Source: Neophaeotheca triangularis (taxonomy: Eukaryota). From it: a stretch of 64,000 nt of DNA. Positions within the stretch are counted from its first letter, which is position 1. Each line of letters starts with the position of its first letter. The notes under the pieces were generated by a model that saw only the letters and a list, made by a program, of their open reading frames with translations, did not search any database and had not been told where the DNA came from. The translations under genes were made by a program, and so were the position numbers. Positions 1 to 64,000 of this stretch are shown one piece after another. The stretch is from the NCBI GenBank assembly GCA_054600435.1, contig BAAIJX010000076.1:1-64000 (forward strand), given 5' to 3'.

Positions 1-43
1 TCCACCGGCCCCGGTTTATTCCGCCCATAGGTACCCCGTCTCT

Positions 44-50
44 TATAAAA
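44..50 (+). promoter_or_regulatory. TATA-like box upstream of candidate long ncRNA
   Basis: TATAAAA at 44-50, upstream of the structured non-coding region. Confidence 0.4.
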
Positions 51-70
51 AACTTTCAACCTTTCAACTG

Positions 71-108
71 AAAAAAAAAAACACCCCCCCCCCCCCCCCC
101 CCCCCCCC
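71..108. repeat. A11 run (71-81) and C25 homopolymer (84-108)
   Basis: Seen directly; run lengths may be assembly-dependent. Confidence 0.9.
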
Positions 109-1600
109 TCCTTTTTCCCATTCTTGTGGCGGCGCCACTATCGCAGTACCCTCCACTACTCCATCATCAAGCGCTCTTCCTGGCTCGAACGGCGGTGCGT
201 TGATGCATGCTCATCACCGCCACTCGGCCGCCCTTCCACCCGGCATTCGACGAGAGCTTCAGGTTTGGACGCAAAAGAGATCATGAGATAGATGTACCCA
301 CGGCTCATTAATCATTATCTTTGAATACCGTCTATCGGTACCGGAGCGGTGGTCGTAAACGAGATGTCCCGTGCTTCTTTCCCTTAAAAAGGGCAGGCGC
401 TACCGGCGTTGCAGATACAGCATCGGCGCAGATCTTTCGACGCAGCAGGCGCTACTTCCGGGGAAAGTGACATTATTGCCAGCTCTGTAGGTGACTCCTA
501 GACTTCCGAGAGCGGCGTCGCAATGTCGAGATATCTCCAGATATCTCATTAATGTCAGGCTTGCGGCTTGCCACGCATGCTTCGCCTGCCTCGGGTTATA
601 ACGGCGTTCACTAACCCTTCGACCGGGTGGGTGCTCGCAAGGAAACTTTCCAGTAGGTAGGCTCGTACGGTACGTGTAGATTGATTGTTCATCTCTCACT
701 GCAATGTCTCCCTGTCAGACCTCTGTCATTTCTACGCGTTCCTCATCGCAATCCTTTCCGCCATAATCTCGGATCCCTCTGCTGTGACGCTGGAGAGCAG
801 GGCATGCCATGACAAGCACCGTCACCGACGACAGCAGTGTAGGTCGCCAACGCACGATGGCTTTGGCTTGCTCTAGAGCACGTGTTGGATAAGTCATGCT
901 GTCCGCGTTCGCTGTTTGTCCCCAATGCCTACTGGAGAGCGCTGCGTCCATCGCAAGCTTCTCGTGCTAGATGCTTGACAGGTAGTTCGAGTCGCCTAGA
1001 ACTGTGAGCCCACGCTCCCCACGGCGTCGGCACCACCGGCTAAGGATACCACGCGCCGGCACTTCGGTCAGAAAATGCACTGCTTTGGAGGTATCATACC
1101 GACTTCGTACTCAGAAGGACGGTGTCGACTTGAGTTGCGAATGTACGAACATCGCCTATTAAAAGAAAGGTATGCGATTGGGTTATCCCTGCTAAGATAC
1201 AACACAACCACCGCAATTGGATATAAACCCCCTTGCAAACTCCACAGCAAGCGACAGCTAGATGGCGGAGCAATCTGTAGAAGCAGCGAATGGTTCTATT
1301 GCTTCTTTGGGGGTGGAGGACAGGGGGTGTGGGAGGTAGCTTCGGGGAGTAGAAGGCAGTGGGCAAAACTTTGCCTTCATGGCTTCTTGCTGTGGCGAGG
1401 GACGCCGAAGAATATCGAAGAAGAGCCCGGTCAGCAGACGTGAAAGTGAAAAGGGGCGTGGGGGTCTTTGTTGTTGAGGAAGCTTTTACTGGAAGGGGTT
1501 TCGTGATGCAAGGCTTGCGTTCAGGAGGGAGCGAGGGCCAGATGTATGGTTTGCGAGAAGTACATCGTCCAGCCTCCCTCTCCGCACGACAGCACTTGAT
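80..1600 (+). ncRNA. Candidate telomerase RNA (long structured ncRNA); ends approximate
   Basis: No credible ORF. CTAACCCT (611-618), the complement of 1.3 TTAGGG repeats, is flanked by stems 324-331/601-608 and 621-626/1064-1069. Nested helices, several with G-U pairs: 646-659/926-939, 627-639/1003-1013, 445-451/583-589, 468-475/550-557, 1242-1251/1386-1395. Pseudoknot and P6.1 were not unambiguously located. Confidence 0.5.
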
Positions 1601-1753
1601 TCTTCACCGTCGCCATCGCCGTCCGCGCCTGACGGCCTGAGGCAGACAGTGTAGCGGTTGCTGACTCAACTCACACCGCGCACAGACCCACTGCGCAGAC
1701 ACAAAACTGAGCTGCTCGTCCAGCTCTCTCTCTCTCTTCCTTTCCTTTCTTCT

Positions 1754-1995
1754 CCAGCTCTCTTTGCCTTTTGGCTTAGATCAAATTGTAGTATCTGTTC
1801 TGTAAGTGGCCTATTTAGGAAAGAACGACCTATGATGCAGAGACTGACTCCTTCCTCTTTTAGTTTCAGTTTAATCTCTGAAACGGTCCTACGGGACCTT
1901 CAAGATTATTCTTATTTTTGACACCGGATGGTGAGCTCCTGTGCTTGCGCATGCTCACCGTCACCGTGTTGCTGGTATCGCACCACTTCCAGCTG
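1754..1995 (+). ncRNA. U2: U2 spliceosomal snRNA with a 62-nt spliceosomal intron (1802-1863); ends approximate
   Basis: 5' CTCTTTGCCTTTTGGCTTAGATCAA, then GTAGTA (1788-1793) and TCTGTTCT. After the intron: stem IIa TTTCAG-TTTAATCT-CTGAAA, stem IIb GGTCC-TACG-GGACC, IIc complement AGATTA, Sm site ATTTTTG (1914-1920), stem III, and stem IV GCTGG/CCAGC with TATCGCAC in the loop. Intron is GTAAGT...CTGAC(1844-1848)...TAG. Confidence 0.95.
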
Positions 1996-2287
1996 ACGCG
2001 AAAGACTTTTTTCATCATGCTCTCGCTGCTTAGCGAGGTCTTGGAGAAGAAGTGAAGTCGTGATCATGTCGAGAATATCTGATAGAGTTACGCGTGTACT
2101 CATAGCAAGGGCACCTGTCTTCACAAATCGTAGATATTGGAACGGAAAGCCAATCAAGACGCCCTCGCGATGTTCTTAAAAGGGTGGATTTTCGAAGTTG
2201 TACGCACGACTTCACCCGCGCATGAACATCTAAACTTCACCACTGTATTCTGCATTACCCTCTTACTTGGCAGTGTCGCCCGTACAG

Positions 2288-3892
2288 ATGGCCGAACACC
2301 ACGCAGAATATCTGGAAAAGGGATACAGCAACACCAATGAGCGCTTGTCGGACATGCATCCCCCAGCGCGCAAGAGGCGCAAGTCAAACAGCGGAAGTGA
2401 AACCACGACAGGCAACCTTAGTAGGAGCCATCTCGCAGATTTGAACCAGGCTCGTCTCCTCCACACCATAGCCTCGGGGATAGAAATCCCTATCGAGAAC
2501 GACTGCATCCACGAGTGTGGTCCGACAGCTCTTCACATCATCAAAAATCGCCCAGATGAAGTGCTTCAGCTCGCTCATCAGAAGCTGCACACTTGGCCAT
2601 ACCGAGAGGTACCCGATTGCTGGCGTAGGCTCTACGAAGAAGCGAGTCTTCACAAGGTGTCAAAACTGCTCAAGGCCGCTGCCCTGGTCCCAGACGTGCA
2701 GGGAATGATCTCGCCAGTTTCGTCCACAAGCCCCGAAGGCTCATTGTTCGATCAAACTGTCCACCTGCTCGACATGGCTATTTTTCTCAGTGGTGCTCCT
2801 GGGCGCAAGGCCCTCATCGACTCTGCTTTCGAACAATTGTCCGGATGGTCTCATTACGACGCACGAGATTGTCCATCGCGTGATGGTATAAAATACAAGA
2901 CACCAGATATCCCCAAAATTAAGAGCCCGCATCCCATACAACGCCTTTCTTACTCTCTGGACCTCGAGAGCTTCCAAACCCACCTCGACACCAAGGCAAC
3001 ACCAATAATCATACCAGGACAACTGGAAGCCTGGCCAGCAATGGAGAAGTGGAAAGACCCGCAACACCTACTCGACCTGACCCTCCAAGGCCGCCGTCTA
3101 GTCCCCATAGAAATCGGACGAAGCTACACAGACGAAGGCTGGACCCAGAGCATTGTAAGATTCGGGGACTTCCTCCACGAGCACCTAATCGAAACACCAG
3201 CCGGGCACTCCCCAGCCCTCAAACCCAACAAGAACACCCCTCACAACGAAAACCCGAACAAAGCCCCAAACCACCCCAACCCCGAACCCCCAGAACCAAA
3301 CCCAAACCCAAACCCAAACCCAAACCCCACAGCCTACCTAGCCCAACACGACCTCTTCACCCAACTCCCCACCCTGCACTCCGACATCCTAACCCCAGAC
3401 CTCTGCTACACCGTCCCTCCACCACCAACACACCCGACGCCCGCCACAGCCACGGTGCCAACTCTCGAAGCCCCGCTGCTAAACGCCTGGCTCGGACCCC
3501 CCGGCACCCAAAGCCCGCTGCACACGGACCCCTACCACAACATCCTCGCGCAAGTCGTCGGCTGGAAATTCGTGAGATTGTACGCGCCGGGCGAAGGGGC
3601 CAAATTGTATCCTCGCGGCAAGACGGAGGCGGGGGTGGAGATGGGGAATACGAGTTCGGTGGATGTGAGTGGGGAGGTTGGGAGGGTTTTGGGGAGGGAG
3701 CGGGGTGGAGGGGGGAGAGGGCATGGTGGTGGAGAGGGCGTCGTGGACTCCTCCCAATGGCCGTTGTTTGGGGAGGCGGGGTTTCAGGAGGCTGTTCTTG
3801 GGCCTGGCGAGTGTTTGTATATTCCTGTTGGGTGGTGGCATTATGTTGAGAGTTTGAGCACGAGCTTTAGTGTGAGTTTTTGGTGGAATTGA
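2288..3892 (+). CDS. JmjC-domain protein, JMJD5/KDM8-like
   Basis: Motifs VPIEIGRSYTDEGW, YLAQHDLF, NAWLGP..T.SPLHTDPYHN and LYIPVGWWHYV...SFSVSFWW (HxD...H Fe triad). First ATG at 2288. Confidence 0.9.
   Translation: MAEHHAEYLEKGYSNTNERLSDMHPPARKRRKSNSGSETTTGNLSRSHLADLNQARLLHTIASGIEIPIENDCIHECGPTALHIIKNRPDEVLQLAHQKLHTWPYREVPDCWRRLYEEASLHKVSKLLKAAALVPDVQGMISPVSSTSPEGSLFDQTVHLLDMAIFLSGAPGRKALIDSAFEQLSGWSHYDARDCPSRDGIKYKTPDIPKIKSPHPIQRLSYSLDLESFQTHLDTKATPIIIPGQLEAWPAMEKWKDPQHLLDLTLQGRRLVPIEIGRSYTDEGWTQSIVRFGDFLHEHLIETPAGHSPALKPNKNTPHNENPNKAPNHPNPEPPEPNPNPNPNPNPTAYLAQHDLFTQLPTLHSDILTPDLCYTVPPPPTHPTPATATVPTLEAPLLNAWLGPPGTQSPLHTDPYHNILAQVVGWKFVRLYAPGEGAKLYPRGKTEAGVEMGNTSSVDVSGEVGRVLGRERGGGGRGHGGGEGVVDSSQWPLFGEAGFQEAVLGPGECLYIPVGWWHYVESLSTSFSVSFWWN
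3296..3327 (+). repeat. (CCAAAC)n hexamer repeat encoding (PN)n in the JmjC protein
   Basis: About five tandem units, in frame (PNPNPNPNPNP). Confidence 0.85.
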
Positions 3893-4063
3893 AGGGGGGG
3901 TTTGGAGGGGACGTCTTTCCATGGGAAGGGATGGGTGGTGTTTCAGAGGTGCTCTTTCTGCTTGTTCGCTAGAACGCTTCATTGCTTGTTGTGTTTTGCT
4001 ACGGAAATTTAATATACCCAGTGGTAGAGCTGCCTTGGCGCTCCTTTCTCGCCTTGGTGTTTT

Positions 4064-5459
<1,396 letters not shown>

Positions 5460-5888
5460 GTCGAATTGTTTCCGCTACAGAGGGTTGGTAGAGAAAGGAA
5501 AAGAAACGGTGATGTCGTTTGGTCCAGTGATGGTGTGGTGCTTGAGTACGTCGGCTTTAGCTGGTTTGGACCGAGGTCGTAAAGATCGGGTACCAGCGGC
5601 TGGTCGGACAAGAGGGCCAAAAGTGACATGTGAAAGTGCTTGTCGGATGACAAAATATCATTGTAGAGAGAACAACATCACTCGAGTGATTCAAATTTGC
5701 TAACAACTTCCCAAGCGGGAGAAGTAAGCGTCTGTCTGGCTCTGGGGAGTTTCCTCTCAGGCTAAGAAAGTGGATTGTGTATTTTCAATACAACAGAAGT
5801 GCTGTTCTACCTGTACGCAAGAAAGCAATCGCAACGCCCAACGCCTATTGCTATGCGCATGGCAACGCTTCAAAGAAGCCACTCACGG

Positions 5889-6642
5889 TCAATAGTAAGC
5901 CCCAGGGGTAGGTGCCCTCGGCGGCAAACCAGCCGGCGGACTAGGCCCCCTACTGTCCCTCCTCTTCCCATGCTTCTTCCTGTGCTCCCTCCTTCCCTCT
6001 CTAGGATCTCTCTCCACCCCCCTAACCCTCCTCTGCTCCGCCATTTGCGGCCGCTCCACCGCCTCCCTGCCGAAAACCGGTCGCCTCACCCTCTCATCCT
6101 CTTGCGCAGGGAACTCAACCTCGAGCAGCCCGAAAAAGTAATCCAGCACCTGCGGGTACTTCAAGCAGCTCAAACGCCAGTCCTCATCAATGGCTCTGCG
6201 GAGAGTGGAGTCGGCGTGCGCGAACTGAAGTTGCAAGTGTTGGATTTCGTGGGCCGGGAGCGGCGGCGCGCCGTTGTATTGCGTGTATAGGGAGTAGTAT
6301 GGCAGGCGTTGCAGGTGGGTTTGCCTCTGCTGCAAGCGCATGTCGCGCAGTTGGTTGAAGGTATTGAGAACGGAATTGCGAGCGTGGTTTAGGACCCAGT
6401 CTCTGATTTTGGCGGGAGCGGTTGTCGTTAGTCAGGGTTTCGACAGCGTGGGCCCGCCGGTTGGTGTTGGATAGAAGGCCTACCTACCTGACCTGATTTT
6501 TGTGTCGGTCTGTCCAGCGTTGGTATGCTTGGTCGAGGGCTAGTTCCAGGCTTCGTCCTTCGTGCGGGCATTCCGGGTAGGCAGGTGCGCCGCAAATTGC
6601 ACAGCTGGCTTGCACATCCGGCATCACGGCGTGGTGTGCCAT
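5889..6642 (-). CDS. Hypothetical fungal protein with N-terminal CxxC-x7-CxH motif; intron 6403-6487
   Basis: Exon 1 MAHHAVMPDVQASCAICGAPAYPECPHE... joins via GTAGGT...CTAAC...CAG in frame to DWVLNHAR and the 150-aa ORF. Confidence 0.7.
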
Positions 6643-7949
6643 GACTGTTGTTGTGGTTGATATAGCAGAGAGCGGCGGAACTTGTCGGTGTGGAAGAGGT
6701 CGTCGTCCAGTTTCGCGCGCTTGAGATATATTCTTTCTAGCAAGATCATAATGATGAGGCTCTTATGACGAACGCCTGGCCTCGAGCATGAAGAAGAGGA
6801 AATGGAAGAATAGAGCTAAGCGTGCAAACACAACGCTCACCTTGAAGGCTCATGGCGAAGTGGAAGTCGCTGACCTGTCCAGACGGTCTACTTATTCATT
6901 AGCATCTGTACCGTCGCATGCAGTTGCCAGTCGGCTGGGTTCAACGTCGAGTCTCCCCATTGGGAAGGGTGGTCAGCTGGGTCTGGCTTGCATTTGACGT
7001 GTTTTGCCGATTGGCGAAAGCTCGCGCAGCCTGCAGGCGTGCGTTGTTCGCTGCTGGAAGAAACACCGACTCGGCGAGGTTGGGGGGAAGACAGACGGTT
7101 TAGGAGTTGCTCAACTCACGATGAAGCTTGCTCACGTTCGCATCATGAAGCGCTAGAGGCGTGAAAAGCAGTAGCATGCATTGTATCAGTATCATCATAC
7201 CCTCAATATGGCACACTGAGAGATAACTATGAACTGGCATCCCCACGGCCACCCTGCTTATTTCCATTTCCAACGATCCAGCTTGGTACCCGCGGACTCT
7301 TACACAGCCATGGTCATTACCCCATTGGACATAATAACCGAAAACAATGTTGGTTGGTTCTATATATTCCAAGATTAAGCGACTTCCAGGTTGCTTACGA
7401 GTGTATAGAAGTTTGGGTAAGCGGAGTCCGCCAACCTACCTGAAGAATCCCTTCCATCCAATGTGTACAGTCTCCAGACCAGCTCGGCAAGACACGCTCT
7501 CCGCTACCGTCGAACCATTCGTTTCAGGTTCCTTGTCGCACATTGCATGAACAACAGAACAAAAGCCCTCATTCGCTCTGCTGGGTATGCACATTCTCAA
7601 GCAGCTCCTATTGAGGCTTGCAGATTGCGAACGTGGGGCAGCTTTGATCATCTCGAGTGGATGACTAGACAAAAGCGGTGGGTTTCTGTGAGAATTTTAT
7701 CTACAAGGACAGAATTGCAGAGCGGTATAAGGTATGATGGAGATTTAATCGAGCGCAATTGATGATGAATTGATGCGAGCGCTGCGTTGATCTCGGAGCC
7801 GCGGCGGTCGGAAGTGAGAGTAGCAGGGGCCTTGATGGTAGTAGCCTGAGGTCTACTCCGTACTTCTTCCACGGCCGGGAACTACCTTATCTACAAGGTC
7901 CCTTCGGGCGAGAGGCTCAACACCTAGGCTTCTCGCACTCCCTGCCTAC

Positions 7950-10900
7950 CTACGAAGGCGTCGCCTCCCTAGACGCAGCCCTTCTCGACCAAAACCAGCC
8001 TCCCCCTCCCCCACCCCCAGAACTCCCAGACCCACTGCCTTCAGCCTTCTTGACTGTAATCTCTGGCGTAGGCAAGGGCGAGCCAGCCGTAGGCGTCGAC
8101 CTCCCGCTGCCCTCCCCACTGCCACCACCACCACCGGACAGTAGAACTCCCCCGTCGTCATTCCCTGGCGTCCCCGGCACACTGCTTGCCACTCTCCTAG
8201 CAACCTCGGCATCCATCTCCGCTCGGACTTCAGCGCGAGCTTTCTCCAGCGCGCCTTCGTGCGAGCGTTTGGCGACGGCAAGGTCGCGACGCAGCTGGTC
8301 GACTTCCTGCCGGGCTTCGGCTTCCGAGGTCTTGGCGTTGACGAGTTCAAGGAGCATGGCGTCTTCTGGGGCGGGGGCGTGGGTTTCAGGGTCTTGGAGG
8401 GTGGATGGAGTGGCGAGGGAGGAGGAGCGCGGGGTGAAACCGCTGTTGTTGGTGGTAGGCGGCGGGTTCGACAGGGCCGTTTGGGTGCCCCCGCTAGAGG
8501 GTGGCGAGGGCGAGGTCGGGTCCTGGTAGGTTTGTTGGGCTTGCTGGGTGCGCAGGGGCCGGAGGCTCTGGAGGGAGGAGCTGCTGTCGCGACGGCCGAG
8601 TCTGAGCTCTCGTAGCCCCCCGCCTGACGAGTTGACGATGCTGCCGTTGCGCGTGCGGTCGTTGGTGTCGGTGCGGGCAAGCGAGGGGGCTTCGTTTAGA
8701 CTCTCGGCTCGCGCGAGGCGTTCTTTGCGCTCGACGCTGCGGGCTTGCGCTGTGAGCTCGCGGATAGTGTGTTCGAGCTTTTGCCGGTCTTTGTGGTCGT
8801 CAGCGACGCGGGTCCGGAGCTCTTTCACTTGCTCGCGAAGGTCTTCGGCTTCGTCTTGGAAGGTCTGGGATGTTCTCTCCATGCCATCGAGTTGGGCGAC
8901 TAGATCGCGAGACCTTGCTTCTTCGGTGGCTAATTGTTCGCGCGTACGGGTGATTGTGCTTCGTAGCTGGGCCTTGGTTTCGAAACTCGTCGAGAAGCGA
9001 GCGTTGTTTTGCAAACGTTCGTTCACTCTGTCAACCACACCATCCAGCTCGTCTTGCGTTTCGCTGCTCTGACTACCAGGCCTCTCCCCATCTATGGATC
9101 GAGCGGGGGGCGGCATCGTCCGTCTCTTGTTCTCAGTAAGAGCGACTCTCTCATTCTTGTCCGAGGTTCGCAGCCTCCCAACCAACTGCCTAACAACTCG
9201 GTGATCTTCACTACGATCCTCGCGCTCCATTTGCAGCATTGCGGCCAGTTGGGCATGCTCCCTCTGCATCTCACTAAGGGCAGTGAGCAGGTCCTCGATC
9301 TGCGCATGTAGGTCTTGCTGCTCTTTGACGAAGCCCTGCGACGAAGGCGCCACTGAAGGCGCACGCATGGACTCGGATTTCGACTTCATACTCATAGTTT
9401 CGGCCGCGCTCTCGCGTGCCTGCGCATCTCTCTCCACCTCAGTTGCTGCCGTAGATGCCAGGCTTATAGCACCGGAGCTTGTCGTGCTTTCTCCTGAGCT
9501 GTCGTTTAGCGTGCTGACACTTTGTTTGCTCTGGCTTCGGCGCAAAGTGCTCGCTGGTCTGGCGTCCTTTTCGGCGACGGAAGGGCTCAAAGTGGCCGTA
9601 CTCTTACTTGCGTTGTGGTTGGGCGCCCACAGCCGACCCAGAAACCTCGAAGCTGCAGCCTGCACATCCGGTAGGAAGCCGGCACTGTGGCCTATTGCTT
9701 CGTTTGACTGAGCGTTGAAGTCCCTCTCAAGCTCAGTCAGTCGCTCGTAGGTCACGATACTGCCTAGACTGGTGAAATCGTCCACTAGTTCGTCGGCGTT
9801 GCACGCGTAGACGTCCCAAATGCCGCGGCCGAGCAGCAGCTTCATGACATCTTCGAACTCGGTGCTCTCGAGCATTTGCTTTTCGTTGCGGCGCATGAGC
9901 GCCAGAGCCACGCGCATTATTGTTTCGTTTGCTCCTTCAGCGAAGACCACATTGTATATCCGAAACAGCATGTCCAATGGGCAGGTCGTGGCAAAGCAGG
10001 ATAGGAACCATTGACTCAAATATGCAGGTTCGACGCCGAGCGCCATAAGATGACTGGATAGCTCCGGATGGTGTTGGGATAGTAGCGTAGAGAATTGATA
10101 GATGCGCATGTGGAGACCAGATAGAGAAGGTAGAAATGATGGGCGTAGGGCGTAGTGGTCCATGAGCCTGCGGAACCGTTAGCATCTTCAAGTTGAGTAA
10201 GTCCGATCATGGCTGTGTCTTACCTCACGAGAACGCAGAAAGCCTCCCTCTCGCCCATGTTCATCAGCAAGGGTCCCACCAAAAAGCCCAACCCTTGACA
10301 GTAACCAATGTCCTTGTCGTGGAGTGAAAAGCATTTCAACACCCGCCCTAACATCTTTTGTCCTTCGCCTTCGGCATCCCTGAACAGCTCCACTCCCGGG
10401 AAGGAGCGGCCCACATCCTTATTGATAATGCCTTCGTACGGACTTTTCTCGCCGAGCAAGTTGTCATAAGCTTCCTCCAACCTCTTATCCCGAGCTCCGG
10501 ACATTGAAGTCCAAACGACTCCGCGCAAAGGTTCCGGAACGCCAGCTCTGATCTTCGCGGCCGTCAAAGTAGGTAAGCGAGACGCCGTGGACGGGTAGTT
10601 TTGTACAAGCGCAGCCCAGAAATCAAGTTCTGTCATTGGGGGAAGCTCCGCAGGCAAGCCGGCATCGGCATTCATGCTGTAGCGTATTGATGGCTGATCG
10701 CGGTCCTTGACCATCTTTTTGAGCGCATGTATACTGGGCGGCCTGCTCTGACTACGTGCTCTCGCGGTATGCTTGTTGGCCGCGGACTTGGGATCCGAGG
10801 TCAGCATGGCATTCTCTTGTTCCAGCCTGGCGAGCAAAAACGCAGTGGATTCGTCCTCGCTACCCTCCGGTACTTCTTTGTCTTCCTTCTCTTGCTCTTC

Positions 10901-11845
10901 GTTCTTGTCGAGTTGGGACCAATCCACCTCTCGCGACTCCTCAGAAGACACCGAGTTCCTACGTGGGGTCTGAACACTGCTGACGGTGGTGCTCCTATTG
11001 CCACGTGTGCTGGCAGGACTGTCGACGAGTGCTACGGACCTCGCACTAGAGTTGCTCTTGAAGCTGACCGCCTCGGCTGTCCCATATATTACACTAGAGC
11101 TGTTCCCCTCGTCATCCAGGTCGGGCGATGAGATCCCTGTATCTGGACCTGTTATTGACACGTTCTCTGCGTCCTTTGCGGTGTCAAACATGGTGCTCTG
11201 ACGCTTGGGTTGCCAGGAGTTCTGCAATATCTCAAGGCTACTTGGTCTCCTATTGTGTCCGGTCCGCGCTTTGGGCGTTGTCAAACATTCCTCGACTTGT
11301 TCGGTGGAAAGGTGGTCATAGTCCAGACTTGATTGCGACAAGGCAACAGAAGCCATGCTATCTCGAGTAATGTCCGGTATGCGAGGTGTGGTGGGCGTGA
11401 TAGGCGTTTTTGGTCCCCTTGGTGCGTTCACAGACATGGTTCTGGGCGAAGTCGTGATTGTGGCCGGTCGATGACTGTCGTTCGAGGCGCTTACTGCATG
11501 GGATGAGGCCTGTGGTGACCGATTGGTGCTGCTAGTGTCGGTGTCTTCGATGGTGGACTCAGACGGCGGTGGATAGGGTTGTGATTCCGTTGCAGCGCTG
11601 TTATCCACAAACGCCTTCATGTTCTCCTTTTGCGCTTCGACAACCTCATCATCCCTCTCTTGCACCCCTATCTCCTTTTGTCCCGCCGACTCTTCCAGAG
11701 TATCCACGACTACCGAGCCAGGTGTTTTCTCATCCCGCACCAAGTCTGTGCCATGCATCTTGGGCGACTCCATCGGCGAACTCAGCGAGACGCTTGTCAT
11801 GGACGCCCTGTGCTCCTCTTCTCCTTTCCCAACAGTGTCCCCCAT
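7950..11845 (-). CDS. TBC-domain Rab GTPase-activating protein (Gyp5/EVI5-like) with C-terminal coiled coil; intron 10168-10223
   Basis: GVPEPLRGVVW, IxKDVGRSFP, GYCQGLGF and YLSQWFL motifs. GTAAGA...GCTAAC...CAG joins the two ORFs in frame. Confidence 0.92.
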
Positions 11846-13688
11846 ATTGATAACGGTACAACAGTGGTAGACAACGACGACGGTATACCGAGAGTCCTGA
11901 GCCAGCAGATACCTCAAGCCACGCCGAGATTAGCCTCCTTACTTCAATACATGTAGTACGGTAGCACGTGTAGCGTTGCGGGGGACGCGTTTCTTTGACG
12001 AGGGGAATAACAATGAACGACAATAAGTCCGGCAGCCAAAGGAGTGAGACTGCTGGAACAAGGCACACACTGCTACACGAAAGTGGGAAGGGAGCGAAGA
12101 TGCACGGGCATGGACCTAGAGTAGATAGTAGGAGAGGAGAGGAGAGGTCTTTCGGTTCTCATACAGACGGACTACTTAGTTAATCGAGCCGGGGAGATTG
12201 ATACATTCGGCCAACGGCCTCCGTTTCAAGAATCAACCTGAAGCTGCAGCTTTAGCTTTAGCTCGAGCCCCCTTCTTCACGGCACCGCCCGGCGCAGGGG
12301 CTGAACCTACCCGCGAGCTACTAAGTAGTAGTACTCTCTTCCGACTTGGCCGAGACAAAAACTTCCGATTCTTCTCTTTCTCTCTCTCTCTTTCCCTTTT
12401 TTCTACGCACCAATGGCCCAACTTCCAATATCAACACACCACACTACTCGAGATACAAGACGTATAGATACGTGGATTGTTGTTGCCACATGCAGCTCGG
12501 ACTTCTTCCTTGCAACAATGATATCGAGATGGCCAATGCCTAGACCTCAAGGCTGACATCTATACATGGAATGGCTCGGTCTGCCATTCTGCTACTGAAA
12601 CGGCCCCAGGCTTCCTCTCACAATGCCCCGCAAGGCTCAGGCGTCCCTTGATCCAGGAGCTCACCACGGCTAAGTTCTTTCAACTTGATGCACACAACAC
12701 TCTCCTTGACGACGAACAAAGAGAACCCCACGAGCCCGGGCGTGTCAGCCATGAACCCCCTCGGGTATCGATACGCAACTAATCATCCCCCACTGCCCAA
12801 CTTTGCCAACACTCTGGCCTGACCTCCATACCTCTACGGTCCGGGCCTATTTTGGTGCAAAGAAGATCGAATGTAAACCCGCCCGATTACTCACCGCAAT
12901 GTCTCGCCTCGGCCGTGGGCACGGTGGTCCATATTTTGGGGCTACAACTTAGCTTAATTTGTACATTCTGTGCATGACCGATCAATATCTACAAGACTTC
13001 GGCAGCCGCCTGGCATGCTGATTTCGCTTTCTTATGTATCAGCCGACACCTTGAGATCTGTTCGTACCCGAGCGACAGATGCCCACACGTTCTTCGTAGT
13101 CGAGCTCATCGGTATTGTTCAATTTCTTGACATGCTGGGGTAACGTTGAAACTCGGGCGCCCCAGACGACCTGATCACGAAGATTCTCATAGAGTAGGCT
13201 TCGAAGTCTTTTCACCGTTGTAGGCAGAAGTGCTGCTTTGGTAGACCTGGCTCCTCGGACTAGTACTTTCCAGTTTCGCCAGGGATCTGTGATAGAGAAG
13301 CATTAGATGCCGTCCCCTCAGATTGACCGATAGGTATGCTAGCATTTCTCAGCATACCGTTACGTTAAGGTAGGTTGTTTAGGATGCCAGCTCGACATAG
13401 ATGAATCGATAGGGTTTCAAGCAAACCTACATTGTACGATATATGTTCTTTCCTCATACAACTCACGAGGTTTCAAGCGATAGGTATCCGTACGCCTTTG
13501 CGGGATAATGGTATCGTCGCTCTCGTATGCAACACCCAAACTCTGACCCTTTGCGCGCCTAATTCGGGTTTCGCGCCTCTCCATCGCGCTTTCACGTGCG
13601 CACTTTAGCCGAGCTTTCGCATCATCTCGACCTACTTCAACCTCGACAAAACGCAACGCACGTCCTCAAACATCCCAGTGACCTAGCG

Positions 13689-14330
13689 ATGCCAACAAAT
13701 CAAGGCGCGTACGGTGCCACCGCCGGCAACGACACCACCGGCTTCCGTAAAACCTGGGATCGGGAAGAATACGCCGCCAAAGCAGCCGAGACCGCAGCCA
13801 AAGAGCGCGAAGAAGGCAAAGCACGCTACGAAGCCAAGCTCGCAGGGAAGAAGTACCACGCGCGCGCATCAACACCCCCAGATGCCAAATTCACCGAAGC
13901 GCGACGCGCGCGCATCAACGTCGCCGACCGCATCGGGACTTCGGAGCTGGTGGCCGCTGGCGGCGGGCAAGGCAAGCGAGGCCAGAGCGCGGGCTTCTAC
14001 TGCAAATCGTGCGATTTGACTTTCAAAGACAATTTGCAGCTGGTCGAGCACGAGAATTCAAAGCAGCATCTTGTTGCTATTGGGGAGACGGGGGAGGTGC
14101 AAATTGCGAGCTTGGAGGAGGTCAAGGCGCGGTTTTGGTGGTTGGTGGAGAAGAGGGAGAAGGAGCGGGAATTGGAGAATGTGGGGTTAGAGGAGCGGTT
14201 GGGCCTGACACAGGAGGCGATTGACGAGGAAAGGGCGGAGAAGAGGCGGAGGCGGAACGAGAAGAGGAGGAAGACGAAGGATGGGTTGGGGCTGGAGCCG
14301 ATTGAGAGGGGAGTCAAGGCTGAGGAATGA
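13689..14330 (+). CDS. snu23: U4/U6.U5 tri-snRNP/B-complex zinc-finger protein Snu23/ZMAT2
   Basis: FRKTWDREEY and the matrin-type zinc finger GFYCKSCDLTFKDNLQLVEHENSKQH, followed by a charged tail. Confidence 0.9.
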   Translation: MPTNQGAYGATAGNDTTGFRKTWDREEYAAKAAETAAKEREEGKARYEAKLAGKKYHARASTPPDAKFTEARRARINVADRIGTSELVAAGGGQGKRGQSAGFYCKSCDLTFKDNLQLVEHENSKQHLVAIGETGEVQIASLEEVKARFWWLVEKREKERELENVGLEERLGLTQEAIDEERAEKRRRRNEKRRKTKDGLGLEPIERGVKAEE

Positions 14331-15188
14331 AAACGTTGCTTGGGTTGAAAAGCTTGCAAAACGTGTAGGCGGTTCCTTTTGGGCCTTGCTCCAGGCATTT
14401 CCCGGACTGACAATCACAGGACGACTATACAGCTACCCAGCTTCTCCGCCGGAGAAACTTCCTCTTATTCGCCGTTACATCCTCATGGACACAACAGTAC
14501 ACTGAAGGAAGAGTCCGATCAGCTCGACCAGCACATGTCCTTCTAGAGCTGGATGCGGTCCCACGCAGAGAAAGCCCCTCCAACCGAGCGCTTTATGTGG
14601 CGCAACCACGCTCGCTCTTACTCGGATACGCCTCGTAAGGGAGTCGACAGAGCGTTTCGCGATGAGCGGCTCGCTGAGACGGGCTTGGAGTTATCACTAA
14701 TTTAGTAGTTTGTTACTCCGAGCCGAGCGAGCGGGTAGAGCAGCCGGAAGCTGGAGGTCACGCTGGGCCGAAAGATGACTGTCGTACCAGCGATGGCCTG
14801 TCCGCTTGAGGGAGTTACAGTAGATAAAATAGTATAGAAAACCGAGCCACTTGGTTGATACTTCTTAACCAACTCCTTTGCCATCTGGTTCACTACCTAG
14901 GTAATGTCCGCAACTCACTGGCTGTTCGCATATTACATCCGCTTGTGAGCGAATCCCCTTGTCATCAAACGACCTAGCTTGTACACACCTCTTCCGAATT
15001 TGTGCATTCGCGCTTTCCTTCACCACCCACCTTCTTCTCAAATCATTTCCAGTCTGATATCTTGCATAAGGTACTTACTTTATGAGAGGCTTGAAGCACG
15101 CGAGTCAACTGCAGTTGGACCCTGACTCGGACTCGAGGACGCGCCAAGCCCACTTAACTCCGACCTCCGACTTTGTTTACTGCCGCCT

Positions 15189-15196
15189 ACGCGAAA
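15189..15196 (+). promoter_or_regulatory. MCB/SCB-like element (ACGCGAAA) upstream of TOP2
   Basis: Motif ~190 nt upstream of the ATG; other CGCG cores near 15099 and 15371-15379. Confidence 0.4.
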
Positions 15197-15384
15197 CGTC
15201 AAAGTCCAAACACCACTTTAAAGAAACAACAACCCATCTTCGAGGCCTGAGCCCCCACCATACAAGTTGCGGGCGCCTCAAGTTCACTACGCTCGCCAGG
15301 TCCATATGTGGGCTTTATCGTCACTCCTTCAACGCTCATACTAACCCTAACAGCTAATCATCTGCACGAGCGCGACGCGCAAAG

Positions 15385-18300
15385 ATGGACGAGTCAATGG
15401 AGGCTTCCGCCTTTGAGATGGACAACAGCGCGGGCAGTGACTTCGACCCTGAGCCTGTTCCCGTCAAAGCGGTGAGTGATACTCCTCTTCCACTCTTGAA
15501 GTGTCCGTGAGACTAATACCTTTCCAGAAGGCCAAGGCACCAGCGAAGAAGGCACCAGCAGCAGCAAAGGCCAAACCTGCTACCAAACAAACCACTCTCA
15601 AGCCGACAAAGGCTGCTGCGAGCAAACCCGCGCCCAAGAAGCGCTCGAAGCCGGAATCCGACGACGAGAACTCCGAGGATGGCGACTCCGCAGACGATCA
15701 ATCTCTCCTATCGAATACACCCCCGTCGAAGAAACAGAAGAAGGCCCCTGAGCCCAAGAAGGCAAGCACAAAAAATCCTCTAACAGAGATGGAGAATGAG
15801 AGCGTGGGCGAGGCAACTCCAATGTCGGCCATGAAAGCTAAAGCGAAGAAGGGTGGTGCTACGGACCAATATCAAAAGCTCACGCAGCTCGAACATATCC
15901 TTAAACGCCCGGACACCTACATCGGATCGGTCGAACCTACGACGGAACAAATGTGGGTGTTCAACTCAGAGGCAGAGATGATGGAGAACCGCAAAGTCAC
16001 ATTTGTGCCCGGTCTCTACAAGATTTTCGACGAAATTCTTGTCAACGCTGCCGACAACAAGCAACGGGACAAGAACATGGACGAGATGAGAGTCTGGATA
16101 AATCGTGAACAGGGCGTCATCGCAGTGCGCAACAACGGCCGTGGAATACCGATCGAGATGCATTCAAAGGAGGGCATCTGGATTCCTGAGATGATTTTCG
16201 GACACCTTCTCACCTCGTCCAACTACGATGACGACCAAGCGAAGGTCACTGGTGGCCGCAACGGATATGGTGCCAAGCTTACGAACATTTACTCTACGCA
16301 ATTCTCCCTCGAGACGGTGGATTCCAAGACGAAGCAAAAGTACAAGCAGACGTGGAAGAACAATATGGGAAACATGGAGAAGGCCAAGATCACGCCCATG
16401 AAGACTGGCAGCGATTACACCCAGATTACGTTCAAACCCGATTTCAGAAAGTTTGGCATGGACGAGATGGATGATGATTTCGAGGCGATAGTCAAGAGGC
16501 GAGTGTACGATATGGCTGGAACAGCTAAGGGTGTCAAGGTCTATCTGAATGACCAGCGCATCAAGATCAATAAGTTCAAGCAGTACATGGAGATGTACAC
16601 CAAGGCCATCAAGACTGAGAACATTGCCGACAACGGTGCAGCACCCGAGCAGGTTATTCTGACCGACAACCCTCACGAGAGATGGGAGATTGGATTCGCA
16701 GTCTCCGACGGCTCTTTCCAGCAGGTCTCATTCGTGAACTCGATCGCTACTACACACGGTGGAAGCCACGTCAACTTCATCGCGGACCAGATCGTCGAGC
16801 AACTCGCCCAGATTGTCAAGAAGAAGAACAAAGGCGGTGTCACTCTCAAACCGGCGCAGATCAAGAACCACATGTTTCTCTTCGTCAACGCTTTGATTGT
16901 GAATCCCTCTTTCACCTCGCAAACGAAGGAACAGCTCACGACACGCTCAAACGCGTTTGGAAGCAAGCCTACTGTTAGCGAGAAGTTCCTCAAGGACATT
17001 GCGAAGACGGATGTCGTGTCGAACATTCTACACTTTGCCCAGCAAAAAGCCGACAAGGTGCTGGCAAAGTCGGACGGCAACAGGCGCCAGCGCATGAACA
17101 ACCCTAAGCTCACTGACGCAAACAAGGCCGGCACAAAGGACGGCTGGAAGTGCACCCTGATCCTGACGGAAGGTGACTCTGCCTCTCTACTCGCCCTCGC
17201 AGGCCGTGCTGTGGTCAATCCCGATCTGTTCGGTGTCTTTCCGCTGCGTGGTAAATTGCTCAACGTGCGCGATGCATCAGTCGACCAAATTACCAAGAAT
17301 GCCGAGATCCAGAACATCAAAAAGTTCATGGGATTGCAGCACAAGAAAGAGTACAACGACACGAAGAGTCTACGATACGGCCATCTCATGATCATGACGG
17401 ATCAGGATCACGACGGCTCCCATATCAAAGGGCTCTTGATCAACTTCCTGCAGGTTCAATTCCCGAGTCTGCTCAAGCTGCCCGGCTTCCTGATGGAGTT
17501 CATCACGCCTATTGTCAGGGTCTGGAAGGGCGATCAAAAGCATCCCAAGGCCAAGCGCGACTTTTTCACCATGCCTGAATACGAAGCATGGAGGCTTGAG
17601 CCGGGCCACGACAAGGGTTGGGACCACAAATACTACAAGGGATTGGGTACCTCAGATACCTCGGACGCAGAGATTTACTTCGCCGATCTCGACAAGCATC
17701 TCAAGCAGTTCCATACCATGCAGCAAGGCGAGCCGGACATGATCGACCTGGCCTTCTCCAAGAAGAAAGCCGACGCACGCAAAGGATGGCTACAGAATTA
17801 TGTTCCCGGGACGTACTTGGACATGTCTGGCACCGACCAAATCACCTACGACGACTTCATCAACAAAGAGCTCATCCTCTTCTCGATGGCCGACAACATG
17901 CGCTCAATCCCTTCCGTCGTCGATGGTTTCAAGCCTGGTCAGCGCAAGGTCCTCTATACTTGCTTCCGTCGCAACCTCAAAAAGGACGTCAAGGTCGTGG
18001 AGCTTGCCGGATCCGTCTCTGGCTTGACTGCCTACGCCTATGGTGATACATCACTCCAACAGACTATCGTCGGTCTCGCTCAGAACTTTGTCGGCTCCAA
18101 CAACATCAATTGCCTCGTGCCAAGCGGTAACTTCGGTTCTCGTCTCCAAGGCGGACAAGATGCCGCCAGCGCACGTTATATCTATACTAGGCTCTCTCCG
18201 TTTGCCCGCCGTATCTTTCACCAGACCGATGAGGCACTGCTACAATACAATCTAGATGATGGGAAGACCATCGAGCCTGAGATTTACGTGCCGATTGTCC

Positions 18301-20918
18301 CCATGATTCTCATCAACGGCGCCGACGGCATTGGCACTGGCTGGAGTACAACGATTCCCAACTTCAATCCAGCGGACATCATCGAGAACCTCAAGCGGCG
18401 TATGCGCGGAAGCTCCAAGGACGACATGGAGAACATGAAGCCTTGGTTCCGTGGCTGGACTGGTGAAGCTGAGCAAATTGGCGAAGATCGGTTCAGGTTT
18501 TCTGGTGTAGTGACCCGAACCGGCGACAATGAAGTCGAGGTCACCGAACTGCCGGTGCGCTTGTGGACTCAAGACTTCAAGGAACGCCTGGAAGAAATCA
18601 TCAAGTCTGAAAAGGTGCCGTCTTTCATCAAGGACTACACCGAGTACAACACGCCCACCAAGGTGCACTTCATCATCAAGATGGAAGAGAAGGAAGTCAA
18701 GCTTTCCATGAGCAAGGAGGGCGGGTTGGAGGACATGTTCAAGCTTTCAAAGACCATGGCGACCACCAACCTTGTAGCTTTCGACCGTCACGGCAGAATT
18801 CACAAGTATGCCACGGTGCTCGACATCATGGAGGAGTTCTACCACATCCGTCTCGAGTACTACCAGAAGCGCAAGGCGTACATGCTGGGCGAGATGGAGC
18901 TCGTTCTCAAGAAGCTCACTAACCAAGCCCGCTTCGTCAAGATGATCATCGACGGTAAACTCTCGGTGAGTCGCAAGAAGAAGTCTGCTCTCGTTGCGGA
19001 GCTTCAAAAACTTGGGTTCGATCGCTTCCCGAAGGCGACGGATGCGAAGAAGACTGGAGAGTTCGAGGCTGTCGTTGAGGACGAGAACGCTGATGAAGCC
19101 GACGACGCTGAAACTGCTGCCGGTGCCACGGACTACGACTACCTTCTTGGCATGGCCATTTGGTCCCTCACCCAGGAGCGTGTTGAGAGGCTCAACCGCC
19201 AGATTGGCGATAAGGAAGATGAAATCACAATCCTCACGAAACTCTCTGCGAAGGATCTCTGGACCAAGGACCTGGACGAGCTGCTTGAGGAGTGGCAGAA
19301 CCAACTCGACGATGACGCTAAAATCGCGAAGAAGTCCAAGTCGAAATCTAAAGGCCGTCGCGCTTCGGCCAAACTCGGCATAGGAGGCGGGAAAGGCAAG
19401 AAGCGCAAGGCTGGTGACGACTCGGACTTTGACGACGACAGTGATTCCGACTTTGGGCCGAAGAAGGTCAAGGCTGCTGCTGCGAAGACGAAGAAGGCTA
19501 CGGGTGGCTTACTGGGGGTAAAAGTTGAGGCTAAAAGCAGTGGCGTGGCTGGGCTGGCAAACATGATCAATAGCGTTGAGCAGAAGCCTGTCTCTAAGCC
19601 TCCGGCTGAGCAGATGACTCTCGACAGCGCGTTTGAGGTCAAGGCTGTTCCCAAGGCAGCTACTGAGGCAAGCAAGAAGGCGCCCCCGAAAGTGCAAGAG
19701 ATCGACTCCGACGATGAAGACGTCTTTGCTGCAGTCGCTGCAGAGGAACCCGCGCCAGCTGCTAGGACTACGACTCGGCCCCGTAAAGCCGCTCCCAAGG
19801 TTGTCTCTGATGAAGACGAGAGCGAGGAGTTCGTGGATGCTGAAGAGGCCCCAGCTCCGAAGCCTGCTGCAAAGCCAGCCAGGACCGCTGCAAGCAAGAA
19901 GGCACCCGCGAAGGCCCCTTCGCCTGCGGAAGATGACGACTTCATGGACATCGACGGCAATGACGATAATGTGCCATCGAAGGCCGCGGCGAAGCCTTCC
20001 AAAGCACCGAGCAAGTCTGCTGCTGCTAAGAAGGCTCCAGCGAAGTCCGCTATGGACAACGACGACATGGATGTCGACAACGAACCAGTGAAGCCCGCCG
20101 CCCGACGTGCTCGTGGCGCCGCCGCTCAAAAGCCCAACTACGCTCTTTCCGACGACAGTGAGCCTGACGCAGGCGACAACAAGCTCGACGATGTCAGCAC
20201 CATGGTCAAGGGTATCGGCGCCGGTACTACTACCGAAGGCGCCACCCGTTTCTTCCACCCACAATCTGTTTCCCGTCCCTCCAGCCGTGGTGTCAAGAAT
20301 GACAAGAAGATTGGAGCCGGCGCAGATATATCCGACGATGAGACAGACTGGGGTGCGCTAGCTCAAAACTCGCCACAGAAGATAGGACATACTGCCATGG
20401 GCTCTGACGACGACTCTCTGCTTTCTCTCCGCGAGTCGCGCCCTGCACCCAAGGCTGCCGCAACTAAGCCCGGCGCAGCGAAGACCACTGCCGCGTCGTC
20501 CAAGACTAACGGAACTCTCAAGCCCAAGAAGGCGCCTGCCCCTGCTGCACTTGAGCCCAAGACCCTTTCTCCCGCCGCAAAGGCCTATAAGAAGAAGCAG
20601 GAAGCCGCGCAAGCCAAAACAGGAGCCACGGCGGCCGCTACTTCCAAGCCGAAAGCCGCTCCTAAGAAGAAGAAGGTGCAAGAATCTTCGGATCTTGAGG
20701 ATGCCGATGAGCTTGCGGACGAGATCTTGGGTGAAGATGGCGAGAGCGATGCCGAAGAGGAAGCTCCTGTGCCCAAGCCTGTCGCTGTTTCTGGCAGACC
20801 TTCGCGTCGTGCGGCGGCGGCGCCGGCGAAGAGCAAGTATGTGGTTGATGACGACGATGAGGATGAGAGTGAGCAGGACGAGAGTGCTACGTTCGATGAT
20901 GGAGATGAAAGTGATTAG
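15385..20918 (+). CDS. top2: DNA topoisomerase II; intron 15472-15527
   Basis: EHILKRPDTYIGS, FDEILVNAADN, GGRNGYGAK, TEGDSA, PLRGK, MTDQDHDG and ASARY (catalytic Tyr). The short first exon joins in frame via GTGAGT...CTAAT...CAG. Confidence 0.98.
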
Positions 20919-23240
20919 GGGCAGGTGTCACGAGGCAGGTTGCTCCGATGATGGGGATAACGGGTGGAGAGAGAGGAAGGGCAAAGGGACGATGGCCATT
21001 TCGTAATGTGGTTTTTATTGTGCTTTGCTTCAAGACGGTTGGGCTTCTGGGAACGGATGATACCTACTGGGTTTGGCTTCTGAGGTGTTCTTGGGCGCTG
21101 GAGCATGTTCTGTGGGTTGCAGTGTCTTAGATAGCATGCTAGTCGATGCAGAGTACCAGTTGCTTGCTCAACACCTTCTCGTAGTCGCCATCAGCATATG
21201 ACCTCGGTTCCAGCTCGGGAAACGCTCGGACAACTTTCGAGACGTCACCTCCATCAATCGTTTCGTCTCTCCATGCTACATGTAACTTTCAATATCAGTG
21301 CCACAAAATATTCAACCCTTGTCCTGTCAAACCTGTCAATGCGCGTAACCATGACAGCCCCATCGCACCGTAACGCTCTCTCCCCGGGTTCGCAGCAAGC
21401 GATTGACAGGCCCGTGCCACAAGATTTCCCTGACGCTGCACCCTCGGCCACGGCATCGAGGCAACGGGTACGGGCATGAACGTGAAGTTGCAGTAGGCAG
21501 GTGGAGACTGAATCGCACCCCTGCGAAGCGGTCTGTGTGAAACACTTTTTTCGGCGCCATAGAGCGGCAAAACGGTGAGTGCCAGTCTGGAGGCCATGCT
21601 GGGAGTTTTCTTTGTCTTCGATGGCAGCGGTGAGGAGGTGCGTGATGCAAATTTCCGTTCAAACGACCTTACAAATTTCAGCTAATCCGAAGGCGAAAGC
21701 ACCATTATCGCGTCAGTCGGAAGAGGCAGCACAATAGGTAAATAACATGATCCACACAACTGTCACAACAATATCAATGGCCTCGCGGAAAGAGGCCGAC
21801 CGGTCCTACAAAACACAGACTCGAGGCCCCTCCCGCTGTCAACCACAATGAGGTAGCCCGGACCGCTAGACCAACACATGAGATTGTTCAGGTGTAACGC
21901 GAAAGAAATCTTCCATTGGCCGAGCGCCGCTTTTCTGCCTTCCGCTGAGCCGCTGCCGCCCTGACGAGGTTTCGGATCCTTGCAGAACCACGCTTGCTCG
22001 CAGCAACCCATGCTTTCCCGCATGCTCTGGTGCGCTCGTTGAGTCGTATGACGAGTGATATCGATGTCCCTGACGAATGGCCGTGGTGGCCAAACGAGGT
22101 GTTCTACGCGTGCAAATGGCGGGCTTGGTATCTGTGAAAATTCATCTTCGATTCGTCCTGGCTATGGGCCGGCTCAGAGAGCAATGCAAGGTAGACATGT
22201 TCTTGCGAATCGATATGCACCTCCTGCCACTATCTGGGAGCCTGCAGCAGAGGTTCATCACTGCAGTCGCCATGGACCCACCACTTCTGAGCTCGACCTG
22301 GTCCTTTTAAGGTGGTTACACTCCCACGGTATCTGGGGTGCATAGAAGTTTGATGCAGGTCCCGATTGATCGACGTCGTCAGGAACATTGAATTCAAACG
22401 TCCCTACACTCGCCTTGCTGATGACACAGATGGGATTCGTGCGATCACACTGGGACATTTCCGTCTATGAACGGTGCAATGCTTGCCTCGTTGATTCGTG
22501 ACTACATTGCTTGCTTCGAGCTTTGGGGCAGACATTGCGGGAAGAGTCAGAGCTGAGACCCCCTCCCCAAACGTAGCTGTTTGCCAGGGTTTTTGAGAAG
22601 CACAATGCCTTTGCTTGAGGGCGTCATTCTTGATTGGCGCTCTGGGTCTTGACGCCGGAGTGGCTCTATCGGGACTGCGCTCCACTATGCAGTTTTTTGT
22701 GTACATTGATGCTCTTTCTCGGCCTCGCTCCCAGCAAAAAAAAAAAAGAAAAAAGGTCTTTACCTCGCCAAACGCTGACGCGCATTACTTTGAAGACACT
22801 GCAAGAGCGCGAAAGGTGCATCTGAAACATCTGCTTTGTCCCACACCGCAAACTTCACCTCACCCATTCTTGTCTAGGCAAACCACGAATGCGTTCGCTG
22901 CGCTAGTCTCCCCGCCCGTTCGCTGCATACACAAGCAAAAAGCGGCTTCTTTCTTTGCTCTTTCTCACGTCACCTCACCTGCCGAGAGCTACGGACCGCC
23001 TTTGATCTGCGAGACATTGCACATTGCGGAGACTGCCGCCCTTCACCAGAATCTGCCAACAAGGTCTATCAAAGCAATTGCTGCTCGATGACTGGCCGCT
23101 CTACCCTGGCAGCTGCAGTATAAGGCCGTTCGCTGACCTCGTCCTTGGCCGTCTTCTTCTTCGATTCACCGCTTTGCAAACTACCTGCAGAGCTCTGCTA
23201 GTCACCGCTGCCCGGCACCTCAATACACATCGCCGCCGAA

Positions 23241-25178
23241 ATGCCTTCCACCACGTCTCCATCAATGCCTTCGCCGTACTCTGAACCTATTCGCGACAGC
23301 CTCTCACCCCTACCTCCGAACAAGCCTACCAAAACCAGCAACAGTTCGAAGATGCTCAAGATTCAATCGCTGCTTAATCCCTCCACGCACGACAACCTTG
23401 TCCACACCAATCTCCATTCCGCCAGCCCTCCACCCACGCCAGCATACACCGTCGAAAGCGCTTCACAATCACCAAGCCCTCATGCAACCTCCAAGCCCAC
23501 ACCTTCACCTAGCAAGCGCCAGAAGCTGGTCAAAGATGCCGCAGTGTTCGTTCGCGGTGCGGTGAAGGGCGCTGTCAACTACCCACCATTTGAGTGCACC
23601 GAAGACGCCATCTGTCTCACCAAAGACCAACACGCCGAAATGGCAGCTCAACACCAGCATTTCGAGGTTTTCCCATCCGGGCAAGGATCTCAGGGTCATA
23701 TCGGGGACTACGTCCGCCACATACCATACTCTAGCGAAAAAAAGAGCTTCTTCGGCAAAACAGGCAGAGAGGCTTTCGATGGTACGTCAAAGTTGTTTGT
23801 GACCTTTCAGGTTGATGCTAACGTTGCGCTGCAGTCTTCCAGTACACCTTCCGTGTGCCTGATGATCCGGAGAAGCGCGTGCACACGGTCATGTGGGATT
23901 ATCAAGTCGGCCTTGTCCGCATCACGCCCTTCTTCAAAGCATGCAAGTACTCCAAGGTATGTTAGAGTAGATCCACTTTCGTCGTTTTCCCCTCCAAATG
24001 CAGCGAATACACTGGTTGGAAGTCGCTAATTTTTGTATAAGACGACCCCAGCCAAAGCTCTTACCACCAATACTGGTCTCAAAGAACTTTCCCATTCCAT
24101 CACTGGCGGAGCTCTCGCTGCTCAAGGGTACTGGATGCCATACGCCTGCGCCCGAGCAATCTGCTTGACCTTTGCGTATCCGATCCGCTGGGCCTTGACT
24201 CCCATCTTCGGCCCTTCCTTCATCAAAGAATGTCTCAAACCAGAACATCCTGGATTCGCAAGGTTCAAGGTCGAGCGTGAGGTTGTGCGTTGTGCTCAGC
24301 TCGAGGTTGAAGGATGGAAGGGTGCCAGTCGTGATGGGACTCCAGCGGATGGTCAGGAAGGGGATAACACGACTGAGATACCAAGGAGTGCTCCCGACAG
24401 CAACACCGTCGCTGGTAAGCAGCTCCGCCCACGTAAGGAGATGCCTCGATTCAAGGCTGGCTCTCCGTTCAGTGGCATTTCATCCGCGGACGAGGACGCA
24501 GCAGCAGACCCATACTACAGCCAGACCCCAATCACTTCTGCTGTCGATAGCCCAGCTGTCTCTCCCAAAAGCAACCCCATCGGCTCTCCAGCTTGGGCTT
24601 CAGTCAACACGCCCCGCCGCATCTTGCCTGCATCGTCTCCTCGTGCGCCAGCCAATATCCCCAACCAGTCTCTGTCTCACCACCTTCCCATAGCGACCGA
24701 GCAGTCTCCCTACTCCGCAACCACAAGCTGGCGTGACGCACTCCCGGCAAACGACCGCCACTTTGTTCCCGCCCAGCCCAAGACGCCCATGAACGGAGGG
24801 CGAACTCTCAACCCGGGTCCAAAGCGACGCATTTCCACTTTCGAGCACGACGACGAGGTTGCTTACGTTGACACAGCCACCGAAAGCAACTACAGCTCCG
24901 ACAGCGACACCACTCCCGTCGTTGGCAACAAGGCCAAGAGGCAGAGACGTGAGCATGTACCGGTGGAAAGGGCTGCCGTCACGCCCACGCCTATGCAGCC
25001 ACCAGGTCGCGGCACTCCTTTTGCTGGTCAGAGTACCAAGTACACTGCCACTGAAGCCCGTGCCGCGCACTGGTTGCTGAAGCTGAGTTTGCGTGACTCG
25101 CAGTTGGCGCATTCGGGTACTGTCAGTCCGGGTATCGGGGCTGGCAAGGGTCAGAAGAGGAGAGCGAGCGTTTTGTAG
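23241..25178 (+). CDS. APSES/KilA-N transcription factor (Xbp1-like); introns 23782-23834 and 23957-24041
   Basis: The spliced product contains [27 protein letters not shown]...[30 protein letters not shown]...[16 protein letters not shown]. The second intron ends in AAG. Confidence 0.88.
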
Positions 25179-25468
25179 GAAAGCGCGAAATGGTGGAAGG
25201 TTACGATTGCATGGTGTTCACGACTGACACGAGACATTGGGATGGCTTTTTCTTGACGTGCTGAGACGTCTCGGTCAGTCAGCGAAAGGATTTTTTTGTT
25301 TTCAGACTTGTTTGACTGCGGAGACGCGCCTGCAGCTCTAGACGCGGCTCAAAGGATAGTAGCCGCTTTCATTAAGTATCAATTTGCATTTGGGAGAAAT
25401 TGCTCATCTCATGAAAGCCCGCATCAATCGTGATCGTCTCGCCACCACTCCAAGACCCAAGACATCCT

Positions 25469-26318
25469 TCACTTGCCCCCAGCCTTCACCTTCGCCATTC
25501 TCTCCTTGGTAGCCTTGACACTGGCCTCTGCATCAAAAACAGACAAAACACTCCGCTGCCCCGCCACAGCCGTAGCCCACTTGTTAAAATTCGGCAATCT
25601 CTCAACCCTCTCCCGGAAAGACTTGGGAATCAGCTCGCCATCTCCACTCAGCGTCCACAATCTCACGAGTGTGGGCGCGACAATGACTTCGGCAAAAGTC
25701 ATCTGCTGCGCGCCGTCGAAGAAGGGGCCGGCGTTGCTCAGGAGCGGCTCGATTTCCTTTTCCATCGCTGCGTATAGCGCTTCCGTTTTTGTTTGTACTT
25801 CTTCGTCGCTTTTGGCGAGGAGGATTGGGAACATGGCGCTGGCGATTTTGCTGTTCCAGGCTATGAGCGTTTTGTGTTAGTATTGTTTGTTGGATGGAGG
25901 GGACATGGGGACTGTGTGAGTGTAGTGGCTTACTGTCGGTGAAAAAGGCTACGCGCGCTCTCTTCAGCGGTGCAAAAGGCGATTCTAGGCTCGCCGGCAA
26001 CAAGTGCGAGGGCCGACTGTCGGCAAGAAACTGCGCTACGATGGCGGATTCGGTGATGATTTCTTCGTCCAGGATGCCCGGGACGCTGTATTTGATTGTT
26101 GGCACGAGACCGCGGGGGTTGATGTCGAGGTACCATTGCGGTCGCGGCGTGCTCAGGTCGATGATTACTTCTTCAAAGGGGAGTTGGAGTTCTTCGAGCG
26201 CGATGTGGGCGCGGTGGGCGTAAGGGCAGTTGTGGTTGGTGTAGAGGGTTATCTTGGGGGCGGTGGCGGCTGGGGGGTGTTCGAAGCCGTCGGCTGAATG
26301 ATTTGTTTGGGCGGCCAT
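25469..26318 (-). CDS. Glutathione S-transferase, Cys-type (omega-like); intron 25861-25933
   Basis: CPYAHR active site, NPRGLVP and ESAIV motifs; GST C-terminal domain after GTAAGC...CTAAC...TAG. Confidence 0.9.
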
Positions 26319-26686
26319 GGTTACGATCACTGGTTTTTCCTTTTGAGTGTTTGGGTTTTGTTGCTCGATTCCCTCTAGACTGTGTAAGTTGTTGAGTTTC
26401 TGTATATCCGTACATGAGATAGACCCATTCAACTTAGCGCCTTCATCGCTGTATTACTAATCCATTTCTCGAGAGAACGGCCTCGTCATCTACAACTCAA
26501 AGCCTACATAGGCACATTAATGGCACCGGACTCAACTAAGGTAGCTTCCTTACCATGACATCCGATGGCCAACCACCAGTATATGCATTCCACTGCAAGC
26601 TGACGAGTGTACTGGATCCTGGAGCCTCTTTGAAAGGTAACAGCACTTCCGCCAACATTCCATGCCGTTAGAAAAGTCAGAAGATT

Positions 26687-28402
26687 ATGGAAGCACGATA
26701 CCTCGTGCCAGGAACGGCAGCCGGTGAACTTCTCTTCTCGACCACCGGTCTCAGCTTCTGGGGGGGAGTGAATCCGATTACTGGAGAAGTGGTGGACCGC
26801 CACCATCCTCTCTCCGCTAAGCGTCTCAAGGGAAAAGTAGTTGCTATACCCACAGGCCGCGGATCATGCTCAGGAAGCGGTGTACTCCTCGAGCTGATGC
26901 TCAATGGCAATAGTCCCGCTGCTCTCGTTTTCCGGGAGACGGAAGAGGTGCTCACACTTGGCGTGCTGGTTGCGATTGAAGTGTTTGGACTTTCCATGCC
27001 TGTAGTGGTTGTCTCAGCTGAAAACTTTGCGGCACTTTCTACTGAGCACTATGCACAGCTTGATGGACGAAATGTTCGCTGTACTCGCCAGATGATAGTA
27101 TCGCCAACCCAGCAACCCTCGCACCCCGCAATATCTGAGCTGCAATTAGAGCAAAGGGATCACGATTTTTTAGCAGGGCACCAAGGGCTGGCCAAACAAG
27201 TAGCAATGCGGATTCTACAGCAGGTCGCGAAGCTGCAAGGAGCGAAGAAGCTGATAGACGTGAAGCAAGCGCACATAGACGCCTGCGTATACACCGGTCG
27301 AGGAGGCTTGCGCTTCGCAACCAAGCTTGCAGATATGGGAGCCAAGTTCGTTGCACCGACAACGCTCAATGCAATATCCGTCGACCGACGGCGCTGGAGG
27401 GAACTCGGGACGCCAGAAGCCACGGCGGATCCTTCAAATCAGCTGGCTGATGCATATCTATCCATGGGAGCGCAACCTAGTTATACATGTGCTCCCTACT
27501 TGCTCGAGACGAGCCCCGATGCCGGAGATAACATCGGATGGGCGGAGTCGAATGCGGTGGTCTTCGCCAACAGCATTTTAGGAGCACGTACTCAGAAGTA
27601 CCCTGACTTCTTAGACGTATGTATTGCGCTGACTGGTAGAGCTCCTTTGGCAGGCTGCCACCTCGATGCAGGTCGCTTACCTCAAGTACTGATAGAAGTG
27701 TCGGCTCTCAATGCCACAGACGACTCACTGTGGCCTCTATTAGGCTACTGCACTGGTGAAAAAGCAGGCTCGTCTATCCCACTAGTCTGCGGCCTTGAGG
27801 AGGCAGGCCCCACGACGTCCGATCTCAGGGCCTTTGGAGCCGCTTTTGCGACTACGTCTTCAGCTCCCATGTTCCATATACGAGGAATCACTCCAGAAGC
27901 ATTGAAAGCGACGGAGTCTCTACCCGAGGGCTTGCACAAAGTCAAGCTGATAGCGTCAGACCTCCGTCTGAGCTGGCAAGCACTGAACACCGCCCAAGAC
28001 CCATCAGTCGGCCTGATATCCCTGGGAAACCCCCACTTCTCTCTAGAAGAATGCAGCAAGCTCGCAGCACTCTGCAGCTCAGGCACCAAGTACCCATCGA
28101 TGAAAGCCATAGTAACAACAAGCCGCCACGTCTACGAGCTTGCCGCAAAAGCAGGCTACGTGGAGAAACTGGATAACTTCGGCTTCGACTTTATAACGGA
28201 TACCTGTTGGTGCATGATCGAAGAGCCCGTCATTCCGGTCGATGCGAAAAATCTCATGACGAACTCGGCAAAGTATGCGCATTATGCCCCGGGTATGGTG
28301 CAACGTGGTGTCCATTTTGGTAGTCTGGTGGATTGCGTTGAGGCTGCGAGGCGAGGAAAGGTGAGGAGGCGGGAACCAGGGTGGTTGGGACAGACCGAGT
28401 GA
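26687..28402 (+). CDS. Aconitase X, fused type I (swivel + catalytic domains); probable cis-3-hydroxy-L-proline dehydratase
   Basis: LSFWGGV and GRGSCSGS in the N-terminal domain; AHIDAC, YTCAPY, WAESNA, GNPHFS, DTCWC and TNSAKYAHY in the C-terminal domain. Intronless. Confidence 0.88.
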   Translation: MEARYLVPGTAAGELLFSTTGLSFWGGVNPITGEVVDRHHPLSAKRLKGKVVAIPTGRGSCSGSGVLLELMLNGNSPAALVFRETEEVLTLGVLVAIEVFGLSMPVVVVSAENFAALSTEHYAQLDGRNVRCTRQMIVSPTQQPSHPAISELQLEQRDHDFLAGHQGLAKQVAMRILQQVAKLQGAKKLIDVKQAHIDACVYTGRGGLRFATKLADMGAKFVAPTTLNAISVDRRRWRELGTPEATADPSNQLADAYLSMGAQPSYTCAPYLLETSPDAGDNIGWAESNAVVFANSILGARTQKYPDFLDVCIALTGRAPLAGCHLDAGRLPQVLIEVSALNATDDSLWPLLGYCTGEKAGSSIPLVCGLEEAGPTTSDLRAFGAAFATTSSAPMFHIRGITPEALKATESLPEGLHKVKLIASDLRLSWQALNTAQDPSVGLISLGNPHFSLEECSKLAALCSSGTKYPSMKAIVTTSRHVYELAAKAGYVEKLDNFGFDFITDTCWCMIEEPVIPVDAKNLMTNSAKYAHYAPGMVQRGVHFGSLVDCVEAARRGKVRRREPGWLGQTE

Positions 28403-30326
28403 GAGCTTGTTGTATGCTGTTCTGCGTCGGTCTTGAGTTGTGAGACGGCGGTTCTTGAGAGGTACATTTACCGCAGAAACATGTTTGCCTTTCGGCTTAT
28501 TCCAGCTTCCAGCATCGCGTCTGCTCAGGTATGCTACAGTGCTAATGGACCCAGGACGAGTACCTAAATATTCAGCGCCCCTCCTTTCCAGAAGGGCCGT
28601 GTGGTAACTAGCAAGCAAGTACTGTTCGCGGCTGAGGAGTCAGGTCACATGCCCTTATAACCAGACGACACGTTCGAGGTACTTTACGACAACGAAGGAT
28701 TAGGAGGGAGCAGGGATACCGGAATTCCGACTCCATTCGTAGCGGGCAGCGCGTGCTGGACACGTTCTGCAGTGCTCCCTTCCTTGGTTGCTCGAAGACG
28801 TCTTCCACCACTGATATTTACCCCGGCTCTATCAATATCGAGCATCTCAGTATGTGGCATCATTGGCATGCCACATTAGGCTCGAACCGTCGAAACAATG
28901 GGACCATCAAAGCCAATTGAAGACAAAAAGGGCATTGCAGAGGTTTTGGTGGTGAGGTTCAGCAATAGAATCAGGGAGCTTGTTATGTAGACACGGGAAA
29001 GCGCCAAAAGAGCAAAACTGAAGCTGTCGCGCAAACTCCTAGGCCCGCGCATGGACGGTACGGAAACCACGTAGAGACTTGCGGCTGGCCGGATTCGTTC
29101 AAGGCCGTACGAAAATACATCTTCGTCTGAGCCGGTGTTGTACTTCGAATGGGTGACTGGAGGACGCGGTGTCAGCACAGTGAAACAAGTCATCTTGCAG
29201 ACCAGGACCTTCTACGGCGTGACTTACTTTTAGTCCAGAGCTACTACGAATGAATGTTGTCGCCGTTTTGCCGCGCATGGGTGACCGTCGTTTGATCGTC
29301 TAGTGAGCCACAGCCGCATGGTGATACGAACTCTATCGTTTGGTTGAAAGATGTAAACACCACATCCACAAGTCTAACTTGCCGGCAAGCTACATCTTAG
29401 CTCGTTGGTTAGAGGTTTGGTGCGCGGTCCAACGCTCGCGGAGCCGGGGAATCCTGGGGTGCAATGGAGGCTTCATGGAAGAGTTGTATCCCTAGAGTCG
29501 AGCCCCACGAAGGCTGAACATTGAAGCTTAGTTTGGATCGCCATGATCGATCGCTACGCTCACGATGGTTCGAAGAAATTCCAGCTCGCAAACCATTGAT
29601 GCCCTCGCTTGAATGCCACGTCCCGAAGCTCGATTCAAAGCGTAGCATTGACTTCTTTCTCACTATTGCGACACCCAAAGGAATGTAGCATCACGAGAAG
29701 CAACCGAGCAATTCTGAAACTGAGCTCTTTTCGGAGCGAGAACTGGTATCTCAAAGTTTGCCATGGTAGACCAATGCTTGTATGGCTAGCTTGACGCGAC
29801 AATGAAGTGTGATAGATAACGGGTTGACTTACATCTCCAGAGGGATGGCGGGGAGCCCATATAGTCACAAGCAAATAGTTACCTCCGGTGCGCTTCCCAA
29901 GTCCCACCGGCAAGAGCTCGTCCGTCTAAATAGAGGACCTTGAGCAATATGATCTACCCACAGAAGTCACACGACAAACATTATAGTCATTCACGGCCAC
30001 AGCATGCGCGAGTCAAGAAGCAAGGCACGGATGCAAAGAGAAGAAGGCTTGCTATTATCTAGACCCAGGCAACTGTTACGTCCACCCGTTCAGAGAAGAC
30101 CAGCACAGGGCTTTCCCCTGGCCATGCAAAACGCAAAGACACAGGTATCTTTCCCTCATGAGCGCTGGAATCAGCAAAGTCTAGTCTGCAAGCATGTAGT
30201 AGGAACGGATTCTTTTCGTATTTCTTTTCCACTCCTCACTAGAAAAGCTTCTTTGTTGAGTGGTTGGTATCGAGAAGAGCTGGCTAGTGAATACGGCGCG
30301 GTGCGTATGTTGCTGTTGTCTCGCAT

Positions 30327-31394
30327 CTACCAGTTGGTCTCGGGCTGAGCCTGCGAACCAGCCTGCTCGCCAGCCCAACCCTGGTTGCCGACCTCGACGG
30401 GGGCGGAAGAAGCAGCCCAATCGGCACCCTCGGCATCCCACGAGCTGGAGGCTTGGGCACCAGCGGTACCGGAAGCGGCAGCAAAGGCACCGGAAGAGCC
30501 ACCAGAGACCTCCCACTCGTTGCTGAAGCCAGACTCGACGGCACCGGCACCAGCCTCCTCGACACCGGGGACCTTGGCCTCGTCCTGACCGGCGGAGTCC
30601 TTGTTCTCCTCGGCCTCAGGGTCGCGGTAGAAGTACAAGTCGGTCATGACGTCCCACTCGGCCTCGCGAGAAGCAAGAGTACCGCGGAGACGGAGGACCT
30701 CACGGGCGAGCATCCACCAGACCAGACCGATGGAGTGACGGCCCTTGTTGTTGGTGGGGATGGCGACATCGACGTACTCGGTGGGGGAGTCGGCGTCGCA
30801 GAGGGCGATGACGGGGATGTTGACGTAGGAAGCCTCCTTGATGGCCTGGGCGTCGGTGCGGGGGTCGGTGACGATGATCAGGCGGGGCTCCTTGAAGGAG
30901 CGGGTGATGTAGTTGGTGAAGTTACCGGGGGTGAAACGACCAGCAATGGCAGTGGCACCAGTGTGAGCGGCGAACTTGAGGACAGCGCGCTGGCCGTAGG
31001 GACGGGCAGAGATGACACAGATGTCGGCGGGGTTGTCGATGGTGGCGATAATACGCGCAGCGAGGACAATCTTCTCCCTGTAAATCGCACAAGTCAGCCA
31101 ATGGCTTTGGTACATCAGGTCTCAAGCTGCGGATTGAGTTTGCTGGTCGCGTATTGCTCGTGCGCGCCCATGCGCGACTATTTTTCCAGCTCTTCCTCGG
31201 GCGAATGCTTCAGTCGCAACATACCAGGTCTTGCTGATGTTGATCACGTTGATGCCGTCGGGCCTGGTCTTCCACAGGTAGGGCTCCATGTGCACCTGCA
31301 TGTTCTTGCTGCCCAAGTGAGCGCCGGCGGACAGCAGCATCTCAATGTCCTGCGACGTGGCGTTGAACGCCGGGGGAAGGTTCGCGGGGGCCAT
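30327..31394 (-). CDS. rps0: 40S ribosomal protein S0 (uS2); intron 31078-31224
   Basis: GAHLGSKN...[39 protein letters not shown]. Confidence 0.98.
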
Positions 31395-31688
31395 CTTTGC
31401 GGGTGGAAGTCTTGAAGGTGGTGGAGGAGTTGGACTTGCGACGTGCTGACTGCTGTGCGAAGAGGTGAAGTCAAGCTTGCAACAATTCGGAATTTTGGAC
31501 ATTCGATACAGGCGTCGGCGCTTCTGATTTTCGAGCGCCGATGTGTGCGTCCACTTTGAGAATAGCGGTGTGGCTGGCAGAATCCGGCTGGCGGGCTTGG
31601 CACAGCTTCTCCGAGCGAGCGACGAAGTCTCTCTAGATGGAATGGATGCTGTCGAGTTGAAGTAGGTAGCAACACATCTACAACCATC

Positions 31689-32715
31689 ATGCCTCCGCGG
31701 ATACCAATACTACAATGCCTTCGGGCTTCAAATGGTGCGAATCATGCCGGCACTAGTCTTCGTGATGCTATACTGACATTTGGCAGTACCCCAGCCCGCC
31801 TCCCTACCCCGAACCTCGACCCAAACATGCAACGCCTCTACCGTGACCCAGCGACGGAAGCATCGTGACCCTTATGCTCTCGCCCAAGCACGCGCGCGCA
31901 AAGCCGCGAATTTGAGCAGACAGGAAGTTCTCAAAAAAGAACGAGCAGCGACTCTAGGCGACCCCGTTCATGGTGTGACCACCCCCTTCATCCGAAGCTT
32001 CGACACTGCACTTCCCCCCGAACCCTCCCCACCCGCGACTCGTACCCATGTACGCGAATCCCAATCGCCATCCTCAGACGCACCCGGCCCTCGCGCCGAA
32101 GCAAACGAACATCTCAACTTCTACGTCTCGAAACCCGAACTGGACGAAAGCGTCAAGCGCAGCAAATGGCTCACCACGCCTACAGAGGGATTCGAAGACG
32201 AAGTTACGAACCTGATGTCAGGAAGCACTGAATCCTCGCGTAAAATGGAATGGGAGAGCCAGCAAGCAACCGCCGCCGAAGCACTACGTCGTATCGCGAG
32301 CTTGAGTCTAGGAAGCAGCAAAGACCGCCTACGCGCGAACAAACAGCGATGTATAGATGTTTTTGGTCGTCAGAGCACGGACAAGTCTTTGGCGCCGAGA
32401 TTGGCGGCGACGGATCCCAACGGCGAGGGCGGAGCGCGACAGATGGAGAAGACGCCGCGTGTTGGGCCCGATACGGGAAGTAGTGAAGTGCAGATTGCGA
32501 TTTTGACGGCCAAAATTAGGACGCTTTCCGAATTCTTGTTGTCGAGGGGGTCAAGTGACAAGACGAACAAGAGGAATTTGAGGCTGTTGGTGCACAGGCG
32601 GCAGAAGCTGTTGAAGTATTTGAGGAGGAAGGAGAGGGGAGGGCCGAGATGGACGCATCTTATTGAGACGCTCGGGTTGACTGAAGGCACTTGGAGGGGA
32701 GAGATTAGTTTGTGA
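31689..32715 (+). CDS. Mitochondrial ribosomal protein uS15m; intron 31735-31786
   Basis: S15 core [16 protein letters not shown]...[25 protein letters not shown]. Presequence exon [15 protein letters not shown] joins in frame. Confidence 0.9.
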
Positions 32716-33231
32716 GGGAGGCCTGTCAGTGGAAGGCGAAGTGTATATCCTCTGATGTTGTACTTCTATGTATATCTGCCTTGATGTGAGGCATCCTCGC
32801 CGCTGTACGAAGCCATTTAAATTTCCCTTGCATAAAGTCCAGATGCTCATGCAACTCGAATGCGCGGGAATCTTGATATGCATACTCCGATAAACGTCGT
32901 CTTGCTTTAAGCATACCTTTTACTGTGTGTATTTAATAGTACCGATGCTATGTTTTATCCCTCTGATGATTCGTAGACCCTAACCGCTTTCGCTGGCTCC
33001 GACTTCGCGACTTCATCCCACCTCTCCACAAATTTTTGGCTTGAGCTTCGTATTGAGATGAGTCGAATGGATTTCTTGTCTCATAACTCCTACGAATTCG
33101 CATACGCACCATTACCAGGGTTTATGCAGCAGACGCGCCTTTGGGACATTATCAGCCTACACTCTTTCGATCACTCGTGTGTACTCGCGGAGGAAGTGGT
33201 CGAGTTCGTGAGCGACGCCCTCGTCTGCTGA

Positions 33232-38154
<4,923 letters not shown>

Positions 38155-38590
38155 CGTGCGCTGAGAGGGGAGAAGAAAAGTGGAGGAAGGAACGGTAGTT
38201 TGCTGTTTGTATACTGGTATATCTCTTTCGTTGAAGACCGTCCCTACACTGTACTGAACCCGTGCCCCGAAATAATTGTTCTCCCACATCATGGCACCAC
38301 CCCCCGCTGCTGGCGGAGTTATTCAGTGGTCTAGTCGGTATCGTAACCAAGGCAGCCGGAGGGCCGGGCATGGCATGCAGCATGCCTGTCGGAGGCCTTG
38401 GTAAGGGAAGAACTCGTACCGTTATAGATGTACGCTGTAGGCCTTTCTGCCCAGGCGTCGGAGAAAACGACGTGAATGGTCCACTCTTTGCCTCGGTGCC
38501 AGACCTCGATCGTCAAGTAGGGTCTGTGGTCAGTGGGTCCCTTTTGTATCCCGCTCCCGGTCCAGCTATTAGCTCTTATCGACTGCTATA

Positions 38591-38944
38591 TTACCATGGT
38601 ATGACTGACCAGGATCGGGTTCGAATACTCTCGGCATCAAGGTACTGCCACTGAGCGATCTCAGCGAGAACTTTTCGGACTTCCCGGGCAATGTGTTCAG
38701 CTTTGCCTGGTGTATCCCTGTAGTAAACCAGGTCGACCCAGTCCATCGAGAGGCTCTGGCGGCGAGCCATCATTTTGGCATGTCGAGTCGCCAATCGAGA
38801 TCTTGCTGCTCTGGCTGCTGCCCCTGCAACGGTTCGCGTTAGAGCCCTCCTCAACTGGTCAGCCCTCTGTCTTCGTTGACTACGTCTTGGTTGGACATCA
38901 ACAAAGCCGAAAGACATATCCGTCAAGGCTGAGAGTGCATCCAT
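38591..38944 (-). CDS. Possible small orphan protein (~117 aa)
   Basis: ATG-initiated ORF with plausible helical composition; no recognisable domain. Confidence 0.3.
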   Translation of the reverse strand: MDALSALTDMSFGFVDVQPRRSQRRQRADQLRRALTRTVAGAAARAARSRLATRHAKMMARRQSLSMDWVDLVYYRDTPGKAEHIAREVRKVLAEIAQWQYLDAESIRTRSWSVIPW

Positions 38945-39635
38945 GGCTCGGAAGGGTAATCCAAGATGTCGATGATCGAGGCATTGGTACTTGTATGTAT
39001 ACCGCAAGAAGTAATGCGTGTGAAACGGAAGATATGAAACAACGCAACTTCCAACACCTAGGTTACTGCTCATGCGCCCTTGTCAAAGCTGGAGCCCATT
39101 GGCAGTTGCGACGGCAATGAAGCATTGGGACTAGAGTTAGACCTTCGGAGCATTCACGAATCATCCTATTACAGCATTTTCAGACATGGCAAACTTGTTG
39201 ATTGAGGTCTTGGGAGTGGACGACGGCCTTGGTCTTCGGGCCCAGTGGGGCTTTCGGACTTCCATCTCAGGGGGCCAAAATCTTGGCGGGTGGAACGTCA
39301 GGCATTGTCGGCATGGTCTGCGAAAAAGCCCTCGTGATTACTGGCTCGTGAAGGACACCAAAGAGAGCGGTCGCCTATTCTGATGCTGGAAAAGAGCAGA
39401 GCCGCCTCAAGATCGCGGACAAGTTGGTAGGGACTGGAAAGACGGTTGGAAACGGCACATTGGCAAGTATGGATGGCTTGATAAAGCTCGTAGATAGATA
39501 ATAAAGAGGACTAGCAGCAAGGCTCTCGTCGAGAGTATCAGAGCTCTTCACACTTGCAGCTGGTTTCGCTACCCAATGCCATAGCTCCAAGGCGACCCCT
39601 AGGTAAAGACAGATTCCGCCGACCTTCCCACCATC

Positions 39636-40158
39636 TCAGACGTAGCAATGGCGAGTCGTGAGATGATGACCCTTCCACGAGATGTCGATCGTCGCATGGT
39701 CCCTAGTATCCATGGGCGATCTATGTATCCCGCTTCTACCGTTGCGAAAGCCGTCATCAGCTATAGTCCACCACAGAGCGAGCTTCGCTGGGAAACAGTC
39801 TGCACCGTATCTTGACGACGAGGTCAAGTTGTTGCAGTTTGATGATCTTTTCCACGTAGGTCCTGACGGTCTGCTCTACGTATGCGCGGGCCATGGTGCT
39901 TCGGTAGGTGTCTTTGTGGAAGGAGACGTCGATGCGCCGGCCGTATTTTCGCGTGCGCTTGGGGTTGACAACGACCGCCCAGCTGTCGTAGCGTGGACTG
40001 AGTACGATGGATGTGGTGTTGTTCTACAGCAACATGATGTAAGGATGGGAAGAAAGGAATGGGAAGCGTGTCGGATGAGCCTTGAGGCATACGGAGTCGT
40101 TGTCGTTGTCGTTGTCGGTGCCGGTGCTAGTGCTGGTGCTTCCTCGCGGAAGTTCCAT
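39636..40158 (-). CDS. Predicted 3-exon small protein (127 aa) with His-rich C-terminus; introns 40024-40092 and 39736-39805
   Basis: Exons of 66+218+100 nt join in frame through two GT..TAG introns of 69 and 70 nt. Confidence 0.6.
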
Positions 40159-40919
40159 GTTGAGCAGGTCCCCACTGGTTTGGTGGTATGTTCAAGAGCT
40201 ACTCTTGAAAAACTTTTGGGGACGAGACTTTTCAAGAAATCGTCTCCTGCTCTTACAGATTCCACTAGGGTGGGCTAGCCAGCCTTTCACCCAGCCTTTC
40301 ACCCAGCCACCAGCGCCAAGACATTTCTCCATGACTTTGCAGGTGAATGAGTGAACCCGGCGGGCGTGAAAATTCAGCGAGTAAGGTAGGTGGTCACACG
40401 TGGGCGCTAGACCTGCCAACGACAGCCCGTGGGGCCCCGCAATTCGTTCGTGACTCCCGTTGATGTGAATGGAATGCGCCCCAGGAAACCGGGTTTTGAG
40501 TATTCCGAGACCGACCGCTGACTTCACTCGTATTTCAGGCAGTAATGCGCATCGCATGCTAGAGGAAATCGCCAGCGTACGAACGAGTGAGACGCGGTTG
40601 CCAGGGTAGGTGTTAGCTTCGCGCACCGAGGTCAATTTCCAGAGAAGTCGAATGCTCAGTTCCGCAGTTCTGGGCTTGCTTGACCTTGAGCGATGATTCC
40701 AGTGTTGTAGAGCGGTGATGACATTGCGTTAACAGCAAACGTTTGTCGCGGGACAAATATCATCATCATCATCAAAGTTCCACCCTCTTCCATATTTTTC
40801 ACCCAAACCCAGGCGACACCAGAAGAAAGCCTTGGCGCAAGTGTGGTTTCTTTGCCAAGCCTGCTGCTCACCAACACACCGCCGCACCTCCCCAATCGAG
40901 TCAACCAACGACAGTAGCC

Positions 40920-42290
40920 ATGGCTCTTTCCAGGATCAAGCAGACGCTCCTCGTCACGACGAGAAATGTCAAGGAGAGGTTTGGAAGGCCACGGCGCCTG
41001 CGGAAGGCAGGGGGTATCCTCGATTCGGAGATGGGATTTCTTCACGTCAGACCGGGAGACGTTTTTGATGGTGGAAGATATGCAACGATCGCTATGCTCG
41101 GCCAAGGGCAGTACGCTACAGTGTGGTTGGCAACTGACAACGAGTGGGTCTCTTACCTTCGCAGAAACATGGCATTCGCTGACCGATGTAGCACCGGCGA
41201 AAGAGTCGCTCTCAAAATATTGAGCCGCTATTGCTATGGTTATGGCCAGGACATCATGGAGCTGGAGGTTACGCGAAAAATTGCAACGGTCTCGGCAGGC
41301 TCTGGACATGCCGGCAGAAACCATATCGCTCAGCTCAAACACGATTTCCAGCACAAGTCCGCAGAAGGCCACAAGCATGTGGTGATGGTCTTCGGCCTCC
41401 TCGCTGCTACCCTGGACATCACCGCAAAAGGCTCTCCAGAGTACAGAATTCCGGTCTCGACTAGCAAGGAAGTAGCCCGTCAAATGCTGCTTGCACTCGA
41501 CTTCTTGCATACCGAGTGCGGCGTCATACATAGCGACATTCATCACACCAACATCATGGCAGAGTTTTCTCCCGACGAAAGCGAATTCTTGTCCAACATC
41601 TCTGGTACTCGAAGGCTTGTCGATTACACAATTGCTTCCAAGGACAAGGTTGTCTCTGCCGAGGCCGGTTTTCAGCTCCGCCTGATAGATTTCGGAATAT
41701 CATCTTTCTTCGACAAGCATTTTCGCGAAACACAAATTCAACCCGAACCGCTCCGAGCCCCCGAGGTGTCACTCCACGGACCCTGGAGCGAGAAGATTGA
41801 TATCTGGAACCTTGGGACTTTGATGTTTGAATGGGTGCTGGGCGAGAAGATGTTCCCCGGCAAGGCGGCTGAAGACGGATCGTACAGCGAAGAAGACGAT
41901 CGCTTGGCGAAGCTCGCAGAGGCATTCGGAGAAGATGGCAGATTCCCTAGCAGTCTGCTTCGGAGCTGTTCACGAGGCTCAGAGATCTTCGACGTCGAAG
42001 AGGGTGGGCTGCTGCGTATTCAACATGTGGTCAGCACACCTTTGGAATGGGTTGTAGATAGCGGGCCCCGAGGGCATCCTTCTCAGCAGCTACCTGCCAC
42101 GATGAGAAAGGAAGAAGTTCCCATCTTCTGCGACTTTCTGCGCCAGATGCTGAAGTTGGACCCGAGAGAGCGTCGGACTGCCCGAGAGATGCTGCAGCAC
42201 CCTTGGATCGAGTCGAGAAATACTATGCGGGATTCAGCAAGATATTACCGTTATAGCTACAGCGCTGCAAGCAATGTAAGCGGCGGCTGA
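40920..42290 (+). CDS. SRPK-like (CMGC) Ser/Thr protein kinase; probable in-frame intron 41144-41191
   Basis: LGQGQYATVWLA, VALKI, HSDIHHTN, DFG, LRAPEV, DIWNLG and R.TA.E.L.HPW motifs. Confidence 0.88.
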   Translation: MALSRIKQTLLVTTRNVKERFGRPRRLRKAGGILDSEMGFLHVRPGDVFDGGRYATIAMLGQGQYATVWLATDNEWVSYLRRNMAFADRCSTGERVALKILSRYCYGYGQDIMELEVTRKIATVSAGSGHAGRNHIAQLKHDFQHKSAEGHKHVVMVFGLLAATLDITAKGSPEYRIPVSTSKEVARQMLLALDFLHTECGVIHSDIHHTNIMAEFSPDESEFLSNISGTRRLVDYTIASKDKVVSAEAGFQLRLIDFGISSFFDKHFRETQIQPEPLRAPEVSLHGPWSEKIDIWNLGTLMFEWVLGEKMFPGKAAEDGSYSEEDDRLAKLAEAFGEDGRFPSSLLRSCSRGSEIFDVEEGGLLRIQHVVSTPLEWVVDSGPRGHPSQQLPATMRKEEVPIFCDFLRQMLKLDPRERRTAREMLQHPWIESRNTMRDSARYYRYSYSAASNVSGG

Positions 42291-43006
42291 GTGATGGCCG
42301 CGAATACGACGTGCAGCCGCAAATGAGGGGAAAGCCTCGGTGGTGGCGCTGAGCAACGGAGGAGAGTGACGAGTACGCCGTAAGCAAGGCAGCTCGAGCT
42401 GGATTCTGATGTAATATCCCTAACGTATTTTAAGACACCGACCTTTGTTTCAATCATAATGCAACGGAACGCAGGACGGTCGCATGGTCGTATCTAGAGC
42501 GACTTGAGATGACGTTCAGAATCGCCGCATTGAGCGAAAAACGCCAAGGAAGGAACAAAGACGTGTAGCAATCGGTTAAATATGGATGTCCACTGTTGTA
42601 ATAATGAATTACAATAATGCATCTCTAATTAATAATAAGGTAAGTAACTTACTGTGCTGTCTGTACTGTCTGTACTTATGAGGTAGATACTACAAGAGGC
42701 ACATGATAACGTTAAGGCCGTAAAGGAGGTAATCTTACTGTAATTGCGCGCATCTGTTTGGTCAGCTCGTTAAATCGGCATCATGCCGTCGCTTTTTCCC
42801 CGTCGGTCCAGCCTCCACTACCTACTGTAGGTACCTCATGCTTCTGCTGACTACACGTAAGCTTGCGTAGCCGAGCGCATTTATAAAGTACGCTCAAGGC
42901 AGCCAGATTTTCCACGATCAAGTTGTCTGCTTTTGTCTGCTTCTTTACCGGACAAACAAACATCACAACCGCCGCCGCTGGTTGGTATCGCTATCGCTAT
43001 CGCAAA

Positions 43007-44728
43007 ATGCCCATGCATTACGCCATGCGCTGGTGGTCGGGCGTACCGATTCCCATTCGCCTCAGCCTGGGACTCCTCGACTTATTCCTAATCTACCGTG
43101 TATTTTCATGGCCTGCACAGGACGCCGAATCGATGACCTTGCGCTTTTCCACCAGGCTTCTCTTCAACTTTCTGCTCTTCCTAGCAGTCTGCCAGCTGTA
43201 CTTTGAGCTCGGAATCTACCGATTCAGATGGCTCATGTCGCGAGAATGCGCACCGCCGCCAGCTTACCCGCAAAAGGACCCCATCTTTGGAATCGACCTC
43301 TTTCGTCGAGATTTGAAGGCACTTAAGGAGCGCAGGTTTCTGGCACAGATCCAAGAACGCTTTCAAACGATGAAGGCGAACACTTTCACAGCCACGGCGC
43401 TGGGTAGAAAATCGATCATAACTATCGAACCCGAAAACCTCAAGGTCATTCAAGCCAAAGACCACAAGAAGTGGAGCTTGGGCACCAGACGCAAGATCGC
43501 CTTTCAGCCATTGCTCGGTAAAGGTACGTTCGAGTGAGAGATTCGGGTCAGGCACTACGCACTATGCTAATCGGTTTTTACAGGCATCTTCACCACCGAC
43601 GGCGCGGAATGGCACCACTCGAGGGAGATGCTTCGTCCAAACTTCACCCGCACACAAGTCGGAGATCTCCCAACTTTCGAACGCCATGTAGCGCACCTGA
43701 TTAGCGCTGTGCCCCGAGACGGCAGCACCGTCGACCTCTCGGAGCTCTTCTTCCGACTGACCATCGACAGTGCGACTGAATTCCTGTTCGGCTCCTCTAC
43801 AGAATCTCTCACAAAAGGATCCTCCGCAGGCTTCGCAGAAGCCTTCACCACGAGCCAAGACCACATTGCCAACATGAGTCGATGGGGCAAAGTCGCAGCC
43901 CTCTTCCCTACCGACCCAAACTTCGACAAGAACGTCAAATTTGTACACGACTTCGTGGACTACTACGTCGACCAAACCCTCGCAAGACGACCCGAGCTAC
44001 TAGTGGAAAAATCCAACGCCGACAAAAAGGGCCGCTACGTCTTCATGGAAGAAATGGTCCGCCAGACCGACGACCGCATCCGCATCCGCTCCGAATGCCT
44101 CAACATCCTACTCGCCGGCCGCGACACCACCGCTTCCCTCCTTACAAACACTTTCTCCGTCCTCTCCAAGCGTCCAGACATCTGGCAACGCTTGCAAGAC
44201 GAACTCGCTCCTCTCTGCGGCGACGCCCCCTCCTTCGATCAACTCAAAGACCTCAAATACCTCCGCGCCATCCTCAACGAATCCCTCCGCCTGCACCCCG
44301 TCGTGCCTGTGAACTCCCGCGAAGCTCTCGAGGACACGACTCTCCCGCGTGGCGGCGGCCCGGACGGCACCGAACCCATCTTTGTCCCCCAAGGCCGCGT
44401 CGTGGGCTGGAGCCCCTACGTCATGCACCGACGCAAAGACTTCTACGGCGCCGACGCCGAGGACTTCAAGCCGGAGCGCTGGCTCGACGACCCGGCTACT
44501 GGGAAGAAAGGCTTGCGGCCTGGCTGGGAGTATTTGCCTTTCAACGGCGGTGCGAGGATATGTCTGGGTCAGCAGTTTGCGCTGAACGAGGCGAGTTACA
44601 CTGCTACGAGGATCTGTCAGGCGTTTGCGGGCATCGAGAGTAGAGATCCGAATCCTTGGGAGGAGGGCTTGACGCTGACGTGCGTGAATCTGCATGGCGC
44701 CAAGGTTGCGCTTACAGAGAGGTCGTGA
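43007..44728 (+). CDS. Cytochrome P450, CYP52-clan alkane/fatty-acid hydroxylase-like; intron 43524-43583
   Basis: LLGK|GIFTTDG, LAGRDTT, ESLR, PERW and heme motif FNGGARICLGQQFA. Confidence 0.93.
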
Positions 44729-45255
44729 GAAGGTCGACTGCGATTTTTATTGAGGTTGCAACTTGTGTGTGGGTGCGTGCCATGTTTGGATTCGGGGTAG
44801 AATGAATTGTAATGATTTAATTTCGCTTTCATTATGGACTTGCTCACTCGATACCCGCTTTCACTACTGATACTAGATCTAATCATTGTCTGGAACTATG
44901 TACGCCGCTCCGTGATCGCTGAGAAGTTGGAGCTGAAGCTATCGGCACTGTCCTTGATGGCCGACGATGCAGAAAGCCAGCCGGGTGGTCGCTTGATCGC
45001 AACTGCGGAACAAGTAAGACGAACGAGAGAAGGCCATAAGCTCCGTCAAAGTCAGTCGACAAGCGTTTTGGCGCTTCTCTTAAGCTTGCACTGTGCGTGG
45101 CTGCCTGTTACAGCCCACTGTTGCGAGGTCCTGCAAGCTCACAAAGAGGTCGAAGCATCTGAAGTCACAGAATTGTTGCCGTGTAGAATCCGCCGAACAG
45201 TATAGCAAGACGACACCTTGGCAAAAAGCTAAAGCCAAGCCCCAGCAACCACCGC

Positions 45256-47504
45256 CTATTTGCGGTTCAAGCCAACGAGCGCCTCCCAAAGCGCGACATC
45301 CGTCTCGCCCTCCGGCGGCGCTGGCTTCGAACCTTTCGTGTACCCATCAAAAGGCAAACGATCCGGCTCGCAAAGCTTGACCGGCACGCCATGCTTGGTG
45401 GACTCGTTGGGAAGAGTACCATTCTGGAAATACGCCCTGATGCTTCTGCCCGAACACATGGAGATGGAAGCTAGAGTGCAATGACCCTCGGAGTTTTGGT
45501 GGAGTATCGCTGCTCCCTCGAAACCTTTGGCCATGGTGAAGGCGTTTTGGAGCGGTGTGACGGGGTCGATGGTGTTGCCGGCGAACATGACGGGGTGGGC
45601 TGTCTTGTTTGCAAAATTGCCGTCGTAGCGCCAGGCGGGGCGTACGTCCCAGGCTGTGCAAGGTAGTTGGATTTCCGCCCAGAGATGCCCGATTAGTTGG
45701 CTTTGGGAGGCGAGTTTGTCGGCGTATCTGCGATACTCGTCTTTCGTCTGGTTTGTGCGTGGTTGACCGTCGGTACACACGATGGCCGTGTTGGCGTTCC
45801 ACATCATGCCCGAAGAGGTGTCGAAGCAGGAAGGACTGAAAGGGCCATCTTCCTTGCACTTGTCGGACACGGGCTTCCCCAGCCCTTTCGGAAGTCGCTC
45901 GGTCTTCCATTCGGCTAGTGTAGTCCCGTTGCCTTGGCTGAGCTCGTGCAGTATTTGTGCTGTCTTGGGGAAGTTTGGAAGAGGGGCGTACACGATTTCG
46001 CCGATATAAGACTGCAGATCGTCAAACGTTGCAACTTGAGGGCCATGAGTGGCATTACCAGGGACCTCGATTGGGTTGGACCTTAGCTCTGATATAGTAT
46101 CTTGAATATGTGCCGCGATGAAAGCTGGGCCGTCTTCGTGCCAGACCGCACAGTTCTCTTTGCCGCCTTCGTAGCAGTACTCCATCAATTTCACGAACGT
46201 GAGGTCAGTATCCACGAGATTTGTAGTCCATCCTATTGATGGTCAGCACGTGATGTTGATCATAGGGTGGGTCGCTGTACCTCCAGCCATGTAGTCGTGG
46301 CTATCGGCGACACCGTCCAGTAAAGCTCGGCTGATGCGTTCCGGATACATAGCGGCCAGCGTGGCACCAAGTATCGTACCGTAGGAGAATCCCCAATACT
46401 GGATCATCTCCTGTCCAGGGGCATACTTTGTGCGTTCTCGAATACCTGATTGGAGACGCCATGTGTGTGCGTCCGCGATTTTCCGACCCACCAGCAATCT
46501 GTCTGCAGCAGTTTCCATCAAACGTTCAGCTTCGGCTTGTCGCCACTGCCCGTGACGCTCGAATATCTCGACGACATCCCGGGCCACGGCGGCAGTAGAG
46601 ACATGCTTCGCTATGCCCTGGAGGGTTCTCTATCAGCAAAAGGCCCCGGTAAATCTACTGATCCGCGAGGGTCCAGAAGTGCTTTGCCCTACTTGCCTCC
46701 TTTTTCAGACGCTCGGAACACCCTCGAGCAAGCGCTCTTTTCGAAGCCCACAAATAGTCGAAGCTGGTGTCCGAGCTACCTATGTAACCGTGTCCAGCCG
46801 ACTCGAGGTCCCACGCTGCGGCAGCATGTTGATCTGGGAAGCAAGTCACCATTGGGCTAGTATTGTTAATGCCTCGAGGATCGAAGCCAATGATGTCAAA
46901 GTTCTGTTTACCCATCAGTAAATACTCCGGGGCCGAATCCCCGTATACATACCTTCGCAGTCTCTGAGTTTGCGTTGGGGCCAGCAGACAGCACAGTGCG
47001 GAAATTCAACCCATCGCGAAGTACCTGGCCTACACCCGAGCCTCCTGGACCACCTATGAGCATGACCTGTCAACAGCAATTCCCCCAGTAGTACAAAGGC
47101 CACAGAAGCAGCCGGGAAACACCATGAAAGCGCTCTCATACCTGGGTTGAAGACCACGGCTCCTCCATACGTAGGATCAGTGACAGGCACGGTAGCTTCG
47201 AGCTTGACTACTGCAATCTCAACATTTTTTTCTGCCTCAGGCGTGGTACCCTGCCAGTCCATCGGCACCTGCAGGCGAGCGCACTTGAAAGCTTCGAAGC
47301 ATGGCTGCCAGACAAAGTAGCTTTGAGGAGTGACCTGGTCGCCGAGTAAGCTGCGCTCGGAGTGGTACGCACGCACACGTGGCTTACATTGTCCCAAGTA
47401 AACTCCTCTGCCGCCTTCTCTAGAGAAAGTCTCGTGAGAGGGACTTGGTATTGAAACCATGATGAGACTTGTAGATAGGCAGTGCTCAAGCGCTTTGCTG
47501 CCAT
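45256..47504 (-). CDS. TAP-like alpha/beta hydrolase (peptidase S33-like); introns 47335-47387, 47054-47141, 46904-46952, 46618-46696 (GC-AG), 46233-46280
   Basis: CARLQVPMDW, NPGGPGGSG, GFDPRG, YWGFSYG (nucleophile), DPVTP and EGHC; all six exons join in frame. The start could be at 47612 (see findings). Confidence 0.88.
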
Positions 47505-48023
47505 AGTGTTCGATGCAGATGATAGAAAATGCCTACCTATGATGGTGAGCTATGTATGAAATGATGCTAACGTCGCCAAACGGAGGATTCGACAAGACAA
47601 AACAAAACGCATCTTGTTGTTTATCTTTCAATTATGCAGCCGGTGCCTTCTTCGAGTCGCCTGCCTGTTGCGGCTAGAGTAAGTTAGAGCGGCATTCGGA
47701 GCTCGGGATTAAATGCGAGCGCCACCAAGCTTCGTTGGACCTCACCTCGTCCATCAAGGAGTCTCTGCCGCCGGCAAATCGAAAGGTATAACATCTTCTT
47801 TAGGTTGAGCAAGATGCTGAAAATACTCGAATGATAGAGATTGCGCAACAATGGCTATCTGCCGATCCAACGCCCAATTGCAGCGCAGCAAAAACACCAC
47901 AAAGAAATCTCCACCCTGTCAAATATCCAGGACCCCTTTGTCAACTCAAAGACTCCCTCTCCTGGTCTGTTCCCTGATATCACATTCGCTCCATTGCGCC
48001 GCTTTCCATCGCTCGACCATTCC

Positions 48024-48974
48024 TTATTCCTCGTCGTCCGAGCTCTCGCTCACCCAGCCCCTGACTCGGTCCCAGCCTGGGTACCTTGACCTTTTGTCCT
48101 CACCATAAAGAATCTTGTGCGTGATGACGTTCTCCTCGCTGAGTCCCTCATACGGGTTGCCGAGGATGGCCAGATCGTACGTGGCGAGTGGGTCAGTGGA
48201 GATGCCGTACTGGCGTCGGAGCGTCTCGTAGACGGCGGCGGTCCTCTGTGGGCTCACAAGATCCGCACGAGCGCGTGAAAACGCCTCTGGGGGTGACTCG
48301 AGCGCGAAGAGGGTCCATGTTACCGTGCTTGCGTCGCGGTCCATGAGGCGGTGAATCAAAGATGTGTCTGAACCTCGTGCGGGAGAGAAGGGAAAGGTCG
48401 ACCATTCACGGGCGAGCCTTTTGATCCATGCAACAGCTTCCAGGTAGACCTCGTGGAGGGGGCGGCCTGAACGGTTAACGACCTCTTCGAGCAGGACGAC
48501 GACGCCCTCGGCGATCACGTAGTCGGTCTCGTCTGCACCGATCATGGCTTTGTCGATCACGCCCCAGAGTTGTGTGCGTAGAAAGACCGACACAGCGCCG
48601 AAGCGGATACGCTTGATGCAAGATGAGTGTTGGGGCGTGCCAATCTCCCTATAAACGTTCATCATAGGGTCCTCCTTTATCTTCATCCCAATGCCTTCGA
48701 TCAGGTCATCTGACACGAGCGCCGAAAGGGCGGAACCGATCTCGCGCCGAAGGCTGGCTTTGGAGCTGGTTGGGTACCTTTTGCGCAGAGCCTTGTCGAC
48801 GCGGCACAGAGCTGGAAGTAGAGTCTCGTCGATCTCGTACGGCGCGTCGAGTGGGACGTGAAAGTGCTTCCAGGGCTCCTCGAGCCGGGAGAACGTGAAG
48901 GGCGCATATCGAGGTAGGTAGCTCAGCTCTGAGTCCGAGTCTGGGTCGGTGGGGTCGATGGTTTCGTCGCGCAT
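48024..48974 (-). CDS. Hypothetical protein (~316 aa)
   Basis: Long ORF with coding-like codon usage from ATG 48974; no domain recognised. Confidence 0.65.
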   Translation of the reverse strand: MRDETIDPTDPDSDSELSYLPRYAPFTFSRLEEPWKHFHVPLDAPYEIDETLLPALCRVDKALRKRYPTSSKASLRREIGSALSALVSDDLIEGIGMKIKEDPMMNVYREIGTPQHSSCIKRIRFGAVSVFLRTQLWGVIDKAMIGADETDYVIAEGVVVLLEEVVNRSGRPLHEVYLEAVAWIKRLAREWSTFPFSPARGSDTSLIHRLMDRDASTVTWTLFALESPPEAFSRARADLVSPQRTAAVYETLRRQYGISTDPLATYDLAILGNPYEGLSEENVITHKILYGEDKRSRYPGWDRVRGWVSESSDDEE

Positions 48975-50001
48975 GGTCTGAGTATTGAGTGTTGGTTTGC
49001 TGAACGCGTAGTCTGTAGCAAGTTCGCAGCACAAGCAAGATACTAACCCGTGCTCTGGTTTTAGAGAGGTTTGAGGCGCGTGTAGGTTCAGAGGTAGACG
49101 GGGTATGGAGCTCGAGGAACTCAAAGCTTTTGCTGTAGGGGGCCCCTGCGTTGTACTTTCACTTTCAATTCTTGGCGTTCGAGACTTCGAGTTTTGCTTC
49201 CTTGATCAAAATATCACCCTATCTCATGCATTGTTTATCGAAAGAACAGTATAAAAAGGTCAGCGGACTGTAGTATAGCTTCTAGAAGACGTAGAGATAG
49301 CTCCTCATTGCGGTATCACCCCTGTAGCTCGCCCAAAAAGTGTATTGCAGTCCACAGAAGCTACAAGCTGGTATGATCAAGAAGTCTAGTGAATCCAAAA
49401 CCCTTCCATACATAGCTTTTGCTTGGTTTCAAAGAAGGTGGAGCATTCACAGCAACAACGGTGTTTGTCCGTTAGTATGCCGAACAAGTTCAAGCAGGCT
49501 CAACTTCCTTTCATCCAGGATTTAGGGAGCAATCAAGAAGGACAACAGAACATAGGCATATCAAAGCGTTTTGGCACAGCAAAGAGTGTGTACAGACTGA
49601 TAAATACGTGTTGCTGTCGTTCATGCCGGCCGCTCTGATCTAATGTCCTATCATCGTATATACTCAATCAAAAGTACACACTATAAACAGACTCCCGCTC
49701 GTGGTGAATGGGGTTTTTGGGGATTCACGTCGTTGCTCGATCAGGCAGGTTTCTGCCTTACCCGCTAGGGCTTTCACTTTGAACACAACCCAAGGCTCCC
49801 AACTCTTTTCAGACCTTCGACTTTCTCCAGAACCTCCTCCTTTGACGACAACAACAACCACTCTTCTCCAACCGCTCTTCTCCAACAACAAGAACAACAG
49901 AATCTGCTGTTACTCACGGACCATCATCAACGTCAACGCAGTCAGTTCTCTAGATATCTTCACGAACCGAAACCAAACCCGACTCCACACCTTCTTTCAC
50001 C

Positions 50002-50769
50002 ATGCCCATGCAACCAAACTACCCCATGAGCATGGCCGTGCGCAACACCATGGCAACGCACAGACAGAACATGGGGGCACCCAACAACCGCAAGTACATG
50101 GAGGAAAGCTACGGCACCCAATTCCTCAACACTCACGTGGCGGGATGGCGCGAGCCCCTGGAGACAACCGAGCTTCCGTCCACCATGGTGATTGCCGGTC
50201 CTTCGCAGAGCACGGATATTACGGACAGCGACGAGGAGGAGCAGCTAGAAGACGACGACGGAGACGGTAAGCCAAGTTCATGATTGTTGTCTACTTTCAC
50301 CGATTTAGTATTTACTGACCTTTTCACAGTTGACGAAGATTACGATCCCGCTCCGGAGCGCTCTACCCATAAAAGAGCCACCAAAAAGCCTACGCCAGCT
50401 ACCAATTCTTCCAAGAAGGGTAAAGGCAAGCAGCCACGCCGCCGCCCAGGTGATGACGAAGACGACGAGGATCACGCTCCATCGTCAAGGAGCGGCGCCA
50501 TGAACAACCCTGCGGCGGCGGAGAACCTCAACGCCGCCAGTTGGGACGACTACGAGAAGCTCGTGGCGCTGCAAGTCCTACGGGACAATTCCTCGAAGAC
50601 CGGCCAGCAACGGGCTGCGATCTTCAACGCGGCGATTGCTGGGACCACACGGCCAGACGGTACGACCAGGGGGCAACGGTCGTACCAGAGCTACCGGCAG
50701 TGCGTGAAGAAGCTTGGACGGAAGGGGGTGACAGTGGAGAGTCTGGCGGAGGAGGAGGAGGAGGGCTGA
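50002..50769 (+). CDS. Hypothetical protein with C-terminal divergent Myb/SANT-like domain; intron 50267-50329
   Basis: GTAAGC...CTGAC...CAG joins the two ORFs in frame. C-terminus ASWDDYEK...IFNAAI...RGQRSYQSYRQ. Confidence 0.7.
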
Positions 50770-51169
50770 GGCTGGCAGAGCGGATAGCGAGATTTCGCCG
50801 GAAGGTTGGAACATTGCTCCTTTCACGCTATAGCTTGTACCCAAGATACTTGAACTAGATACCCTTCTGTTTTTACCAGTGTCCTTCGACTAAGACACCT
50901 AGCTCATCTCCGGCCTCTTTTGTAGACTCCAGTGTGTGTTTTTAGAGACGTGATACTATTTGTGATACTCATTTGATACTCATTCGTTGAGATTATATCC
51001 GTCTTTCTATAGTCAACAAAGATGTTGCCAGGCCTTGAAAGGATCCAAAGCGAGCAACCTACCCTTTGGAGGCAGCAGGCTTCAACCTACCGACGGCCAC
51101 GTAATTGATCCAGCAACCTCTTCGCATTTTGAGGACTCAGGAGTACGCAAGTTTGGCTCTACAGAGTAG

Positions 51170-51427
51170 TCCATCCCTACCTACGAGGCTGTTCGCCAGC
51201 TCTTCGACGTGACTCGGCTCAAAGGTGAGCATGATCTGTTCTCTCGACTCACTCACTACGCAACAGTCGAAGATGAGCATGGCGATGTGGAATTGAGTAT
51301 CGATTGGACGCCTGGTGGGCACGGTGCGGAGGGTAACGTCACGTTCATCGGCCGGGAAATGAAGAGAGTGGACAGCAGGCTGCCGCTGGAAACATCGTCA
51401 ACTACGAGGAGGAAAGGGAGGAGGTAG
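51170..51427 (+). pseudogene. Truncated paralogue of the C-terminus of gene 51975-53185
   Basis: TYEAVRQLFD...LFSRLTHYA...LSIDW...NVTFI aligns without gaps to TYEAVRQHFD...MFTRLERYA...LSIGW...NVSFV. In-frame TAG at 51167-51169 and no start codon. Confidence 0.75.
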
Positions 51428-51974
51428 CGGAAAACCAAGAGGATGGCGGGGTCGAGGTCGACGTTGGTAAGACAAATTGAGACGCCGAAGGTGTGCCGCA
51501 GATCGGAGTAGTCTGACGGCCAAGCGTTGGAAGGATCTTTGAGACTTTTGACGATAGAGGTAGATACTAGACAATCGAGCTAGCTAAAGTAGTCGTCCGA
51601 ATGAACGATGGCGTATGAGTCGGTATGATATTCTCTTCAATGAGGCCCCCCCGTCAGTATCTGTTGAATTGTGGTATAGTCCTGTATAATCTGCTCGGTT
51701 CCATTAGCAATATTGATAATGTGTCGTGGATCGTAAGACTGGCCAAGGAAGGGTAAACGCTTTGTATGCCTGAGGTGTTTTAAGCGGTTTGAAAGCCTAG
51801 CTTCTAGCCTTCTACCTTCGACTTTACTAAAAACTCCCGTCAACTAACACCTGACACTTTGATACTACCGTGTTGCGACTTTCCAATGCAACACGACAAC
51901 AACGACATATACCTCTATCAACTTTACAAGACTACGCTTTGAACATCAGGACAGATACACAGCACGACGCATTC

Positions 51975-53185
51975 ATGAGCCGCCCGGTAGACAATATGTC
52001 GGAGCCAGTGTCATCTTCCGAGACTGCCTTGGATAAGAACGTTCGCAAAGAGAAGGTGAGCACATGCGTGGGTAAGTTCCGCAGGGTTTCCGTAATGCTG
52101 ACAAGGTCCAGGCCTTTACGGATGTCAGCACGCAGGCATTGTCCGAGTGCAACTCCGGGCCACAGGAATCCCCTGTCGCTCAACGCTTGAATGCCAACCT
52201 CCACGCCGTGCTCACCACCCATGGAAACACCGCCTCGACCCAGCGCAAAGTTCTTCGTGCGCTGCGCGGAGCTTTGAGGTCTTGGCAATATGCGTACGAT
52301 GTCAGAATGGTGCGATCACAAGACGAGCTCGACCCGGCCGGTTTGATCCTAGCTGCACTCCATCGAGGAGACCCGAAGCACCTCGGAAAAGGCCACGCCG
52401 AGTACGAAGCCACGCGCTGCCTCACAAATATCCTGTGGGATGCTGAGCTCGTGACCTTTGCACTGGTGGACAAGATCCAGGAGGAAGGCGCTCGCTTCTA
52501 CATCAACTTGCGTGAGACTTACCAGAAAGAGAAAGATGTGGCCCTCATGGACGATGACAGCGGTATAGAGGAGGAAGAAATCGGTCCAGTTATTCGCCAT
52601 GACAGCGGCCCTTCTAATTCCACGGAGGCAAGCAAGACAACGTCAGAGGATTCTGCTGCAAACTCTTCCTCGCCACATGCCCCTATCCCGCTCCCACGCA
52701 TACTCAACGTAGGCGAAGAGAATACCACGGAAGAGAAGGGTCTCGGAAGGGGCAACTGGGGAGATCGCGGCGAGGTGTTCCCCTGGCTAGAAGCGGAAGA
52801 GACGTTCTGCTTGGAGCTCATCGTTGCCCACCCAGCTCTTGTGCGTGGTGGAAAGACTGATAAAGAGTGTCTCTGGAAAGCGGTCAACAAGCGTTTCAGA
52901 GATATTCAGTACACCAGCCCCGTCACCGGCGTCACCATTGTCCGCAAAGACAGGACGTACGAAGCGGTCCGTCAGCATTTCGACAGGCTGTTCTTGGAGG
53001 GCGCCAATGGCATGTTCACCCGTCTTGAGCGTTACGCCGATGTGGCTGATACTGCAGGTAATACCGGCCTCTCGATCGGTTGGTCTGCAGCGGCGAGGTC
53101 GGCAGGGGTCAATGTCAGCTTTGTTCGCAGTAACGGGGACGCCGTTGCTTCTCCGGAGCATGACGAGGCTGATTTCGAAGACTGA
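51975..53185 (+). CDS. Hypothetical protein with Myb/SANT-like domain; intron 52056-52111
   Basis: GTGAGC...GCTGAC...CAG joins in frame. FPWLEAEE...LWKAVNKRF...RKDRTYEAVRQHF. Confidence 0.75.
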
Positions 53186-54677
53186 TATGGATGTACTTGG
53201 ATAACACAGAGCCTAGGAGTAGTGACTGTCTTTCCGATTCAAGGACAGTGGGGTCCTGCTGAGCTCAAAAATCGAATATTCAGAGCAGATGCGCAGAAGA
53301 TCTGCGACGTCAGACATATTAGACTTTGCAAGACACAAAGCTACAGACCCGAGAGCGAATCCATCTCTGTAGAGTGATCCTGCTGTCGCAAAAGGGCCCT
53401 GGGATCAATGAAGGAAGGTAAAGGGAAATCACGGAAGCCGGAGATGGATGAAGGAAGAGATGAAGGAAGATGGAACGTTAAGTGGGACATGAAGTTCGTG
53501 AAGTCTTAAGGCCAAGCTTTGTGCACGGTCGCGAATGGGACACTAATAGCAACTCTATTCACACTTCAGCTTTACTTCAATGCTACCTTGCAGTATTACA
53601 CTTCTACTATACCTCTTGAATGTGACCAGTCCATGGCTGCTGTGATAATCGTGAATCCACGTTGTGTGCATGTTTTATACTTTTTTCTTCTCGTGGCTCC
53701 TAACTAGCCCACTAACAAATAGATCGAGCTATACACCCTTTCCGGAGAATGGTCCTTTGTCTAACTTACATTCGGAAACGCTAAACATGAGCAAGCGACC
53801 AACCAGATGCATGGTCTGTGAGAACGAAGTGTTCGATCATATTTAATACATAGGTCTGGTCTAGCAGATCCCTCGAAGCATGTCTCTGCTCACCAATGCG
53901 ATCCACACACCAAACGGCGTCAATTTACTTCGAATCCGTTACGGGTAGATGTCGATACCAACCTAGGATAGCCATTCAGGCATCGAAAATGCTGCTACGG
54001 GACCTTTGGCGCTCTCTAATGCTTTTCAAAATCATGCACTATATCATTGCATCCACGAAAACACTGCACGTGGTATCTCAGCTTAAACGTGCGAGAAGGC
54101 GTGTCTTGCTTAGTTGGTTAAGATATCGGTAGATATAAAGCGTTCCTCGACCAAGCATTGACCCGTCGAGTCGCTGGATAAAGGTTTCTCTCTGGCATAC
54201 TAGCGCAGAGCTTTGAACGAGCTGTCTAATGTGTGGGAGCCTGTGCCAACGAATCATGGAAACGGAGTAGTCTGACTCGAACATGGCGATGAATCCAAGT
54301 GGTTTTGTTTGGCATCGCGATTGACAGTGAACGCTTCGCTCTCATACTCGATACACGGTCAGAACATGTGGGGCTCTAAACCGTCCTTTCTCTTAAGCCG
54401 TTAACACAACATGTGACAATCAACTTACGGCTAGCGCCGGTCTCTATCGTGAATGCTGGATCAACTGTTCTTCCGCGTGAGGGGCGGGAGCGGCCCGCTT
54501 TGCTGTGCACGCGCCCTTCTAGAGTCTTCTCCATGACCTTCCCTTCACCCCTTCCGATTCTTTCGAGTTACAACGCTGTCGCACATCCAGTTCACAAAAG
54601 CGGCACTTCGCACGAAGCAGCAACAGAACAACGGAAGACAAACAGAACACTCTACAGGGGTGCTCGGGCCTGCTGAA

Positions 54678-55880
54678 ATGCCTTCCTCGAACTACTTCGA
54701 CGGCTTTGTCGAGCAAGAAGAGTCACTGTTCGTCTCTGATGACGAGGACGACAGGTACAGGCCCGCACAGTTGCAAGAGTGGATCGGAAGCAGAGAAATA
54801 GGGCCAAACAGAGGGACGGCGCCAAACAGAGAGGAAGAGAAGGAAAGTTCGCGTGAAGAAACTCCGGCTCCCCAGGCCAGACCTACGGTCATGGAACCGC
54901 ACGCAACTCACATCAGCGACGGCGAGGTATTCATACGCAGGGATCAAGTTGCTGGCTTCATGTATCCCAGCGGGACACTAGTCGCCAACACCGACGCCAG
55001 AGCGATGCTCCACCATGTCCGCGGTGGCCCGGAGTTCATTCACAACCACGGCAACCAACAACAACACCACGGAGCGCAATCCACTGATCGTCAGACTCTG
55101 CCACATTCATCGGCCCCAACCCCCACACCAACTCCGTCACAGGTCATTCTGCAGATGAACGAGCAAGCCTCTCCTCTAACGGCGGCGCAATCTTCCCCAC
55201 AGGCTCCCTCACAGACTTTCCCGCAAGCTCCCTCACAGACTCTACCGCAAGCTCCCTCACAGACTCTCCTGCAAGCTCCCTCACAGACTCTCCTGCAAGC
55301 TCCATCACAGACTCTCCCGCAAGCTACAGCACCCGCTTCGACGCGCGCTCGTGCAGCCAGACCCCGCAGGAACCTCTGGCGTCCAGAAGAAGACTTCTTC
55401 GCCATCATGGCAGCCAAGAGCTTCTCCCAACCTACAGGACCACGCAACATCAAACCTCTCTACGACAGCGTCATACTCGCCTACCTACCCAACCGTACGC
55501 CCCACGCCATCTATCAAGCCGCTTTCGAAAACTACCGTTCCGAGGGAAGGTTGGAGCAGACGGAGAACGGTCTGTGGATGATCGAGCGCGCAAAGAACGG
55601 CAGTATCTACGGCTTCCAGAAAGTGTTGACGTTCGCGAGGAAGTGGGCGGCTGCGTTGGAGAGACAGGCGTTGCGCGTGTCCTGGATGAGCGTTGAGCAG
55701 ATCGTCAAGGCTAGGCTCAAACACGTTACTCCTGATGATCGTGCGTGGGCTGGGGTAGTGGGAAGGACGATGACTGGCGGAGATGGAATTGTGTTGGTGG
55801 AAGAGGAGGAAGAGGAGGAAGAGAATGGGGGTCCTCCTGGGGTTGAAGGCTTGGATTTTGGTGAAATGGAAGAAGAGTAG
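54678..55880 (+). CDS. Hypothetical protein with Gln/Pro repeat and Myb/SANT-like domain
   Basis: 400-aa ORF containing RRNLWRPEED...LPNRTPHAIYQ, with acidic termini. Confidence 0.75.
   Translation: MPSSNYFDGFVEQEESLFVSDDEDDRYRPAQLQEWIGSREIGPNRGTAPNREEEKESSREETPAPQARPTVMEPHATHISDGEVFIRRDQVAGFMYPSGTLVANTDARAMLHHVRGGPEFIHNHGNQQQHHGAQSTDRQTLPHSSAPTPTPTPSQVILQMNEQASPLTAAQSSPQAPSQTFPQAPSQTLPQAPSQTLLQAPSQTLLQAPSQTLPQATAPASTRARAARPRRNLWRPEEDFFAIMAAKSFSQPTGPRNIKPLYDSVILAYLPNRTPHAIYQAAFENYRSEGRLEQTENGLWMIERAKNGSIYGFQKVLTFARKWAAALERQALRVSWMSVEQIVKARLKHVTPDDRAWAGVVGRTMTGGDGIVLVEEEEEEEENGGPPGVEGLDFGEMEEE
55200..55325 (+). repeat. 24-nt coding minisatellite x5 (QAPSQT[L/F][L/P])
   Basis: Units at 55200, 55224, 55248, 55272 and 55296; consensus CAAGCTCCCTCACAGACTCTCCTG. 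Confidence 0.92.
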
Positions 55881-56619
55881 GAAGTGCAAACTTTGGGGTT
55901 AACGGTAGGGCTCTCTCGACTCGACACGCGACATCACACTCGAGCGTAACGATCATCATAGCGAAGGACGGGGAGGGGGGGGAACGTGTGACTGTGTTAC
56001 CTGTGAATCAGGGGTCAGAAGAGCCTGGACAGACATGAGATTGGGCCTGCACTGGATTGGTACTCGAAAGGAGCGATTGCGCACGAGGGAAGCAGCAAGC
56101 TGGCTGGGAAGAGCAACACGGGCTCAGCGTCCTCAAGTGTTTTTCTTGAGGTACTTCTAGGCGGGCTGCGTATATTTCAAGACTTGAGTCTTGTGAGCCT
56201 CCTAGCTCTCGTCAAAGGGTTGCTCACTATATTGTTTATTCGTCAATAGTCCATAGCAAGCAGTTTACAATAACAGAGATAGCTGCACAACTCAGTCCTT
56301 TACTTTGATGATTGAAAGCTCCTGGCAGCACAAAGAAGCATCGCACGTTTCTTCCTGATTACAACTTCAAAGCTATAATGAGAGCGCTCCCTACCAGCGA
56401 CAAAGGAAAGGCTAACTGATAGTCTTTCGACTGGTTTTGACAAAGGTGGTAGCAAAGAGATAGGCTTTCATCTACGATCTACACAAGCCTCGCGCCGCAA
56501 GGCTTCCCTGCTGATATTCGAATACCCAATGAGGCCATCCCAAAGCCCAGAAATCCGAAACACGCCCTTTCCACCCTTGCACTCCAAGACTATCAACTGC
56601 CCAGCTCTCACTTTCCCTG

Positions 56620-57220
56620 TTACTGCTCCAGCTCTTGTTTCTGGCCCTGTTCCTGCTCCATATCCTCCAAAACTTCCAACGCAGGCAACACCTCCCAATC
56701 CATCATGTGCACATGGAACACGGCGTGAAAGAAATCGGCAAGCAAACGAGGCTGCCCGTCAAGGATAACGGCAGCCTCGACAACGGCGTTGAAGTTCTCG
56801 GCCGTGTCTTCTACGCTCTTGTCCTCCAAGCGTATTATGAGATCGACGAGTTGCGTAACCATGGCGACTTTGTCTGGGAGGAAAGTGTCGAGATATTCCA
56901 GGAGCTCTGCGCGGCGCGTTTCGAAGGCCTTGGGTTGAGGACCTGGGGACAGTCAGTACGTCGTCCTGCCGTTGATCTTGCCTGAGCTGTCACATACCTT
57001 CGTAGTGTATCATCTGCTTAAGCCTTTTGAGTAGTTCAGGGTGTCCAGCAAAGAATGTGTCTTCCGCCTCGAGCACGAGTTGGTGCGCCTCGGGAATTGG
57101 GAGTAGGCCACATCTTTTGTCGAAAAGGAGTTCCGAGATCCGAAAGTAGTTTTCGAAGCCAACGATCTTTCTGACCGTTGCGAGGTACGCCAATTTTCTC
57201 TGCTGGCTGGGGTTGACCAT
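56620..57220 (-). CDS. Small protein (181 aa) of two degenerate PAH (Sin3-type paired amphipathic helix)-like repeats; intron 56943-56997
   Basis: GTATGT...CTGAC...CAG joins in frame. Repeat 1: AYLATVRK...Y...FFAGHPELLKRLKQMI. Repeat 2: ...VILDGQPRLLADFF. Confidence 0.65.
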
Positions 57221-59904
57221 TTCAATGGCGATTTGAAGGGTTTGGAGTGCTTTAGAGTTATACCAGTCAATTACTGTCGTATAAGTGTCTGGGGCTCTTC
57301 TTTCAAGGCCGATTGAACTTATGCTTCCGTTCCTAGGTGTAAGAGCTATAAGGTGGTTCGAATGGAGAGTACTTACGAGCCATGTTCGAGTTGCAGTGGA
57401 CGGATGTGGATGATGAAGTACAGTCTTGCTAGCTGCAACCAGTTTGATGAGACAGTATTTGATTGATTTTTTGGTGTTTCGAAAGGTGTAAATTAAGTTT
57501 GCGAAACGATTGCTCGTTGAAGAAGAATATCCGTCCTTGATTGCTTGCAATCTTGCATTCACTTGCAACGCTTGGGCCACTTCTTGGCGCAAGGGGCGAA
57601 GGGCTGATGCCACACTACTATCTTCGCCAGACCGCACAACAAGGACAGTTCAAAGACACAAAGCAGCACACAAGGTATGTTGGCGTATTCAGTATTCTCG
57701 GACCATCTCGTTGAGGTACTACAGAAACTGCTTCGATCCTTGGCTCTACGCGCAGCGTGTTATCCTAAGAGCTGGATCAGTGCCCAGGCCTCCAAATCGT
57801 CATCAGAGTTGCTTACTTGCTATGCAAATGTAACGCATGTCTATGTATTCTTTGATGAATATGAATAGCGGGTTCTTGAACTTTCATTTATATGTTGCTA
57901 ACAAGCTTGGCGAAATGCTTATAGATATCCTCTCTACTAGTTCTAATATTTTTCAATGGCACTTCATCGTCGCTGGAGGCCAGCACTAGTGATTACTCGA
58001 CAGAGTTACGGTGCTCTCCAGCTGTTCAGCCTGTTCTGGAGAACTGGCACTGGTGGTGTCTACGGATTGCTTGTCTGCGTATTTGGTCTGCACGCCACTT
58101 GGCCTAGTAGTAGGCTTGTTAGTATTACTGAAATATAGGTTCAGTAGGGTGACTTTGCAGCAAAGCGTCTGTCAATTAACATACAAGTTTTTGCCCCTGC
58201 CGCCATTTCTGGACGGAGTTTGCGTTGTGTGCTTCGCAGGCTAGCGATTGGACCCGAGGACTACTTCCTCTCATTCTCCCAGCAGTACCCGACACGATGC
58301 ATTACAGTTGAATTGTCTTCACAGGTCCATGGAGTATGTTTCACATCAAGATGAGCAGACGAAACTTGAGCAACGCGTTCCTTTTGTAGCTCGCTGATTG
58401 CCAGCCGTCGAGTTCGTTCGGGTGAGAAAGACTGCACATCTTGACACTCTAGATTCTAGAAATAGTTCACGAGCAGACCTGTATGCAGGCAATAGGAAGC
58501 TTCGCCAGGGCCCAGCGCAGCAAAGTACTATGCACTGCATAGCTTGCAATGTCCTAGTCCATAATCCATTGTCTCGAACTTCTGATACGTTACTCAACTA
58601 AGCAGCCCCAGGCCAGTGTCAGTCTCAACAGCACCCCGAGTCCTGGCAGACATCCCTCTGATCCATTCGACGTTCAACCACAACAACCAAGTTTGCGATA
58701 CTAACGCCGCAGATCGTGCCAAAGACGCTCAATCTCGCCCCGGTTGTCAAGCTGATACCCTGATCCGTACGAGTAGCCAATGCAGCGAACTATCGACACC
58801 GGATCTCCGTTCCCTAGCTTGCATCCACATCCAGCAATCCTTGAACCGCCCGTATAGCCAGCTCCTTCCACGACAACATGTGCTCACCGAATAGCTCCTC
58901 GAAAGTACCATCATCGAGAAGCGGCCGAGCAACAGCTACTACAAGCGACCCAAAAAAATTTCAGCGGACTCGTTGCCCTCAACTCCCTCACAGCTGGGCC
59001 AAAAGGAGCAAGAACCACGATCTTGCCGGCAGCGCCTGTACCATAGCTCGATAATCTGCCAAATGTGTTCGTCTTCTGATCTCATTCTCTGCAAGGTCAC
59101 ACGCCCTAGATATGCGAGTGACAGGGGATGCTACTCCATCACTTGTCCGTCTCGCCCCCCCCCTTTTAATTTTAAGTTGTCTAGTCAGCCCGGAAAGGCC
59201 CATGCTTTTTCATTGTCCTGACCCAAAGCATCTCCAAACCCCCGGATTATGACAATAGTCTCAAACGCACTCTATCAGCCCCCACGCTCCAGGTCCCCAG
59301 TACCGAGTCCCTAGATCTCATTGTTCCAGTCCCAAGGGAGGGACGAAGGACGAGAGCTTGGCAACCGGGTGGCTAGGCACTGGCACCGTAACAGCCGTGG
59401 TAAGCGAGATAGGATGCACAGTGAATCGACAGACCTCCACTAGAAGGCGGCGGAGTTGTACTCGTTAGCCGCGACGCGAGCTGGACCGCTCCTGGGCTAT
59501 ACTGGCCCCAAAGGCAAGTGGCGATGATTTGGATAAGCCCAAAAACACCTAGGGATGGTTGTTTGGGATCGTGTCTACCCCTTAGACTACAAAGAGTTGA
59601 CAGCACGGAGTGAAAATCTATAAAGCTTCAGTCATTGTTAGAATAGACTACCTAAACCTAAGCACGAACTCAAGCGCCCGAAAAGCAGCAGCAAAACGAT
59701 TGCAGAGCGCAGGTATCCAAATAGAAAACAACAAAAGGCAAGTCTCAACCCCTGACGCCAATCGTATGCAAGCAAAACGCAGCAACGCAACAAGGGGACT
59801 CGACCGCAGATACCCGGCACGTCCACTCATGCAACACACATTCTTTATCCCAAACGCAACATAACCCCCCTAGGAGTAGGCCCGAAGTCCGCAGTAACCG
59901 TATC

Positions 59905-62580
59905 TCATCCAACAACACTCTTCCCACTCAAGGCCTCCAAGAACCCACTCAAATCTTCCTTCCGCACCTCAACAACCGAATGCTCAAAAGAGTCGATACG
60001 AACTCTCGCAGCAGTCTCCTCGACCACCGCCTGAAAAGCCTGTCCGAAACGATTGAGACCCGCACCCCTCCTTGCCTTCAACCCCTGACTCCCAGCAGCA
60101 GCGTTCCCATCTTCATCATCGCTCGAGTCCCCATCACCAGAGCGACTGGAAACCGTCGACTCGGTAGCATCAGAGTCGTCGTCCTCCTCGTCTTCAGCAA
60201 CGAATAATCCGTTGGCCTCGTCGCGTTCTCGCTGCAAACGCTTCCGCTCCTCCCGCTTACGGGCTCTCTGAGCCTTTTTCGCAACCTTCTCTGCCTCCTT
60301 CCTCTTCTTCTTCGCTTCTCGTTCCCTTAACTCGGCTTTGGTCTTGACCCTCTTGCCCACGCCGCCGCTGCCTAGACCCACAACGACGTAGACGCCCCTT
60401 CCCTCGTCCAGGCATGCTAGCACGAGAGCTTCGTTAGCGGAGACTTTGCGGCCTTTTTCCGCTTCGAGTACGGCGAGAGCGTCCCGGGTCCATGAAGCGA
60501 GTTTGACCAATGCACCGGGGTGGCAGAAGAGCTGGGTATCGGGACCTTCTTTGACGACGCCCATGCGGAAAGCGCGGAGGTGGCGGATGAGCTTCTTGGA
60601 AATGAGGGAGGAACCCGTCCGTAGAATGGCGCGGTGGAGGTGTTGGGCGGTCGGGATGTGGTGGAGCAGGACGGCGAGGCCTTGTGTGTTGGAGGTGGAA
60701 ACGGGGTTGAGGGCGTCGTAGGCGGCGAAGAAGCGGTGAGTCGTGAAGTCTGGTTCGGAGGGTTTGTTGGGGTTTGCAGGATCGTCTTCGTCGGAGTGTG
60801 GGGGCGAGGGGAGACTGCGTTGCACACGGTTATTGTAGGTAGTGTTTGGGTTGTGGGTTTGGTGGCGTTGGGGGAGGCGGTTGAGCGGGTCGTATTTGTA
60901 TTCGGTTTGGAAGCCTGTAGGAGCTTCGGTGCCAACTTCGAGGATAGCTGAGGCGATGGTAGCGACATCGGTGGCGCTAAGTGTTGCTTTCCAGCCCCAG
61001 CTGCGCACGAACCCCCACCCTTCCTTTCCGCTGTGGCCATCGACGCCTGGGACGAGGCCGTCGAGGTTGTATTGAGGGGCAAATTTGAGAATGCGGTCGC
61101 GTAGGGATCGCTTCAATTCCATGTCCATGTGAACATAGCCTTTACCTGCCTGTTCAAGGCTCACGCCCATCTTAGCTAGTAGCTTGTGTAGCCGTTTGCG
61201 GCCAGGTTCAGACCAGATGTGCAGCCGGGTGCTGAGGTAGGGGGAATGGAACATGCTGTCGTACAAGCTCCAGTGTCTAATGAGTAGAAATCTGGGTTCT
61301 GGTGATAGCCGGATGGATGTGTCTGCCGGGCCCCGACCTTTCGTGGGTATTGTGTCTGCTAGATGTTGAGAGCGTTGCAATTCTGCTTCAGGTATTGGAT
61401 TCAAGCGGCGGACTTCGTCTCGCAGCACTTCTCGCACTTGCTCTGATCGGTCTTGGATGGCTCTACTATTGGATGTCTTAGGTGGCGATGAGTAAGGGGA
61501 AAGGTCGGCAGCGCTAATCCCGACAATTGCGAGCCAAAGGAAGTCATTGTTCTCAGCTCCAAGTTCTGAGGCCAGCGAGTAGAGCATGCTCGATATCGGC
61601 TCGGAGTGAGATGTACCTAAGTTGTAGTAGGCTTCGAGAGTAGCCTGGTGTTTTCGGCGCAGATTTAGCAACTTTTTGCGGAGCTGTCGTGGTGACGGCG
61701 GCTTCGGCGGTGATGAGGGTATTACAGCATTGGGGGAACTTGGCTGTGAAGAGGCTGATAATTGCCCGGAGATTATGTTGCCGCCGGGAGAAGAAGGTAG
61801 GGGTGTGCCGGGGTTACTTCGTCTTCGTTGTTTCGGCCGCCCTTCATCCTCGCTGTCAGAGTTGTCTTCGGACTGCGAAGCTTTGCGTTTTCGACTTTGA
61901 CTACTGCTCGGTTCGTCTTCATCTGGCGCGTCTCGGGTATCATCATCTTCATGCTCCAACGCGAGATCCTCCTCATCAATATCTGGCATATCTTGCAACG
62001 CCATGAAGGCCTCCCTCTCCGCCGAGAGATCAGACTGAATATCACCGTCATCCCAGACAATAACACCGCCTTTCCCCGACCTGTAATTCGATAAGATTCT
62101 CCCTTGCTCGGTGCCATGTCTTTGCTCAGGCGCAGCGTTCTCCTGTGCAGCCTGCACGCTGTTACCAAAAACGTTCTGCAAGTTCCACGGTCGTCTAGCA
62201 TCCACCACCCACACCTCGACTCCGTGATTTCGCATATCCACGTCCTCACCCTCCGCGTTCTGTCCGTCCAAGCCGAGTACTTCTTCCAAGTCCACTAACC
62301 CTCCTACACCCAGACATACGACTGTGCCTCCATCTCCTCCTTGTTGTCGCGTCATGGGATGTACCAACTTTTGCCCATGCTCCTGCAGATCACTGTAGCC
62401 CGACACAGGCTGGACGGTGTGCCTGACATATTCGCGTCTGAGAAGTGACGAGAGAATCCGGGTTGCGCATAAGCTGTCCACATTCAGGGAAGTGAAGATC
62501 AAGACGGGTGCGGACACGGCAGTGTATTTGTTGATAAGCTCTTCGTAGAGCTGGGATATCTGACCACGCGGGAGATACAT
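59905..62580 (-). CDS. cdc45: DNA replication initiation factor Cdc45
   Basis: VDSLCA..IL..LL, V.PVSGY, VDARRPWNL.N, EPRFLLIRHWSLYDSM.HS, LLAKMG, NRFG.AF and RIDSFE motifs. Confidence 0.96.
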   Translation of the reverse strand: MYLPRGQISQLYEELINKYTAVSAPVLIFTSLNVDSLCATRILSSLLRREYVRHTVQPVSGYSDLQEHGQKLVHPMTRQQGGDGGTVVCLGVGGLVDLEEVLGLDGQNAEGEDVDMRNHGVEVWVVDARRPWNLQNVFGNSVQAAQENAAPEQRHGTEQGRILSNYRSGKGGVIVWDDGDIQSDLSAEREAFMALQDMPDIDEEDLALEHEDDDTRDAPDEDEPSSSQSRKRKASQSEDNSDSEDEGRPKQRRRSNPGTPLPSSPGGNIISGQLSASSQPSSPNAVIPSSPPKPPSPRQLRKKLLNLRRKHQATLEAYYNLGTSHSEPISSMLYSLASELGAENNDFLWLAIVGISAADLSPYSSPPKTSNSRAIQDRSEQVREVLRDEVRRLNPIPEAELQRSQHLADTIPTKGRGPADTSIRLSPEPRFLLIRHWSLYDSMFHSPYLSTRLHIWSEPGRKRLHKLLAKMGVSLEQAGKGYVHMDMELKRSLRDRILKFAPQYNLDGLVPGVDGHSGKEGWGFVRSWGWKATLSATDVATIASAILEVGTEAPTGFQTEYKYDPLNRLPQRHQTHNPNTTYNNRVQRSLPSPPHSDEDDPANPNKPSEPDFTTHRFFAAYDALNPVSTSNTQGLAVLLHHIPTAQHLHRAILRTGSSLISKKLIRHLRAFRMGVVKEGPDTQLFCHPGALVKLASWTRDALAVLEAEKGRKVSANEALVLACLDEGRGVYVVVGLGSGGVGKRVKTKAELREREAKKKRKEAEKVAKKAQRARKREERKRLQRERDEANGLFVAEDEEDDDSDATESTVSSRSGDGDSSDDEDGNAAAGSQGLKARRGAGLNRFGQAFQAVVEETAARVRIDSFEHSVVEVRKEDLSGFLEALSGKSVVG

Positions 62581-62678
62581 GGCGGATGTGATATCTTAAT
62601 TCAGAATTACCTCCCAAGCAGGGTATTACGTTCGCAATCGTCGTCCGGTGGGAGTCCAGGTGCCAAATCGCGCTTCGT

Positions 62679-62684
62679 ACGCGT
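62679..62684. promoter_or_regulatory. MCB box (ACGCGT) upstream of CDC45
   Basis: Perfect MluI motif ~100 nt upstream of the ATG, with another CGCG at 62669-62672; typical of G1/S genes. Confidence 0.55.
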
Positions 62685-63812
62685 TAATGAACCGTCTATT
62701 GTTAGGCAAGCTCATGCCATGTCCGGAATCGTATGTCGATGGTGGCGAGTTGCGTTATTCGACTGTTGTATGTATGACGAAGAGGTGTGATTGAGTTACT
62801 AGGCGTAAGAGGAGACTGTGGTGGTGGCATACACGTAGATTGGCATTCGACATTTGAATCTCGACATTGGATTTGGGAAACGCGACCTCGAGCGCGACTT
62901 GATTAGCTCCGGCTGTTTCCGCCAAACATCGAGTCCTTGCAGCCTCAGGCAGAATTTTGGGGATAAGATAAGATGAAAGTGTCGGATCTTGACATCCCCG
63001 ACCTCATCTCTTTGTTCATCATCATCCAAGCCGCCCAGCTTTCCAAGTTCCCACTTTGCCTACAAGTACAACCCCAGCCGGCCCCCCGGCTAGAAAGGCC
63101 CTGCAATGGACAACCTTAACCGACGGCGGCGCCGACACATAAAAACTCAGCCTTACACTACGCGCTGTCCACGACTCGCCAAGCATCCATTCTGCCAGCC
63201 ATATTCATCATGAGGAGAATATACTCTCCTACAAGGAACATGCCGCCACCATCGCAGCCACTAACTTCCAAGGCCGTGAAGAGTCCAGACCGTCCGATCC
63301 GTACCTGGCGCCGCGCGCCCCGTGCAGCCTCATCTATCGCCCATTGGAGCAGCTCCGTCAAATTTATAGATCTCGCAAGAATTGCTCCTATACTTGAGAA
63401 GCTTGACTGCCACGAACGAGTCTACGTACCGGGTTCTGGGCATGTCAGTGGCTGTAGGGCTGCGCCGTGTGCGCAATTAGCTCCCTCGTAGCTTTCAATG
63501 GGAGCGTAGCGGCTTGCTGTGTTCTTCTTGCGCATGCCTTGGCTTTCGAATGTGGCGAGTGGCCAGTCTGGGTTGTACTACCAAGGCTTGCGGAAGGGGT
63601 GGATTATTGCCTGGGACGTAGGGAAGCGGGTACCTACCATCAGCCCACACGTAATGGGCGAAGAAAGGCAAGTCAAGGAGATGCTGTAAGAGCAGTCAAA
63701 AGGGTCTTTGACTGCCCTCCCTTGCGCGAGTAGGTACCTCCAGCTCAATCGCTTCTCTCAATTCCCTCCAAACCCTCTTTAGCACCTCCCATCCATTCTA
63801 AAGCCCACCAAA

Positions 63813-64000
63813 ATGGCTCCCTCATTCCTCGCAACCCTCACCCTTTCGGCCCTCGCAGCCACAACACTCGCAGCCCCCCTTCTCCCCCGGCAAGACAGCC
63901 CCGAATGCGTCTCAGGCCTCTACATCCTCGTGGCGCGCGGTAGCAACGAAGACGTCACCTCCGGCCGCACCGACGAAGTCGCAGGCCTCATCCAAGCCGA
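63813..64000 (+). CDS. Secreted CE5 cutinase/acetylxylan esterase-like protein (runs off window end)
   Basis: Signal peptide MAPSFLATLTLSALAATTLA followed by C...LYILVARGSNE, typical of a CE5 N-terminus. Confidence 0.7.
   Translation, partial: MAPSFLATLTLSALAATTLAAPLLPRQDSPECVSGLYILVARGSNEDVTSGRTDEVAGLIQA

Follow-up and report, generated by a model that had tools for sequence, protein, structure and literature searches.

A fungal U2 snRNA gene interrupted by a probable spliceosomal intron between the branch-site-pairing region and stem IIa

The U2 snRNA gene in the 64-kb stretch of DNA analysed here (the window) is interrupted by a 62-nt block, which separates the extended branch-site-pairing region from the 5' strand of stem IIa. 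In our reading the block is a regular GT-AG spliceosomal intron, and the gene, which belongs to a Dothideomycete fungus, is functional and its transcript spliced; we assign to this reading a probability of roughly 0.7. The signals of the insert, the alignments and the predicted folds all enter into this estimate, as do the flanks of the gene.

The U2 gene and its extent

The RF00004 covariance model (Rfam cmscan), run on the unspliced sequence, yields a single match at positions 1754 to 2008 of the forward strand. It covers model positions 1-192 of 192 with 103.4 bits versus a gathering score of 46 (E 9.3e-20), and only two non-canonical pairs are flagged. This full-length match bears out the interrupted U2 snRNA gene of the original prediction. 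The coordinates given there for the U2 features were all confirmed, with the exception of the gene end, which had been set at 1995; the gene continues to about 2008. No other RNA family was matched in 1-2400 by a permissive Rfam scan (E up to 1). At one place the match contains 79 nt where the RF00004 model has 16, and the surplus is one 62-nt block, exactly 1802-1863.

The sequence and structure features which mark an RNA as U2 are all present, i.e., GTAGTA, stems I, IIa and IIb, the Sm site, and stem-loops III and IV. Exon 1 (1754-1801, forward strand, 48 nt) comprises the 5' end, stem I, the U6-pairing region, GTAGTA at 1788-1793 and 8 further nt (TCTGTTCT); it corresponds to positions 1-49 of the covariance model, and the profile HMM match described below ends at 1801. 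Exon 2 (1864-2008, forward strand, 145 nt) was delimited by the cmscan alignment, the MFE fold of the joined exons, and an inverted repeat (I4). It contains stem IIa (TTTCAG at 1864-1869 with CTGAAA at 1878-1883), stem IIb (1885-1889 with 1894-1898), the Sm site ATTTTTG at 1914-1920, stem-loop III at about 1927-1962, and stem-loop IV at about 1963-2000, each located by cmscan and the MFE fold. When joined, the exons are predicted to form stem I, stem IIa (UUUCAG with CUGAAA) and stem IIb, followed by the Sm site AUUUUUG and stem-loops III and IV. Stem IIa adjoins the branch-site region only once 1802-1863 is removed.

For comparison we used two intronless U2 loci from metagenomes, L078 and L104, which have the fungal-type 5' end CCAGCT...TTTGCC. 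In a MAFFT alignment the CCAGCT at the U2 start is common to the window, L078 and L104, and the sequences upstream diverge; the mature 5' end is probably located at C1754-A1756. The RF00004 scores of L078 and L104 are 116.9 and 73.0 bits, respectively. Thus, the window U2, insert included, scores within 14 bits of the former and well above the latter.

The 62-nt insert and its splice signals

A 62-nt insert with a GTAAGT donor, a CTGAC, a pyrimidine tract and a TAG had been claimed, and all of these are present in 1802-1863 of the forward strand. The putative 5' splice site GTAAGT occupies 1802-1807 and begins 8 nt after GTAGTA. The candidate branch site CTGAC, which occurs once in the insert, lies at 1844-1848 with the branch A at 1847, 16 nt from the intron end. 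It is followed by a pyrimidine tract, a 12-nt run at 1849-1860, and by the 3' splice site TAG at 1861-1863, which holds the first AG past the branch A; exon 2 resumes with TTTCAG at 1864. The arrangement expected of fungal introns, i.e., a GTRNGT donor, CTRAY 10-30 nt before the 3' end, and YAG as the first AG past the branch, is what is found in the insert.

The boundaries were also located by a profile HMM trained on 68 distinct intronless U2 genes from metagenome loci (77 full-length rows before removal of duplicates), with L078 and L104 kept out of the training set. On the genomic sequence this HMM produces two matches: its positions 14-49 are aligned up to 1801 (30.0 bits) and its positions 50-178 from 1864 onwards (36.8 bits). 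When the exons are joined, a single match to positions 14-178 with 85.8 bits takes their place. The claim that removal of the insert restores U2 therefore holds, with the break at 1801/1864 and stem IIa re-formed. Aligned by MAFFT with L078 and L104, the window displays a clean 62-column gap after GTTCT. It had further been proposed that routine searches may break up or overlook a gene of this type. Splitting is what the profile HMM does, whereas Rfam/Infernal finds the gene whole with 103 bits. HMM- or BLAST-based annotation would split the present gene.

How often do such signals occur by chance? A strict intron pattern (GTAAGT, 25-65 nt, CTRAC, 8-22 nt, YAG) has two occurrences on both strands of the 64-kb window versus a mean of 0.9 in 50 shuffles; splice signals alone are therefore unremarkable. 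The chance rate of the pattern is about 7e-6 per position, and its base-exact filling of the gap in U2 is far beyond chance. The insert possesses little structure of its own: its MFE is -4.6 kcal/mol, with a z-score of +2.19, and 199 of 200 shuffles equal or exceed its stability. When both strands of the 64-kb window were searched for a second copy, the insert matched only itself, the best other match being 12 nt. Group I and group II self-splicing intron families have no Rfam match in 1-2400 at E up to 1. In short, the insert bears every sequence mark of a local spliceosomal intron.

A comparison with other introns of the host was possible at one validated intron, which is located in a gene for a mitochondrial-type acetyl-CoA acetyltransferase (thiolase; about 4058-5474, reverse strand). 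Four metatranscriptome runs from three studies, marine or seawater, share 7-12% of the sampled words of 1400-5600. On this region their contigs are confined to 3954-4950, i.e., the 3' part of the thiolase gene. The thiolase intron (4271-4331, reverse strand, 61 nt) is skipped by the RNA contigs in three of the four runs. Its donor is GTAGGC, its CTGAC has the A 16 nt before the intron end, and a pyrimidine tract precedes the terminal TAG; accordingly, the U2 intron (62 nt) and this RNA-supported intron (61 nt) are of the same build except for the donor hexamer. A crude, frame-based list of candidate introns in the window has nine entries of 44-95 nt.

The thiolase gene also indicates what the host is. 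The best named relatives of a thiolase exon, with 78-82% identity, are from Saxophila, Vermiconidia, Meristemomyces, Baudoinia, Teratosphaeria and Salinomyces. Many more Dothideomycetes rank below these, Zymoseptoria and Cladosporium among those named, and the two relatives which were checked for taxonomy both belong to the Mycosphaerellales. The host is a Dothideomycete, probably in or near the Mycosphaerellales, and because its thiolase relatives are Dothideomycetes it falls within the Pezizomycotina, as the original prediction had assumed. The RNA contigs match the thiolase gene with 95-99% likeness; the fungus or a near relative is thus present in marine or seawater samples.

Flanks of the gene and alternative readings

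Upstream, the U2 5' end is adjoined by a CT-rich tract (1719-1753, forward strand), presumably the core promoter or initiator. There is no TATA box within 220 nt upstream of the window U2, unlike in L078 and L104, which have TATAAA-type boxes about 38-45 nt upstream of U2. CT-rich, TATA-less core promoters are common in filamentous fungi, but the window does differ in this respect from both comparators. Inside the CT-rich tract resides one copy of an 11-nt direct repeat, TCCAGCTCTCT (family D1; 1719-1729 and 1753-1763), the second copy of which, 34 nt away, represents the first bases of U2. Slippage in low-complexity DNA may account for the repeat, as may a small duplication of the gene start. 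A 15-nt inverted repeat (I1; 1742-1756 versus 2042-2056, 87% complementary) brackets the whole U2 gene, its arms being a CT-rich leader and a GA-rich trailer. In a longer precursor the two arms could hold 5' leader and 3' trailer together by base pairing; alternatively, the likeness between these low-complexity runs could be due to chance.

Downstream, the DNA just past the mature U2 3' end can be aligned between the window and L078 (MAFFT), and in both it is predicted to fold into the same extended hairpin. In the window the hairpin spans 2004-2059 of the forward strand, with a U-run paired to GAAGAAG, a 7-bp apical stem with a GCUU tetraloop, and TCTTG at 2038-2042. The z-scores of -1.56 for the window and -1.03 for L078 are not significant individually, and because they are weak the hairpin is supportive and no proof of a live gene. 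That it is common to the window and an intronless U2 argues for a live gene. In Schizosaccharomyces pombe, according to the accessible part of a study, every Pol II snRNA gene is immediately followed by hairpins, which direct termination as well as cleavage by Pac1 (PMC8421224). By analogy, the hairpin in the window is presumed to be an RNase III-type signal for 3' processing and termination. A long open frame (2234-3892, forward strand) follows, its start about 280 nt past U2. A (Pro-Asn)n run is present in it around 3285-3336, and by eye its C-terminal part resembles a JmjC or cupin domain.

Alternatively, the locus may be a paralogue of U2 that is silent or of minor importance, or a pseudogene, with the cell supplied by one or more intronless U2 genes elsewhere; the intron would then be an inconsequential passenger. 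The missing TATA box would fit such a copy, and the copy of the gene 5' end 34 nt upstream hints at a local rearrangement. The RNA contigs of the four metatranscriptome runs would fit as well in that they lie off U2; since their cover leaves out the locus at 1754-2008, it is uninformative on U2 expression. Yet all functional elements of this U2 are intact and its stems pair, its score is close to that of an intronless fungal U2 in spite of the insert, the hairpin in the 3' flank is conserved, and none of the three splice signals is damaged. A pseudogene of very recent origin is possible. Overall, we consider it unlikely that the locus is such a dispensable copy.

A different alternative concerns the origin of the intron only. 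The intron may be real and stem from an introner-like element or another event at the DNA level, not from reverse splicing near the catalytic core. Introner-like elements are longer than regular introns and fold stably. At 62 nt the insert has a regular size, and it is less structured than nearly all of its shuffles. Because it is unstructured and present as a single copy in the 64-kb window, which is a weak test, the insert has the appearance of a regular intron and not of an introner-like element. The host does belong to the class in which these multiplying introns have been described, the Dothideomycetes (PMC4457414, as far as accessible). Taken together, an origin of this type appears distinctly improbable.

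That the 62 nt are a lineage-specific expansion retained in mature U2 is more improbable still. The length of fungal U2 RNAs varies greatly, which would fit such an expansion. However, the known size variation occurs 3' of stem IIb and leaves the stretch from GUAGUA to stem IIa unaffected. Moreover, the insert is without structure of its own and carries a full set of 5' splice site, branch site, pyrimidine tract and YAG, for which the chance rate is that given above. An assembly or sequencing artefact which put an intron-like sequence into the U2 gene can practically be discarded, since exact restoration of U2 by a GT-AG removal is not expected of a misjoin.

Maturation of the RNA, precedents and relatives

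If the locus is a working, spliced U2 gene, its expression might proceed as follows. RNA polymerase II would start just past the CT-rich tract and generate a precursor of about 255 nt plus a 3' extension, which would be recognised like a pre-mRNA. U1 would pair with GUAAGU and pre-existing mature U2 with ACUGAC, and the first AG past the branch, in the TAG at 1861-1863, would be chosen as 3' splice site. Excision of the 62 nt would join ...GUUCU to UUUCAG... and thereby create stem IIa beside the branch-point recognition sequence. Directed by the hairpin in the 3' flank, transcription would terminate and the transcript be cut in an RNase III-type reaction, after which Sm assembly would take place. 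As long as the 62 nt separate GUAGUA from stem IIa, the RNA presumably cannot function; therefore, the output of the locus would depend on an already working spliceosome. The U6 gene of S. pombe, a single copy with an intron, is known to depend on splicing in this way. The autoregulatory loop envisaged in the original prediction would, if true, be a positive feedback, i.e., more U2 leads to more spliced U2, and not homeostatic.

As an intron in an snRNA gene the insert adds to a known, rare kind. Introns in spliceosomal RNA genes were an early argument for a location of these RNAs at the catalytic centre and for reversible splicing. Like the window, the yeast Rhodotorula hasegawae (now Erythrobasidium hasegawianum) has a spliceosomal-type intron of about 60 nt inside a fungal U2. 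That intron is reportedly 60 bp long and is said to lie 'immediately downstream of the branch site recognition domain', which would be the same neighbourhood of U2 as that of the window intron. The two hosts are far apart: R. hasegawae is a basidiomycete (Pucciniomycotina), whereas the window is from a Dothideomycete ascomycete in which splicing of U2 is predicted from the sequence. In the accessible part of a 2018 review of U6 (PMC5855946), R. hasegawae is the sole case cited for a U2 intron (Takahashi et al. 1993, Mol Cell Biol 13:5613), which upholds it as the precedent named in the original prediction, and introns in U1 and U5 are cited from the same yeast. It also states that expression and splicing of intron-bearing snRNA genes are still to be validated.

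Other small RNAs of fungi offer further likenesses. In S. pombe the single U6 gene has an intron (Tani and Ohshima 1989), and many more fungal U6 introns have been reported (Canzler 2016, cited in the accessible part of PMC5855946). As is proposed for the window, a core spliceosomal RNA must there be spliced itself. According to the same part of this review, the fungal U6 introns show no conservation beyond their canonical signals, and their positions cluster around functional sites. U6 differs in being a Pol III gene with introns near the catalytic centre, whereas the window U2 is of the Pol II, Sm class and its insertion site adjoins the branch helix and stem IIa. Fungal U3 snoRNA, like U2 a small and structured product of Pol II, has spliceosomal introns as well, and these are common in Ascomycota (PMC5832005). 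U3 is a different RNA, and U2 is absent from the list in the accessible part of that publication. A full-text literature search, with most subscription journals outside its scope, returned no report of a U2 intron in Pezizomycotina. In the accessible part of a paper on the ncRNAs of Aspergillus fumigatus it is mentioned that U2 'could only be partially aligned'.

A second U2 intron, located in the same functional part of the RNA and found in a fungus of a distant phylum, would put the idea of an insertion hot spot to the test. It would also offer a tractable case of an essential splicing RNA which needs splicing to mature. The interest would be greater if the window harboured the sole U2 gene or if its insertion site coincided with the basidiomycete one. 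A tentative proposal, which we regard as rather unlikely, goes further: the fungus has no U2 gene but this one, and the intron arose separately from that in R. hasegawae, in a position just 3' of the branch-site-pairing region which is identical or almost identical in the two. Were both parts true, this spot in U2 would be a recurrent target of intron insertion, as the idea of reverse splicing predicts. Were it the sole gene, the production of U2 would depend on U2 itself, again a positive feedback. The proposal would also pose the question whether the GUAGUA of the precursor can engage the ACUGAC branch site of the same molecule in cis.

Relatives with the intron were searched for in metagenomes with the pattern GATCAANNNGTAGTATCTGTTCT, which also fits the common eukaryotic U2 form GATCAAAGTGTAGTA. 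The scan returned at least 124 U2 stretches at at least 123 loci. In none of the 124 U2 matches listed is GTTCT followed by GT; nearly all of these are non-fungal, and only L078 and L104 look fungal. In contigs of prokaryote genomes the pattern GTAGTATCTGTTCTGT retrieved 103 chance stretches, none of them U2. One of these (L195) passed a crude filter and was rejected as it was without U2 flanks. A scan of viral contigs gave no match. Neither L078 nor L104 has synteny with the window beyond the U2 gene. The best matches of a GMC oxidoreductase encoded at L078 are Eurotiales proteins with 51-57% identity, a level which identifies L078 as a Pezizomycotina-type fungus and nothing finer. Because this Eurotiales-like locus is intronless, the U2 intron is not universal in Pezizomycotina.

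Several non-fungal U2 matches from the metagenomes (L083, L094; L001, L087, L090, L108) break off soon after GTTCT, or after stem IIa, and continue into unrelated sequence, and judged by this they are likely truncated U2 pseudogenes. Elsewhere in the window Rfam reports an H/ACA snoRNA, snR80 (RF01269), at 12797-12947 of the forward strand, matching the full model with 47 bits versus a gathering score of 40. Because a CTAAT is positioned just upstream, this snoRNA may reside in or beside an intron.
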